A DNA stretch of 63,650 nucleotides, filler included, from Reticulomyxa filosa (taxonomy: Eukaryota > Protista > Foraminifera): the NCBI GenBank assembly GCA_000512085.1. It is 22 parts of 22 records of this genome, joined end to end, with 100 filler letters (N's around TTAATTAATTAA, not from the genome) between each part and the next. Parts side by side here need not be neighbours in the genome. Positions count along the whole stretch, not along the records: positions 1 to 16,588 come from ASPP01007496.1; 21 more parts are not named here. One strand, written 5' to 3'. The notes under the pieces are model-generated. The model ran no database searches, was not told the origin of the DNA, and was given only the letters and a program-made list of their open reading frames with translations. Below, in pieces: positions 1 through 63,650 of this stretch. Positions within the stretch are counted from its first letter, which is position 1. Every line of letters begins with the position of its first letter. The translations under genes were made by a program, and so were the position numbers.

Positions 1-199
1 TTACATTTTCCGTTTTTTTTTTTTTTTTTGCACGTTTTTTCGCATCTTTTTTTTTTTCTTTTTTTTTTACCGTGATTAGTATTCCTCCTTGTGATTACAA
101 ACAAACTTACCACATTTTTCCAAATCAAATGGTACTTTGAAATCTTTTTTTTGTTATTGTATTTCTGTTTACTTTTATTGATATAAAAACAAGTAAGAC

Positions 200-916
200 C
201 TGTTAATTCCATCGCGCTTGTTTCATCGTTTTTGGCAATATCTTCAAAACTCTCATTCACTAGTTGTGGAATTTCATCTTTGGCATTTGCTGCTAATGAT
301 TCGTTCAATCTTGATGCCAGGTTCTTTTATTTTTTTTTTTGAAATTGAGAAGGATAGGAAGGAAGCAATAAATACACAAAAAAAACTTTAATGTGCTGAA
401 GGTTTTCAAAATCCATTTGTGGCAAAATCCCTGGCAATAGTTCTTCAATTCTTTTAATGGAATTTATCCCTGACACTACGTATGCATTGGAACTCACTTC
501 TGCTTGGACTGCGCTTTTAATAAGAAACACACAATAATTATATTCTCTTGTGCTATTATCCATTTACTCCTTTCTCTTTACTCGCTCTATCCTCAATTAT
601 CTATTTCTCAATAACTTGAGAAAGTTTTGTTTTTTTATTCGGTGACACACTGTTTACCTTTTGGTTTTGAAAAATGAACAATTGTGCCATCTTCTTTGAA
701 CAAATTTACTTCTTCAATTGCTGGTATCACTTGGGCATTCAGTTTTTTCAATTCGCTCTGTAATGCTTTTTCCGATTTTACGTGCTCTGTCGCACCTTTC
801 TTGAATTTCCGCCGGCGAATTGTACTTTTGCCACCTGTTTGCGTTGTTGCAACCCCAAACTTTTGTCTGAGGCGCTGTTGAATCTGTTCTTTCGAGAGCT
901 TTGCTTTGCTCGACAT
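200..916 (-). CDS. BTF3: Nascent polypeptide-associated complex beta subunit (BTF3/NAC-beta), at least 3 exons; 3' end approximate
   Basis: GGKSTIRRRK...LKKLNAQVIPAIEEVNLFKEDGTIVHFSKPK|VQAEVSSNAYVVSG...LLPGILPQM and C-terminal DEIPQLVNESFEDIAK; in-frame GT-AG introns at 657-509 and 386-324. Confidence 0.9.
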
Positions 917-1234
917 TATTACGACATCAAAAAAAAAAAGGTTACCTCGTTCAACACGTTAAAAACGAACTGTTAATATTGATATATTTTCCTGTAAAGC
1001 TTCGGATGATTAAAGTATATCTAGATCAATACTTTATTGCAAAAAAAGGTAAGTATTTTAAAACAAATTTTGCAATAAAAGAAGAAATACAAACGTTTTA
1101 AATCACTTTTTAAAATTTCAAGTTAGATAATATTACAAAGGAAACATAATATTTTTATGAAAAGAAGTAAAAAAAAGTTTTTCTATAAATGTCTTTTTTC
1201 CCCCCTTTTCGATTAATACCCTTCATAGTGGTCA

Positions 1235-3778
1235 ATGGAAACCAATTTGCAAGAGTCACAACCATTTCCCGATGGACTTTCCTCAACCCAACCAACAAAA
1301 ATAATCTTACCGCAAGGGAACGAGTCGTTAAACCCTGGAATACGAAGCGACACGGTAGCGAACGAGTTTTCGACCCAATTGGAAAGTAGACGTTGGTGGA
1401 TCGTCTTTTCGTTTGGTTGGAATTCATTTTTGGTAGGCATGGTCCGCATTACATTTGCAGCAATTCAAAGTGAGTCCTCTGAGCACCTGAACGTCTCCCA
1501 GTCCGCAATTGCGCTATTATCTTTGATATTTATGATTTGTTATCCACTTGGATCTTTGTTATCGTCCTTCTGCAACCACCGACTAGGTTCTATATTTTAT
1601 TTACTGATTATTTATTTATATATTTTCTGTTTACTCGCCACGCATTTCTTTGTACACACAATGCGTTCCAACATAACAAATGTAACGTACACGCATGCAC
1701 ATTGCATACAATAACACAACAACAAAAAGGTGTGCGTAACTCATTCTGCTTCGCATCTGTTCTAATATTATTGGGCGTGGCCGTCCGATATATTGGAACA
1801 GTTCACATGCTGTTCTCCTCTGGCCATGCAACCTATGCGATGTTATTGTTTGGACAATTCCTTGTTGGATGTGCACAGCCATTTTATACAGTTTCGATCC
1901 CAATTGAAACACGTCACTAACATACTTAAAAAAAATTCTTGTACACAATTTCGCTTGATTGTAAACTTAGAATTCTCCTTCGTATATCGCCTCGTTGTGG
2001 TTCGACAACCGAGCACGAGACCCCATTACGAGTGTTTTGTAGTGTTTATTTATTTATTTATTTTGGGAGGGGCAGTGATCGTTTAAAGATACGCTGGAGG
2101 GGGGGGGATGGATTGGATACACTTTGACAAACACAGCTGTTGGCAATGTGGAATCTGATAGGAATTGGTTTGTCTCTCCCTTTTGTTTTTGTCCTTGTGT
2201 GTTTTGCAAAGTCTCTTATTTTTCTAAAAAAATTTAAAATAAATAAATAAAAGGACAGGTTTTGGCAGTATCTTCCCAACATTTTTTGTTGAGTCGACAG
2301 AGCAACATTACGGCGGTATGAACACTGGGTTTGACTTGGTTGTTTTTTTTTTTTTTTGACAAAGTGGTAAAGAGGGAATAGATACAATGTCTCGATTTGA
2401 TTGGAATAAGCTATAAAATAGCTGTATACCAAAACAACAACAAAACACAGGCTTTAATGGCATTTGTCTTGTTGAACTTGCTCTTGGCGTGATTGGAATG
2501 TTTTTGACACTGGTCACATTCAAAGGTGGCACATTATTATTATTTCTTCTTTCTTTGTTTTTGCATGCTATGTTTGGGGGGGGGAGGAACTGTAAAAAAG
2601 ATCTGTCATGATGCACATTTACTTTAAATGACTTGTGTGCAGATGGGCCAAAACACCCTCCAAGTGTGTCCGAACAACTCAAAAAACAATATTCCGTCAA
2701 TGACCAAGAACAGATAGTACGTTTCAAAGAAGAGATCCAATTTTTGTTCAGCAACGTCGAATATTTCAAATTGGTCATTGGGTTTGCCTTGGCGTGAGTT
2801 TGTACATACTAAACATTCACATGTATTTTTTTTGGAATGTGTTCCCCCCTCCCTTTCTTCCTCCTACCTTAGAAAAAATTATTACTGTTGTGTTGGACAT
2901 AACAACAGATTTGCGTTGCTTAACGTGTTGACAACACTAATTGATCAATACTGTGAAGCAGGTTTGTAATATTTTCATTTACATTGATCAACTTTTTGTT
3001 CTTGTTAATGAGCGCTCACAAATATGTGATTGGTTTGTAAAGTCAAGTATACCTCCAATGACGCTGGCAAATTTGGAGCGGTACTCTTCGGATCAGGTTC
3101 TTACTTTTATTTTTTTGGTTTGTATTATATATTGTGCATGCTTAGGCTTTGGTATGTTAAATAGGGCTAATTGGTGGCTTCTTGTCCGGAATGGTGATGA
3201 AGAGATATCCTAAATACAAATTATTGCTGAGAATTGGAGGCTTTCTCGGAACTTTATCATTCATTAATTTGCTCTTTCAACTTCGACACGATAATTATCC
3301 ATTGCTACTTGCATCGATGGCATTCGAAGGATTTGTTGGAGTGTCATTGATGCCGATTAGCTTTCAGATGGCTTCTGAAGTCACTTTTCCTGTCAATGAA
3401 AATTTGTCCGCTGGTTTGTTTTCTTTTATTCATTGTCTCTTAAACTTAGCCATTGCTCCATGTTCAAAGAAAAGAAGGGAGAATTAAAATGAATAATCAA
3501 CAATAGGAGTGCTGATGTTGTTCGGCTCAATCACTTCTATTCCAGTGTTGCTAATTTGGCAAAGTTTGATTCCGACGCAAAACCATTACTATAACTCGGT
3601 GTTCAATTCTTCTCTTTATTTCGCGCTTCCGTTAGTGATTATATCTTATTTGTTCATATGGTCCTTCAATGGCGAGGCCAAACGAACGAATGCGGTGAAC
3701 GACGGCTTGCTGTCCTCATTTGCAACAGAAAGTTTCGATTCACATCATGATAGCGATAGTCCCAATGAAGTGTTTTAA
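1235..3778 (+). CDS. MFS transporter of the FLVCR/SLC49 family, multi-exon
   Basis: RRWWIVFSF...ITFAAI, LLFGQFLVGCAQPF and QMASEVTFPVNENLSAG motifs; many hydrophobic exons separated by short introns. Confidence 0.8.
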
Positions 3779-4843
3779 ATGGCTTCACTCCTGAATTGCA
3801 CATTTGTTTTTGATTGTATTCGTAGATGCTACAAAAACTAACAAAAAACAAAAACAAATCTAACAGAATCAAGATTTTGTCAATGTTTATCTTTTCAATA
3901 ATTCCTAAGCAAAATTTGTAGTTTAAATATGAAATATTGATCGATAATTTTTGATAATTCTTGCTACTATTGTGGTAGGCAAGATTTTGTAACTTTTGGG
4001 TTTTGTTCACATTTACAAAATTAACTACACGTCTAAGTTTACTCCAGACACTAACAAAGAACTATTTGTGTATGCTCATTTTATACATACCTTTTTTTAT
4101 ATGCAGTAAAAAGAATAAAAAACAATTAAAAACATTTTTGTTAGGTAGTCTTGCCCTACGATTAGCAAATTATATTTACGAAATTTGGATTTTGCGTGTT
4201 TTTGGGTTTAAAGTCAAAAATTTTACATCTTTTATTCTATATCGCTTTATTTCTAAAATAAAATTCTAAGTAAAATATCTCTTCTTCAATCTCATAATTG
4301 AATATGATTTTCTTTTTAATTTACATTGAAGTAATAGCTTTATGAAATAGACTAGAACAACAAGTTTTAATTCTTCACAAAACAAATTGAAATCGCTATA
4401 CACAAATATTGCATAAACCAGCTAAATAAAACGGCACTGGATAGTGCAACAGCAAATTCAAATCTAAATAAATGTTAATTATCTTATCTTTGTCTTTTTA
4501 AAATTTTTCCGGCATTTAGCAAAGATATATTGATATATTAGCTTATGTGAACAGTTTAAGTAATAGTATAAAATCATTCATAGACTTGTTGATTGGCTAT
4601 GCACCGGGCAGCAAGTGGATATATATTGCATGGCTACGAAGCTTTTTTGCACACAAAACACATGAAACAACACCGAAAGACAATAAAAGAATCTAGACCA
4701 AACAAAGATCCTTCATCAACCCATAAAAAAGCCGAAACAACACGAACTAGCCATGACCGTTTAAGAAGTTCAACTTATAAAACATTATCGGTAGCAAAAA
4801 CTTAACGCTTGTGTGCTACCTGCCAATAATAGAATGGAAACAA

Positions 4844-5519
4844 ATGAATGTGGAAAAGGAAAATCATAAAATGGCAAAAAATGTTGTAAAGACAATGACG
4901 TCAAAACGAGTTGCTCGAGATTCGACTCCAAAAAGATTTAGCCGATCGCCATATCATCCATATCAAAAAAGAGTACGAAAGCAAATTGAAACTCAAAACT
5001 TAGTTTCGTATTTATGTTTCATATTTGAACAATTTCTAACGAGGTCCTTAGTGTAACATAGTCCTTGTTTTTGAAGTTCATATTCATCCAAAAATTAAGC
5101 GAACCAATGTTATGATTTTTTGTGCAATGTAGAAAATTTATCGGATGATTTGTGAAATTGCGACAACTGTTCCTAATCGTGAGGAACTGGATCAGAGATG
5201 GCAAAAACAGCAAGAAATGAAATCGTTAACTTTTTATTCATATTTACTTGTTTGCACACTTAGCATGTTTTTATTCCCGACAAACAGAAGATTACACCAT
5301 CCGTCTCAAATTGAAATGGATAAGAATATCAAATTGAGTCAAATAGATAGACCTTTAACCCCTTTCAGCGTATACCGACGCCCAACTTCAAAACATAAAT
5401 CAACTATCTCTCCAAAATCCTGCAAGAAAAAACTAAAAAATAATCAAAAATTAAGCACATCACAGTCACCATATAAAAAAACCATGAGAAAAACCACATC
5501 AACTGAAATTATTCGATAA
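4844..5519 (+). CDS. Hypothetical small basic (K/R/S-rich) protein, probably spliced
   Basis: Successive plus-strand ORFs 4811-5056 and 5145-5519 with plausible GT-AG breaks; no family recognised. Confidence 0.3.
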
Positions 5520-5833
5520 TTTCCTTCGCTATTCTATCAAAATAAGCAATAGGATTGTACAACCTTATTCAATGTGCTCAGTCTTGTCCAACTCTTTTTT
5601 TGCTTTTTGTAATGAAAAGTAAAAACAAATTTTTCGCATTTAGAAAAGTACTACAAATCAGCTGATAGTAAAACATAGCTTTGCCTTTCAATCTTTTTGT
5701 GAACTTTAAAAGATATTACGTTTTGATTTTTGTTGCAAGAATTTTGCAAATAAGACGAGTTCTAGTACTTAAATTTTCCCCTCTTTCAACATTGTCTTAA
5801 AACAATAAACTGAACATAAATAAACGAAAACTA

Positions 5834-7000
5834 TTATATTTTATTTTGATGACCAACAATTTCATTGCATTTGACCCATGTTTCGATTGCTGAAATGGTT
5901 CTAAGTGAGTTTTCGTCAAACATTCTCTTCGAAGCTGTAAGTAAATCTTCATCAAATTCGATTTTTTCGCTTTCAAAAAAGATCAATGCATAGGATCCAC
6001 CGAACCTTTTTTATTCATTTTTTTGCAACTTCAAAAAAATTCATTTTTTTAAGCAACGAAAGTTTTTCGTGTTAACTTAAAAAATGCAAGAGGCTCTCCT
6101 TTTTGTACTTCGTCTCCGATTCCATGCAATAATTGACATGAATTAGCTTCAAACGAGTTAAAAAGCACAATAATCATTAGTCCAATATCGGTGTCAACGA
6201 TTACAATAATCCTTGTGTTGTCTGTTAACACGTTTACCTCTGTAAAGAATACAGCATGTGTGAGACAATAACAGGCTCCACTTGTTTCGGACACATGCAA
6301 AATCTTTCCAGAGTAAGGCATATGTACACCCAAATATTCATGTGACGCCATTCTGGCCCCTAAAACAGCCCATTTCTCGACCTTGCTGGCACTTTCAGCC
6401 AGCGATGGTGCAAGAGCATTCGCTAATAATCTTTCCATTGTAAACTTCGAGCCCTAAATAAAGCAAACTTTTTTGGATCTCTAAAGGGAAAAAAAAAAGT
6501 GTAATGTTTAAGCTTTCAAAACTCGAATCCAGTCTTGTTGACAATTTTCAAACGTTCGGTAAGCAACAATTCTTCCATATACAGGACAAACAATGGAATC
6601 TTTTTTACTCTTGGACAGACGTTTTCGAGCCAGTTTTCGACACAACAGGGAACGAACAGTGGGGTAGTTGGAAAGGAAGGGGGGGTCAAACGCACTCAAA
6701 TCCACGTGGTTAAGCCTCGCAAAAGCGTAAACATACTTCATACTTTCTTGAGTCTCTAACCTTTTGACCTAGCCATTGTTGGACAGAAATGGAAGTGGCT
6801 CTACACTCAAATATATAGTAGCTCAAAACGTACACTAAAAAAAAATGCAAACAAAACAATTAACTCTGCGATTGGAAATACGTTGCAATAGGCGACGAAT
6901 ACGATTTTTGTCCGATCTCGCTAGCCATGCATCATAAAGAGCTTTAAAAACTATCATTACATAGCCAGGAACATGCTCTCGAACTTTCGCTCCGGCATGT
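5834..7000 (-). other. Phosphatidylserine decarboxylase-like domain of the fusion gene
   Basis: RKLARKR...IVCPVYGRIV, RMASHEYLGVHMPYSG, VNVLTDNTR, VQKGEPLAFFKFGGSY match the PSD2 layout. Confidence 0.85.
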
Positions 7001-10000
7001 CTGGTCATGTATGTGTATACGTATAAATTATTTTCTCGTAATCAACTTGTCTAAGCATTTTTTTTTTTTGGGCTGAGAAAATAAAGTACCTGTCAAGAAC
7101 AAAGGATTCATCTTTACGGAAATCGTACAATGGCAACGTAAAAAATCTGACCCACCAACCGGCCTCCAACACATCACATTGCAAAATGGAGTCCTCTCTT
7201 TTGCAGCTGCCGATCACGAAATTTTCTTCGTTGAAACAAACATTAATGCGATTCGAGTGCTGGTATTGTACTTTTAAAAATGTGTACAAATAATACGTAA
7301 GCGGAGTGCTCGTTTCGAACTGATGTTCCGTCAATACCTTCATCACCGTTTTGCTGTCCATATACACACCATCCCAAATTTCTTCCATTTCAGGCTTTGC
7401 ACATTGTGCCCTCTCTATCTTTATTCGACTGGTTTGCTCGGCTGGATTTTCTTTTTTCTCTTCACTTTCATCACATCCCTGCTCTACAATCGTGGCCATT
7501 TTATGCCGATCACTTGAGCATGCAGCTAATAGCGTTTCAAACTCTTGATCACTGGGATGGATACCTTATCAATCACAAATTGAAAACATTTATATTTGCA
7601 CAATAAATAAGTATACGTTTCCCTTCCTCTATCTCATTTTTCGCTCTATGATATAGGATATGAAGATGAGTATATAAGTAATACCTAAACACAACATCAT
7701 TTCGTAAACTGTGGAGCCGGACAAACTCTGGGTATGAGAATTGGTTCCGATGGAATTTTGGAGTTGTTCTTGCGAAAGGTAGGTAGACACATACGTTGTG
7801 TAAAACTGTTTTTCGACGTCTTTGCGCTGTAGCAACTGCACTTCGACAGTGAATGTACCGAGCAATGCTTGTTTTCGACTACTATCGTACCACTCCAGAT
7901 CATCGCTGTTTATATGTTGGAGTGAGTCTTTTCTCAAGTCGTCGAAGGTGAAAGATAGCGATGTGACGGTGCCTCTGCCGGAACGGGGTAGCAGTGTCAG
8001 GGGTTCGAAGGGAAGCAGCACATTTGCCAATGGATTTGTATTGTAGTCATCGTAGGGTTTCATAAAATCAACCAAATCAGATACCGCTTTTTGTTCTAGT
8101 TTTTGTTTTTATTTGCCATTACAATACATATATGTACAAATAAACACACGTATAAATAAATCTTGTATTATTAAAAACCAAACAATATACCAAAAAATAT
8201 AAATGTATGTATACGTAACTTTTTTCGTCAAACCGAGGATTTACTGGCTCTGTAATCCACAATGGTGAAATCAAAGGCTTTTCATGGACATGTAACTGAC
8301 TGTAATTTTGTTTGTTTATTCATTTACTTATTTATTTATTTATTTTTTTGAGCGGAATACCATTTGTAAAAAAAAGTCCATATATATTAACAAGGTCTGC
8401 TTCTTTGCTGGTGACAATTGGATGAGATCTTTCCAATCAATTTGACAATGCCCAATTGTATCATTTATCGATCGCATCTCTTTTTTTTTATTATTATTTT
8501 TAGATCATCCAAAAACAATAAAAGGGAGTGAGTGCAAGGGACAGTGGTTAGGAAAAAAAAAATACCGAACCATCATCAATGAGAGTGAATCGAAGATTGG
8601 AGGGTCTGTCATCCAAATCGCCATTCGCATTGATAAACAGAAAATGCCATTCGTTCCAACTGAAAAGCCCTGGTTGATTTCTACATTGTGTCGCATATCG
8701 ACTGGTGTAAAGTTCGTCATATTTCCATTCGATCTGAGCCACTGGATAATTAAACACCTTTTTCTCATTGCTTTTTGTCTCGCTTTCTTTCTCCTCGCTT
8801 TTGCTTTTACCGTTGCGATCATTGGAAGCACCACAAAAGTGTTTTAATTGAATGGCTAACACGTGCGAATAGCGCGTAGGTTGCTTCCGATCTTTTTGGG
8901 CCAACGCTTCATCCAATGATATCATACTCAAGCGAATTTGCAAGTGGCCTGCATATCTGTCCTGGTCGTGCAGGAGATTTTCTCCGAAATATTTCTTCGT
9001 CGCAACCGAAGAGACAATTGGAACCCAAATGAATTCATCATATTCAGTAAAGTTCTTTTTTTTTTTATTTATTTTTTTTATTTTTTATAATTGTCTTTTG
9101 TTTTTGTTTGAATAAAAATAAACTTGAATAGAAATGGGGACATAGCCAATGATTTGATCGGGGAGATTTGAAGTGGTATTTCTATGACAAACGGTCAAGA
9201 TGATTTGTTGCACATCCACTTCCAAAAAATTGGCATGGAAAATGGGATCACAGCTTTGATACACAATATCCGTACGATACGGGCGATTGGATCGGAGAGA
9301 AACAAACTGCGCTTTGACATATACATTGGGAACCTCCGAATGTGGCTCCTGTCGAGGCAAGTTACGTCCTTGGTAGATCTCCAATACATACACAAGTGAT
9401 TCGGGAGACATCTGCGAGTCTTGCAGCAGATCGTTGGTGCCATTTTCTTCAAAGTACTTTTTTTCTCGTGCCCTTCGTACATACGTATACATGTATATAC
9501 ATATACATATACAAACATACATACATGTGTGTACAAAAGTTTAGAACTTTAAAAAAACATTTCTTTTTCGTTCACTTTCTCTCTCTCTCAGTCGAAAGTA
9601 AACTTGACAATTGCTTTAATAAATTTGACCCATCTGTGCCGATCTTGTACAGATGGAGCACGCAATTTCCATATTCGATCCTTGCACACTACTTGAAAAG
9701 GATACGTTGGTGAGCCATCTGAATTTAGAGTCGCCTTGGTGTCACCATCGTTTTTGATAGGATCGTTTTCATTACAATCCACTCGAATGAAGTTGGAGTT
9801 TCCCAAATTTATTACACCTTTAAATTCCTGTTGGTTTGTGTAGTACGTTATCGTTAAGTCGTCTTTTAGCACAAAATACCGATACTTCCACGTGGGCATC
9901 ACATTGCCCTTTTTCCACAAGCATCCTTGGCATATACAGCTTCCAGTTTTCTATTACGTATATATATATACATATATATATACACGTATATACTTTTTTT

Positions 10001-11149
10001 TTTTTTTAAACTACCAAACTTTTTGTTTGGACCGAAAAGTGGAAGACTCTGTGGGGGAGAGGACCAGGGCAGATCTTTCCCTTTTGGACGTTGAATTGAC
10101 AGTGGTATTGGCCTTGCCTTTGGTGTCGCTCTCGGTTTTGTTGACAGAAAAGAGTCCGAATAGACGAGACAGCGAAGATGGTACTGGTTTCTCGTCCGAG
10201 GTCATTACTGTAGATACGTCGTTACTTTTTTCGCAAGCGACCAAATCTGGCTGAGGAGGAATAGCAGAGGATTTGCAAGGCACAGGCAATTGTAAAGTCG
10301 TCTTGTGTGCAGCACAATATTGTTGAACACAATGTCGAAAGAACTGCTTAATTTGTTTCCCGTTTTTGCTACTTATCTTCATACCACTCAACCATAGATC
10401 ACGGGCAAGATATCCCTCGAGCTCTGTGTCACTCTGTTTTTTTTATCATATATACATATATATATATATTTTTTTTTTTTTTGAAGGATGAAAAAAACAA
10501 AAAAGCGGAACTACAAAGGTAGGACTTGAGATATCGCATTGCAGTGTTTTCTCGTCGATGAGGTCTTCTCGCGTTGATAGGAACACAACAGGAGTTGGAT
10601 AGGGTGAACAGGGTTGCTTGGGTTTGCGTTGGGAAAGTTTCGAAATAAATTGGTGCACTTTTACAGCTGTGTAAAAAGATGCTCGCACTTGTCTGTCGAA
10701 TACCAACACAATCACATCGTAGTGTTGGAGCCAATATCGACGAACGACATAGTCATCCATTTGGTCCGCTGGAGATGTCAAAGAATCACTAGTGTTGCTG
10801 TCATTGGATACATTAATGGTCATTGCATCCCTCAATCCGTACAATGATGGCACATCTGTTCCTGATATATCTTTAAATATGATGTGTGTCAGTAATCTGT
10901 TGTTATATTTTTTTTTCAATTCCTCTAAAATGGTAAACAATTTTGATCTCTACCTTGCGTATCCAAGATTTCAAGCAGGAATTGTCTCTTCTCGACTTCG
11001 AACATTTTTTCATAAGTTTGTTCGAGAGTACTTTGTTGTAAAGGCAAGTCCGTGAGCTGCCGGTTTAGGAACGAATGTATCAAGGTGGATTTCCCCACTT
11101 TATTTCCTAGTACGGCTATTTTCACACGGATTTGGTTGTTGGAAGACAT
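5834..11149 (-). CDS. Multi-exon fusion protein: Ras-like GTPase - PH - C2 - C2 - PSD2-type phosphatidylserine decarboxylase-like domain (probably inactive)
   Basis: Exons join in frame by GT-AG introns (e.g. PH AIV-K|AREKKY C2; LLQRISNRR|VKRLETQES; AFF-K|FGGSY). Motifs: KIAVLGNKVGKST/LDTQG, WKKGNVMPTWKYRYFVL, LEIYQGRNLP, FKFGGSY...IEFDEDLL...ETWVK; stop TAA at 5834-5836. Confidence 0.75.
10310..11149 (-). other. Degenerate Ras-like small GTPase domain of the fusion gene
   Basis: G1-like GNKVGKST, G3-like LEILDTQG, VIVLVFD strand, G4 position STRED, G5-like ISSKNG. Confidence 0.75.
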
Positions 11150-11237
11150 ATATTAATTCTTACTTCACTAGCGAAATGGAGCTGTTTTTTATTCAGTTAA
11201 AAAAAAAACTCTGCTTTTTTAAAAAGGTACATATGAT

Positions 11238-14200
11238 ATGCGCTCCAAAAGCGTCTCTTGTCAGCCACAAAAAAATGTCTTTAAGATAGATTGTACCTTA
11301 TTACTTTTTAAAAAATTTTTACTTTATGTTTTTGACATTTTAAGGAATTTTTGCAAACTAAATGTGTGCAACAAAAAAGCTCACGAATTCAGGTCATTAG
11401 TCCTCAAAGCCATTGACAGTCCAGAGAGACTCGAATCCATGTCTTTGAAAAAGAATGTAGACCGCTCTCTGTGGCTAATATTGGATGGCTTTCCAACAAA
11501 TGCAGATTTCAATGACGTGGGGGGGCGTGTGCGACAAATAGTGGATGATGTTTGCCAAAGAGTGAGTCAAAATATACAATCTCCGGTATTCTGGATTCCA
11601 ATTGACAATGATGAAAAAAAACAACACTACCACAAAATTCGCGGGTTTGCATTAATACAAGCACCAAACCGTGAATATGCAAGTTCGTTCGAAAAGAAAG
11701 GGAGGATTTTCTTTTTTTTTAAAAAAAGGGGGGGCGACATTAAAAACTTGGAAAAGTTCTGGCATTTCTGAATTTTCTTTGAAGGGAGAAAGAGAGTGTG
11801 TGCGTGAGAAGAGAGAAAATAAAAGAGATTCAACAAATAAACAGACAACACAAACAAAATGAACATAACAAAGACGTGTTTCGCGACAGTTACTGGGCAC
11901 ACAAAGCACTGGAAGGATACAATGTGTCGTGTTGGATGTGGAATGAAGTCCAAGAAAAAATGAAAATTAGCGACACATTCGAGAAGATAGGGAAGAATGA
12001 ATTTTTAGAAGAGAGAAATTTGTATTGGTGGTTGTTGGATAAAGACGGCAAAGAAGGGTACAGAGACCAATATGTTGCACGATTTCGTGGGCAACAATTT
12101 GAAGAGACCATTGTATATTGGCACGATGAGCGAATTAGCAAAACAGGTCGTGTTGAATCATATGATGGCAAGAGAGAGCATACAAATAGAGAGGTTTGTT
12201 TTATGTGCGTGTTTTTGACAAAATGAAAATAATAATAATAATAAAAAAGGAAATGACATCCAATCATGTTCAATGGTCGCCCAAAGGATCATATTTGGTA
12301 TCGTTTCACTTACAAGGGATACAATTGTGGGGAGGGCCGGACTGGGCCAAATTACAACGCTTTGAACATTGGTTTGTCGATCAAATCGATTGGTCGCCTG
12401 ATGAAACGAGAATGATCACATGCAATAGTGTCGAGCAAACCAACAAAGATGGTCGACGTTATTTGCCAGTTTAAAAAATAAAATAAAGGAAGATTTCCTT
12501 TTGATTTGTAAATATATTTCTCCTTGCACAATAAATAAATCGCATTCCCTCCATTCATTTGTCTTCATGTCGAAATAGACAATCTACATATGGGATCCAC
12601 TGACAGGAGAACGATTGCGAGAATTTACACATGACGCCATTGGGCCATTGTTAAAACTTCGACGCAGTGGCTGGTGGCCAATGTTCAAATGGGGAGCGAA
12701 AGACAAATATTTTGCACAAATCGCGACCTCGAAAAAAAACAAAGTGACGGCGAAAATGAAAGATATCGACCGCATAAACATCTTTGATGGAGTAGAGTTG
12801 ACACGTTTGGACAAGGCCGCACATTCGGCGCCCAACGTGTTTGACTTTGCATTTAGTCCTACTGACGACCTCCTCGCCTATTGCAGTCGAGCCCTCGGAA
12901 ATGACGCCGCCAAAGTCACAATCATCTCATTGCCAAGTAAAAAAGCAGAACGTGTTCAAACCCTGGGCTTTGACGCTGGCATCACTCATGTGTATTGGCA
13001 ATCAGAAGGAAAATACTTGGCCGTCACCATTGGGCATGTCGAAGGTAAGAGGCTACGAAAGAACAGTATCGGCATTTTGGCCGTTCATCAAGAAAATATG
13101 CCGTGGCAATTGACCGAAAGCATGATGAAGTTTTGTTTCAATTTCGATTTCTCCCAAATCAAACTCCTCGCGGTGCAATACTTGTTTTTTTGAATGATTT
13201 GAAAGGTTGACCTTTTTTGCATGGGAGCCAGATAGCAATCGATTTGGAATTTTACACAATGATCTTGACAATCCCGATGTTTCCTTTTATCAAATTAAAC
13301 AGCCTACAAATCCAGTCAAACTATGTTACATGTTTATATATTACATATGTGTATATATTTTTTTCTTTTTTTTTAAAAAAAAAAACAACAACAATAATTG
13401 GGAACATACTAAACAGTTACGCTATCAAAAAGAAAAGCAAACAATATATTCTGGGCACCAAGAGGCGGAAGATGTGTAATTACACACATTGACCGCGAAA
13501 GTAAAGGAAGAACTGAAACACAATTGGAATTTGTAGATTTGGCATTGAATGGATCTAGCACCGCCGTGGCAGTTTAAATTTTTTTTTAAAAAAAAAGAGG
13601 ATATAATTTGTGTAAACTCCGTTTTGCTAGTAATAACATTTATTATGGATACAAAAAGAGTCATGAAGGTGCAGTGGAGTTGCACTGGTGTCCATCAGGT
13701 CGTTATGTGATAACTGCAGCAACTCAACCAATTGGAACAAAAACTTCCGGAAGTGACACAGGATATACTGTGTGGTCTTGTCAAGGTGATCAGTTGTTTA
13801 AACATACAATTCATTATTTTTTCCAAATTTTGTGGCGGCCACGTCCCAAAGAAATACGATTGGAATCCAAAGAAGATGAAAAAAAATGTCAGGAAATGTT
13901 GCTCAAACAATACTATAATGTATTTGAGCAACGTGATACTGAAGTCCGTCGACAACATCAATCCAAATTTGTTCAAATCAATTTGGCGAAATGGGCTTCA
14001 TGGAATTCTTTGCAAGAACAATGGAAAAAAAAAACAAAAGAAATCTCAAAAAAAAGAACCAAAGTTTATTTTTTCTTGCTTTTTTTTTCCCTCTCTTTTT
14101 TTGTCGATCCGGTCATTAGACCTTCTTTTTTTTTTTTTGTGGTTCGTTTAGAAACGTGGCTTCTCGTCGGAAGGAGAAGAAGACGACTTTGAAGTCACTA

Positions 14201-14445
14201 CAGTGGAACAGGAAAGAACTGAAAAGTCCGAAGAAAGAGTAATCAATCATGCCATTTTGTCGAGAATATTAAATGGTGAAAAAATCACAATTGGAGATAT
14301 TGACGAAATGGAACAACAGGAAAGCTCGACCGCTGATGCGGGGAGCAATTTTGGCAATTACGCAGCGGCATTACAAAGGCGCTCGGATTCCACTTACAAT
14401 GGCTCTGGGCAAGGATACACGGGTCATAGAGCTGGATTTCGTTGA
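11238..14445 (+). CDS. EIF3B: Eukaryotic translation initiation factor 3 subunit B (eIF3b/Prt1), multi-exon; start uncertain
   Basis: N-terminal RRM (LILDGFP...RGFALIQ), WSPKGSYLVSFHLQGIQLWGG, WPMFKW, FAWEP, WCPSGRYV, FQILWRPRP. Confidence 0.92.
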
Positions 14446-14816
14446 GTTTTCAAAACAATATCGAGTTTTTTTTAATCTTGTTCTTCGCATTTTCAAATTA
14501 ATGTGAATTATTGACATAATGATGTAGATAAAATATTTTGATTAATTTGATTACTTCTTAATTCTCTTCCGTTCAATATTTTTCCTTCTGTACATATCTC
14601 AAGCATGCCTTTGCTGATGTATTTATTTAAGTTTTTTGCCTCAGAGTGGCAAATGTCGTCAGTTTTTTTTGCGTACAAGTCTGCTATCTACGGAAGTATA
14701 TACACTTCGATGCGACATTTTTAAGAAATTGACCAAAGTCGTTTAAGACGGGGTTTTAGTGTACAACGGCCCCAGCTTATTTTATTTTTTTTAGTTGTTG
14801 GACCTGGAGGTCAGAC

Positions 14817-16455
14817 ATGCATTCGCAAAATGTTCGCAGTGATACAACACAGTATCTCTTATGTTCAAGTTCGTGTTTGTGATCTTCTCATTCGTGCAAC
14901 CTTGTATTAAGCCTTTTGCTTGTTGTCACGAATTTAGGTTTTGCGATCCCACTGAGTCTCTTCGTAATGTCCACGTACCTCCGTAACAAAGTTAATACTT
15001 TTTTTTTTGTCAAGAAAAAATGTACTTTGGCACATTGAACAAGTCAAGCCAAGATAAACAAATAAAACAAAAAGAATTTTCGTCGACATCCAGCTCCCAT
15101 CATATTTGGTCGCAGTATATCGCACTTATTATTGGGCGCAGTGACATTGGTCTGGAAACTGTTGGATATTGCCTCAAACTATAATGTTCGGTTGTTTATA
15201 ATAACTATGTATTATAAGAAAATAAAGAATGGAATCGTTTACTTTGTTTGGGGGGGTTGATGAAACAAAAAGGACAACATTTGCGCGTATGTCGGAACCC
15301 TTTCGATAGTGTTTTACTACGCATCGGCATTTCATTTTATTGGAATATGCTATGACTTGCTGATATCATTTTTATACCCATTGTACCCGAGTTCAGAGAT
15401 AGTGCGAAGCGTACAAATGTATACGTGGGGACTGAGCGTGCTTGGTGGGAGCGTAGGCTACTGGACGAGCATACACGCCCACAAAAAGCACTGCGTATTC
15501 CACGACGGCAACAGGTTCATAACATGGTCGCTGACGGCGGTCTATTCTTTGGGGGTGGTCTTGGGCATATGCACTTCGATCTTCGGTTGGAGCAGAATAT
15601 CGGTGGGTTTGGCCGATACCATGGAATTGAGAAAGTTCAATTTGAAATGACAAACTGTGAAGTTTTTTTTAAAAATATTAAAAAATAAAGATATTTGGTT
15701 TTTTTTTTAAAAAAATTAAAAAAAAATGAACAAATGCATTAAAAAAAAAAAAAAAAAGACGAATAATAACAGAACACGCAATCTTTTCGTTAGGATATAG
15801 TGTAATGGGAATTGGAGGGGTTTTTTTTTGGCATATTTTTACTATGGCGCCAGTGTGGACTCGTACGAACGGCAATTTAGTGACGTTTTGGGAATGCTGT
15901 TAATTGGCAACCCACTACTCGACGCACTGATGTGGTGCTACTTCAAATACCTCCCCGAGCGACGCGTCAAAAAACAACAAAAAAAAAGCCAGAAAAAAGG
16001 ACCGGGCAAACATGGCGACTATCAGCAGTTATCCGAAGAGAAGAAGGAAGACGAAGACGAAGAAGATGAAGAAGACGAAGAAGAAGAAGAAGAAGAAAAT
16101 GATAATGATAATAAGAACAACAATAGCGACAGTCGTGTCGAAATGGGACATTTAAAAAATCGCAAAAAAATATCCAAAAAAAAATATGCTAACTACGCTT
16201 CAAAGAATTTGCCACATAATGACGCTTCTGAGTTGCTGTTGGCTGATATCAGTGAAGATCAACAGTTTCACCAAAAAAAAATTTCCTCTTTCTCTCTCCT
16301 TCTATCTCACTGAATAATAATAATAATTATTATTATCATTAAATCTCATCTTATTAGGGAGCTCATGCTTGCGTCACATATGTCGCATATGCGTCGGCTA
16401 CAAAAGGATCAAGACCAAATTGAGAAAACTATCTCTGATGCTTTGCGAAAAGAAG
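14817..16455 (+). CDS. 7TM GPCR-like protein (cAMP-receptor-like), probable GPCR-PIPK, truncated by contig end; 5' end uncertain
   Basis: Spliced TM segments: SLFVMSTYLRNK|NFRRHPAPIIFGRS, CAYVG...CYDLLISFLYP, TM7 NPLLDALMW; acidic tail, then ISDALRKE followed by a GT donor. Confidence 0.65.
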
Positions 16456-16588
16456 TTAATGGATATATATATACCTATACTTTTATATGCATATACATGC
16501 ATAATATGTATGATACACGTAATGAAAGACCTTGTGGACGGATCGTTTTTGATACCTTCTTTGCTCTTTCATTCTTCCTCTTTCCCCC

Positions 16589-16688
16589 NNNNNNNNNNNN
16601 NNNNNNNNNNNNNNNNNNNNNNNNNNNNNNNNTTAATTAATTAANNNNNNNNNNNNNNNNNNNNNNNNNNNNNNNNNNNNNNNNNNNN
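16589..16688. other. Artificial contig spacer (44 N + TTAATTAATTAA + 44 N); 21 identical copies starting at 16589, 18082, 21392, 23934, 26263, 27505, 28673, 30937, 32268, 33957, 36792, 38252, 40821, 42153, 44525, 46054, 48718, 54709, 56419, 57726, 61766
   Basis: Identical length and core each time; abrupt GC shifts across several spacers. Confidence 0.98.
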
Positions 16689-17343
16689 TTGCGTTTGGTC
16701 CTGCCTCTGGCCTTGTCTTTGGTTAAAGATTTCAATGGTTATCGTATGTAACAAGTTTGTAGCCTGAGCAAAGTAATTTGATCAATGAAATTCTCAAGAA
16801 AATCAAATTGGCGTCGTTAGTGGAAGGATTGCAAAGTGAAATGTAGGGGAAAAAAAAGAAACTGTGATTTGATTATGAAATCAAAGTAGTTTTTTTTGCG
16901 GTTGAACTACTTTTTGTGTAGTAAATGTATAATGCTAATCTTGTCTTGTGCATTAACAATTTTATTTTTTTTTTGCTTTCTCGTTTGTTTTGTTTGTTGT
17001 TTGATTTAATAATTGTGGCGTGGCATCTGAAATAAGTTGTATTTTTTCCACAATATTTCTTGCTTCTATCAAATTATATTTTCAAACCATTCTCTTCTTC
17101 ATGACAATTATAATTTTTTTAAATTGCCAACAATAATCATTTCTACCATTACGATAGAAAAAAATACTTGTTTTCAGGTTTCTAAATCTGTGTTTTGTCT
17201 AAAACAGAGAAAAGGTGTTGTTTCAACAATGACTTCAAAAGAATCATAAAATTTTTTATAAATTATTTGTAAAAAAAAAGTGGAAAGTGAAGTAACACTG
17301 CAAATTTTTTGAAAATGAGAAAAGTAGTCGAAAAAAATTATTA

Positions 17344-17950
17344 TCACCCAGTTTCAACCACTTGCTGTTTAAGACGTTGGGCATATGTTCTTCGCTTTTG
17401 TTGAAGTCGCTCAAGTGTGTTTGACAAGGTGGTGACAACAATGCTGCAAACAAGCAGCAAAAATGCTAAAGACCCCCACAAGCTGAGTATCATTACAGCA
17501 GTGACGTGTTGGATAGTTTTTTCGTGATTATAGTTAAGTGGATCAAAAACACCAATGTTCCAAAATGTCAATGTTTGAGCCAAGGCATAAGTGATGGCCA
17601 AAGCGCCAGCAATGGCAATGCCATCAATCCATAAAAAGATCCAACACTTCAAATAATGCAAGGAATGGAGTCGACATCCTCGTGACTTTGAGCACTGGCA
17701 TTGTGAGGTTGTTGTGCACGCAGACGTTTGCGTCCAATAGTTAAACGAATCCAAGCGTATTGAAAATAGTATTCACAGACGCAGCTGAAAACAACACAAG
17801 TCAAAGTGAGCACCCAATATTTGATAGCCAAGTCACTTTGACGAGAGCCAGAAGTGGTATTTACATGATTGGTATTCGAGTCATGTCTGTTAATGGTATG
17901 ACTCAGCACGGCATCCAAACAAGATAATCCCATAAACACATGCGTTGACT
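17344..17950 (-). CDS. Hypothetical multi-pass membrane protein, C-terminal part, with an apparent 1-nt frameshift near 17650
   Basis: Two overlapping hydrophobic ORFs (17649-18029, 17344-17754) that join if one T is added in a T run. Confidence 0.4.
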
Positions 17951-18181
17951 TTTGAACAAAAAAGGCAAAAATGTCCAAACTTTGTTTCCATTTTGTACGT
18001 TCACGGTTGTGAGTTCCATGTACATTCATATTCCCAATGTTATTGGCATTGCTGTCACCATCGTCATCACCGTTATCATCANNNNNNNNNNNNNNNNNNN
18101 NNNNNNNNNNNNNNNNNNNNNNNNNTTAATTAATTAANNNNNNNNNNNNNNNNNNNNNNNNNNNNNNNNNNNNNNNNNNNN

Positions 18182-18220
<39 letters not shown>

Positions 18221-18222
<2 letters not shown>

Positions 18223-19797
18223 GGATAAGAACATTTGTTTGTGGAATATTGATGATCACCAAACTAGCTTGTATTCGAGCAGTGACTTTGGCTCGACGCT
18301 GAAAGACTTGTCCCCGGTAGTGCCGACACCTGGCACTGGCGCAGCTGGCACAACGGCGGACAATGTGCTGAGCGCTGGTGATCATGGGAGCACGCCGACG
18401 ACGCTGTCCAGTTCTTCGATGAATGGAGGGACGATGTGCCCGAAGCTGAAGCCGAAAATGATACTGCGCGGACATTCGGACGAAGTGTTTGATGTGCAAT
18501 TCGATCCGTTCACTTGCTTTTGCTTTGGTAGTGTCAGCCGCGATCACACTTTGAAGCTGTGGGACATTCGCACCAGTGACACGTTTGTTTGCAATGTGGT
18601 CAATGATATCGATCGTTGCGCTCTCAACCGCATCGCGTGGTCTCAGCATTCCCAGTATTACATTTTGACGGGAAGTGCACAAGGAGGGATCACTTTGATT
18701 GATATTCGAAAGCTGTCCTCTTCTCAAGGATTGACATCACGTTTAGTTTTATTATTATTATTATTTGTTATTTCGCAAATATAAACATATAAATATATAT
18801 GTATATTTATATGTATTTATATATGTACACATATATAGACATGCCCAGAACACAGCACTCAATGTCGTCGGTGCAATGCCGTGCATTCAATCATTCCAAC
18901 CATGAAAAGGTAACCTCGTTGTCGTGGCACCCGTCTTCGGATTATAATAACTACTTCTTGTCCACTTCTTATGATGGGAGCGTGAATTTGTGGGACGTGT
19001 CTTCCAACTCCAACGAAAGCAATGGGCTGTTCTTCACTCATTTGGGGCATTTGAATGACCGCACCGGTCCTGAAAAAGTGCACTGCGCGGAATGGGTTGG
19101 CTCTGGTGTCGGTCTGCAGTCGCATTGGACCCAATCCAAACCTCACGCTTCACTCTTTCAATCCACTCATTCTTCCAAAGTGATCCCCGGACTTCGCGAA
19201 TCGTCAAACTTGTTTGACGATGGCAACAAATGCACGGTTCACAGTGACAAGCTTCGACTCAATGACGACAACAACCTCACCAAGACTCTTGACAACAATA
19301 ACAACAACAGCACAGGTGGTGGTAACAAAACTTGTGCGACAGATGACTTATTTGATACTCCAGCAATGTCGGAGCATTTGTGGAATGCTATTCACAGCAT
19401 GCGTGGAGGGAGTGTTTGTGAAGAGTCCAAACTTTCCATTCAAAGAGATTTTTTAATATGCAGTGTTTCCTCACCAAATGAATATGAGTTAACTGGTGGT
19501 ACAAACCATCTTACTTCCGATCGCTGTGGTGTCGCGGTAGACACTTTGGCCAATACTTCCACATCCAAAGATGAAGATAGTTGTGAAAAAAAAGATCATG
19601 GAGGTGGAAATGAAAGCTACAATGGCATCAAAGAAAAAAATTACAAGAGACATTCCATTGCCAATATCAATGGAAATACCAGCGTTGGTAAAGATAACAA
19701 AAACATGTGCCAAGGTGGGCTTATACAAATCTGGAGACCGACTAGACTTCTTCATATGTTTGCTGATGAAATTGTTGAAAAAATGGGCAATTGTTGA
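18221..19797 (+). CDS. WD40 histone-binding protein RBBP4/MSI family (MSI4-like), 5' partial
   Basis: LRGHSDEVFDVQF...GSVSRDHTLKLWDIR, YYILTGS...DIRKL, LFFTHLGH, terminal GGLIQIWR; intron near 18740-18838. Confidence 0.8.
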
Positions 19798-20322
19798 ATC
19801 AACAACATGTCTTACAGATCCAACTCCGAGCATGGATAAAACCACAATCACTTTTTTCTTCAGTGCAGCTGCAAGTTGTTGTGCGTCATTTCTTTTTTAA
19901 ATCTTTCAATCACGTTTTATAAAACCAGTCGAGCAAAGCAATTTTGATTCTGGACAACAAACCAATTTTTAAGCAAGATTTCTTTTAGAAAATGGACAAA
20001 TCTGTCCCACAGAAAAATATTTCCATAACAATAAAGCAAACTCTTCAAATTATATTTTTTGAAATACAAAGCAAAAAATTCAAATGATTAGAAAGAAAAA
20101 CGCAGTTATGTAGCTTAAAAACGATCAACAAGTGTTGGTTATTGATTTAATTTTGTCAAAAAAACATGCAAAAAAGCTAATTCAAAGTGCGAAATTTGGT
20201 GTGCAGAAACAAAAGAGGAAAAAATTGTCGAAAAAAACATTTTCAAATTGGATAATTTTTTACTGGGAAAAAATTAAACATATCCTTAAATAACTGAAAA
20301 AAAAGCGAAAGAAACATAAAAT

Positions 20323-21391
20323 TTACATAATCAAACAATTTTCTCTTGTTCGCTCTGGTTTAGGCAACATTTCTGGGGCTATTTCAATCCGAGCGATTTC
20401 TTCATGCTGTGGGTTATACAAACGGACTAGTTCGTCTTTCAAACCGCTCCATACATTATCATGCCACCGCAAATCTCCAGTTTTAACCTTCAAACCGGGT
20501 GTATCTCCAACAATTATCTTTATTCTTTCATCTGCAAAGACAAAGCCAATATGCGCTCTATCACTTGTCGTTAGTGCATCCACAAAGACAAAGCATGCAT
20601 GACAAAACTCGGTATCAACATACGATTCGACGGCAAATGAAATTGTTTCGAAGTATCGGTGTTAGTGAGATAAAAACCGTTCAAATTGAGCGGCTCTTCG
20701 CTTGTGTTTTGCACTTCTAAGGTGGAACTAGATAAATCCATTGCCGAAAATTGAAGAGGACATAGTTGTCCTGGTGTCTTTTGAACAAAAAAATAAAGTT
20801 TATTTTTGGGGGGGGGGGGGGAGCAAAACGAAAGAGCGAGAGAAAGATAGGCAAAAGATACATATGAATCAGTTTCATTGTGTTCATTCGTATCATTTGC
20901 ACGTTGTTTCGTTTCGCCAATCTTTGCTTCATAAAATTCGAGATGCTTGCGTTTATTTCCATTATCTTTCCCTTTATTGCCACTCTTGTTTATGTTCTCG
21001 CTCTCCACTTTGTTGTATTTCGTTTTGCTCGACTTTTTATCTTCAATATGTTGCACATTATTTCCAGCCGTTTGACGCGAATAAGCAGCGTCAGGAGTGT
21101 CAATAATGTGCTTCTTTCCATCACTAGTTTTGCGTTTTTTCAACGCAGAGCCCAAAGGATTGAAATGGTCTGTTTCTTTCTCGGCATTACTCAAAATATT
21201 TCGATACAACTGTTTTGTTATTTGGAAGTGTTTGTGTATGTGCAAGCTACTGCATGCCAAAAAAAAAAAAAAAAAAATACAGAGGCAAGCAACTCTTAAC
21301 AGCAATTTCATTGTCCAATTGAACTTTGGCAGCGGACAACTTTTGATACTCGCAATCTTTTTGCTTGATACTGTTTTGCAAGTTTGCAATC
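20323..21391 (-). CDS. Lamin-like protein C-terminus (rod end, NLS, lamin-tail domain, CaaX), 5' partial
   Basis: EYQKLSAAKVQLDNEIA|LYRNILSNAEKE rod-end motif, KKRK, LTD (LEVQNTSEEPLNLNGFYL...NVWSG...LYNPQHEEIA), ends CLIM*; three in-frame introns. Confidence 0.88.
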
Positions 21392-21491
21392 NNNNNNNNN
21401 NNNNNNNNNNNNNNNNNNNNNNNNNNNNNNNNNNNTTAATTAATTAANNNNNNNNNNNNNNNNNNNNNNNNNNNNNNNNNNNNNNNNNNNN

Positions 21492-22168
21492 ATTGGGAGC
21501 TGAAGTTATGAGTTTCGAAAGAAGTCTATTAACTATTTTTAACTGGGCTTGATTAATAAAAGTTGATAATTCATCTTCTGAATAGCCTTGTAAAGGGTCT
21601 TTAAACAGCTTAAAACTGGCTTTCCATTTACTAGATTGAGCTATTTTTTAGCAATATTTAAAAATAGGTATCTTACCTTTAGAGCAGATCATTAGATATA
21701 CTTCTCCATTCGGGGCTAAGCTGTTATAAAATCCCTTTAATACTTTTGATAAATTACTTACTTTATTAAGAGAACTAATGGCAGTTATAATATCAAAATA
21801 ATTCGAATAAGATCGATAAAACTGATTATCTTCTACATTTTCATTTATATATACTAAATTTGGGCTTTCTGAGCCATAGCTATAATTTGCGTTTTGACTA
21901 TATCAGGATCTTGAGTTATACCAATAACTTGGCCATAAGGTACGAACTGAGCTATGTTTGCAGAAAATTGACCATCATCAAATATTAAATCTAGGACTCG
22001 CTCTTTTCCAGTAAACTTATGCTTTTTAATGAAAAAAGTATTAGCCCAATCTAACCCTAAAAAGATTTGTTTATTGTAACCCTCAGTATCCCAATCCTCT
22101 GCTGCTAACAGATAAGTTGCTTTTGTTAAGAAAACCAAAGCCATTAAAAAAATTAATATTCTAAACAT
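21492..22168 (-). CDS. Bacterial class I SAM methyltransferase-like protein with signal peptide (apparent homopolymer frameshifts), 3' partial
   Basis: WDTEGY...GKERVLDLIFDDG...VPYGQVIGI; shifted frame continues FDIITAISSL...NSLAPNGEVYL; no introns. Confidence 0.65.
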
Positions 22169-22331
22169 AATATTAGCTTACAGAGTTATAATCCATATAT
22201 GGTTTTATAGTTAAATAATATAATAAACAATAAGTTAATAAAGAAATTAAGTTTTAAAAATAATTTGAATTAATTAAAAATTAACCTTTCTTGATTATTT
22301 TAGAATATGTAATAGCTCTAGAGGAATTTAT

Positions 22332-23933
22332 ATGCAGGAAGGGAATCTCGATAGGTTAAAAGCCAACAAGGAAGCAACTATATTTCATTTGAATGTAATT
22401 GCAGCTTTAGAACCTTTAAGCTTTAGTATGCAAGCCCGCAGAAGTAAATTGTTTGATTTAGTCAAAGATGCTTATAATAAGGGGGATTATTCAGCTGCTA
22501 TGGATTATCTTGAAGAAAGAAGAGATGCAGCATTAGGAATTACTTGGTATCGATCAAGCCCACATACAGATGGTTCGGTTGATTTAATAAGAGATGCAAG
22601 ATTGGCAGGTACCACACCGCCACCAATGGATAGCCAAGATTCTTATGCAATTCAATACCTTAATCATGCAAGGACAGCAATTAAGTTATTAGATCAAGAA
22701 GTTGAAAGGTTTAAGCAAGTTGAATTTGATACAGATAAAAGGCAGGAAGTTGAAAGTAGAATTAGATTTGCGAAAAATATCATCAATGAAAGAATGGGAG
22801 AAGTATTAAAAGATCTGAATTCAGAAAAACCAATAGATATCAAAGCTTTAAATACTGATCTATTAGAAATTATGAAAGCAACAGGCATAAATGACGCCCA
22901 TAAAAGAATTGCTACCGCAATAGACTTTAGTAACCTCTCTGATAGGCAATATATCATGTCAGTACAGTAACTTACCAGACTGATGCGCAGGATAAATTAA
23001 GAACGGTAATTGAATCTGATACTATGCTTTTGGGTTTGACTGATATTCAAAAGGCTCAATATTTAGCAATTCATCAAGCTAGACCTGGAATTGATATTGA
23101 TTTAAAATTTGGTTCGCCAGCTCAAAAAATTGATATGAATTGGTATAATAATCAACCTAGATATATAAGAGATTTGATCAAGGAGCATGCATTGGGGATT
23201 GCAGAAGGAAAAGTAATCCCAACTCAACTAAGGAATCATTTGATAGGGTTGAAAAATGCCTATGCTAAAGATACTTATGTGCTGGATGCAGAAGAAAAAA
23301 GTGTGGGTGCGAATTCTTTGGTTGCTTCAACATTGCATTCTGGAACCATTAGCACGCATATCAAAGGGATTGATGGTAAGGCAAAACAGGCCATTACAGA
23401 TGAAAACGCCCAACAAATAAATAGCTTTGTTGATAGTGACGATAAAAAAATGGTGATTAATGTCTTAAATTCACCGGTAAATCCTACAGGGATTGATGGT
23501 GATATAGGTAAACAGGTCGAGGGAGTAGAAAAATCAGGGTTGAAGGCTAGGTTTGCAAATGCGATTACGCCTTTAAATATGTTTCGTTTATTAAAAAGAT
23601 ATGAAAATACTGGATTTAGCGAACCGTTGGCTAGAGTAGGAGATTTCATGCAGAATAATTTTGAGCTGAAGAATTTGGCCAAATTTTTACAAACAGGAAA
23701 AAATCAGACGGAAACTAGAAAAGATTTAGAAGAATTAGCCAAGTTGAATCCTGATTTAGCTAAAGTATTTATACATGCATACAATGCCAAGGCTTTAATG
23801 GTAAACTATCGTGGTTTTGACAGAAATAATAGCAATGTAGCTTTGGTAGCAGAGATGAAACTATTAGCTACTGAATTGAAACATAATCAAACTCTAAATC
23901 AAATTTTAAATTTAGATCCACTGCAAATGTCTA
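22332..23933 (+). CDS. Large bacterial hypothetical protein (endosymbiont-like), apparent frameshift near 22965, 3' partial
   Basis: AGAGGA RBS before the ATG; intronless 212-aa and about 300-aa ORFs, with the second frame open back towards the end of the first. Confidence 0.6.
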
Positions 23934-24033
23934 NNNNNNNNNNNNNNNNNNNNNNNNNNNNNNNNNNNNNNNNNNNNTTAATTAATTAANNNNNNNNNNN
24001 NNNNNNNNNNNNNNNNNNNNNNNNNNNNNNNNN

Positions 24034-25190
24034 AAGCCAATAAAGTATTGTTAGATAGTCCACAATGGACGGATACTTGCCCAATCGACGGCTGTGGTGT
24101 AATATTTAAAACGGAAGTTGGGTTACATACACACGTAAACAAACACATTACAAAAGATTAAAACCTTGCCATCCCGCCACCATACTTCAATGTATACAAA
24201 AGAGTATCTTGCTTCCACTGCCGAATAACAATAACAACAAATCATGCAATTCATAGCATGCACCACAAATGCTCCAAGGATGTACACCAACCGCAACAAC
24301 CACTATCAGATATTAAAATTGACTTCGATGCTCCAGTAGAAGTGGATGAATTGGCCCAATGGATATTTCCAAGACCGGAGGAAATTGCATTATTCCAGGC
24401 AAACATCATTGCAAGGATACTCAAAGCGGCAAGAAGCCATTTAGCATCGATTGCCAGCGTCGCGCTGATGGATATATCAAATAGAAACAACAGAGAATCA
24501 TGAGTCAAGTGGATGGCCATGATACGTACAATCTTGTAGGCCCCAAGGAGAGGGAGACCAAGATCATCATGGATAGCATAAAAATGTAGATAGAAAAATT
24601 ATTTGGCCAATATGTAAAGATTTTTTGATTCATTCCAGCGAAGTCTTTGAGGCCGCCAAAAATGTTATTACCACCTCCACCAAGCAAAATAGCATTGCCA
24701 GAAACAAAAGGTGTATCCAATTCGCGACCATAGGAGAGCTTTCAAAGGCTTTCAAGTCATTGTCACAGTCGCCTTCCATACAATATAATGATAGCGTGAT
24801 CACCGCACTTCGCAGCAAACGTCCAAATGAACCACCACCGTCCGATATTGTCGCATCATTCACACATAACAGGGACCCTAGCATGCCACTATTTCCAATA
24901 CATAAACACATTACTATCGATGAATTGACAAAATATATTAATAAATTGAACAGAACGTCGTCGGTGGGTATTGATCTTTTCACGGCGCAACACTTGATCG
25001 ATCTAGAACCATACCAGGTCGAATCGGATACGTTGGCGAATTGGGCGAAAGTGGCACAGTTGATAATCGAAGAGAGATTGCGCCCAGATGCCCAGGCCAT
25101 TGCATATGGGGCTAGGTTAATTGCCATTATCGAACCGGATAATACGCCAAGACTAATTGCCGTTGAGTCTCTTTTTCGTAGTAAAAATAC
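24034..25190 (+). mobile_element. Degenerate CRE/SLACS-type non-LTR retrotransposon fragment (C2H2 finger plus start of the RT domain)
   Basis: CPIDGCGVIFKTEVGLHTHVNKH finger; SSVGIDLFTAQHL and YGARLIAIIEPDNTPRLIAVESLFR resemble RT subdomains 0-2; stops and abrupt truncation. Confidence 0.7.
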
Positions 25191-25346
25191 ATATTATGCA
25201 TTATTATTAATGTAATGCAAACATAAGTGAAAATGGAAAGCAATTTATGTTTTTTTACTTAATATTTTTGATTATTGTTTTATTATTTATTACTTTAAGT
25301 ACAACTTGCTTCGAAGGGTGATCATTATATTAAACTGTAAAAATAA

Positions 25347-25879
25347 TTTTGTAGATGCATAGAATAAATCACAGACTATCTTTCCTCTATGCTGTACTAT
25401 CTTATCTCTTGCATTTATTTGAAAAATTCTTTATTTTCCTTTTTCCTCAGATGCTTGAAAAATTTAATGTTCAAAAAAACTATCTTACCAAACAAAAAAG
25501 TTTGAAATGAATTACACTGACTAATATTAAAGTATTTAACGCACAATAAACATAAAAAAATAAAAATCATTGTGGGGAAGCAATGTGATAAGGGATGAGA
25601 GTGGTCAAGTGGTTGGTAACTGAGAGTGTGAAACTGCAAAGGACATACAAAGAGAATTGGAAAAAACTGATATCATATCAATGTATCACGCAATAGTAAC
25701 TAAAAAAATTCTTTACAGTTTGATAGAGATGTAATAAAAAAAATTTGTTAAAAAAAAAAGGCATGCTGTAAAAGCCACCTAAAAAAATTGAATGTACAAC
25801 CTTTCAAATAAATGCAAGAGATAAGAGAGTACAGCATAGAAAAAAGATAGTCTGTGATTTGTCCTATGCATCTAAAAAT
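25347..25879. mobile_element. MITE-like element with about 75-bp imperfect terminal inverted repeats
   Basis: TAGATGCATAGAATAAATCACAGACTATC...GCATTTATTTGAAA (about 25352-25424) is the near reverse complement of 25802-25874; non-coding interior. Confidence 0.6.
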
Positions 25880-26362
25880 AAAAAAAGACATTCATTCAAC
25901 TCTTGAATTTGCTATTTTCATTTCTCATGAAAGACAAATTTTGATACACTTTCAAATTTTGATAGATAACAAAAAAGCAATAAATGCATTCTGATGGCTT
26001 TTGGTAATACCATAATAATGATAAAAAATGTTAGCGACAACAAAAAAAAAACAAAACATAACACAATGAACTCCTTTCATATGCAATCACAATCATCAAA
26101 TTTGAACCAAAAAATGACGGCAATTATCATACAAAAAAAAAAAAACTATTCGAGTTCACTAACCACCTTATTGTAATGATATTGCAATTCATCATAATGG
26201 CTAAGCACTCCAATTTTAAAAAAAAGCAAAGGAAGGGAAAAGCGAAAAAGAAAGGGTAAAATNNNNNNNNNNNNNNNNNNNNNNNNNNNNNNNNNNNNNN
26301 NNNNNNTTAATTAATTAANNNNNNNNNNNNNNNNNNNNNNNNNNNNNNNNNNNNNNNNNNNN

Positions 26363-26754
26363 GAGCGAGTCGGAGATCATCTCGAGATACTCCGTGCGAT
26401 CGACTTCCAGCGCCACGTCGACATGGAAATCCCAGGTCTTGCCGACCATGCAGACATTGCGCGCCTTGGTCTGCAGGATCGCGGCGAGACCCGGATCGTT
26501 GGCGGCGCTGCGGCCGGCGCGACGGTCATCCCGAAGGCCACGAACTTGGCGTTCTGGAACTCCGGCGGATCGGCGAAGAACCGGTCGTCGGTGGGATTGG
26601 CGCCCGGCCAGCCGCCTTCAATATAGTCGATGCCCAACCGGTCGAGCTCGCGCGCGATCGCGGCCTTGTCGGCCACGGTGAAATCGACGCCCTGCGTCTG
26701 GGCCCCGTCTCGCAGGGTGGTGTCGAAGAGATAGACTCGGTTGGATGACGTCAT
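26363..26754 (-). CDS. cimA: Citramalate synthase (LeuA family), N-terminal fragment, alphaproteobacterial-like
   Basis: [17 protein letters not shown]...[13 protein letters not shown]; after a 1-nt shift near 26523 continues [13 protein letters not shown]. Confidence 0.9.
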
Positions 26755-26892
26755 GACTCGGCCTTTTCGAAGGGCCGGGACCATACGCCCCCAGCCAACC
26801 CTATATAAGCGCCTATTTTCTTCTCCCTTAAATAGGGTTATTGATGCAAACCTATTTAAGAATAGAAGCCCCTCGCCTTTGCATAGGTTTGC

Positions 26893-27504
26893 CGTGCGCA
26901 GAAGTGATCTAAGCGGGCCGATCCAACGCCAGTTGAAAAAAACTCCCCAGGCCCTTCGAGTCCCACTACGGCGTGGTTCCCTTGCCGCCGCCGGAAGAAG
27001 CAATAGCGCTATCGACTGCCCTGCCCCACCTGCGCGCAGCGTCCGAGGCCTTGGGCAGGGTCAACACGCTCGCCGCCGAATTGAAGGACCCCTTCATCGT
27101 CAGCCGCATTCTCACAAGGCGCGAAGCGGTGAGCAGTTCCGCCATCGAAGGCACCAACAGCACCTTGGACGAGCTGTTGACCATGGAAGAGCGGGACCTC
27201 GACGATGGTCAGGCTGTCACGGACGCAACGGCGCAGGTTCGCGACTATGCCCGTCTGCTGGAAACCACAATCCCCCAAGCCGCCGAAATGGGCCCGGAGG
27301 TCTTCACCGTTGAGTTGATCCGCGACCTCCATCGCAACGTCATGGCCAGCGATTCGGCCTATCAGGACGAACCTGGCGTCCTGAGAAAGAATGTGGTGTG
27401 GATTGGCGGCGGCGGAAACATCGCGAACTCCACCTACAATCCGGCGCCACCAGGAGACATATCCAGATCGCTTGCGGAGACCATCGATTATCTCCGCTGC
27501 AACG
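26893..27504 (+). CDS. Fic family protein (Fic_N plus start of Fic domain), 3' partial
   Basis: [43 protein letters not shown]...YNPAPP; A7 run near 26935 shifts the N-terminus. Confidence 0.85.
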
Positions 27505-27604
27505 NNNNNNNNNNNNNNNNNNNNNNNNNNNNNNNNNNNNNNNNNNNNTTAATTAATTAANNNNNNNNNNNNNNNNNNNNNNNNNNNNNNNNNNNNNNNN
27601 NNNN

Positions 27605-28672
27605 GCATTGCCGGCATGATGGCCACCATGATCGAGGCCGAGAAGTTCGGCCTGTCGGTTGACGTGGTGGATGATCTGACCGGCAAGAAGCTGGGCCGCG
27701 CCTCCAGCGGCACCTTCCGCACCGCCGACGTGGTGGGCCTGGACACCATGGCCCATGTCGTGAAGACGATGCAGGACAACCTGAAGGATGACCCCTTCTA
27801 CAGCACCTATGCCACGCCCAAGGTGCTGGCCGCGCTGATCGAGAAGGGCGCGCTGGGCCAGAAAAGCGGTGCCGGCTTCTACAAGAAGGTCGGCAAGGAC
27901 ATCCAGCGCCTGGACTTCGCCACCGGCGAGTACGTCGCTGGCGGCAAGAAGGCCGACGAGATCGTCGCCCGCATGCTGAAGAAACCCGCGGCGGACCGCA
28001 TCAAGCTGCTGCGCGAGTCCAGCAACCCGCAGGCCCAGTTCCTTTGGAGCATCCTGCGTGACAGCTTCCACTACGCCGCCGTGCACCTGAACACCGTGGC
28101 CGACACCGCCCGCGAGATCGACTTCGCGATGCGCTGGGGCTTCGGAAGCCAGCAAGGTCCCTTCGAGCTGTGGCAAGCCGCCGGCTGGAAGCAGGTGGCC
28201 GAGTGGATTGCTGCCGACATCGCCGAAGGCAAGACCCTGTCCAGCGCCCCGCTTCCGGCCTGGGTGACCGAAGGCCCGGTGGCCGAGAACGGCGGCGTGC
28301 ACAGCGCCAACGGTTCCTGGAGTGCCGCCGAGGGCAAGTTCAAGGCGAAGCCGAAGCTGCCGGTCTATGAGCGTCAGGCTTTCCCCGAGTCCCTGGTGGG
28401 CGAGGGCGCGGTCGAGCCGCTGAAGGCCGGCACGGAAGAGTTCAAGAACGAAGAGATCCGCGTCTGGACGCTGGACGGCGAGGTGCTGATCGCCTCGATC
28501 ACCGCCAAGCTGCACCTGATCAGCCCGACCGTGACCGAGGGCCTGCTGAAGGCCGTCGAGATTGCCGAGGCCAAGTACAAGGGCCTGGTGATCTGGTCGC
28601 CGGACGATGTGTTCTCGGCTGGCGCCAACCTCGAAGCGCTGATGCCGGTCTTCATGACCAAGGGCGCCAAGG
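27605..28672 (+). CDS. 3-hydroxyacyl-CoA dehydrogenase/enoyl-CoA hydratase (FadN-like), internal fragment, betaproteobacterial-like
   Basis: TFRTADVVGLDT, LGQKSGAGFYKK, IDFAMRWGFG...GPFELW, FSAGANL; high GC. Confidence 0.9.
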
Positions 28673-28772
28673 NNNNNNNNNNNNNNNNNNNNNNNNNNNN
28701 NNNNNNNNNNNNNNNNTTAATTAATTAANNNNNNNNNNNNNNNNNNNNNNNNNNNNNNNNNNNNNNNNNNNN

Positions 28773-28893
28773 TTTGTTTCTCTCTGTTGTATGCCTTCAT
28801 TATTGATGTCATGCTCCGCACAGTACTGTTCCCACACTGCATTTCCAAGTGAATGCCTGCTTGACCGACTTGTATTGTTATAATTTCACGCAT
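28773..28893 (-). CDS. Alpha-tubulin paralog, first exon, truncated by contig end (1-nt shift)
   Basis: MREIITIQVGQAGI.LGNAVWEQYCAEHDI, very similar to the start of the tubulin at 60468. Confidence 0.75.
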
Positions 28894-30333
28894 TATTCTT
28901 AAAGTTCACTCAAAAGGGGGAAGATTTAGTTTTTACGCAGGAGAAGGTAAGTAACAAAGTAAAAATTTTCCTTTTAGAAAAATGTATAAATACATTTGAT
29001 TATTTCAAATGAAGACTTGATACTGTTGAAATTTCTTGAAATAGTACATATCCTATTACGTGTATTGGTTCTGCACCAAGCCTACTACAACTATTGCACA
29101 TTTTATTTAGATAGAGAAAATTTTATCTTTAATTGCCTTTTTTTCGCATATATCTGCAAAATATTTCAAACAATTTGTTTAACCGAAAACCCGACTAAAC
29201 CTACTATTTTTTTAAAAACTATCACTCAACCAAACCAAAATGGAGTTTTATAAAAATTAAACCAATTGGTACCGCCTAGGACAAATTTTTTCTTCCTCTT
29301 TTCCTTTTTTTTTCACTGTCTTTATAAAGACAAAATTAGGATGGATATATAATTTTGATAAAATTATTATAAAATTTAGTAAATGAAATAAATTTTGAAG
29401 AAAATAATTAAAATAAATATTGTTTTGATTTCGGTTTTATTTCATAATTATGAAATTTTCTTAGGTTTTTCAAAATATAAAAAAAGTGTACAATTAAACA
29501 AATTAAATTATTGAATAAATTCGATGAACGCTTTATAGCTGATTTTCTCCATATAAATAAATCGATTTTAATATTTATGACTCTTTAGAAAGTTTCTAAA
29601 AAAATATAACATAATCTTGCTACTGACCATTTATAATAATTGAGGAACTATGCTTAAATTATGAACAAAATTAACATATTAAATCAAAAAACAACAATTA
29701 ATCTTTAGCGCACGAAGAGTCACTTAAAAGTTTTCTTTGCATTGGCTGTTTAGGTCTTATAATTTTCTTTGGATAGATTCATCGTAATTGTAATGTTCTA
29801 CTTAATTGACTAATGTGTACGTGGAGGTATTTCTTGTATTATGATTTGGTCTTGATTTGTTCTTTCTTTGGTCTTGATTAGCTTGATCATCGACATGACT
29901 GGTATGTCCATGGAGAGAATTTGGGGCTTTACCTCACACTCTCTTTTAAAATTCTCTTCAATCAACTGACTATGCCCTCGTCAAGATGATGCTAATACAC
30001 ATTTTAATTTGTTCTTTTATACGAATATGGACAACACTGTCTCTTTGTACAATGATCTTCCCGCTGTAATGATGGAATTTAATTGCAAAGAGAAAAAAAA
30101 TACTTTTGACTGGCCTAAAGACAAGCGTTTGTAATCAAGGCAGCGACCTTATCACATATACTCTTAAAGAAGAGGACATTTGCTGTCAAGAAATAATAAG
30201 TAAAAAAATTGCTTTTAAATAATTAAAAGCAAAAAAAAAGTTCGCATCAACTTTTTAAAAAAACTACAAAAATCAATAAAGATGAAACAAAAAATCATGC
30301 TATAAAAAATCAATTATCTCTATGTGTAAAAAT

Positions 30334-30936
30334 TTATTGCATTTTAATATAGTTTATAATAATTTTGTTAAAGTCATCAATCCATCCAAATTTTATTTCT
30401 GAATTTCGAATCCAATATTCAATAATCAATTTTGATTCTCTTTTTAACTGTTCATTATTTATTATCAATTAGTTTTACTTAATAAAATTTATTTATGTTT
30501 AATCAAAAAAAAAAATAACCAACTGTGAAGGATCCCATGCACGCACCGTTGTTTTTATGTGAGTTAATACTAATGCATGTGCATTATTTCTTCCTCCAAT
30601 GATATGTATATCATTGTCTTCTTCACTCAATATTGCAATAAATGAATGCAATGAACTGGGTAAAGCGTTTTCAAATTTTTATCCATTCCTTTTCTCGAAT
30701 TGAATACTTGTGCACTGGTCTTGAAGTAGCACTGCTATCACCATTCCATCCACCAAAAAACAAGATGACATCATTGATACGCACATATGCATATGCAAAT
30801 AATTTTGCAATATCATCACAAACATGTAGTTTATGAAATTGAAAAGTGTTGTTATCTTCATCATATTCAATTGATAGTCCTGAGTTAAAATGAAACAATA
30901 GCATTTGATAATTTTGTTTATTTGTTTTCATCATTT
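30334..30936 (-). CDS. Kelch-repeat protein C-terminal fragment (possible pseudogene)
   Basis: YAYVRINDVILFFGGW...VHKYSIREKEW, IHIIGG; last exon IIEYWIR...GWIDDFNKII. Confidence 0.75.
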
Positions 30937-31036
30937 NNNNNNNNNNNNNNNNNNNNNNNNNNNNNNNNNNNNNNNNNNNNTTAATTAATTAANNNNNNNN
31001 NNNNNNNNNNNNNNNNNNNNNNNNNNNNNNNNNNNN

Positions 31037-32267
31037 ATACGTTGGCGAATCTTATGTTCTTTTAGGAGATATTTATCTTGCAAGAGGAAATAAAACTAAA
31101 GCAAAGAAATGTTATGAAAATGCATTCGGGGTTTTTAATACAAGGTTTGGTGAACAACATCAAAAGACAGTGCGTGTGAGATTGATATTGGAACATATCA
31201 ATGAAGTTTGATTATCTATTGTTTAATTATATTTAGTCACAGATAATAATAAAAATAAAAACAAAAAAAAAAGAAGGATAAAAGTGTACAATGGTGGGAA
31301 GAAAAAGATGAAAATAATAAAGATGAAATTATTGGAAAATTTAAACGCTTAACACGAAATGGTTTTAGAGAATGGTTGTTGGATCAAAAGGAATGGAAAG
31401 ATGATGTGAAGAGTGAAGATATTCCTGCAATTCGTGCTACCATTGAATCAGATATTGAATATGACGCTGTAATGATGTTTTGTTTTTTAATACTTTTTTT
31501 TTTATTTAAGAATCAAACAAAACAATGTGGTTTATCGAAATAGAACAATCATAATTACGAAGAAAAGAAAGTGGAGGTTTTGATATTTTCTTTTTTTTAT
31601 TTTGCTGTCAATTTGTTTAATTTTTGTACTTTTCAAAAAAAATAAACAAAATAACAGCAACAAGCATATATAATTGTGGATAAAACAAAGAAATTGATAA
31701 AAATGAAAGATTTGACATTAGAAGAGTTGACCCGTCAGAGTTTTTCTTGTATAAATTCGCAATTTTCTAAAAAAATGCAACAAGAGAATTGGGCATTTGA
31801 CTTAGTTGATATGAGTGACAATATTATCAATTCAGATAAAGCGGTTCGACAATCATTTATGACGGAAAAACCTTCATTTAAAATACTTTGGAAATTAATA
31901 GTAAATGGAAAACACAAGATAATAAAGAACGCATTAGTTGTGATGATTGCAATTAGTGAATATATTGATGACACAAAATGGCCTAATATTCCAAATCTGA
32001 AAAAAAAGAATGCTAGAAATTACCAACAAATATTTAGAGAAGAATTAAATTATCAATTTATGAGTAATAAACATCCAAAAATGCAAAAACGTTCTGTGCA
32101 ATCGTTTTTGGCCAAATTTGCCGCAAAGTATAAACTTCATGATAGTAGTCACGAATACGATGGATTGATAATAATTATTTGCGGACACGGAGAGAATGGA
32201 AATATGTTAGTGGCGAGTGATGGAAAATCTTTATCAATTGACGAAATTTATGAATCACTTGGTTGTG
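31037..32267 (+). CDS. TPR + PB1-like + caspase-like (peptidase C14) protein, partial at both ends
   Basis: TPR helix pair (ESYVLLGDIY...AKKCYENA) spliced in frame to NALVVMIAISEY...YDGLIIIICGHG. Confidence 0.75.
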
Positions 32268-32370
32268 NNNNNNNNNNNNNNNNNNNNNNNNNNNNNNNNN
32301 NNNNNNNNNNNTTAATTAATTAANNNNNNNNNNNNNNNNNNNNNNNNNNNNNNNNNNNNNNNNNNNNCCC

Positions 32371-32408
<38 letters not shown>

Positions 32409-32419
32409 AAGTTGGTTAA

Positions 32420-33111
32420 CCAGAACTAACATGTTGATGAAATTTAGCGTGGATCCATCTGTATTGTTTGCCATAGGTGAAATACGTATACTTACAGAGA
32501 AATAAAGACGACAACACATACGTATATGTGCAATATGTACATAATTATATACGGCACATTTTCATGTATTCCTTCTACTTTCTCTTTTCTTTATTTTACA
32601 AACTGCTTTAATTTGGGTGCATGTGAATCAACCAAGGGTGCAGGAAAGACGCGAAATCCAAGTCTTTCCATGATTCTGCTTAAGCGAGAATTGTGATCAC
32701 TTGTGAAATAAAATATAAAAGACGCTGCCCATGCAAATGGAAGTATTAGAAAAAAATACATTACTTGCTTTCCTCCCGATTTGTGACCACAAAATTCGAC
32801 CACAAATGCAAAGCAATAGGCCAGTTGGGCCAACACTAATATCATCAAACTTATCCCAAAAAATACGTAGCGGCCACGGAGGTAGAACTCTACTAATATA
32901 TACAAATCTGTGAACAAATCTGCCACATTTATTATCGCGTTTGTCACGTCATACACAAAATTTCCCAATTTTCCACAAAAATCGCTTTTCTGCCTGAGCT
33001 CCTCGTTTCGTCCTTTTTGTTTGGCTTGTTCTTGTTGACACAGTACAACCAAAAACACTTGTCAACAGAATCAGAAGCTCACAAACTGTTGGTATCCTGG
33101 GCAATCTCCAT
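32420..33111 (-). CDS. XK-related-like membrane protein, N-terminal part
   Basis: IINVADLFTDLYILVEFY...FFGISLMIL pattern (ADxxTD first helix) plus further TM segments. Confidence 0.5.
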
Positions 33112-34056
33112 TTATTCAATTTATGATCACTGAGTATGAACAGATTGTAAATTTATATTCGTTCCTTTTTGTTGGACTTGAAAAAAAGTTTTTGTACTAA
33201 AAAACTTACGTCTACAAACACAGCAATTGACAGTTTGTGTATGTAAGAAATGACTTCCTGCATGTTTATCTTTTTTTACGTTTAGTGAAAAAACCGAATT
33301 TTTCACTCTTTATACAATGTTTTTCTTTCTCTTGTTTTGTTCGTTTGTTTCTTCCATTCACTTATTTTTGATTTTATTAAAATTTTCTAAGAACATAGCT
33401 GTCTATTATTCTTATGTTAGTACCGCAAAAGTAGCTTTTTTCTGGCTGATGAGCATATTATTATATCGTAGCAATTTGTATAAGCATATGATTGATTTCT
33501 GTGCAAAAGCAATGTCAGAAATGTATTAAGTCATATATTCAATATACTTATTAAGTTTATCGTCAAATTTGTACATAATAGTTTATTGTCTTTTCTCCAA
33601 ATAGAAATAAGTAAACTGATTTTGTTGCATGACAATACATGGACGTTCGAAGAATGTGCAATTAATGTTTTATTGCATTTGTTGATATACAAATCACATA
33701 ATCACACTGTTGCATCAGTACTTCCAGTTGTGTAGACACGCTAATCATATATCATATACAGTAAGATAAAAAGAAAGTTGACACCTAAAATGCCAACTTA
33801 TAGAGATAATTGTGTTTCTCCATGAAAAAACAACATTTAATCAAAATTTTTTTTTAAAAAATATCTACGAATTGTGTAGTTTTTAAATATCATTTTGGTT
33901 TTTTAATAAGTATTTACAATTTTTTCAAAAATTTTATTCTTTCATTTACTTTAAAANNNNNNNNNNNNNNNNNNNNNNNNNNNNNNNNNNNNNNNNNNNN
34001 TTAATTAATTAANNNNNNNNNNNNNNNNNNNNNNNNNNNNNNNNNNNNNNNNNNNN

Positions 34057-35100
34057 CAAGAATCAAGAATCAAGAAAACAAGAAATGGAAGAAGATATTG
34101 CTATAATACAAGCGCTGGAAACGTATATTCCATTACAAGCAAATATGAATAATGAAGACAATGAAAAAAAAAGACAATTAACATGTCATTGAGTTTTTAG
34201 AGGAATAATAATACAAGATAAATCAAAATCAGGAAAAAGAAAAGTATATTTTGTTGTCATTTGGAAGAGATATTATGTAATAATATTTGATAAATATAGT
34301 CAAAGTGATAACAATGACAAATACTTTTATGATCATTTTAATTTAAATCAATGAAACATAAGAGTGATTGATTATTACTTGTAGAAGTATTAAGCAATGA
34401 TATCTTTAAATCATCTTCAAAATAAAAAAAGTGTTGTTTTGAAGTTGTCATTATGCTTCCTAAGATTATTTCAGATGCATTTGAATGGTTTGATCAAAAT
34501 CTTGAAAAAACAAGAATTGTCTTAACCTGGCTATCTGAGAACACGCAACAACAGAATGTAATTATACTATTCAAAAGTATTGGCAATCAACTTCAGAAAC
34601 ATGGAGAAATTGCAATCAAATGTTTCTTGACATAATCACGAAATTAAAAAATTAAAAGAAATGTGTAAAGCTTCCAACTTGAATGATAAATAATAGATTG
34701 AAAGAAATACGTTTGCATATTTTGAAACAAACTTTATACAATAACTTATTTTACAAATGTCATACATCAGGTCAAGATTTACAACAAATATTTGGAAAAA
34801 TGGAACATAACTTAAAATGAATTGACAATAATTGATATTATCAATATAATTCTATTCAAATATTACATCTGTGGAATTGCTATCAATCTACAATCTATTT
34901 TTTTGATTTATTTTGTTGTTTAATAAAACAGATAATATAAACAATATAACAAATCTCTTTACAAGACATTGGATTAGAGACAGAATGAGTATGTTATGGA
35001 ATGAAAAATGGAAAGATTATTTAATTTTATTTAATGTTATTGGATAAAAAAAAATTAAAAATCATTACAAGTTGGAAATCCAAACAAATCATTATTCGAA
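34057..35100 (+). pseudogene. Highly degraded coding remnant (possibly NACHT/HEAT family)
   Basis: Fragments IQALETYIPLQAN and IQDKSKSGK (P-loop-like) interrupted by many stops. Confidence 0.3.
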
Positions 35101-36092
35101 TTTAATGTGAGTATTCAATAGTATAATCACATGCCAAATGGAGTTGTCTCATTCTTAATCATGCTTGGCACTTCCGCACAATGGATATATATGATAGAAA
35201 TAATTTATCAAATTGTGTATCAGTTAATGATGCAAATGTCTTTATCAATTATAAATTTATCAATTGTATAATTTAATCTCTTTCTGACAAAGTTTTTTAA
35301 TTGTTTGTCTTGACCAAAAAAAAAAAAAAATAATAATGCACACAAATAAGATTATTAACAAGAATATCAACAAGAACAACAATTTGTACAAAAAGGCCAA
35401 CTACAGCTTCAACGAAAAAACCGACCAAAGTACCTACAAGAAGGCCAACCAAGTAAATGTTTATTTACGATTATATACACGAATCATTTTCATTATTTTT
35501 ATAAAATGCATTGAATGATAAAATTGATTGAATAGGATACCAACTAAACCTCTAACACAATTATCAATCAAAAAAAATATAAACAATTCGAATCAAAGTA
35601 ATTTGAATAATAGCTGCTGTAGACGCCAAAGTAAAGCAGCAATAGTTATAGCAATAAGCCTTCAACGTTGACTATAACGAAGTTGGTTTTTTGGTAGTAA
35701 ATGGTAATTTTTTTTAAAGAGGAACATGATCCCAAGTTTTTTTATTTTCTTATTTGTGAGTGGAAATTAAGTGTTTTGTGAAATTTCTTTTAGTATCACA
35801 ATTGTTACTTTATGAAAAAAAAACATCACAAATCAACAATTCGAACAAATCAATATGATTTATTCTTTCATTTGATTTGATAAAATTCTAAAAAAAAGTT
35901 GCCAATCTTTTTTTAAACAATTTTTTTTTGAAAAATAAAATAGTATTATATATTAACTTATCAAAATAAGCTAGATTTTGGAATAGTGTACTATAATCTC
36001 TGTTTTTTTTTCCAAAAATATTTAAAAAGTGAACAAGTGGTTTAAAAAACCTGGGGTAAAACAAAAAGTTTTTTTTCAGATAATCATTAAAC

Positions 36093-36791
36093 ATGTCTTC
36101 GAAAGCTTTCATTTTTTTTGAAAATAAGATTCATGAAGTGACATTTACTTCATTCACTTTCCAAAATTTGACAGAAAAAGCGACTGAAGTAATTCTCAAC
36201 ACTCATACTTTTACTTCTACGCGAAATTTTAAAATTACTGACAACAATCACCAAGATATTAACAATGATCAACAAGTGCAAGCTGCTTTTAAAATGTCAC
36301 CGGTTTTCTTTTTCGTTCATCCAATTCACAGTTCAGTTTAAATATCTATTAATTTTTAACAAAATTAAAATACAATAATTTATTGAATCAAATAGATAAC
36401 AATACAGAAGAAAAAGAAAAAGAAAAAAATGATGATATACAATGCCACAATATTGTCAATCCATTAGTATTATTAACAGGTGCCGTGAAATATGATAAAT
36501 CTGATTATTTGCCTGGTGTGAAAGTTGATTTAATGATGCTAAAAAAGTTATTTCAAATGTATGGATATGATGTACATTGCACTTATGATCCAGATAAACC
36601 TGAAACTGAAGTGTTAAACTTAAATCAATTGAACCTGTTTTTAATGCAACATTGCATTAATTTACTTAAAGCAAATAATAACAATAAATACGATGCATTA
36701 ATATTTGTGTGGTGTGGTCATGGTATGATAACAGAAGAAGGAGATGCATTAGTGACATCAGACGATAAGAAATATAAATTACTTAAGAAAG
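36093..36791 (+). CDS. PB1-like + caspase-like (peptidase C14) protein, 3' partial
   Basis: NPLVLLTGAVKY...LPGVKVDLMMLKKLF...YDALIFVWCGHG...LVTSD; one intron near 36331-36395. Confidence 0.75.
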
Positions 36792-37479
36792 NNNNNNNNN
36801 NNNNNNNNNNNNNNNNNNNNNNNNNNNNNNNNNNNTTAATTAATTAANNNNNNNNNNNNNNNNNNNNNNNNNNNNNNNNNNNNNNNNNNNNTGATTTCCT
36901 CTATGAAGAAATAATATTTAATCTAACAAAATATTCACAAATTATATAGAATGAATTCGAGATCATGAGATGTACTGCAGTACATCTACATGAATTTTCA
37001 TTTTAACTGAATGTAACTTTCTTGAATTTCACAAGAAATGATTGCTTATCCTCATTTTAATCTTTCGCACGCAAGATGTGAAATAATCAACTTCCATTTC
37101 AAAAACAATATTTTGTTCATTTGTTTTTCTTTAATTCCATTTCATATGGCATTCCAAAAATTTTTTATATAATGTTGAAATTGATATATTATCTAATTCA
37201 TCAAATATTATGATTTTCATTTGACCTTCTTTCCTTTCATTCATTTCTTGTCTTGCAAGATAACAAATAAACACAAACACAATGTAGTGCAGCTTAATAA
37301 TTGCAAACTTGGATTATTGTTCAATATTTTTATCAATACTTCTACTTGACAATTATTGTCATTATCTGCAACGTTTTGAAGATATCAATAAACATAATTT
37401 TGAATATCTCGTCTTGTATCACCTATATTTCACTGCGAAATATCCAATTCTTTCATTATCTTTGACCATTACACTTCAA

Positions 37480-38251
37480 TGTTATCATCGTTTTTGTCCA
37501 TGTTTTTTTTCCAAGAATATTTGCAACAATAGTTGAAATCTATCATTCCACATTTGTTTGCTTGCCCATAAATATGCAATTTTTTGAACAAATACACTTT
37601 TTTCAGCCTTTGTTCCACTATGCATTCGTTTGAGATTTGAGTTGTTGAGTATTGTATTTTGATTGTATTCTTTTAAATTCTTCAAATTTAACTTGATATT
37701 GTTCCATTTGTTTTTTGAGTTCAACATTATACTGACCAATCTCTTTTTTAAATTGTTGGATGTTATCTGCTAATGCAATCGTTGTTTGACCTTTTTCCAA
37801 TAATCCATATTTTTAAATTGTCAATTTGTTTGTTTTGTTCGTTGTCATTCTCTTGCATCTTTTCGATTTGCGATTGTAAATCTTTGACAGTATTTTGCAA
37901 TTCTCTAATTTTTTTGTTCATCACATTACATTGCTTTTTAATTTCAAATGGAATAATTTGTTTGTTTAAAAATCAAATTACACGATTTATCTAAATGATC
38001 TTTCAATTCTTTTATTTTTCCTTCATAATCGCAATCATTTTTTAAATCCAATTCATCTCCATTTTTTTTTTCTTCTGATTTTATTTCCTCATTTACTCCT
38101 CTTTTTTTCAACTCGGACAGATCACCAATAACTCAGACACGAATTTTTTCACAATTTTTTTTTGCAGGAATCTGCAATTGTTATGTTGTCCTGCTTCAAA
38201 TATTTTTTTAGACATTCTTCTCCTACCAAATAAACCTGTGTTTTATCACAA
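37480..38251 (-). pseudogene. Degraded coiled-coil protein with possible zinc-finger-like N-terminal remnant
   Basis: LVGEECLKKYL fragment followed by K/E/Q-rich heptad stretches broken by frameshifts. Confidence 0.3.
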
Positions 38252-38396
38252 NNNNNNNNNNNNNNNNNNNNNNNNNNNNNNNNNNNNNNNNNNNNTTAAT
38301 TAATTAANNNNNNNNNNNNNNNNNNNNNNNNNNNNNNNNNNNNNNNNNNNNATATTTTATAATTTTTAAAGATCAAACAAAAAACAAAAATATACT

Positions 38397-39459
38397 TACT
38401 GTTAATTGGGGCTAGATCACTATCTATTTTCCTATAAAAAAAACACTAACAAACATTTTTGGGGGGAAGGTAATACAAAAAACAAAACATAAAATAAATT
38501 ATTTTTCTTTGCGCGGGGGAAGTCCTATTTTGTCACAAACACATAACCACATTTTATAACAAAAGAAAAAAAAGTATATATACAAACACACAAACCTTTA
38601 TCCCTAATCTCGGGTGCGGGGTAGATTTCGACCCCAATTATATGTGTGTGTGGAGAATGGGGAATATACTTAACAATCTTTGCGGTCGGGGGATTCCTAT
38701 ATCATAAAACACAAGATAAATGAATATATTTTTAAAAAAATAAAAAAAAACAAACCTTTTTTTCTCCTTTCGGAGACTGGATGGATTTTCCCCGTTTATT
38801 CTATTTTTTTTCATCACAGCTGGACTGTTCTAAACAAGACAAACATCAATTATTATTATACGTCAAACAACAAATAAATAAACAAACGTATACTATGTTA
38901 AAATATTGCAAAAAGTGTTTACCATCTTTTTGCAAGGGCAATTGATTGTCATTATTGCCACTTCAACAAATACCATCATCTTCTCATAGTAGCCTTTCGC
39001 CGTTGTGGTCATTGTCACTTTTCTCGGCTGGCTATACACGTACACACATATAATGTCATAATGTCACATTTGTTTTTTTTGTTTAGAATTTTTTTTAAAA
39101 ACAAGATAAAAACAATTATACCTGATAGACACATTGCGCCAGTATTTACTTTGGCGACAGTTGTGATTGAGTGATGTGGTGGCTCGAGATGTTGTGTGTT
39201 TGTGTTGGCAGCTGATGTTGTTCGCAAGTTGTGGGGAGAACTTTTATATAAAATCAAATTACGAAATTTGTGGCGTTTTGAATTTTGTTTATCTTCTTTG
39301 TTGCGCCTCCCAAATTCGTCATTTGCCAAAGGGCCTTCCACTTTGTGCTCTATTCTCAATGAGCGGAACAGAGTCTCTGTGTCCGCTAGTTCTTCTTTGA
39401 TAACGAGATTTTGACTGGCCAACACAAATATTCCAAACATGATCGATTTTGTCTTCATG
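38397..39459 (-). CDS. Hypothetical spliced protein with N-terminal hydrophobic segment, 3' partial
   Basis: Long first exon (MKTKSIMFGIFVLAS...AMCLSG) followed by possible short exons; no family recognised. Confidence 0.3.
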
Positions 39460-40009
39460 TCCCCTCTGTTGCCGTCACAAAATGGTGACTTGATCAATAT
39501 TTAAGAAAAAAATTGATGTGTAGTTTTTTTCCAGATTAAAACATAACTTTTTAATCAAACATAACAAATTGTTTTAATATAAAGTCCAAACTCATTATTT
39601 TGCTATTTTGAGAATATTTTTATAATAGTAAAATCAACACAAAGATATATCTCAATAATTCATATCTGGACTTGCAAAACTAAGTGTTTCACCTAAAAAA
39701 ACAAAAAGGGATCACAATCATCTTTTGTGTGTAATAGATTCTTTTGACTAAGCATTCAAGCCAAACAAATAAACAAATGTTTCAAACAGAAGATGCGTTG
39801 GTAACACTTGACCTTCCACACATGGTTATTGCAGATGACGATGACGACACAGAAAAAGTGGACATCAATGGAAAAGAATCATCACTTCAATCACAACTAC
39901 AAAAAGAGATGCAAATCATGGAAACCATGACAGTACCGCCTGGATGTGCGGCCTATCAATTGTGTCAAAAATTTATACGTGCTTTTTATAAGCCTTCAAA
40001 GATTAGAAG

Positions 40010-40465
40010 AATGTTTGAATTCAATAAACAGCATGTGCTTTTCACCGAATGGTGAACAAATTGTGATTACATCAGATTACGTTATAATTTGGGATTTGAA
40101 ATTATGGGAAAGAATATATGAATTTGTAGATGCAAAATTTTCTCCTGATGAATTTATATGTAATATTTTATTTGGGAAATGGTCTTATTCATATACACAA
40201 TGTATTGACAGGAAAACAATTGAACAAATTTCATAGATACTTTGGTAAGATAAATAATGTAACATATTTCCCAGATGGACAAATTATTATAATTGGATTA
40301 GGTAATGATAATATACTTCAGTTATGGGATGTCAAATTAGAAGTGGAAATACAGACATTGAAAGGACATTCTAGTCCAATAACAGCAATTGATATCTCAT
40401 TAAATGGTAATTCTATTATGTCATGCTCTAGTAATGGAAAAATTCAATTATGGAGACCATTATAA
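40010..40465 (+). pseudogene. WD40-repeat fragment with frameshifts
   Basis: CFSPNGEQIV...IWD, LQLWDV...LKGHSSPITAIDIS...IQLW. Confidence 0.7.
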
Positions 40466-41029
40466 GCAGATAAATTCAATATACAGTGTGATGATATTTA
40501 TGCAAATTCTTTTTAATACGTGTTATTAAATTAAAAATGGATTTTTTGATTAAAATTTTTGTACATCATTTGACAAATCAGAATGTTTAACTAGAGAATT
40601 GCACTTATTCAAAAATTTTTTTGTTGAAAAATAATATTAATCACAAATATGAATAAAACTGTTGTGCGAACCACAACACATATTAATACTACAACAACGA
40701 TTATCATACTTTTACTCTTTTTTTTAATTGTAAAAATTTAAGACAATATACTCCAGCATTTTCTTGATTTCCTTTAATCATATACAATTCATTCTTTTTT
40801 GATCGAATATCCCAAAAACGNNNNNNNNNNNNNNNNNNNNNNNNNNNNNNNNNNNNNNNNNNNNTTAATTAATTAANNNNNNNNNNNNNNNNNNNNNNNN
40901 NNNNNNNNNNNNNNNNNNNNTCTTTATTTTTCATGGAGAAAATCGATTCTATTCATATAGTGCATTTAGGTATGTCAGTTTGTTTTGCAATCTACTATAT
41001 TAGCGAATTTTCAAATGATATTTCAAGGT

Positions 41030-41710
41030 TTGCATGTCAATCAAATAAAAGAACATTTGGACAAATAAATCAAGAAAAGTTTCAAATGAGAAACTTATTA
41101 ATTTTTTGTTGACTTTCAACATAATAACAAAAACTATACTAATTTTTATCATGACTCTTCCAGCATTCGTTTAAATAAACAATGCATCATATATTTTTTT
41201 ATGATGACATTTTTAATACATTTACTCACATTGCTTTATTTCCTGTTGTTGACCAAACTGTCAAAAATTTATCATTGCTGTGTTTGTATTGCTGTCAACG
41301 TTATTGAAATATAAATCCACTAATTGTGCGTAATTCGAACGCTTAAAAATATGAATTACAAACATCTTTGGAACATATATAAAGGATCAATATTATACAT
41401 AACGTATATCACTGTCACCAACATTATAATCATTTTCCATGCGCACAAATAACCACAATTAATATATCGCATTCGTACATATTATATAGTAAGCTTTGAA
41501 GAAATTTTGAATGTAATATATTTTCATTATTTGATCAAAACATATAAATTTATATTCAAGTTCGGTCGCAAATAATTCATTGACAATTTTAATATCTTTA
41601 TTCAAACATTTGAAATACCAATATTTTGTATAATATACAATATAATTGTTATTATTACCACAAATTCTTTTTACTGAACGAATCATTTTGAATTGTTTTA
41701 AACACAACTA
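41030..41710 (-). pseudogene. Degraded caspase-like gene
   Basis: LFATELEYKFI, CDILIVVICAHG and PKMFVI remnants in the expected order, with stops and frameshifts. Confidence 0.55.
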
Positions 41711-42252
41711 TGTTCATTGAATACTAGAATTTTTTTACTATATAATATTGTATTTGATCCAAGTATAATTATTAATTCATTTGATCTATATTTTACTCTT
41801 TCAATGAAGATATTACTAAAAAAACTTTAATTAAACAAAAATAAAAATTCAATAAATGTATGTAATTTATTTCAAAAAGATTATACTTTTGTTTATCAAT
41901 ACTATTCTATTAATAGATTACTTTATAGCTTGTTCAAAGAAGTAAATACTTAAATAAAAATGACTAAGAATTTGTGTATTACATTTGCGACATAATGAAA
42001 CAATAGACCACTTAAGTCAATCAAAAATTACTTGAGAAACTGTCAAAGTGATACAAATACTTTAAAAAAATTTGACGAACTTCACATGCATGCAAGATTG
42101 AAGGTGGAGTTAGTTCTGAAATCTATAAAGAAATATTAAGTGATAAAATGCTNNNNNNNNNNNNNNNNNNNNNNNNNNNNNNNNNNNNNNNNNNNNTTAA
42201 TTAATTAANNNNNNNNNNNNNNNNNNNNNNNNNNNNNNNNNNNNNNNNNNNN

Positions 42253-42337
42253 CCAGCTCGGCCGCGAGGTCATGGGCGTCGTGCAGGGCGGATCGGAATC
42301 GTGGCAACTCGCGCGGCAGAGGGGGATAAGCCTCTAA
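42253..42337 (+). CDS. C-terminal end of VirD2-like/DUF3363 relaxase (Tn4371-family RlxS-like)
   Basis: Translates QLGREVMGVVQGGSESWQLARQRGISL*, resembling the C-terminus of that family; only 27 aa visible. Confidence 0.6.
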
Positions 42338-42960
42338 TCTGTTGTAGATGAACGTAGCCGCTCGAAACCGGTGATGAGGCTGTCAAGTCCGAAGTTGAAC
42401 GCAGCATCTATGCCTTCTGTTTCCAACTCGTGAAACAGATCGTGCAGGAAGGACGATGCTGCCTGCCCGGACACATCTGATCTGTCCGACATTCTCTCAT
42501 CGGCATCAGATGCCTGCTGCTCGAGAACGGAACCGACCACATAGTGACTGACCGCCCGGAGCGCCCAAACAGCGTGCTTCGGACCAAAGCCCGCCGCGCA
42601 GAGAAAGCGTATTTGTGTCTCGGCAGTGCCAAAATTCGGTTCTGTCGGTCGAGTGCCGGCATGGATGCGCGCCCCGTCGCGATAATAGAGCAACGCCGTT
42701 CTGAAACTCTGGGCGTTCTCTTTCAGGAATAGCCGCCAGTCTTCGTTCTCTTCGGGTAGCGAGCGGGTGTGGCGTTCCGTCAACATCGCCTCCGCAAGTG
42801 CGTCAAGCAGCGCGCGCTTGCTCTGGAAATGCCAGTAAAGCGCAGGCTGCTGAACCTTGAGGCGTTCAGCGAGCTTTCGCGTCGTCAGGTTGTCCATGCC
42901 AACCTCGTTCAGCAGCTCCAGCGCCGCTGCGATCACGGTGCCTTTGTCCAGTTTGGTCAT
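42334..42960 (-). CDS. tetR: Tetracycline repressor TetR, class G
   Basis: MTKLDKGTVIAAALELLNEVG...LKVQQPALYWHF; 208 aa; divergent from the efflux gene. Confidence 0.96.
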   Translation of the reverse strand: MTKLDKGTVIAAALELLNEVGMDNLTTRKLAERLKVQQPALYWHFQSKRALLDALAEAMLTERHTRSLPEENEDWRLFLKENAQSFRTALLYYRDGARIHAGTRPTEPNFGTAETQIRFLCAAGFGPKHAVWALRAVSHYVVGSVLEQQASDADERMSDRSDVSGQAASSFLHDLFHELETEGIDAAFNFGLDSLITGFERLRSSTTD

Positions 42961-42980
42961 TCACGTTCCTCTGCCAGTGC

Positions 42981-43031
42981 TTGACAATTTATCAACGATA
43001 ATTTCTATGTCTATGTTCTTATCATTGATAA
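42981..43031. promoter_or_regulatory. Divergent tet promoter region with two tet operators
   Basis: TTGACA at 42981; palindromes TTATC-AAC-GATAA (42989-43001) and TTATCATTGATAA (43019-43031). Confidence 0.85.
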
Positions 43032-43064
43032 AGTCGCTCGCATTGAGCGGCGCTGGAGTTTCAG

Positions 43065-44240
43065 GTGCGCAGCTCTGCCATCATCGCCCTGCTGATCGTC
43101 AGTCTCGACGCCATGGGACTCGGCCTCATCATGCCGGTCCTTCCGACGCTTCTGCGCGAGCTTGTGCCGGCGGAACAGGTCGCTGGTCACTATGGTGCTT
43201 TGCTGTCACTCTATGCGTTGATGCAGGTCGTCTTCGCGCCCGTGCTTGGAAAATTTTCAGATGCTTACGGCCGGCGTCCGGTGCTTCTGGCTTCTCTTGC
43301 GGGGGCCGCAGTCGATTACACGATTATGGCATCAGCGCCGGTCTTATGGGTTCTCTATATCGGCCGACTCGTTTCTGGCGTCACGGGAGCAACCGGAGCC
43401 GTAGCTGCCTCAACCATTGCCGATTCGACGGGGGAAGGTTCTCGCGCACGCTGGTTCGGCTACATGGGGGCCTGTTATGGAGCAGGCATGATTGCCGGGC
43501 CAGCACTTGGTGGCATGCTCGGTGGTATTTCTGCCCATGCTCCGTTTATCGCCGCTGCCCTTCTCAACGGCTTCGCGTTCCTGCTTGCCTGCATTTTTCT
43601 CAAGGAGACTCATCACAGCCATGGCGGGACCGGAAAGCCGGTTCGCATCAAACCATTCGTTCTGTTCCGGCTGGATGATGCATTGCGCGGGCTAGCTGCG
43701 CTTTTCGCAGTCTTCTTCATTATTCAACTGATCGGCCAAGTGCCTGCGGCCCTATGGGTCATCTATGGCGAGGACCGTTTTCAGTGGGACACCACGACTG
43801 TTGGTTTGTCGCTTGCGGCATTTGGAGCAACACATGCGATCTTCCAAGCGTTTGTTACCGGCCCGCTTTCAAGCCGGCTTGGAGAGCGGCGCACGCTACT
43901 CTTTGGCATGGCTGCGGATGCGACTGGCTTCATTCTTCTGGCTTTTGCCACGCAGGGATGGATGGTGTTCCCGATTTTGTTGCTGCTTGCCGCCGGAGGT
44001 GTTGGCATGCCGGCCTTGCAGGCAATGCTTTCAAACAATGTCAGCAGTAACAAGCAAGGAGCTTTACAGGGAACGCTTACAAGCCTCACCAATCTAAGCT
44101 CTATCGCGGGACCGCTTGGCTTCACGGCACTCTATTCTGCCACCATAGGAGCATGGAACGGTTGGGTTTGGATTGTCGGCGCGATCCTCTATTTAATATG
44201 TCTGCCAATACTACTCAGACCTTTCGCAACTTCATTGTGA
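43065..44240 (+). CDS. tet(G): Tetracycline efflux MFS transporter Tet(G)
   Basis: 391 aa, GTG start, MRSSAIIALLIV.LDAMGLGLIMPVLP, motif A GKFSDAYGRRPVLL. Confidence 0.96.
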   Translation: MRSSAIIALLIVSLDAMGLGLIMPVLPTLLRELVPAEQVAGHYGALLSLYALMQVVFAPVLGKFSDAYGRRPVLLASLAGAAVDYTIMASAPVLWVLYIGRLVSGVTGATGAVAASTIADSTGEGSRARWFGYMGACYGAGMIAGPALGGMLGGISAHAPFIAAALLNGFAFLLACIFLKETHHSHGGTGKPVRIKPFVLFRLDDALRGLAALFAVFFIIQLIGQVPAALWVIYGEDRFQWDTTTVGLSLAAFGATHAIFQAFVTGPLSSRLGERRTLLFGMAADATGFILLAFATQGWMVFPILLLLAAGGVGMPALQAMLSNNVSSNKQGALQGTLTSLTNLSSIAGPLGFTALYSATIGAWNGWVWIVGAILYLICLPILLRPFATSL

Positions 44241-44260
44241 TTGAGTCATGGCGAATTGGT

Positions 44261-44524
44261 ATGCGTAGACTTACGAGGAATGACGGATTAAATCCGTTGA
44301 GCCATCATCTCCTCTCGGGGCGAGTGCCGATGATGACCTTAGTTCACACTCTCGCCGTCGCCGAATATCTGAACTTCCGCCACGCCGCCAATGCGCTCGG
44401 CGTGGCGCAATCCAGCGTCAGCGCCCGCGTGAAGGCGCTGGAAAAAGACCTTGGCATCCTTCTGTTCGAGCGCCATGCGCGGGGTGTTCGGTTGACCGAG
44501 GCTGGACGCCACTTCGTCGAGCGG
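44261..44524 (+). CDS. LysR-family regulator, 3' partial
   Basis: HTH: LNFRHAANALGVAQSSVSARVKALEKDLGILLFERHARGVRLTEAG. Confidence 0.92.
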
Positions 44525-44624
44525 NNNNNNNNNNNNNNNNNNNNNNNNNNNNNNNNNNNNNNNNNNNNTTAATTAATTAANNNNNNNNNNNNNNNNNNNN
44601 NNNNNNNNNNNNNNNNNNNNNNNN

Positions 44625-45486
44625 GTTGTCATCATTGTTGTTATCATTATCATTGTCATCCTCCTCGTCCTCGTTGTTGTTGCGATCACTACGTTTTCTT
44701 TTTTTTTTACGTGACGATAGCACCTCCACGCTTTTGGTACTCGTCGTTGTCGACTCAACGTGCGTCGATAACGACGGCGGAGGTGGCCGTGGCAATGGCC
44801 GTGGCCGCGGTCGCAACTGCGGGAGTGACTTTTGCGTGTCCACTGGCTTGACTTGCTTTGGCACCACATCGACGCTCTTGTTCTTAATACTTGGCTTATT
44901 GGCCTTATTATTCGGATTTGAGTGTCCCATTGGCAACTCGCCTAACGACGACGACTTGGTCGGGTCATCGACCGTGCCTGACGGCGATGGAGACGACGGT
45001 GATTGCGGCATCTCATCATGGTCAGCCAAAGGATCGCCTACCACGCTGCCAGTTGGAACTGACGACATCGAGACCCCTCTTGACACAATACCGGCTACAC
45101 CATTGCGACTGCCGCTGCTGTCTTCCGGCCAGCTCGTCATCCCCGAATGCGACCACGTATACGCGCTTTCGCTGCGCTTCAACGTGCCGTGCACGCTCTG
45201 CTCGGTCTGGGACGGCGACAAGCATGGCGGCGACGCCGGAAGCGTGTCCGTTGACTCCTCATCCGCAACAAAGCTGCTGCTGCCTCCTTCTATTTGCTTT
45301 TTGTTCCGACCCCGCATTTTCACGTCCATTTCCACTTCCACACCAATCAATGGAGGAGGAGGAGGAGAATCCATCTCCACTCCTCCCACTTTTCCGTACA
45401 TCATTCACCAAAACAACATTTTTTTTTTTTTTTTTTTTTGTTAATCAAAAGATACACACAATAAATAAATAAATGAACAAACAAAC

Positions 45487-45517
<31 letters not shown>

Positions 45518-45649
45518 TGTACATATATACATATATTTATATATATGTATATATGTTTGTTTATTCATTCGTTTATTTGTTTATTTATTCATTTGTGTTT
45601 TTGTTATGTAAACTTGCATATAATGTGTATATGTGGTGTATATTTTTAT

Positions 45650-45688
<39 letters not shown>

Positions 45689-46053
45689 GTTTGTTGACAT
45701 AACTTTGAAATAGACAGTTGCTGTTGGAATGATCTTCAGGAATGATAGTCAACGTCTTTGGGTGGATATCTCCACATTGGGGCTGGCGCGACCCCGAACT
45801 AGCGGCTTTTTCGAACGGGGGGTTTGTGGCGCTATGCGATGTCGGATTGGGGTGATTGTTCCTTAAAGGCATGGCAATGGCGATCGCCGGTGGGATTGCC
45901 TTCTTATTGCGATCATGTTCGACCGCTTTGGGGGCACTCGTTTCGTTTTCGTCTTCGTTACTACTTTCGTATTCTCCTCCTTCTTTTTCTCTTCTTCCTC
46001 TTCCTCCTCTTCGTCTCCCTTCTTCTCCTTCTTCTTCTTCTTCTTCTTCTTCT
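44625..46053 (-). CDS. Low-complexity Ser/Pro/acidic eukaryotic protein, internal fragment with one intron (about 45410-45700)
   Basis: Open minus frames either side of a homopolymer/TA-rich intron. Confidence 0.45.
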
Positions 46054-46153
46054 NNNNNNNNNNNNNNNNNNNNNNNNNNNNNNNNNNNNNNNNNNNNTTA
46101 ATTAATTAANNNNNNNNNNNNNNNNNNNNNNNNNNNNNNNNNNNNNNNNNNNN

Positions 46154-46387
46154 ATTATTTAACCCTTCGGATACCACCCCTAAAGAACCAACATTAATTC
46201 TATGTGGATTATATGATAAATCACCAGTTTGAACTTGTTTATATTTTTGATTAATTACCTCACCTTTTAAGGTTTCGTTATCAAAAATACCAATGCCATT
46301 ACTAACGCCTAAGATTCTAAAATCTTCTGTTGGAAACTGCGAAGGTTCTATTTTTGTATTTACCTCTTCTATATAATCACCAAGCCT
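46154..46387 (-). pseudogene. Type I/IIG restriction-modification specificity (HsdS-like TRD) fragment
   Basis: RLGDYIEE...ILGVSN...YKQVQTGDLSYNPHRINVGSLG. Confidence 0.65.
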
Positions 46388-46619
46388 TACAACTATACCT
46401 CTATAAGCTAGCATTTCTCCTACCTCTCTAAAACTAAGGCTGAATCTATAAGCTTAATACTGCAAATTTTATTATTTCTTTCGGATATCTGTGTCTTTTA
46501 TATGGATTATGAGAAGTAAGCATAAGAATAATTTTAAACTTTATTCTAGCTTACAATTATAAAACTTTTATATTGGTCGCGCTAGATTTTTTTACTTACC
46601 TACTTAACTTGGCAGTGCC
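46388..46619 (-). mobile_element. IS6-family remnant: left inverted repeat plus truncated transposase start
   Basis: GGCACTGCCAAGTT at 46619-46606; YKRHRYPKEII...YRFSLSFREVGEMLAYRGIVV from ATG 46523 with disruptions. Confidence 0.75.
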
Positions 46620-46826
46620 GTTTCATAATTACTGATATTACTAGTAATGTTTATGATTGATAACTATTTAATATTGATAATATTAGTAACATTTAGTGAT
46701 TAAGGTACTTATATTATATAACAATACAAGTAATATTTATTACTTGATTCTTTGTATTATTTATAATATAGTATTACTTACTATTATTTAACAATATTAC
46801 ATATATTTTAATCTAAAAATAAAAAA

Positions 46827-47573
46827 ATGATATATTCGGTCAGTAATCATAAAGGAGGAGTAGGTAAAACAACATCTACAATTAGTATAGGTGCCGCACT
46901 TGCAAACAAAGGTAAAAAAGTTTTACTAATTGATTTAGATCCACAATCAAATTTAACACAAAGCTTAAGTATAAAAAATATACAAATCAGTATTTATGAT
47001 AATTTAAAAGGGGAAAAATTAGTTAATACTATAGAATATAGAAATAATTTATATGTGCTACCATCTTCTCTTGATTTATCAGCTGCTGAGATAGAACTAA
47101 GTTCAGAACCTGGAAGGGAATACATCCTAAAAGACATATTAGCTCCATTAAAAAATAAATTTGATTACATTTTTATAGATTGCCCTCCTTCTCTTGGATT
47201 ATTAACAATTAATGCTTTAACTGCTTCTGATTATGTTATAATTCCTATGCAAGCGGAATACCTGCCATTAAGAGGACTAGCCAAGTTAACTGAAGTAATA
47301 ACTAAAATCCAAAATAGATTAAATCACAATCTACAAATTGGTTGTGTATTCTTAACTCAATATGATGCACGCAAAGTTCTTAATAGAGATATAGCAGAAA
47401 GTGTTTTAGAGTTTTTTGGTAATAAATTTTTAAATTCTAAAATATCTAATAATGTTGCATTAGCAGAAGCTCCTAGTCAAGGGAAAGATATTTTTTTATA
47501 TAATAAAAACTGCAGGGGTGCACTAGATTATGAAGAATTATGTAATGAAATGATCCAAAAAGGAATATTATAA
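46827..47573 (+). CDS. parA: ParA/Soj partition ATPase
   Basis: NHKGGVGKTT, LIDLDPQSNLT, FIDCPPSLGLLTINAL. Confidence 0.95.
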   Translation: MIYSVSNHKGGVGKTTSTISIGAALANKGKKVLLIDLDPQSNLTQSLSIKNIQISIYDNLKGEKLVNTIEYRNNLYVLPSSLDLSAAEIELSSEPGREYILKDILAPLKNKFDYIFIDCPPSLGLLTINALTASDYVIIPMQAEYLPLRGLAKLTEVITKIQNRLNHNLQIGCVFLTQYDARKVLNRDIAESVLEFFGNKFLNSKISNNVALAEAPSQGKDIFLYNKNCRGALDYEELCNEMIQKGIL

Positions 47574-47574
47574 A

Positions 47575-47820
47575 ATGACAAAAAAGAGTTTCAAAACCCC
47601 TTTTGATTCGTTGCTAGGGAAAGATTTATTAAAACCAAAAGAAAAAACAACTGAAAAAGAATTGAGGGCAACTTTTATAGTGAAGCATTCCAACATTGAA
47701 AAATTAAAAGCCATTGCCTATTGGGAAAGAAAATCAATAAAAAAAGTTTTAGATGAAGCATTAGGCGCTTATATTGAGCTTTATGAAAAAACAAACGGAA
47801 CCATCCAAATACCTAAATAA
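47575..47820 (+). CDS. Small putative ribbon-helix-helix partition partner (ParG-like)
   Basis: Starts 1 nt after parA; RATFIV strand followed by two helices (EKLKAIAYWERKSIKKVLDEAL). Confidence 0.65.
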   Translation: MTKKSFKTPFDSLLGKDLLKPKEKTTEKELRATFIVKHSNIEKLKAIAYWERKSIKKVLDEALGAYIELYEKTNGTIQIPK

Positions 47821-47943
47821 TAAGTTCAAAAAACTTTCCATAAATAAAAAATATGTAGTATTTTAAAAACTATCTATTGACATCTATATTTGTTTATATA
47901 AATATCGGGTTATTAACTGATTGGATATTTTTCAAGCTTGTCT

Positions 47944-48131
47944 ATGAATGAAAATGTAAAGGAACTATCTACTTCTACTGATGATGAAGAAAAAATGGTA
48001 ACATTAAGAATAAAAAAAAGATAGTAAACTTAATTGATAAAGAGAGAACAAAATTTTCTACTCCTAGAAGTTCATGGATAATACAGGCTGTGGTTGAAAA
48101 ATTAGAAAAGCTTGGATATGAAATAGATTAA
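47944..48131 (+). CDS. Small CopG/RHH-like regulator (apparent frameshift in A8 run)
   Basis: MVTLRI...NLIDKER...RSSWIIQAVVEKL. Confidence 0.55.
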
Positions 48132-48173
48132 ACAGGTGCAAAAAATACAAAAATTTAAAATTTACAAAAAAAG

Positions 48174-48265
48174 AAAGGCGCACCCCTAGGTAGGAAATCC
48201 ACGCCTTTGCTAGTTTTAAACTAGCAAAATTCTATGTACTAGTCAAGCGTGGGATGCGCCTTTTT
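48174..48265 (+). promoter_or_regulatory. Nested stem-loop leader upstream of the replication gene
   Basis: AAAGGCGCACCC/GGGATGCGCCTTT, CCACGC/GCGTGG and TTTGCTAGTTT-T-AAACTAGCAAA. Confidence 0.55.
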
Positions 48266-48294
48266 AATAATATTTTATTAAAAAGGTATAAAAA

Positions 48295-48717
48295 ATGACT
48301 CAGTCATACAACATAAGAGCTAACAACTCATCCACTCAGGATAACTTCTTTACAATACCAGAGTCCTTAGCCTTACATATAGGTTATGAAGAAGCACTGG
48401 TACTAACACGAATCCAATATTGGATAAAAGTCTGTGGTAAATCATTAGCTAATGAACCAGGTTCATGGATATATAATTCTTTAAAGAAGTGGCAAGAACA
48501 ATTCTCTTCATTTAGCTTATATAAAATCAAAAAGATTATTTATTCTTTAGAAAGAAAAGGTCTTTTGTTATCTAAAAAAGTTAACGCTAAAAAATGTAAT
48601 CACACTAAATGGTACACTATTAACTTTGACAAGCTTAGTTCTATAATAGAACCATTAAAAACTGGCATTAAAAAAATTTACTCAAAATCAACCAATCGAT
48701 TAGTCGAAAATCAACCA
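48295..48717 (+). CDS. Plasmid/phage-type replication initiator N-terminus (like Rickettsia plasmid DnaA-like proteins), 3' partial
   Basis: LALHIGYEEALVL.RIQYW...WIYNSLKKWQEQF...SLERKGLL...TKWYTINF. Confidence 0.7.
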
Positions 48718-50604
48718 NNNNNNNNNNNNNNNNNNNNNNNNNNNNNNNNNNNNNNNNNNNNTTAATTAATTAANNNNNNNNNNNNNNNNNNNNNNNNNNN
48801 NNNNNNNNNNNNNNNNNAAAAAAGTAGTTAATACCGAAGAAAGATTGCATAACATGGAACCAATCAGTAATAAAATGATAATCTCACATTGATATTGTCT
48901 TGATTTAATTTATTGTGTCTCAATCCTTTGGTTTAATAAACGTATATTATATTATATCCAATAGCTGCTCCAATTTTTTATTCGACAACTTCACTGGTCG
49001 TTTCATACAGGACAATTGTATCGCTATTGTTGTCATTTATGTTGGTGCTGCATACATTGTCAAAATTGATGGATAAGATTTGCATTGTATTTGCAGAGAT
49101 CTTTGATTGTCTAAGCTTCTCACTGATGCAGTGAATTTGTGGTTGTGGTAGTGATTGTAATGTTGATATGTAATCCTTCAATTCCTTGCCACGTCGAGCA
49201 AATACCTTTTCAAGACTAAATATCACTTTGCAATAACAAGTAATACATTGCAAATGACGGTGTATCAGTCTGTGGTAAGGCTACGCCTTTTTTCAATACG
49301 TACAAAAAAAAAAAGTACTGAATGCTAATTCGATAACACATTTTCGTCGATTAATCGTAGTTTTCTTTTTCCAACTCTTTCCAAGCGTTTGTATAAGCTG
49401 AATCTTTCAGATCATTGCTCCGGACCAGCGCCGAGTCCTTCAAGGCATTGGCGACAGCCTTTTCATTCTTTAATTCTAACAATTGCTTCCACCACTGTCT
49501 CTCCATTACCACTACTTTGATCTCACAAATCCATGGGAGTTTGTACATTTTTTCATATCGACATTGGTCATTCTGGTCGAGAAGTGCGTTGCATTTGCCT
49601 AGTGAAGTTGCATCTTACCAGGATTGACACATTGACGAAGGCTCATCTGCCACTGAAATGTTTTGTATTCTCCATTGTCTAAAGAGGTTTTGAACGAAGA
49701 TGAGACCGTCCAACATTCACATATTGTGCGTTTGCAAGTCTGAGCAATTATCAATATGAACAAAATCTTCTACTACCTTGTATTCTTCTTCTTTTTCTTT
49801 TTCCTCTTCTTCCATTGCAGTAAAGGTGGAATACTGATCATATCGACCATCAATATGTACTTCAGCATCGGAATGCATGCACAACAATACTGGCAATCAG
49901 AGTCTACAAACTCAAGTCCAAAGCCAGATTGGGCATGTGATGGTGCCAACGGATTGAACAGACTCTGCCTCTTTTTTTTTCTTCTTTGGTCTTGATATGC
50001 TGCGATGATGGGTTCATGATTTGGCTTGGGCTGTCTCTTTCTTTGTTTGTAATCCCAAACCACATATACGCACACAAACACAAATACATGCATTTGCAAA
50101 AAAACAATGGACAAAAAAAAAAAAAATGTTTGGATTGATTGATAATATGTTGTTGTAATGAATAAATAACATTGGCCTTTTTCAAATGATCGGACGCCAC
50201 AATAAAAAGTGGATAGCCTGTTGATCGTTTCCAATTTGTGTTCCTTGACGACCGAGGGCATATCCAACATGATACTTTATTTGGGACTTATGGGAGCACG
50301 CTTCGTAAATTCTTGGCATTGTCGATATTACTATGTACACATTACAGATTTGATATTTTTATCGCTTTTTAAAATAAATAAACATATACATATACATATA
50401 TACATATACACATATATATATATATATGTTTTATGTAAATACAACAAACTGACAATGCATTCTGTTGTTGTTCGGTCTTGGTTTCACAAGCCAACAATAT
50501 GTGTATTGGACTTCTGCTGTTGATCGGAAACTTGTGAACAACTCGCTTCTATCTTCACTTTCCAAACGGAGATCGACAATGTTACTATGTTGCGATGCTG
50601 TCGA

Positions 50605-50860
50605 TACAAGTCTTTGATTTCCTTTTGCATTCTTTCGGCAATGCCATTAAACATGGTTGTGCCACCACTCATCACGATGTTATTGCAAGTCTTTTCTGAT
50701 ATCAACATCGCATTTCATTGATGGATTGGAAGATCAATTTGCAATCAAATTTGGTTTGAACAGAACTGCTATGTATCAAAATCGTCCAGAACCAACTGTG
50801 ATGACTTGGCCGGCAGTCTCAGCTATTGATATCTCGCACAATTTCCTTCCCAGCAAGGGT
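50605..50860 (-). pseudogene. Actin pseudogene fragment
   Basis: KEIVRDI, GQVITVGSGRF, VLFKP and NIVMSGGTTMFNGIAERMQKEI with deletions and stops. Confidence 0.8.
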
Positions 50861-51005
50861 TTTTGAAGGAATATCATCTTTTACCAAGATTTTTTTCAAT
50901 TGTCCAATCTTTTACTCGACGACGGATCCACATACTTGCCAAGCAATCACTCGATTTTTTTTTCATCATTGGATCAATCGCTAATTTATGATTCTTCATT
51001 TCATT

Positions 51006-54000
51006 ATGTCTTTCTTATTCTGTCGTTGAGTTGACTTCATAATGTCTTCCGTCGCCTTTTTACTTCCATGGATTGATTCCAGCGCTCCTACTCTTTTCTT
51101 TTCTGGGAGCAAATACCCCTGTGACTTTCTTCTTTGTTGTTGGAGAAGAAACATTACAAAAACCAACATAAAAAAACTGAATCATATCCCCCCTATCAAA
51201 CGTTTTTGGATTTTTTTTTTTGACAAAAAGTGCTTTTTTTTATCAAAATTGGTTCAAAAATGAACCAAAAATCATACAAAATGACCCAATTTTGAAAAAT
51301 ACAAGAACGTCTCGTACGAGTCATTTCTCATTTTTCGGGGAAAAAAAGTTAATGTGCCATTTGGCCGGTACTGATCAAACTGATTCATATCCTTTTTTTT
51401 AATTATTATTAAAAATAAAAGTCAAATACAAATAAATCAATTACTAGAACATAATTCCAGTAAAAAGCGCACAAAATTGAACCAAAAAATTTATATTTTT
51501 CCAAAAAAAAATAATTACAAGTACTAATTATTTAGTTTACACGTACGTATCACATAAATTTGAAAATCAAAACCTTACTTTCAAAGTATTTTTTAAAAAG
51601 CTGGAACAATTCACTTGACGCTGTTGCGAAAACGTGATATCATTACAGTCGAAATGAATGTACAAGTTGTGTTGGTCATGTATTGGCGATGGGACAGAAC
51701 ACCTAAAATCATATTCGTAGCAATACTTATCAAATAGTGCCTGTTTCGTAATATGATTGTATCCAACAATTGCCTCTATAACTGTGTTTGTTCTTTGTTA
51801 ATTATTTCATTCGGATTATTGCAATTGGTGTTGTTAATATCTGTATTGATTCTATAGATGTTGCTGTTAATTGATATACCAGATCTTGTATTTACATGTG
51901 TCTTTGCTTGTCTCAGCTGCTTGCAAAGATTGTGAATTTGTTGATTTGCTTGATGCAGTAGTGACTAATATTAACACGTAACAATCTAGTTTCTTGAGTT
52001 TCGTTTGGTCTTTGCCATGTCAAACAAGCAAAGATTTTGCCAAGGCTAAATATCGGCCTCGTACTAATGAGTAACGCATTTGCAGTGACAATGTCTATCA
52101 ATACGTATATTTCCATTTCCCCGTTTTTAAACTGATCACGTTATAATATTTTCTTATCAAGTAATTTTATTTTGATTGTTTAAAGTTAATTTTTATTTTG
52201 TTTTTTCGCTACTAAGCGAAATAATCAACCAAAAGTTCCAAACATAAGCCAAACTTTTTTACTTAGTGCGACAACCAACATGTGCGTCATTAAGACTAAA
52301 AAAGTGAATTCATTTTAGAAAGATGTTGCACTGTGATGACTTTCCAAGTGGTTTTTCTGTGACAAATGAAATCAAAATGACAAAGATGTAGAGCAACAAT
52401 CACATGGCATCTCACTTGGACAATCGTCATTACAATCACAATTACACCTACAACCACAATTTCATTTACAATTATGACCACAATCACAATAGCGAAGCAG
52501 TGTTATGCATTGGTTCCTCCTGTATTTCTTGTAACACACTCTCGCAACGTCTCCACATCCACACGCTTTTATCAGTTATTTTTTTTCCAATCTCTTTTCG
52601 GCTGACAATGTTGTTACTGTTGCTTTGTGTCTTGTGTGCGATACTATAGCATGTGATCGATAGAGCGCGACGAGTGCCAACATTGGGACATAAGTCCAAA
52701 TAGAACCGAAAAATGGTGGCGAAGCATCGAATAATGGCAAGTCGAAGGGACGAGGCCGAAGCAGGACTAAGAGTCAGTCGAGAGTCAAACATAAGAACGG
52801 ACATCGATATCGAACATGTGAAGCAAGTATGACTTCAATTTCATCCACTCGAACCAAAAGCAGAAACTGAAGCAAAAGTAAAAGCAAAAGTAGAAATGGA
52901 AATAGAAATCAAAATCAAAATCGAAAGCGCAATAACAGTCATAATGGTGCCGACATTCCACAGACTTATTCGCACAAATGTGATGCCGAAGCAAAAGCAA
53001 AGAAAATCGAGTGATTGAACCTTCACATGAATGAATCAAATAGTGAATGTCTACACTAGAGATTTGCTATTTGCCACTTACGAAAATATTGAACATTTGG
53101 CAAGATGGAAAAGGCATTGGACTTAACAGTTGAGAAAAGTGATCTTTTTGTTAATTTGATACTTACATGTTATATACTTTTAAAAAAAAAAAATACGTAT
53201 CAAAGCAATTATTTAAAAACACTTATAGATTTACGTATCACTATTCAGTAAGTGATTAAAAAAAAATCGAGTTTCTTAGTTATGAAAAAAGCTGTTACCA
53301 TTCATTGAAAGTATTTTTTTTTAAGTACAACATTTGCTTGGCTAGTGTTTGACCGTAATTGCTCAATGGGCTGCAATGATCACTTATTGTGTTATGCACG
53401 TTATCAATTCCAAATGTACGGTATCATTTTCTTTTTTCTTTTTTTCATTTTTGAAAGTGTTTGTGTGTTTTGTTACTTTTTAGTTTGAAGACGTGGTGTA
53501 ACAAGACAAGAAGAACCCATAGAAAAAAATTATTTTTAAAAACTAGTTGAAATGATTTTTTTAAATTGATTTGAAAGTTTGTTTTTTTTTGTTATTATGT
53601 AACCTGTTAATTTTTGGTTAACTTTTTACTGTCGAGTCGTTGAACAGCGGCAACAAAATTTATTTTTATGAAAAAATTAATTGTTATCGTTGAATTATGT
53701 ACCAGTCAAATATCGCATCGATTTTTTTCTCCAAAAAAGATGAAAATGATATTATTACAAGAAGTAGTGTTCTTTCATTTTTCAGAATTGGGTGATTTAT
53801 TGTAATTTGTGGGTCATTTTGGAACCAATTTTGATAAAAAAAGCACTTTTTGTCAAAAAAAAAATTTCCAAAAACGTTTAATAGGGGGGGATATGATTCA
53901 GTTTTTTTTATGTTGGTTTTTGTAATGTGCCTAGTTTAACCAACAAAGAATGGATTCCAGTGCGTTTGCTCTCAGAGGAGGAAAGAGGAAACATGTAGAA

Positions 54001-54074
54001 AGCAAACCATGTAAGTGAAGAAGCGATGAAAGATATTATGAAAAGACCTTCAACGAAAGAAGAATCAAAGACAT
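51006..54074. repeat. Inverted repeat pair (about 51006-51290 and 53812-54074)
   Basis: ACATTACAAAAACCAACATAAAAAAACTGAATCATATCCCCCCTAT...AAAATTGGTTC and its reverse complement; outer parts more diverged. Confidence 0.8.
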
Positions 54075-54808
54075 CATACCAGCTTATTAGTTACGTTTAT
54101 ATTTGTTTGGTTGTTTTTTGTAAATGGGAAAAATGACGCCAATGAATGAAATAGACGATGTGTAATTGAACATTCATTGTGGGATGATATTGACGCAACA
54201 TCAACATTAGAGATTGGCCTTAGATCAAATATTGTTGTTCCAACAATCGCAAGCACATAATAGGGTCACCCTTCGACAAGGGGCGCAGTCAATGTTTATC
54301 ATTCACAATCTGTCGCCTTTGTGCATCTACGATCAAATTTCCTACTGCAATCATGCACACATTCACAAATCGATAAAGATGGTAGCAATGTCAATCTAAA
54401 TAACACAATTGACAACAGTAATATTCATTTGCAAAATGTTGCATTAACAACATCAAGTGCTTTGGAAGAATTTTTATCAATTTAATTTCATAATGACAAC
54501 ATCATTGTTCATCAAGTTATTATAAACCTATTTATTTATTTATGCTCGAACATAAACAGTACTAGGAAACTGAACAACTTACAAAAAAAAGTGGTTTGCA
54601 GCTCAAGGTATATTTATAGTAGAGTGGAAGGTGAAGTGCAGCAAATGTAAATGAGAATGCAGATTCTACATCGATATCCAGAATTTTACAGTTTGCCTGA
54701 AGGGGGGGNNNNNNNNNNNNNNNNNNNNNNNNNNNNNNNNNNNNNNNNNNNNTTAATTAATTAANNNNNNNNNNNNNNNNNNNNNNNNNNNNNNNNNNNN
54801 NNNNNNNN

Positions 54809-56316
54809 CTTTTAAGCCATAATTCAAAATGCCTGTCTTTTTAAATGTATCAATGACTTTTCTATACATCAGATCAAAACAGATATCAAAGTGTTTTGTT
54901 TTTTTTTTAAAAAAATGTGTCAATAAACAAAACTTTTCAAATGATGATTGACACAACATTGCTTTTTCTTCGACACTTTGTTGTTCTTTATACTGTTGCT
55001 GGTCACTGTTGGCAGTTTTACTATACAGTTGAAGAACAACCGAGGCAGGCAAACAGCAGATCATAAATAACCGATGTCTTTTGGCGAGTTCTTTGATTAT
55101 CTCGGTCACTTTGGTGCTTTTGAAACGGCATTCTTCATTGGATTCATCAATATCCATTACCTTCAATTGCCACAATTCAATTGAAAATGTGCAAACTAAT
55201 AAAAAAAATAAAAAAAACAATTTTCAAAAAAAAAAAAAAAAAGTAACAAAAAAAAAAAGGGGGACAAACTTGATCAACACTAATCACAACGCATTGATTT
55301 TTCCATCCCATATCAGTTAGATAGCGATCATATGCTCGCGTGTATTGAAATTCCTTTCGTGCATTTTCCATTATTTGTTGAGCAGTCAAGTTTTGATTTG
55401 GTTGAAATCTATCCAATCCGTTTGCTCTGTTGTCGTTTGCTCCACTTTCATTTGGATTTCTATTATTTGCGTTATTGTTCTCTTGTCGACGACGTCGTTC
55501 TTCATCACGCTATCCATTTTATTGCAATTTTTCCCCATCTTTTTTTTTTTTTTGCCTTCAGGTAAATTACAAATTAACTCTTCGCTTTGCTGCGTCCACT
55601 CTTCTCCACACATATAGTACAACACTTTTCTTCCAAAACTTCATCTTTGAACATTTATTATTATTATTCATAATTGTATTGACAAAAAAAAAAAAAAGGT
55701 ATCAATGCCAAAATTGGGGGATTTTGTAGTCGATGTCCCCTCTGCGATCATTGCGCAAGGACGAAGCGACTTTGCACAGCTCGGGGAACAGTACAACTCT
55801 GTGGACTTGTTTGTAATTGAAATAAGTGGAGATATGGCTGAACCATTAATGGGGGTCGTCATTTCGCCTTTGTTCAAACAAAAATCAATTTTGCGGTATT
55901 TAATATATAGCAAACTATTATTAGCTAATATACATATATATGTATATATGTATATGTATGATATTACAGAGAAAATGAACACTCCAGTACTATTCATTGC
56001 TCTTGATATGGATGCAAGCACCAACGACTTTGGGAAACAAGACACTACGTGGGAATTACCATTGCGTTCGTCTTTGATGTCATGCACCAAAGGAGATTTT
56101 GGACTTAAACAATACAATGCTCTGTATAACAACATCAGTCAGACGACATCCATCTCGCTGATACACAACGACGATGGCAATATCGAATATATCTTTGCTC
56201 AAATGTGTGGCTTTTGTCCATATGAACAACGAAGCTATAAGCGATTCTTGGGACACCAAAGAATGCAAGCTGAATACTTCCAACGCCAAACCAAATACAC
56301 TCAGATACAGTTGTAA
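54809..56316. CDS. Unassigned eukaryotic coding fragments (minus 54809-55540; plus about 55700-56316)
   Basis: Open frames broken by intron-like tracts; no motif recognised and strand ambiguous. Confidence 0.25.
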
Positions 56317-56518
56317 TTATTTGACTTATTTCGGAGGATTTGATACTTATCAAGGTTTGAATGTTGTTTGTTGTTGTTATTATTGTTTTATACATCTGTC
56401 CATCTTTTTTTTTTTTTTNNNNNNNNNNNNNNNNNNNNNNNNNNNNNNNNNNNNNNNNNNNNTTAATTAATTAANNNNNNNNNNNNNNNNNNNNNNNNNN
56501 NNNNNNNNNNNNNNNNNN

Positions 56519-56558
<40 letters not shown>

Positions 56559-56619
56559 GGTTATGCAGCAAGCAAAGCAGATTTGAAAATCGGAGGGTTA
56601 ATAAATTTTTGTGCGAAAT

Positions 56620-57700
56620 TATATTACCAAAGTGTTGGAGGTGGTGATGACATGATGACAGTGAGCGACGAAGACGACGAAGAAGCGAATGAAGGATGGG
56701 GAGAAGACGAAGACGAATATAAAGACAAAGATAAAGACAAAGACAAAAAAGAGAAAAACAGAGAATGCACAGAAGAAGAAGAAGAAGAAGACAGCTGGAA
56801 GATGACCGGAGTAGAAGCAGAAGTGCAAGAGGAAGAAACAGTAGATGATGAGTTTGGACAAGGCTGGGGTGACGACGAGATAACCGAGGATATAACCATT
56901 GCGCCAACAAAGATAACTCGAACAGATAGCGATGTCGAAAAGTATTGTCGATGGAAAGCAACATTGAGTGACAAAGCAGCGGCATTGCGAAGCAAAGAGA
57001 CAGCCTGTCAGCAAATGGAAAATGACAACATCCACACGAATCACATGTTTAAGCCAGAGGCTGTTGCATTGATGCTTTGCAATCAAATTATTCATTATCA
57101 TGTTTCGTTTGGAGAAGAAGAAGAAGAAGAAGAAGAAGGAGGAGAAGGAGGAGGAGGGGACCAAAAAAAAAAAAAAAGGGGGAGAGAGAGAGAGAGAGGA
57201 AGAATACATGCACACATGCACACACATAATACACACACACACACATACAAAATCAGAAACAATTTGAAAAAGGTGACAAATCAATCGAAGTGATTCCAAT
57301 GGACGACAACATCTACGAGTGGAAAGTGAAACTGAGAAACTTTTCATCGGAAAGTACCATCAACTTGGACTTGATGAAACTGGGCAATATATACGGCGAG
57401 GAGTGGAGCAGCGTGGAAATGCAAGTGTCGTTTTTGATGGAGCTGTTCCCTGTGTATCCTCCCAAAGTCCGTTTGATTCGGCCGCGCTTGGAAAACTTTA
57501 TGTTTGGTCGGATCGTTTGCATGGAAGAGTTGCAATTGTCGAAATGGAATCCCGTTCGCGCGTTGGAGGATATCTTCACCGCCATTCGACGTCTCATCCA
57601 AAAGTACGGACACGTCAACGTTCATGACCCCGTCAATAACCCCTTTCTTCATAAGTCGCCTTTTACTGAAATCGAGTATCAGTTGCTGCGTCTGAGTTTT
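56620..57700 (+). CDS. UBE2Q-like ubiquitin-conjugating enzyme domain protein, partial
   Basis: DDNIYEWKVKL...INLDL...FPVYPPKVRLIRP...CMEEL...WNP; acidic linker upstream. Confidence 0.75.
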
Positions 57701-59026
57701 GTTCGATTCATTTGTTGTTGTTGTTNNNNNNNNNNNNNNNNNNNNNNNNNNNNNNNNNNNNNNNNNNNNTTAATTAATTAANNNNNNNNNNNNNNNNNNN
57801 NNNNNNNNNNNNNNNNNNNNNNNNNAAACATAACTTTCGTGAGAAATAGCTTGTTTTTGCTGTTGAAAACAAGAGAAAGAAGATGAAGAAAAATTTCATG
57901 AGTATATGCATACACAAGTCCTTTTCTAAGCCTGGCATCTTACGCAGTTTCAAACCTTTTCTCAATTCACTCAAGAAAAGAATATGTAAATTTAATAATT
58001 TGAATGTCACAGAGGATTCTTAAAAGATTTGTTTAATAGAATATTTCTCAGACACGACCAAAGCAAAAATTAAAAAATCACAAACTGATTCCATATTTGA
58101 TAAAAAAATAGGTCAAATATTATAAACTATTCGTCCAAGAAGCAAAAGATTAGGTGCAAAGGATGGACAGATTTGACGAAATTGAAAATAAATTGAATCC
58201 AAAACTGGTCGCATATAATTTACTACAAATTGCCTCAATATTTAATATGCTTGATTGTTTGTATTGTCTTGCATGAGAAGGACTGGAGCATATCGAGATA
58301 AGGATATCGTTGAAAATGAAGACTTTCATTGATCATCTGCAAGGTTAATTGCGATAATTTCAATGAAATTGAATAAAAGTCAATTTTGCAAACTTTTACA
58401 AAATCAGTTTATTAAAATAAATTATTAACAAAAAAATGCTTAAAAATGAATTTTATCAACAATATGATAACTGAACGCCTAAAACGATATCATATGATGA
58501 TAATTGATTTTCTCCATGAAAAATCAACACTTAGACCTAATTTTTTTTTTATTTTAAAAAAAATATCTATCTACAGTGTCTAAGTATTTCAATATCATTT
58601 GGATATTTACAAATAAACTTGTATTTGTTTTTTTTAGTGTATGATAAGAATAACAACATCTTTTAAATTAATCTCCACAAATGAGGTATAACAAATATTG
58701 AAAGAACTTCTTTGAAGCAAGGGGTTCAATTTTATTATTATTAAAAAATTTACTCGTCAAAGCAAATAATATATTGATCAAAAATTCAAATTCTTTAATA
58801 TGGTATTTTTGAAACAAAAAAAAAACCTCAAATTATAAAAATAGATAGATATTATATGATAAATATATTTCGAGCAAAAGGATTATACATTATAATAATT
58901 GTTTGGATTGTAATATTTTACAAACATGAAAAAAGAAATGAAATTATTTGATTCTTGTAAATGTTTAGAAAAAAAAATTGATGAAATAATTAATTAATTA
59001 ACATCATCATTTGTAAAAAAAAAAAA

Positions 59027-60468
59027 TTAATAATAGTTAGTATCATTATTATCATCATTAACATAATCATCAACAGCCTCATCTGTTATTTGCTCGCTCA
59101 AAACATCCAAATAATCTCTTTCTAAATAGCCTAAATCTTGACGAGTAATACCAAATTGTCTCTCCCTCCTTCCATATCCAAGATACCAGTGAACAAAAGC
59201 ACGTTGATTATACATAAGATCAAATTTTCGCGTGATTCGTTCGTTGAACATGCGAGAAATACCAATATTATTGGCAATCATAACAGCATTTTTACTGAAA
59301 GCACCAATATCATCTTGTTCCAATATGGTAGCAGGAATATCATTCAATCCAATTTTAAATCCAGTTGGACACCATTCCACCAAACGCACTTTATCATTTT
59401 TTTTCAACCATTGAATAGAAGTATTTGCCTCTTTACTAGTAATATTTCCACGATAATTAAGCACAATAGACATATATTTATCATCCATAGGATCAAATGA
59501 ATTATAATGAACTAACCAATTAGTAGGTTTGAAACATTCATCTGTAATAGTTTGTACATCATTAGATATTGTATTTACATCCATTTTTGAGACAATTGGA
59601 CTCATTCCCGTTGTTAAGAAATGTAATCTTGGAAAAGGAATTAAATTCATTTGCAATTCATCTAAGCTAGCATTTAATTCTCCACCAAATCTCAAAGATA
59701 CAGTCATTGATGACATTACTTTGGCAATTAATCGATTTACATTACTTACATCAGGTTTTGCAATATGTAAATTTCTTTGACAAATATTATACATACTCTC
59801 ATTATCAAATACTAATACAATATCTGTAAAGTCTAATAATGAACCTACTGCAAATAACGCATTGTAAGGTTCAACTACTGAGCTCGAGATTGAATATGAT
59901 GGAAATATCGAACATCCCACTCTTACTTTTTTCTTGTAATATAAATTAAATCCTTCAAAAATCAAAGCACCAACACCAGAGCCTGTTCCTCCTCCAATAC
60001 TATGTGTCACCATAAATCCCATTAAATTATCACAATTATCCGCCAATTTTCGCAATTGATCATCCATTTTGTCAAGTATTTGCTTCCCAAGAAAACAACC
60101 ACGTGAAAAGATATTTGCTGAATCTTCTTTTCCTGATAACAAAAAATCTTTATCAAATAATGATCCAAGTGGTCCAGATTTCATATTATCAATTACGTCT
60201 GGTTCTAAATCCACCTATAATAATTTTTCCATATATGTATATATATATATACGTATATAATTTTTTTTTAAGATTTAACTGAAAGGTTCCTTGGAACAAA
60301 TTGACCACTACTTGTCTCTTCAAAAAATACTTTAAACGAATTATCTTTTGTTACTCTTTGTTGTTTGCCTGCGGTACTAATATTATGCTCTGCACAATAT
60401 TGTTCCCATACTGCATTTCCAACTTGAATGCCTGCTTGACCTACTTGTATTGTTATGATTTCACGCAT
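59027..60468 (-). CDS. Divergent alpha-tubulin (retarian type-2-like), intron 60215-60279
   Basis: MREIITIQVGQAG, VDLEP, SGKEDSAN, GGGTGSG, SLRFGGELN, WCPTGFKIG, AFVHWY. Confidence 0.93.
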
Positions 60469-60577
60469 TATTCTGAAGTTTACTAAAAAGGAGAGAGAAA
60501 CAAATTTTTTTTTTTTTTGCAGTGAACGTAAAAGGTGAGAATTTTCTTTTATCCAAACTATTTACTTCAAGAAGAAA

Positions 60578-60642
60578 ATGCGTGAAATTATAACAGTAAA
60601 AGTCCGTCAAGTGGGAGGGGGGGCATTCAACTCAGAAAACAG
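60578..60642 (+). pseudogene. Head-to-head remnant of an alpha-tubulin first exon
   Basis: ATGCGTGAAATTATAACAGTAAAAGTCCGTCAAG = MREIITVKVRQ, then decays. Confidence 0.65.
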
Positions 60643-61187
60643 TTGTTTTCAAGTATTTTTTAAAGAAACGAATAGTTAAAGCTTAAATTTTTCAAGTTAA
60701 TTTATATATTTAAGATATTTTTTTTTGTATATTAAAAAAACTGTTGCTAGCCAAATATAATCAAAGATAAAATCTGAATCACTTTTTGATAAAAGATTCA
60801 ACTACCTTTACACGGACTAGGAAGCATATAATTGATAGATAATTGTAATAATATAATGTTTTTGATAGAATGAAACAAGATAATATTGTGTATTTAAGAC
60901 TTACCTTTGTTCACTAAGTACGGATAGTAGACTCGTAAGAACGTAAAATTTTTAAGAAATCAACATTTAATAATGATGCCAATTATTATTAATTTTGTTT
61001 ATAACGTTTTTAATGTATTATTCATTTTCTTTTTTTTTTTAAATATTACTTTGATTTTTTAAATTTATAAAGTAAAAATTAATCAATAAAAGATTCTAAT
61101 TTTTGAATAACAGAAAAAAATTAATAATTAAATATTTGAATTTAACATTTAATTACTATAATTGATTATTTTTTTATTTATGATAAC

Positions 61188-61345
61188 ATTAATTATAGTT
61201 AGTATTATCATTAATCATATCTTCAAAACGGCAATAGGAATATTATTTAATCCAAATTTTAATCCAGTTAGACACTATTTTATCAAAAATATTTTTCCAT
61301 TACCACACGATGGATAAATATTTATTATCATAATAAACTAATCAA
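61188..61345 (-). pseudogene. Deleted remnant of an alpha-tubulin 3' region
   Basis: GGAATATTATTTAATCCAAATTTTAATCCAGTTAGACAC resembles 59333-59371 (CPTGFKIGLNDIP). Confidence 0.55.
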
Positions 61346-61918
61346 TTAGTAAATGTCAATATAATTTCATTATGATATATGTACCATAAAAATAAGTAAG
61401 ATTTTTTGGAAAAATTGATTATTATTTGCTTCTGCAAAAAATATTTTAAAATAATTATCTTTTGTAGTACTAATCTTACACACATGCTTCACCTCTTTTT
61501 AAATAATATCTATGAAAATGTATTTGATTTTTAATAAAAGTATAGAAAATCTGTAAAAAAAAAATTAATAATTAAAAATCAAATACATTTTCGTATATGT
61601 TCATTTTAGGGATAATATCCAATATACAGTAGATGATTAAAAGAAAAAACATATATATTAAATATTTTATATTAAAAAATAAAAATCATTAATATGATAA
61701 AAATAATTTTATCATCTTGCTTCAATATAAAAGTTATTATATTGATTATAATGTCAATTATCCAANNNNNNNNNNNNNNNNNNNNNNNNNNNNNNNNNNN
61801 NNNNNNNNNTTAATTAATTAANNNNNNNNNNNNNNNNNNNNNNNNNNNNNNNNNNNNNNNNNNNNGGTTAAAAAAAAAAAAAAAAAATAATAATAATAAT
61901 AATAATAATGTTTTTTAC

Positions 61919-62512
61919 ATAGTCTTCCAATCCGTCTTTAATGGCTCCCACCAGCAAGATAAAGACCAAAGGTGTCACACTTGTCCAAACACTGAAAGGG
62001 GTGATACCTGGGATCGTTTGAATGCCAATGATCATTAAAAAATAAATGTTGGCTATTCGACGGAACTTTTTTTTTTTTTTTTTTTATGAATAGCAAAGAC
62101 GAGAGGGGTACAGATGTACACATATACATACATACATACATACATATATTTTATATGTACTAATGTGTGTGTACCATTATGTGCATACTTGCTCAAACAG
62201 ATTCAATGGCACAAATGTCACCAAGGTATATTTGCTCGATACAATTACGTTGTTTGGGTAGACATAATCCGAGTTCTTCAAAAATGAGGGGTCGTTGATT
62301 AACAAATAATACGAATCTATCTCCGTGAGGTCATCACTTTTTGTTCTCGCTCTTGTCTTTTGCGTCGGGGTCAACCCCATTGTCTCTTTGTTTGGGTCGT
62401 ATTCACCCCTATCTGTCCCTCCACTCGTTTGTTCTGTGCGTGTTGTTTTCATGAGTTTCGATGCATCAAATCTATCTTCTTCGCTGTCGGAATCCACTTT
62501 ATTCGTCGCCAT
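61919..62512 (-). CDS. P4-type ATPase (phospholipid flippase), N-terminal exons
   Basis: YPNNVIVSSKYTLVTFVPLNLFEQ|FRRIANIYFL...TPLVFILLVGAIKDGLEDY. Confidence 0.9.
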
Positions 62513-63013
62513 TTTTTTTGTAATTTTTTATTATTATTATTATTATTATTATTGGAAGGTCTAAGGTTCGTTTGTCTGTTTTTTCAATGTATGGCCCTTT
62601 ACTCCAAAAAAAAGGAGTAAAGAAGTACAAAAATGGACAGTTGTACTTTCAAAGAAGTGAAAATAAGAAACACGTAAAATTGCATTACTTTTTTTTGTTT
62701 GCATTAGGATGCCTACCTCTGTAGATTACCAATTTACCGAATTAAAAAAAAAGTGGAGTGGCCAGTTGAAAAAAGAGAGTTTTTTGGCTTTGTTAATTTC
62801 GTTTGTCTTTCTCCAGCCACAAGTTTCACTGACTGTAAAAAGCAAGGAATAATTAAAAAATTTAAAAAAGACTCTTGATAGATTTTTGTTTTTTTTTTTT
62901 TTTTTGATATAAGAGTTTCATTTATTTATGCCAGACATCCAAAAACATGGGAGAAAAAAAAGGGGGGGAGGTATCAAAGAAAACGTTTGAATAAAAAATG
63001 TTGAAGTATATGT

Positions 63014-63630
63014 TTACAAGCGCTCACTGGTGATAAAACTAGACCGGGCAGGGTCTCCACTAAAGTCTAAATAGACGTCTTGCCCAGTGTTGACATAGCT
63101 ATCATTTTGATTCATAGGATTGATAGCAGCTTGTTGCAAGACATCGTGTTGTTGTTGTTGTTGTTGAGAAAGTTTTTTGGGATGGTGATGGGACGGCGTG
63201 TGTTCTCTTGACGTGGCAGCAGTAGCCGAGTGTGGTAAAGAATTGTCAATGGTGCGATAAGCGTCATGTCGAAAAGGAGGAGGAACGGACGAGGATCGTT
63301 TGGGTTTGGCTTGAAGGAGAATTTGCGCTCGGACGAGTTTGTGATGTCGCACTTTTTCAAAGGCATACCAAACGATGGCAAAAAGTGCCAATGGATAGCC
63401 AATCCAAGACACGGTCACAAATGTGTACGACATCATCACCGCGGAAAACGCGATCACAATCAAGCCACTAGTTCCGGACAGTACCACATACGTTACACTC
63501 GACAATATACTTAGGAAGTACATTTCGCACCAATACACGACCACCGCTATGATCGCCGTGCTGCCAAAGCTTAAAAACATTTCAATCAGTTCATTCGTAT
63601 CCATGTGATGTTTCTGCAAATGTTGAACCT
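63014..63630 (-). CDS. DMT/SLC35 (nucleotide-sugar or triose-phosphate translocator-like) transporter, last exon
   Basis: SSVTYVVLSG...IVIAFSA...WIGYPLALFAIVWY final helices, then a polar poly-Q tail. Confidence 0.6.
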
Positions 63631-63650
63631 AGCATATAATATATGTATGT

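What the first reader, a model, noticed from the sequence alone, without database searches (positions are those of the whole stretch)
5834..11149. One gene fusing Ras-like GTPase, PH, C2, C2 and phosphatidylserine decarboxylase domains
Seen: about a dozen minus-strand exons, with the key junctions joining in frame through GT-AG introns. These include Ras-linker to PH (SKQK|KTGSC), PH to C2 (AIV-K|AREKKY) and C2 to C2 (ISIQ|NFTEY). Known: fungal and plant PSD2-type enzymes carry C2 domains and act at membrane contact sites. I do not know of any with an N-terminal small GTPase plus PH domain. Inference: a multi-lipid-sensing tether or scaffold for membrane contact or trafficking. This is the best candidate for an undescribed system in the window.
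Basis: partly seen in the sequence, partly recalled or inferred. Interest (0 to 1): 0.85.

Follow-up and report, generated by a model that had tools for sequence, protein, structure and literature searches.

The report
Foraminiferan GTPase-PH-C2 fused lipid pseudo-decarboxylase
This is one gene that joins a Ras-like domain and three membrane-binding domains to a lipid-making enzyme; the same fusion occurs in other foraminifera, but this copy has lost the histidine needed for the enzyme reaction, so it probably binds membranes without making lipid.

Summary
The fusion is real. A 14-exon GT-AG model (11149-5834, minus strand, 1374 aa, no internal stop) encodes Ras-like, PH, C2, C2, a degenerate EF-hand-like region and a type II (Psd2-like) phosphatidylserine decarboxylase (PSD). 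A single 1217-aa Nonionella stella ORF has the same order. A Reticulomyxa filosa paralogue shares all 13 introns in phase. The PH-C2 intron recurs in two marine contigs and is absent in two others, so the TGA at 9588 is intronic.

The PSD's essential His (E. coli His144) is Leu here and in both R. filosa paralogues, and Asp90 is Tyr, yet dN/dS is about 0.2. N. stella keeps both residues. The Ras fold has a P-loop one residue short and no NKxD; the C2 domains lack most Ca2+ ligands; the PH domain keeps the Grp1-type phosphoinositide motif.

Best reading: a foraminiferan Psd2 variant, probably active in N. stella, that became a catalytically dead membrane adaptor in this lineage. I found no paper describing it. 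'Tether' is unsupported, and no RNA run was listed for this gene.

The parts
5834..11149 (-). Whole gene, 14 exons, 1374 aa. Exons: 11149-10954, 10861-10512, 10433-10020, 9950-9604, 9472-9124, 9054-8571, 8479-8392, 8299-8220, 8095-7685, 7564-7090, 7000-6865, 6768-6523, 6453-6077, 6005-5834. Two boundaries have in-frame alternatives a few codons away (end of exon 2, start of exon 9).
10307..11128 (-). Ras-superfamily G domain (exons 1-3, about aa 8-225). P-loop one residue short (G1 at 11107), DxxG kept here as DTQG (10963), NKxD replaced by TRED (10574), G5 SSK (10373), insertion after G3. Likely pseudoGTPase or atypical GTPase.
   Evidence: Pfam Ras; alignment to Rap1b; profile vs PDB; N. stella domain model matches Ras/Rab fold, Z about 14
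10020..10306 (-). Ser/Thr/Lys-rich linker, poorly conserved (15% identity to paralogue)
9604..9950 (-). PH domain with the K-x(8)-K-x-R phosphoinositide-binding signature (Lys at 9914, Arg at 9881); best solved match Grp1/cytohesin PH
9473..9603 (-). Phase-2 intron between PH and C2A; contains the TGA at 9590-9588. Same site and phase in L002, L006 and L007; absent in L003, L005 and the N. stella ORF.
8919..9396 (-). C2A domain (exons 5-6); canonical Ca2+-ligand aspartates largely replaced
7830..8871 (-). C2B domain (exons 6-9). Loop-1 aspartates lost, loop-3 acidic residues partly kept; an insertion of roughly 90 aa before the last strand relative to N. stella.
   Evidence: AF2 and Foldseek of the N. 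stella counterpart; alignments; weak profile match E 0.003
7270..7825 (-). Helical region at the position of the Psd2-type EF-hand pair; the Ca2+-binding loop motif is gone
   Evidence: alignment to Stygiella and Anaeramoeba PSDs; no Pfam EF-hand hit; assignment inferred from position and weak similarity
5834..7160 (-). Type II PSD domain (exons 10-14). Asp90-equivalent is Tyr1174 (codon at 6579), Asp142-equivalent Glu1231 (6339), His144-equivalent Leu1233 (TTG, 6333), His147-equivalent His1236 kept (6324), GGS cleavage Ser1322 kept (5995).

Best explanation
The gene belongs to a foraminiferan subfamily of type II (Psd2-like) PSD in which a degenerate Ras-like domain and a PH domain were added in front of the usual C2-C2-EF-PSD core. 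SHOWN: single gene, domain order, the same architecture in other foraminiferan-type sequences, nesting of the PSD among type II enzymes, and the residue changes. INFERRED: the protein is a soluble peripheral membrane protein. The PH domain binds a phosphoinositide and the C2 domains bind anionic lipid or partners without needing Ca2+; together they bring the PSD domain to PS-rich cytosolic leaflets. The Ras-like domain is a protein-binding or autoinhibitory module rather than a cycling GTPase switch. In N. stella and two other relatives the catalytic His, Asp and GGS Ser are kept or (P0044) His and Asp kept with the GGS end missing, so these are probably signal-targeted active PSDs. In the Reticulomyxa-type clade His144 changed to Leu before the gene duplicated into at least three copies. 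This copy therefore most likely cannot decarboxylate PS and is kept as a lipid-binding pseudoenzyme adaptor, possibly still slowly self-cleaving at GGS.
For: N. stella P0009 is one 1217-aa ORF with Ras, PH, C2 and PSD, collinear with the model. L003 has the Ras end, PH, C2A and most of C2B in one 601-codon frame; L005 has the Ras C-half, PH and C2A in one 509-codon frame. All 13 introns are shared with L002. The tree gives a 7-row foram clade (100/100) among type II PSDs and a His-lost clade of window, L001 and L002 (100/100, stem 0.9). His to Leu is seen in all three, with three different Leu codons, so it is not a sequencing slip; nearly all other PSDs aligned keep this His. His144 mutants abolish decarboxylation in E. 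coli PSD but still form a PE adduct (PMC7952604); the equivalent Plasmodium His195 is essential for decarboxylation (PMC10172927). dN/dS is 0.19 against L001 over 300 codons and 0.13-0.46 by domain against L002 where it can be computed. The PH motif resembles Grp1.
Against: No transcript or protein evidence for this copy. No biochemistry. The His147-equivalent, an acidic residue at the Asp142 position, the Arg at the Tyr137 position and the GGS Ser are all kept, so maturation or a changed chemistry is possible. dS against L002 is near saturation, so those ratios are rough. Lipid specificity and Ca2+ independence are read from motifs only. The window copy keeps GKS and DxxG, so nucleotide binding is not excluded.
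Confidence: 0.62

Rival explanations
1. The protein is still an active pyruvoyl enzyme, acting on PS through the second His or on a different lipid substrate, and the N-terminal module only targets it.
For: GGS Ser and His147-equivalent are kept in all three Reticulomyxa-type copies. In Plasmodium that second His drives self-cleavage, and E. coli His144 mutants still mature slowly. The PSD domain is under purifying selection.
Against: The first His is required for decarboxylation in both enzymes tested. This copy also lost Asp90, which Plasmodium PSD needs for maturation.
Confidence: 0.2
2. One reading: a tether that bridges two membranes at a contact site, with PH on one membrane and C2 and PSD on the other.
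For: Several lipid-binding modules and a flexible linker in one chain. Yeast Psd2 has been proposed to act at a contact site.
Against: No transmembrane helix, FFAT-like motif or CAAX box. PH and C2A are only about 25 residues apart, which suits coincidence detection on one membrane (inference). The yeast contact-site model is challenged (PMC7199851).
Confidence: 0.1
3. A decaying duplicate with no current function.
For: Many motifs are degenerate. The paralogue L002 has a 1-nt frameshift in an A run. No RNA evidence was listed.
Against: A 4125-nt frame without a stop, 13 intact splice junctions, and dN/dS about 0.2 at dS about 1.1.
Confidence: 0.05
4. Two adjacent genes, Ras-PH ending at the TGA at 9588 and a separate C2-C2-PSD.
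For: An in-frame TGA follows the PH domain. NCBI annotated the paralogue as two proteins, though split after C2, not after PH.
Against: Every intron gives a read-through stop. The PH-C2 intron site is shared by four loci and absent in three relatives.
Confidence: 0.03

Closest known systems
Type II phosphatidylserine decarboxylases (yeast Psd2; C2-C2-EF-hand-PSD proteins such as Stygiella P0017 and Anaeramoeba P0030)
   Same: C2-C2-(EF-like)-PSD order, GGS cleavage motif, N-terminal PSD extension, placement in the tree.
   Different: Added Ras-like and PH domains. C2 and EF Ca2+ ligands largely lost. RFH of the YHRFH motif altered in the whole foram clade; catalytic His and Asp lost in this copy.
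Nonionella stella EP01083_P140405 (P0009); R. filosa ETO32747.1 with its upstream 787-aa model (L002) and ETO21380.1 (L001)
   Same: Same architecture and family; unannotated, or split and labelled only 'phosphatidylserine decarboxylase'.
   Different: N. stella keeps Asp, His and Ser. The window is 69% identical to ETO21380.1 over exon 13 and 42-51% to L002 in most domains, so it is a further copy in R. filosa or a close relative.
AGAP / centaurin-gamma (GTPase-like domain + PH + ArfGAP + ankyrin)
   Same: A degenerate Ras-like domain directly before a PH domain. AGAP1 is the only feature-search lead for P0009 1-600, at a weak 0.78; AGAP1's G domain scores Z 13.4.
   Different: No ArfGAP or ankyrin domain. 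The G domain is no closer to AGAP than to Rab, Miro or Ras (Z 14.4-13.4), so this looks like parallel assembly; homology of the modules is not shown.
PseudoGTPase domains, e.g. p190RhoGAP pG1/pG2 (PMC5593906)
   Same: Ras fold with degraded G motifs inside a multidomain protein.
   Different: Degradation here is milder (GKS kept), so binding without cycling is possible.

Membership tests
Type II PSD (Psd2-like) | PS_Dcarbxylase domain with GGS(T) rather than LGST cleavage motif | tested here: met
   Pfam 1e-12; FGGS at aa 1319-1322
Type II PSD (Psd2-like) | N-terminal C2 domain(s) | tested here: met
   C2A by Pfam; C2B by fold of the N. stella counterpart
Type II PSD (Psd2-like) | PSD domain groups with type II sequences | tested here: met
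   Tree: foram clade lies among C2-bearing GGST enzymes, apart from bacterial LGST ones; deeper branches are weakly supported
Type II PSD (Psd2-like) | Canonical EF-hand Ca2+ loop, as in many protist and fungal members | tested here: not met
   Region alignable but loop motif absent; no Pfam hit
Active PSD enzyme | His144-equivalent (substrate carboxylate and triad) | tested here: not met
   Leu1233, TTG at 6333
Active PSD enzyme | Asp90-equivalent | tested here: not met
   Tyr1174; Glu stands at the Asp142 position, which can complement in E. coli
Active PSD enzyme | Ser at the Gly-Ser cleavage site | tested here: met
   Ser1322
Active PSD enzyme | Self-cleavage and PS-to-PE activity | not testable with these tools
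   needs biochemistry
Canonical Ras-superfamily GTPase | Ras fold | tested here: met
   N. stella domain model, pLDDT 63: Foldseek E 3e-10 to KRAS, Z 14.4
Canonical Ras-superfamily GTPase | G1 GxxxxGKS/T spacing | tested here: not met
   One residue short in window, L002, L007 and N. stella
Canonical Ras-superfamily GTPase | G3 DxxG | tested here: inconclusive
   DTQG in the window model (the Gly spans intron 1); Gly absent in L002, L007 and N. stella
Canonical Ras-superfamily GTPase | G4 N/TKxD | tested here: not met
   TRED, ARED, TCSD
Canonical Ras-superfamily GTPase | GTP binding and hydrolysis | not testable with these tools
   needs biochemistry
AGAP/centaurin-gamma | ArfGAP and ankyrin domains after G-domain and PH | tested here: not met
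   None found
Membrane contact site tether | Anchor for a second membrane (transmembrane helix, FFAT, lipidation motif) | tested here: not met
   Simple motif and hydropathy scan; hydrophobic peaks fall in PSD core strands

The most novel reading that the evidence does not exclude
Foraminifera evolved a signal-gated PS decarboxylase, in which a pseudoGTPase-PH module couples phosphoinositide signalling to local PS-to-PE conversion on moving membranes. At least twice (the Reticulomyxa clade through His loss; a Tara Oceans relative through loss of the GGS Ser) it became a catalytically dead PS/PE-sensing adaptor. To my knowledge that would be the first pseudo-PSD class, possibly serving membrane traffic in reticulopodia.
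Probability: 0.3. Interest if true: 0.75.

Novelty: new variant of a known kind. Interest (0 to 1): 0.57.

Why it matters
PSDs are known as housekeeping lipid enzymes regulated by substrate supply and partner proteins. A version with a built-in phosphoinositide reader and G-domain suggests PS-to-PE conversion switched by signalling. A conserved dead version would add the PSD fold to the pseudoenzyme list. The N. stella and Reticulomyxa-type pair is a natural live/dead comparison that can be tested in yeast or E. coli. It also corrects a split public annotation. The reach is limited: so far it is seen only in foraminifera-like sequences, and no function has been measured.

Tried and rejected
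RNA evidence: no run was listed, so read laying could not be used. Own-genome search: no genome is held, so copy number, and whether an intact-His PSD exists in this genome, are unknown. Earlier findings were not open. The full-length search with P0009 returned only itself and an ordinary Anaeramoeba PSD. Profile searches added only fragments; they are lossy, since one search did not return P0002, which was in the query, so restriction to foraminifera is not proven. Metagenome scans gave nothing or an unrelated PH-bearing gene. The Atlas feature search of exon 10 was blank. Profile comparison of C2B with canonical C2 was weak (probability 10%); the fold search settled it. No synteny with L002 beyond the gene itself. 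Source organisms of L003, L005 and P0044 could not be identified. Rejected: two genes; sequencing error at the His codon; AGAP membership; a transmembrane anchor.
Full report
Observation. The minus strand from 11149 to 5834 holds 14 coding blocks separated by AT-rich GT-AG introns of 69-131 nt. Joined in a local script they give 1374 aa with no internal stop. Exon-by-exon Pfam scans find Ras (7e-7), PH (1e-13), C2 (4e-7) and PS_Dcarbxylase (1e-12) in the stated order. No RNA run was listed and no genome is held, so splicing of this copy is inferred from homologues. Database searches were made exon by exon; the joined model was never sent to a search or fold tool.

Origin. Searching exon 13 against 1.84 billion representatives gave two Reticulomyxa filosa proteins first (69% and 42% identity). 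The window is therefore R. filosa or a close relative; I could not prove which.

One gene. Four lines agree. (1) Nonionella stella EP01083_P140405 (EukProt; I take it to be transcript-derived) is a single 1217-aa ORF with Ras, PH, C2 and PSD, collinear with the model over all three blocks. (2) The R. filosa paralogue on ASPP01003961.1 (L002), which NCBI split into 787-aa and 572-aa proteins, has all 13 introns in the same phase, 12 at the same column (one 1-nt frameshift in an A run had to be bridged). (3) L003 carries the end of the G domain, PH, C2A and most of C2B in one 601-codon frame and shares the window's intron 6; L005 carries the G-domain C-half, PH and C2A in one frame. (4) The PH-C2 intron, which holds the TGA at 9588, sits at the same codon and phase in L002, L006 and L007.

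Anatomy. The N. stella G domain models as a Ras fold (pLDDT 63; Foldseek E 3e-10 to KRAS; Z about 14 to Rab, Miro and Ras alike). In all members with that stretch the P-loop is one residue short and NKxD is replaced; the DxxG glycine is kept only in the window. By the definition in PMC5593906 this is a pseudoGTPase-type domain, though nucleotide binding is not excluded. The PH domain keeps the basic signature of Grp1/cytohesin, its best solved match. The second C2 is missed by Pfam in the window but the N. stella counterpart folds as C2. C2A has lost most Ca2+ ligands, C2B some, and the region at the EF-hand position lacks the Ca2+ loop. There is no transmembrane helix, FFAT-like motif or CAAX box.

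The active site. Alignment to E. coli PSD puts Leu at His144, and the Asp90 position is Tyr. His144 mutants abolish decarboxylation in E. coli while still maturing slowly and binding PE (PMC7952604); the matching Plasmodium His195 is needed for decarboxylation and Asp139 for maturation (PMC10172927). The Leu is shared by the window, L001 and L002 with three different codons, and these three form a 100/100 clade on a long stem inside a 100/100 foram clade among type II PSDs. N. stella, L003, the Tara sequence and P0044 keep the His; the Tara sequence has instead lost Asp90 and the GGS serine. The gene is not simply decaying: dN/dS is 0.19 against L001 over 300 codons, and 0.13-0.46 by domain against L002 where synonymous sites are not saturated.

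Mechanism. Shown: architecture, conservation, residue changes and purifying selection. Inferred: PH and C2 domains dock the protein on an anionic, phosphoinositide-marked cytosolic leaflet; the G domain serves as a binding or autoinhibitory module; in His-keeping foraminifera this targets PS-to-PE conversion; in this lineage the PSD domain is a dead lipid-binding pocket and the protein acts as an adaptor (0.62). Rivals: still active or changed chemistry (0.2), two-membrane tether (0.1), decaying duplicate (0.05), two genes (0.03).

Comparison with known systems. The C-terminal two thirds descend from type II PSD and meet its architectural features, but fail the test for an active PSD at His and Asp. 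The G domain-PH pair recalls AGAP/centaurin-gamma (weak lead) but lacks ArfGAP and ankyrin domains, and its G domain is not specially AGAP-like. Four paper searches found no description of the fusion; the library omits most subscription journals, and the domain list for these proteins is derivable from public databases. No non-foram protein with this architecture appeared, but these searches are lossy and several source organisms are unidentified.

Verdict. A real and apparently undescribed variant of a known enzyme family, with the added and testable twist that this copy is probably a pseudoenzyme. Novelty: new variant of a known kind. Interest 0.57; 0.75 if the signal-gated and pseudo-PSD reading holds (probability 0.3).

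Noticed in passing
L002:9322-9331: The R. filosa paralogue has a 1-nt frameshift in a run of ten A within exon 9: an assembly slip or a real lesion. NCBI's annotation splits this gene into two proteins.
   Followed up: partly
L004:1-2830 (P0034/P0068, Tara Oceans metagenome): A relative that keeps the His but has lost Asp90 and the GGS serine. Its contig shows the linker and the C2B end only about 260 nt apart, with no PH or C2A match between them. Possibly a second, independent degeneration.
   Followed up: partly
P0023 (N. stella EP01083_P101635): A second PSD in the N. stella set with fully canonical motifs, hydrophobic N-terminal segments and no C2; it could supply housekeeping activity, or be a contaminant from prey.
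   Followed up: no
window:635-916 (-): NAC-domain gene (NAC-beta/BTF3-like), Pfam 1.6e-11.
   Followed up: partly
window:1235-3778 (+): Multi-exon major facilitator superfamily transporter; one exon hits MFS_1 at 2e-4.
   Followed up: partly
window:12196-14445 (+): WD40 gene with an eIF2A-family hit (5e-7), probably eIF3 subunit b; it lies head to head with the fusion gene.
   Followed up: partly
window:14900-16588 (+): Exons of an unidentified membrane protein with an acidic, lysine-rich tail; no convincing Pfam hit.
   Followed up: no
P0016: A PSD fused to DUF3419, another unusual PSD fusion, unrelated to this family.
   Followed up: no
L008:1018-4294: An unrelated eukaryotic gene that appears to combine C2, a myotubularin-like region and PH (read from the translation; not tested).
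   Followed up: no
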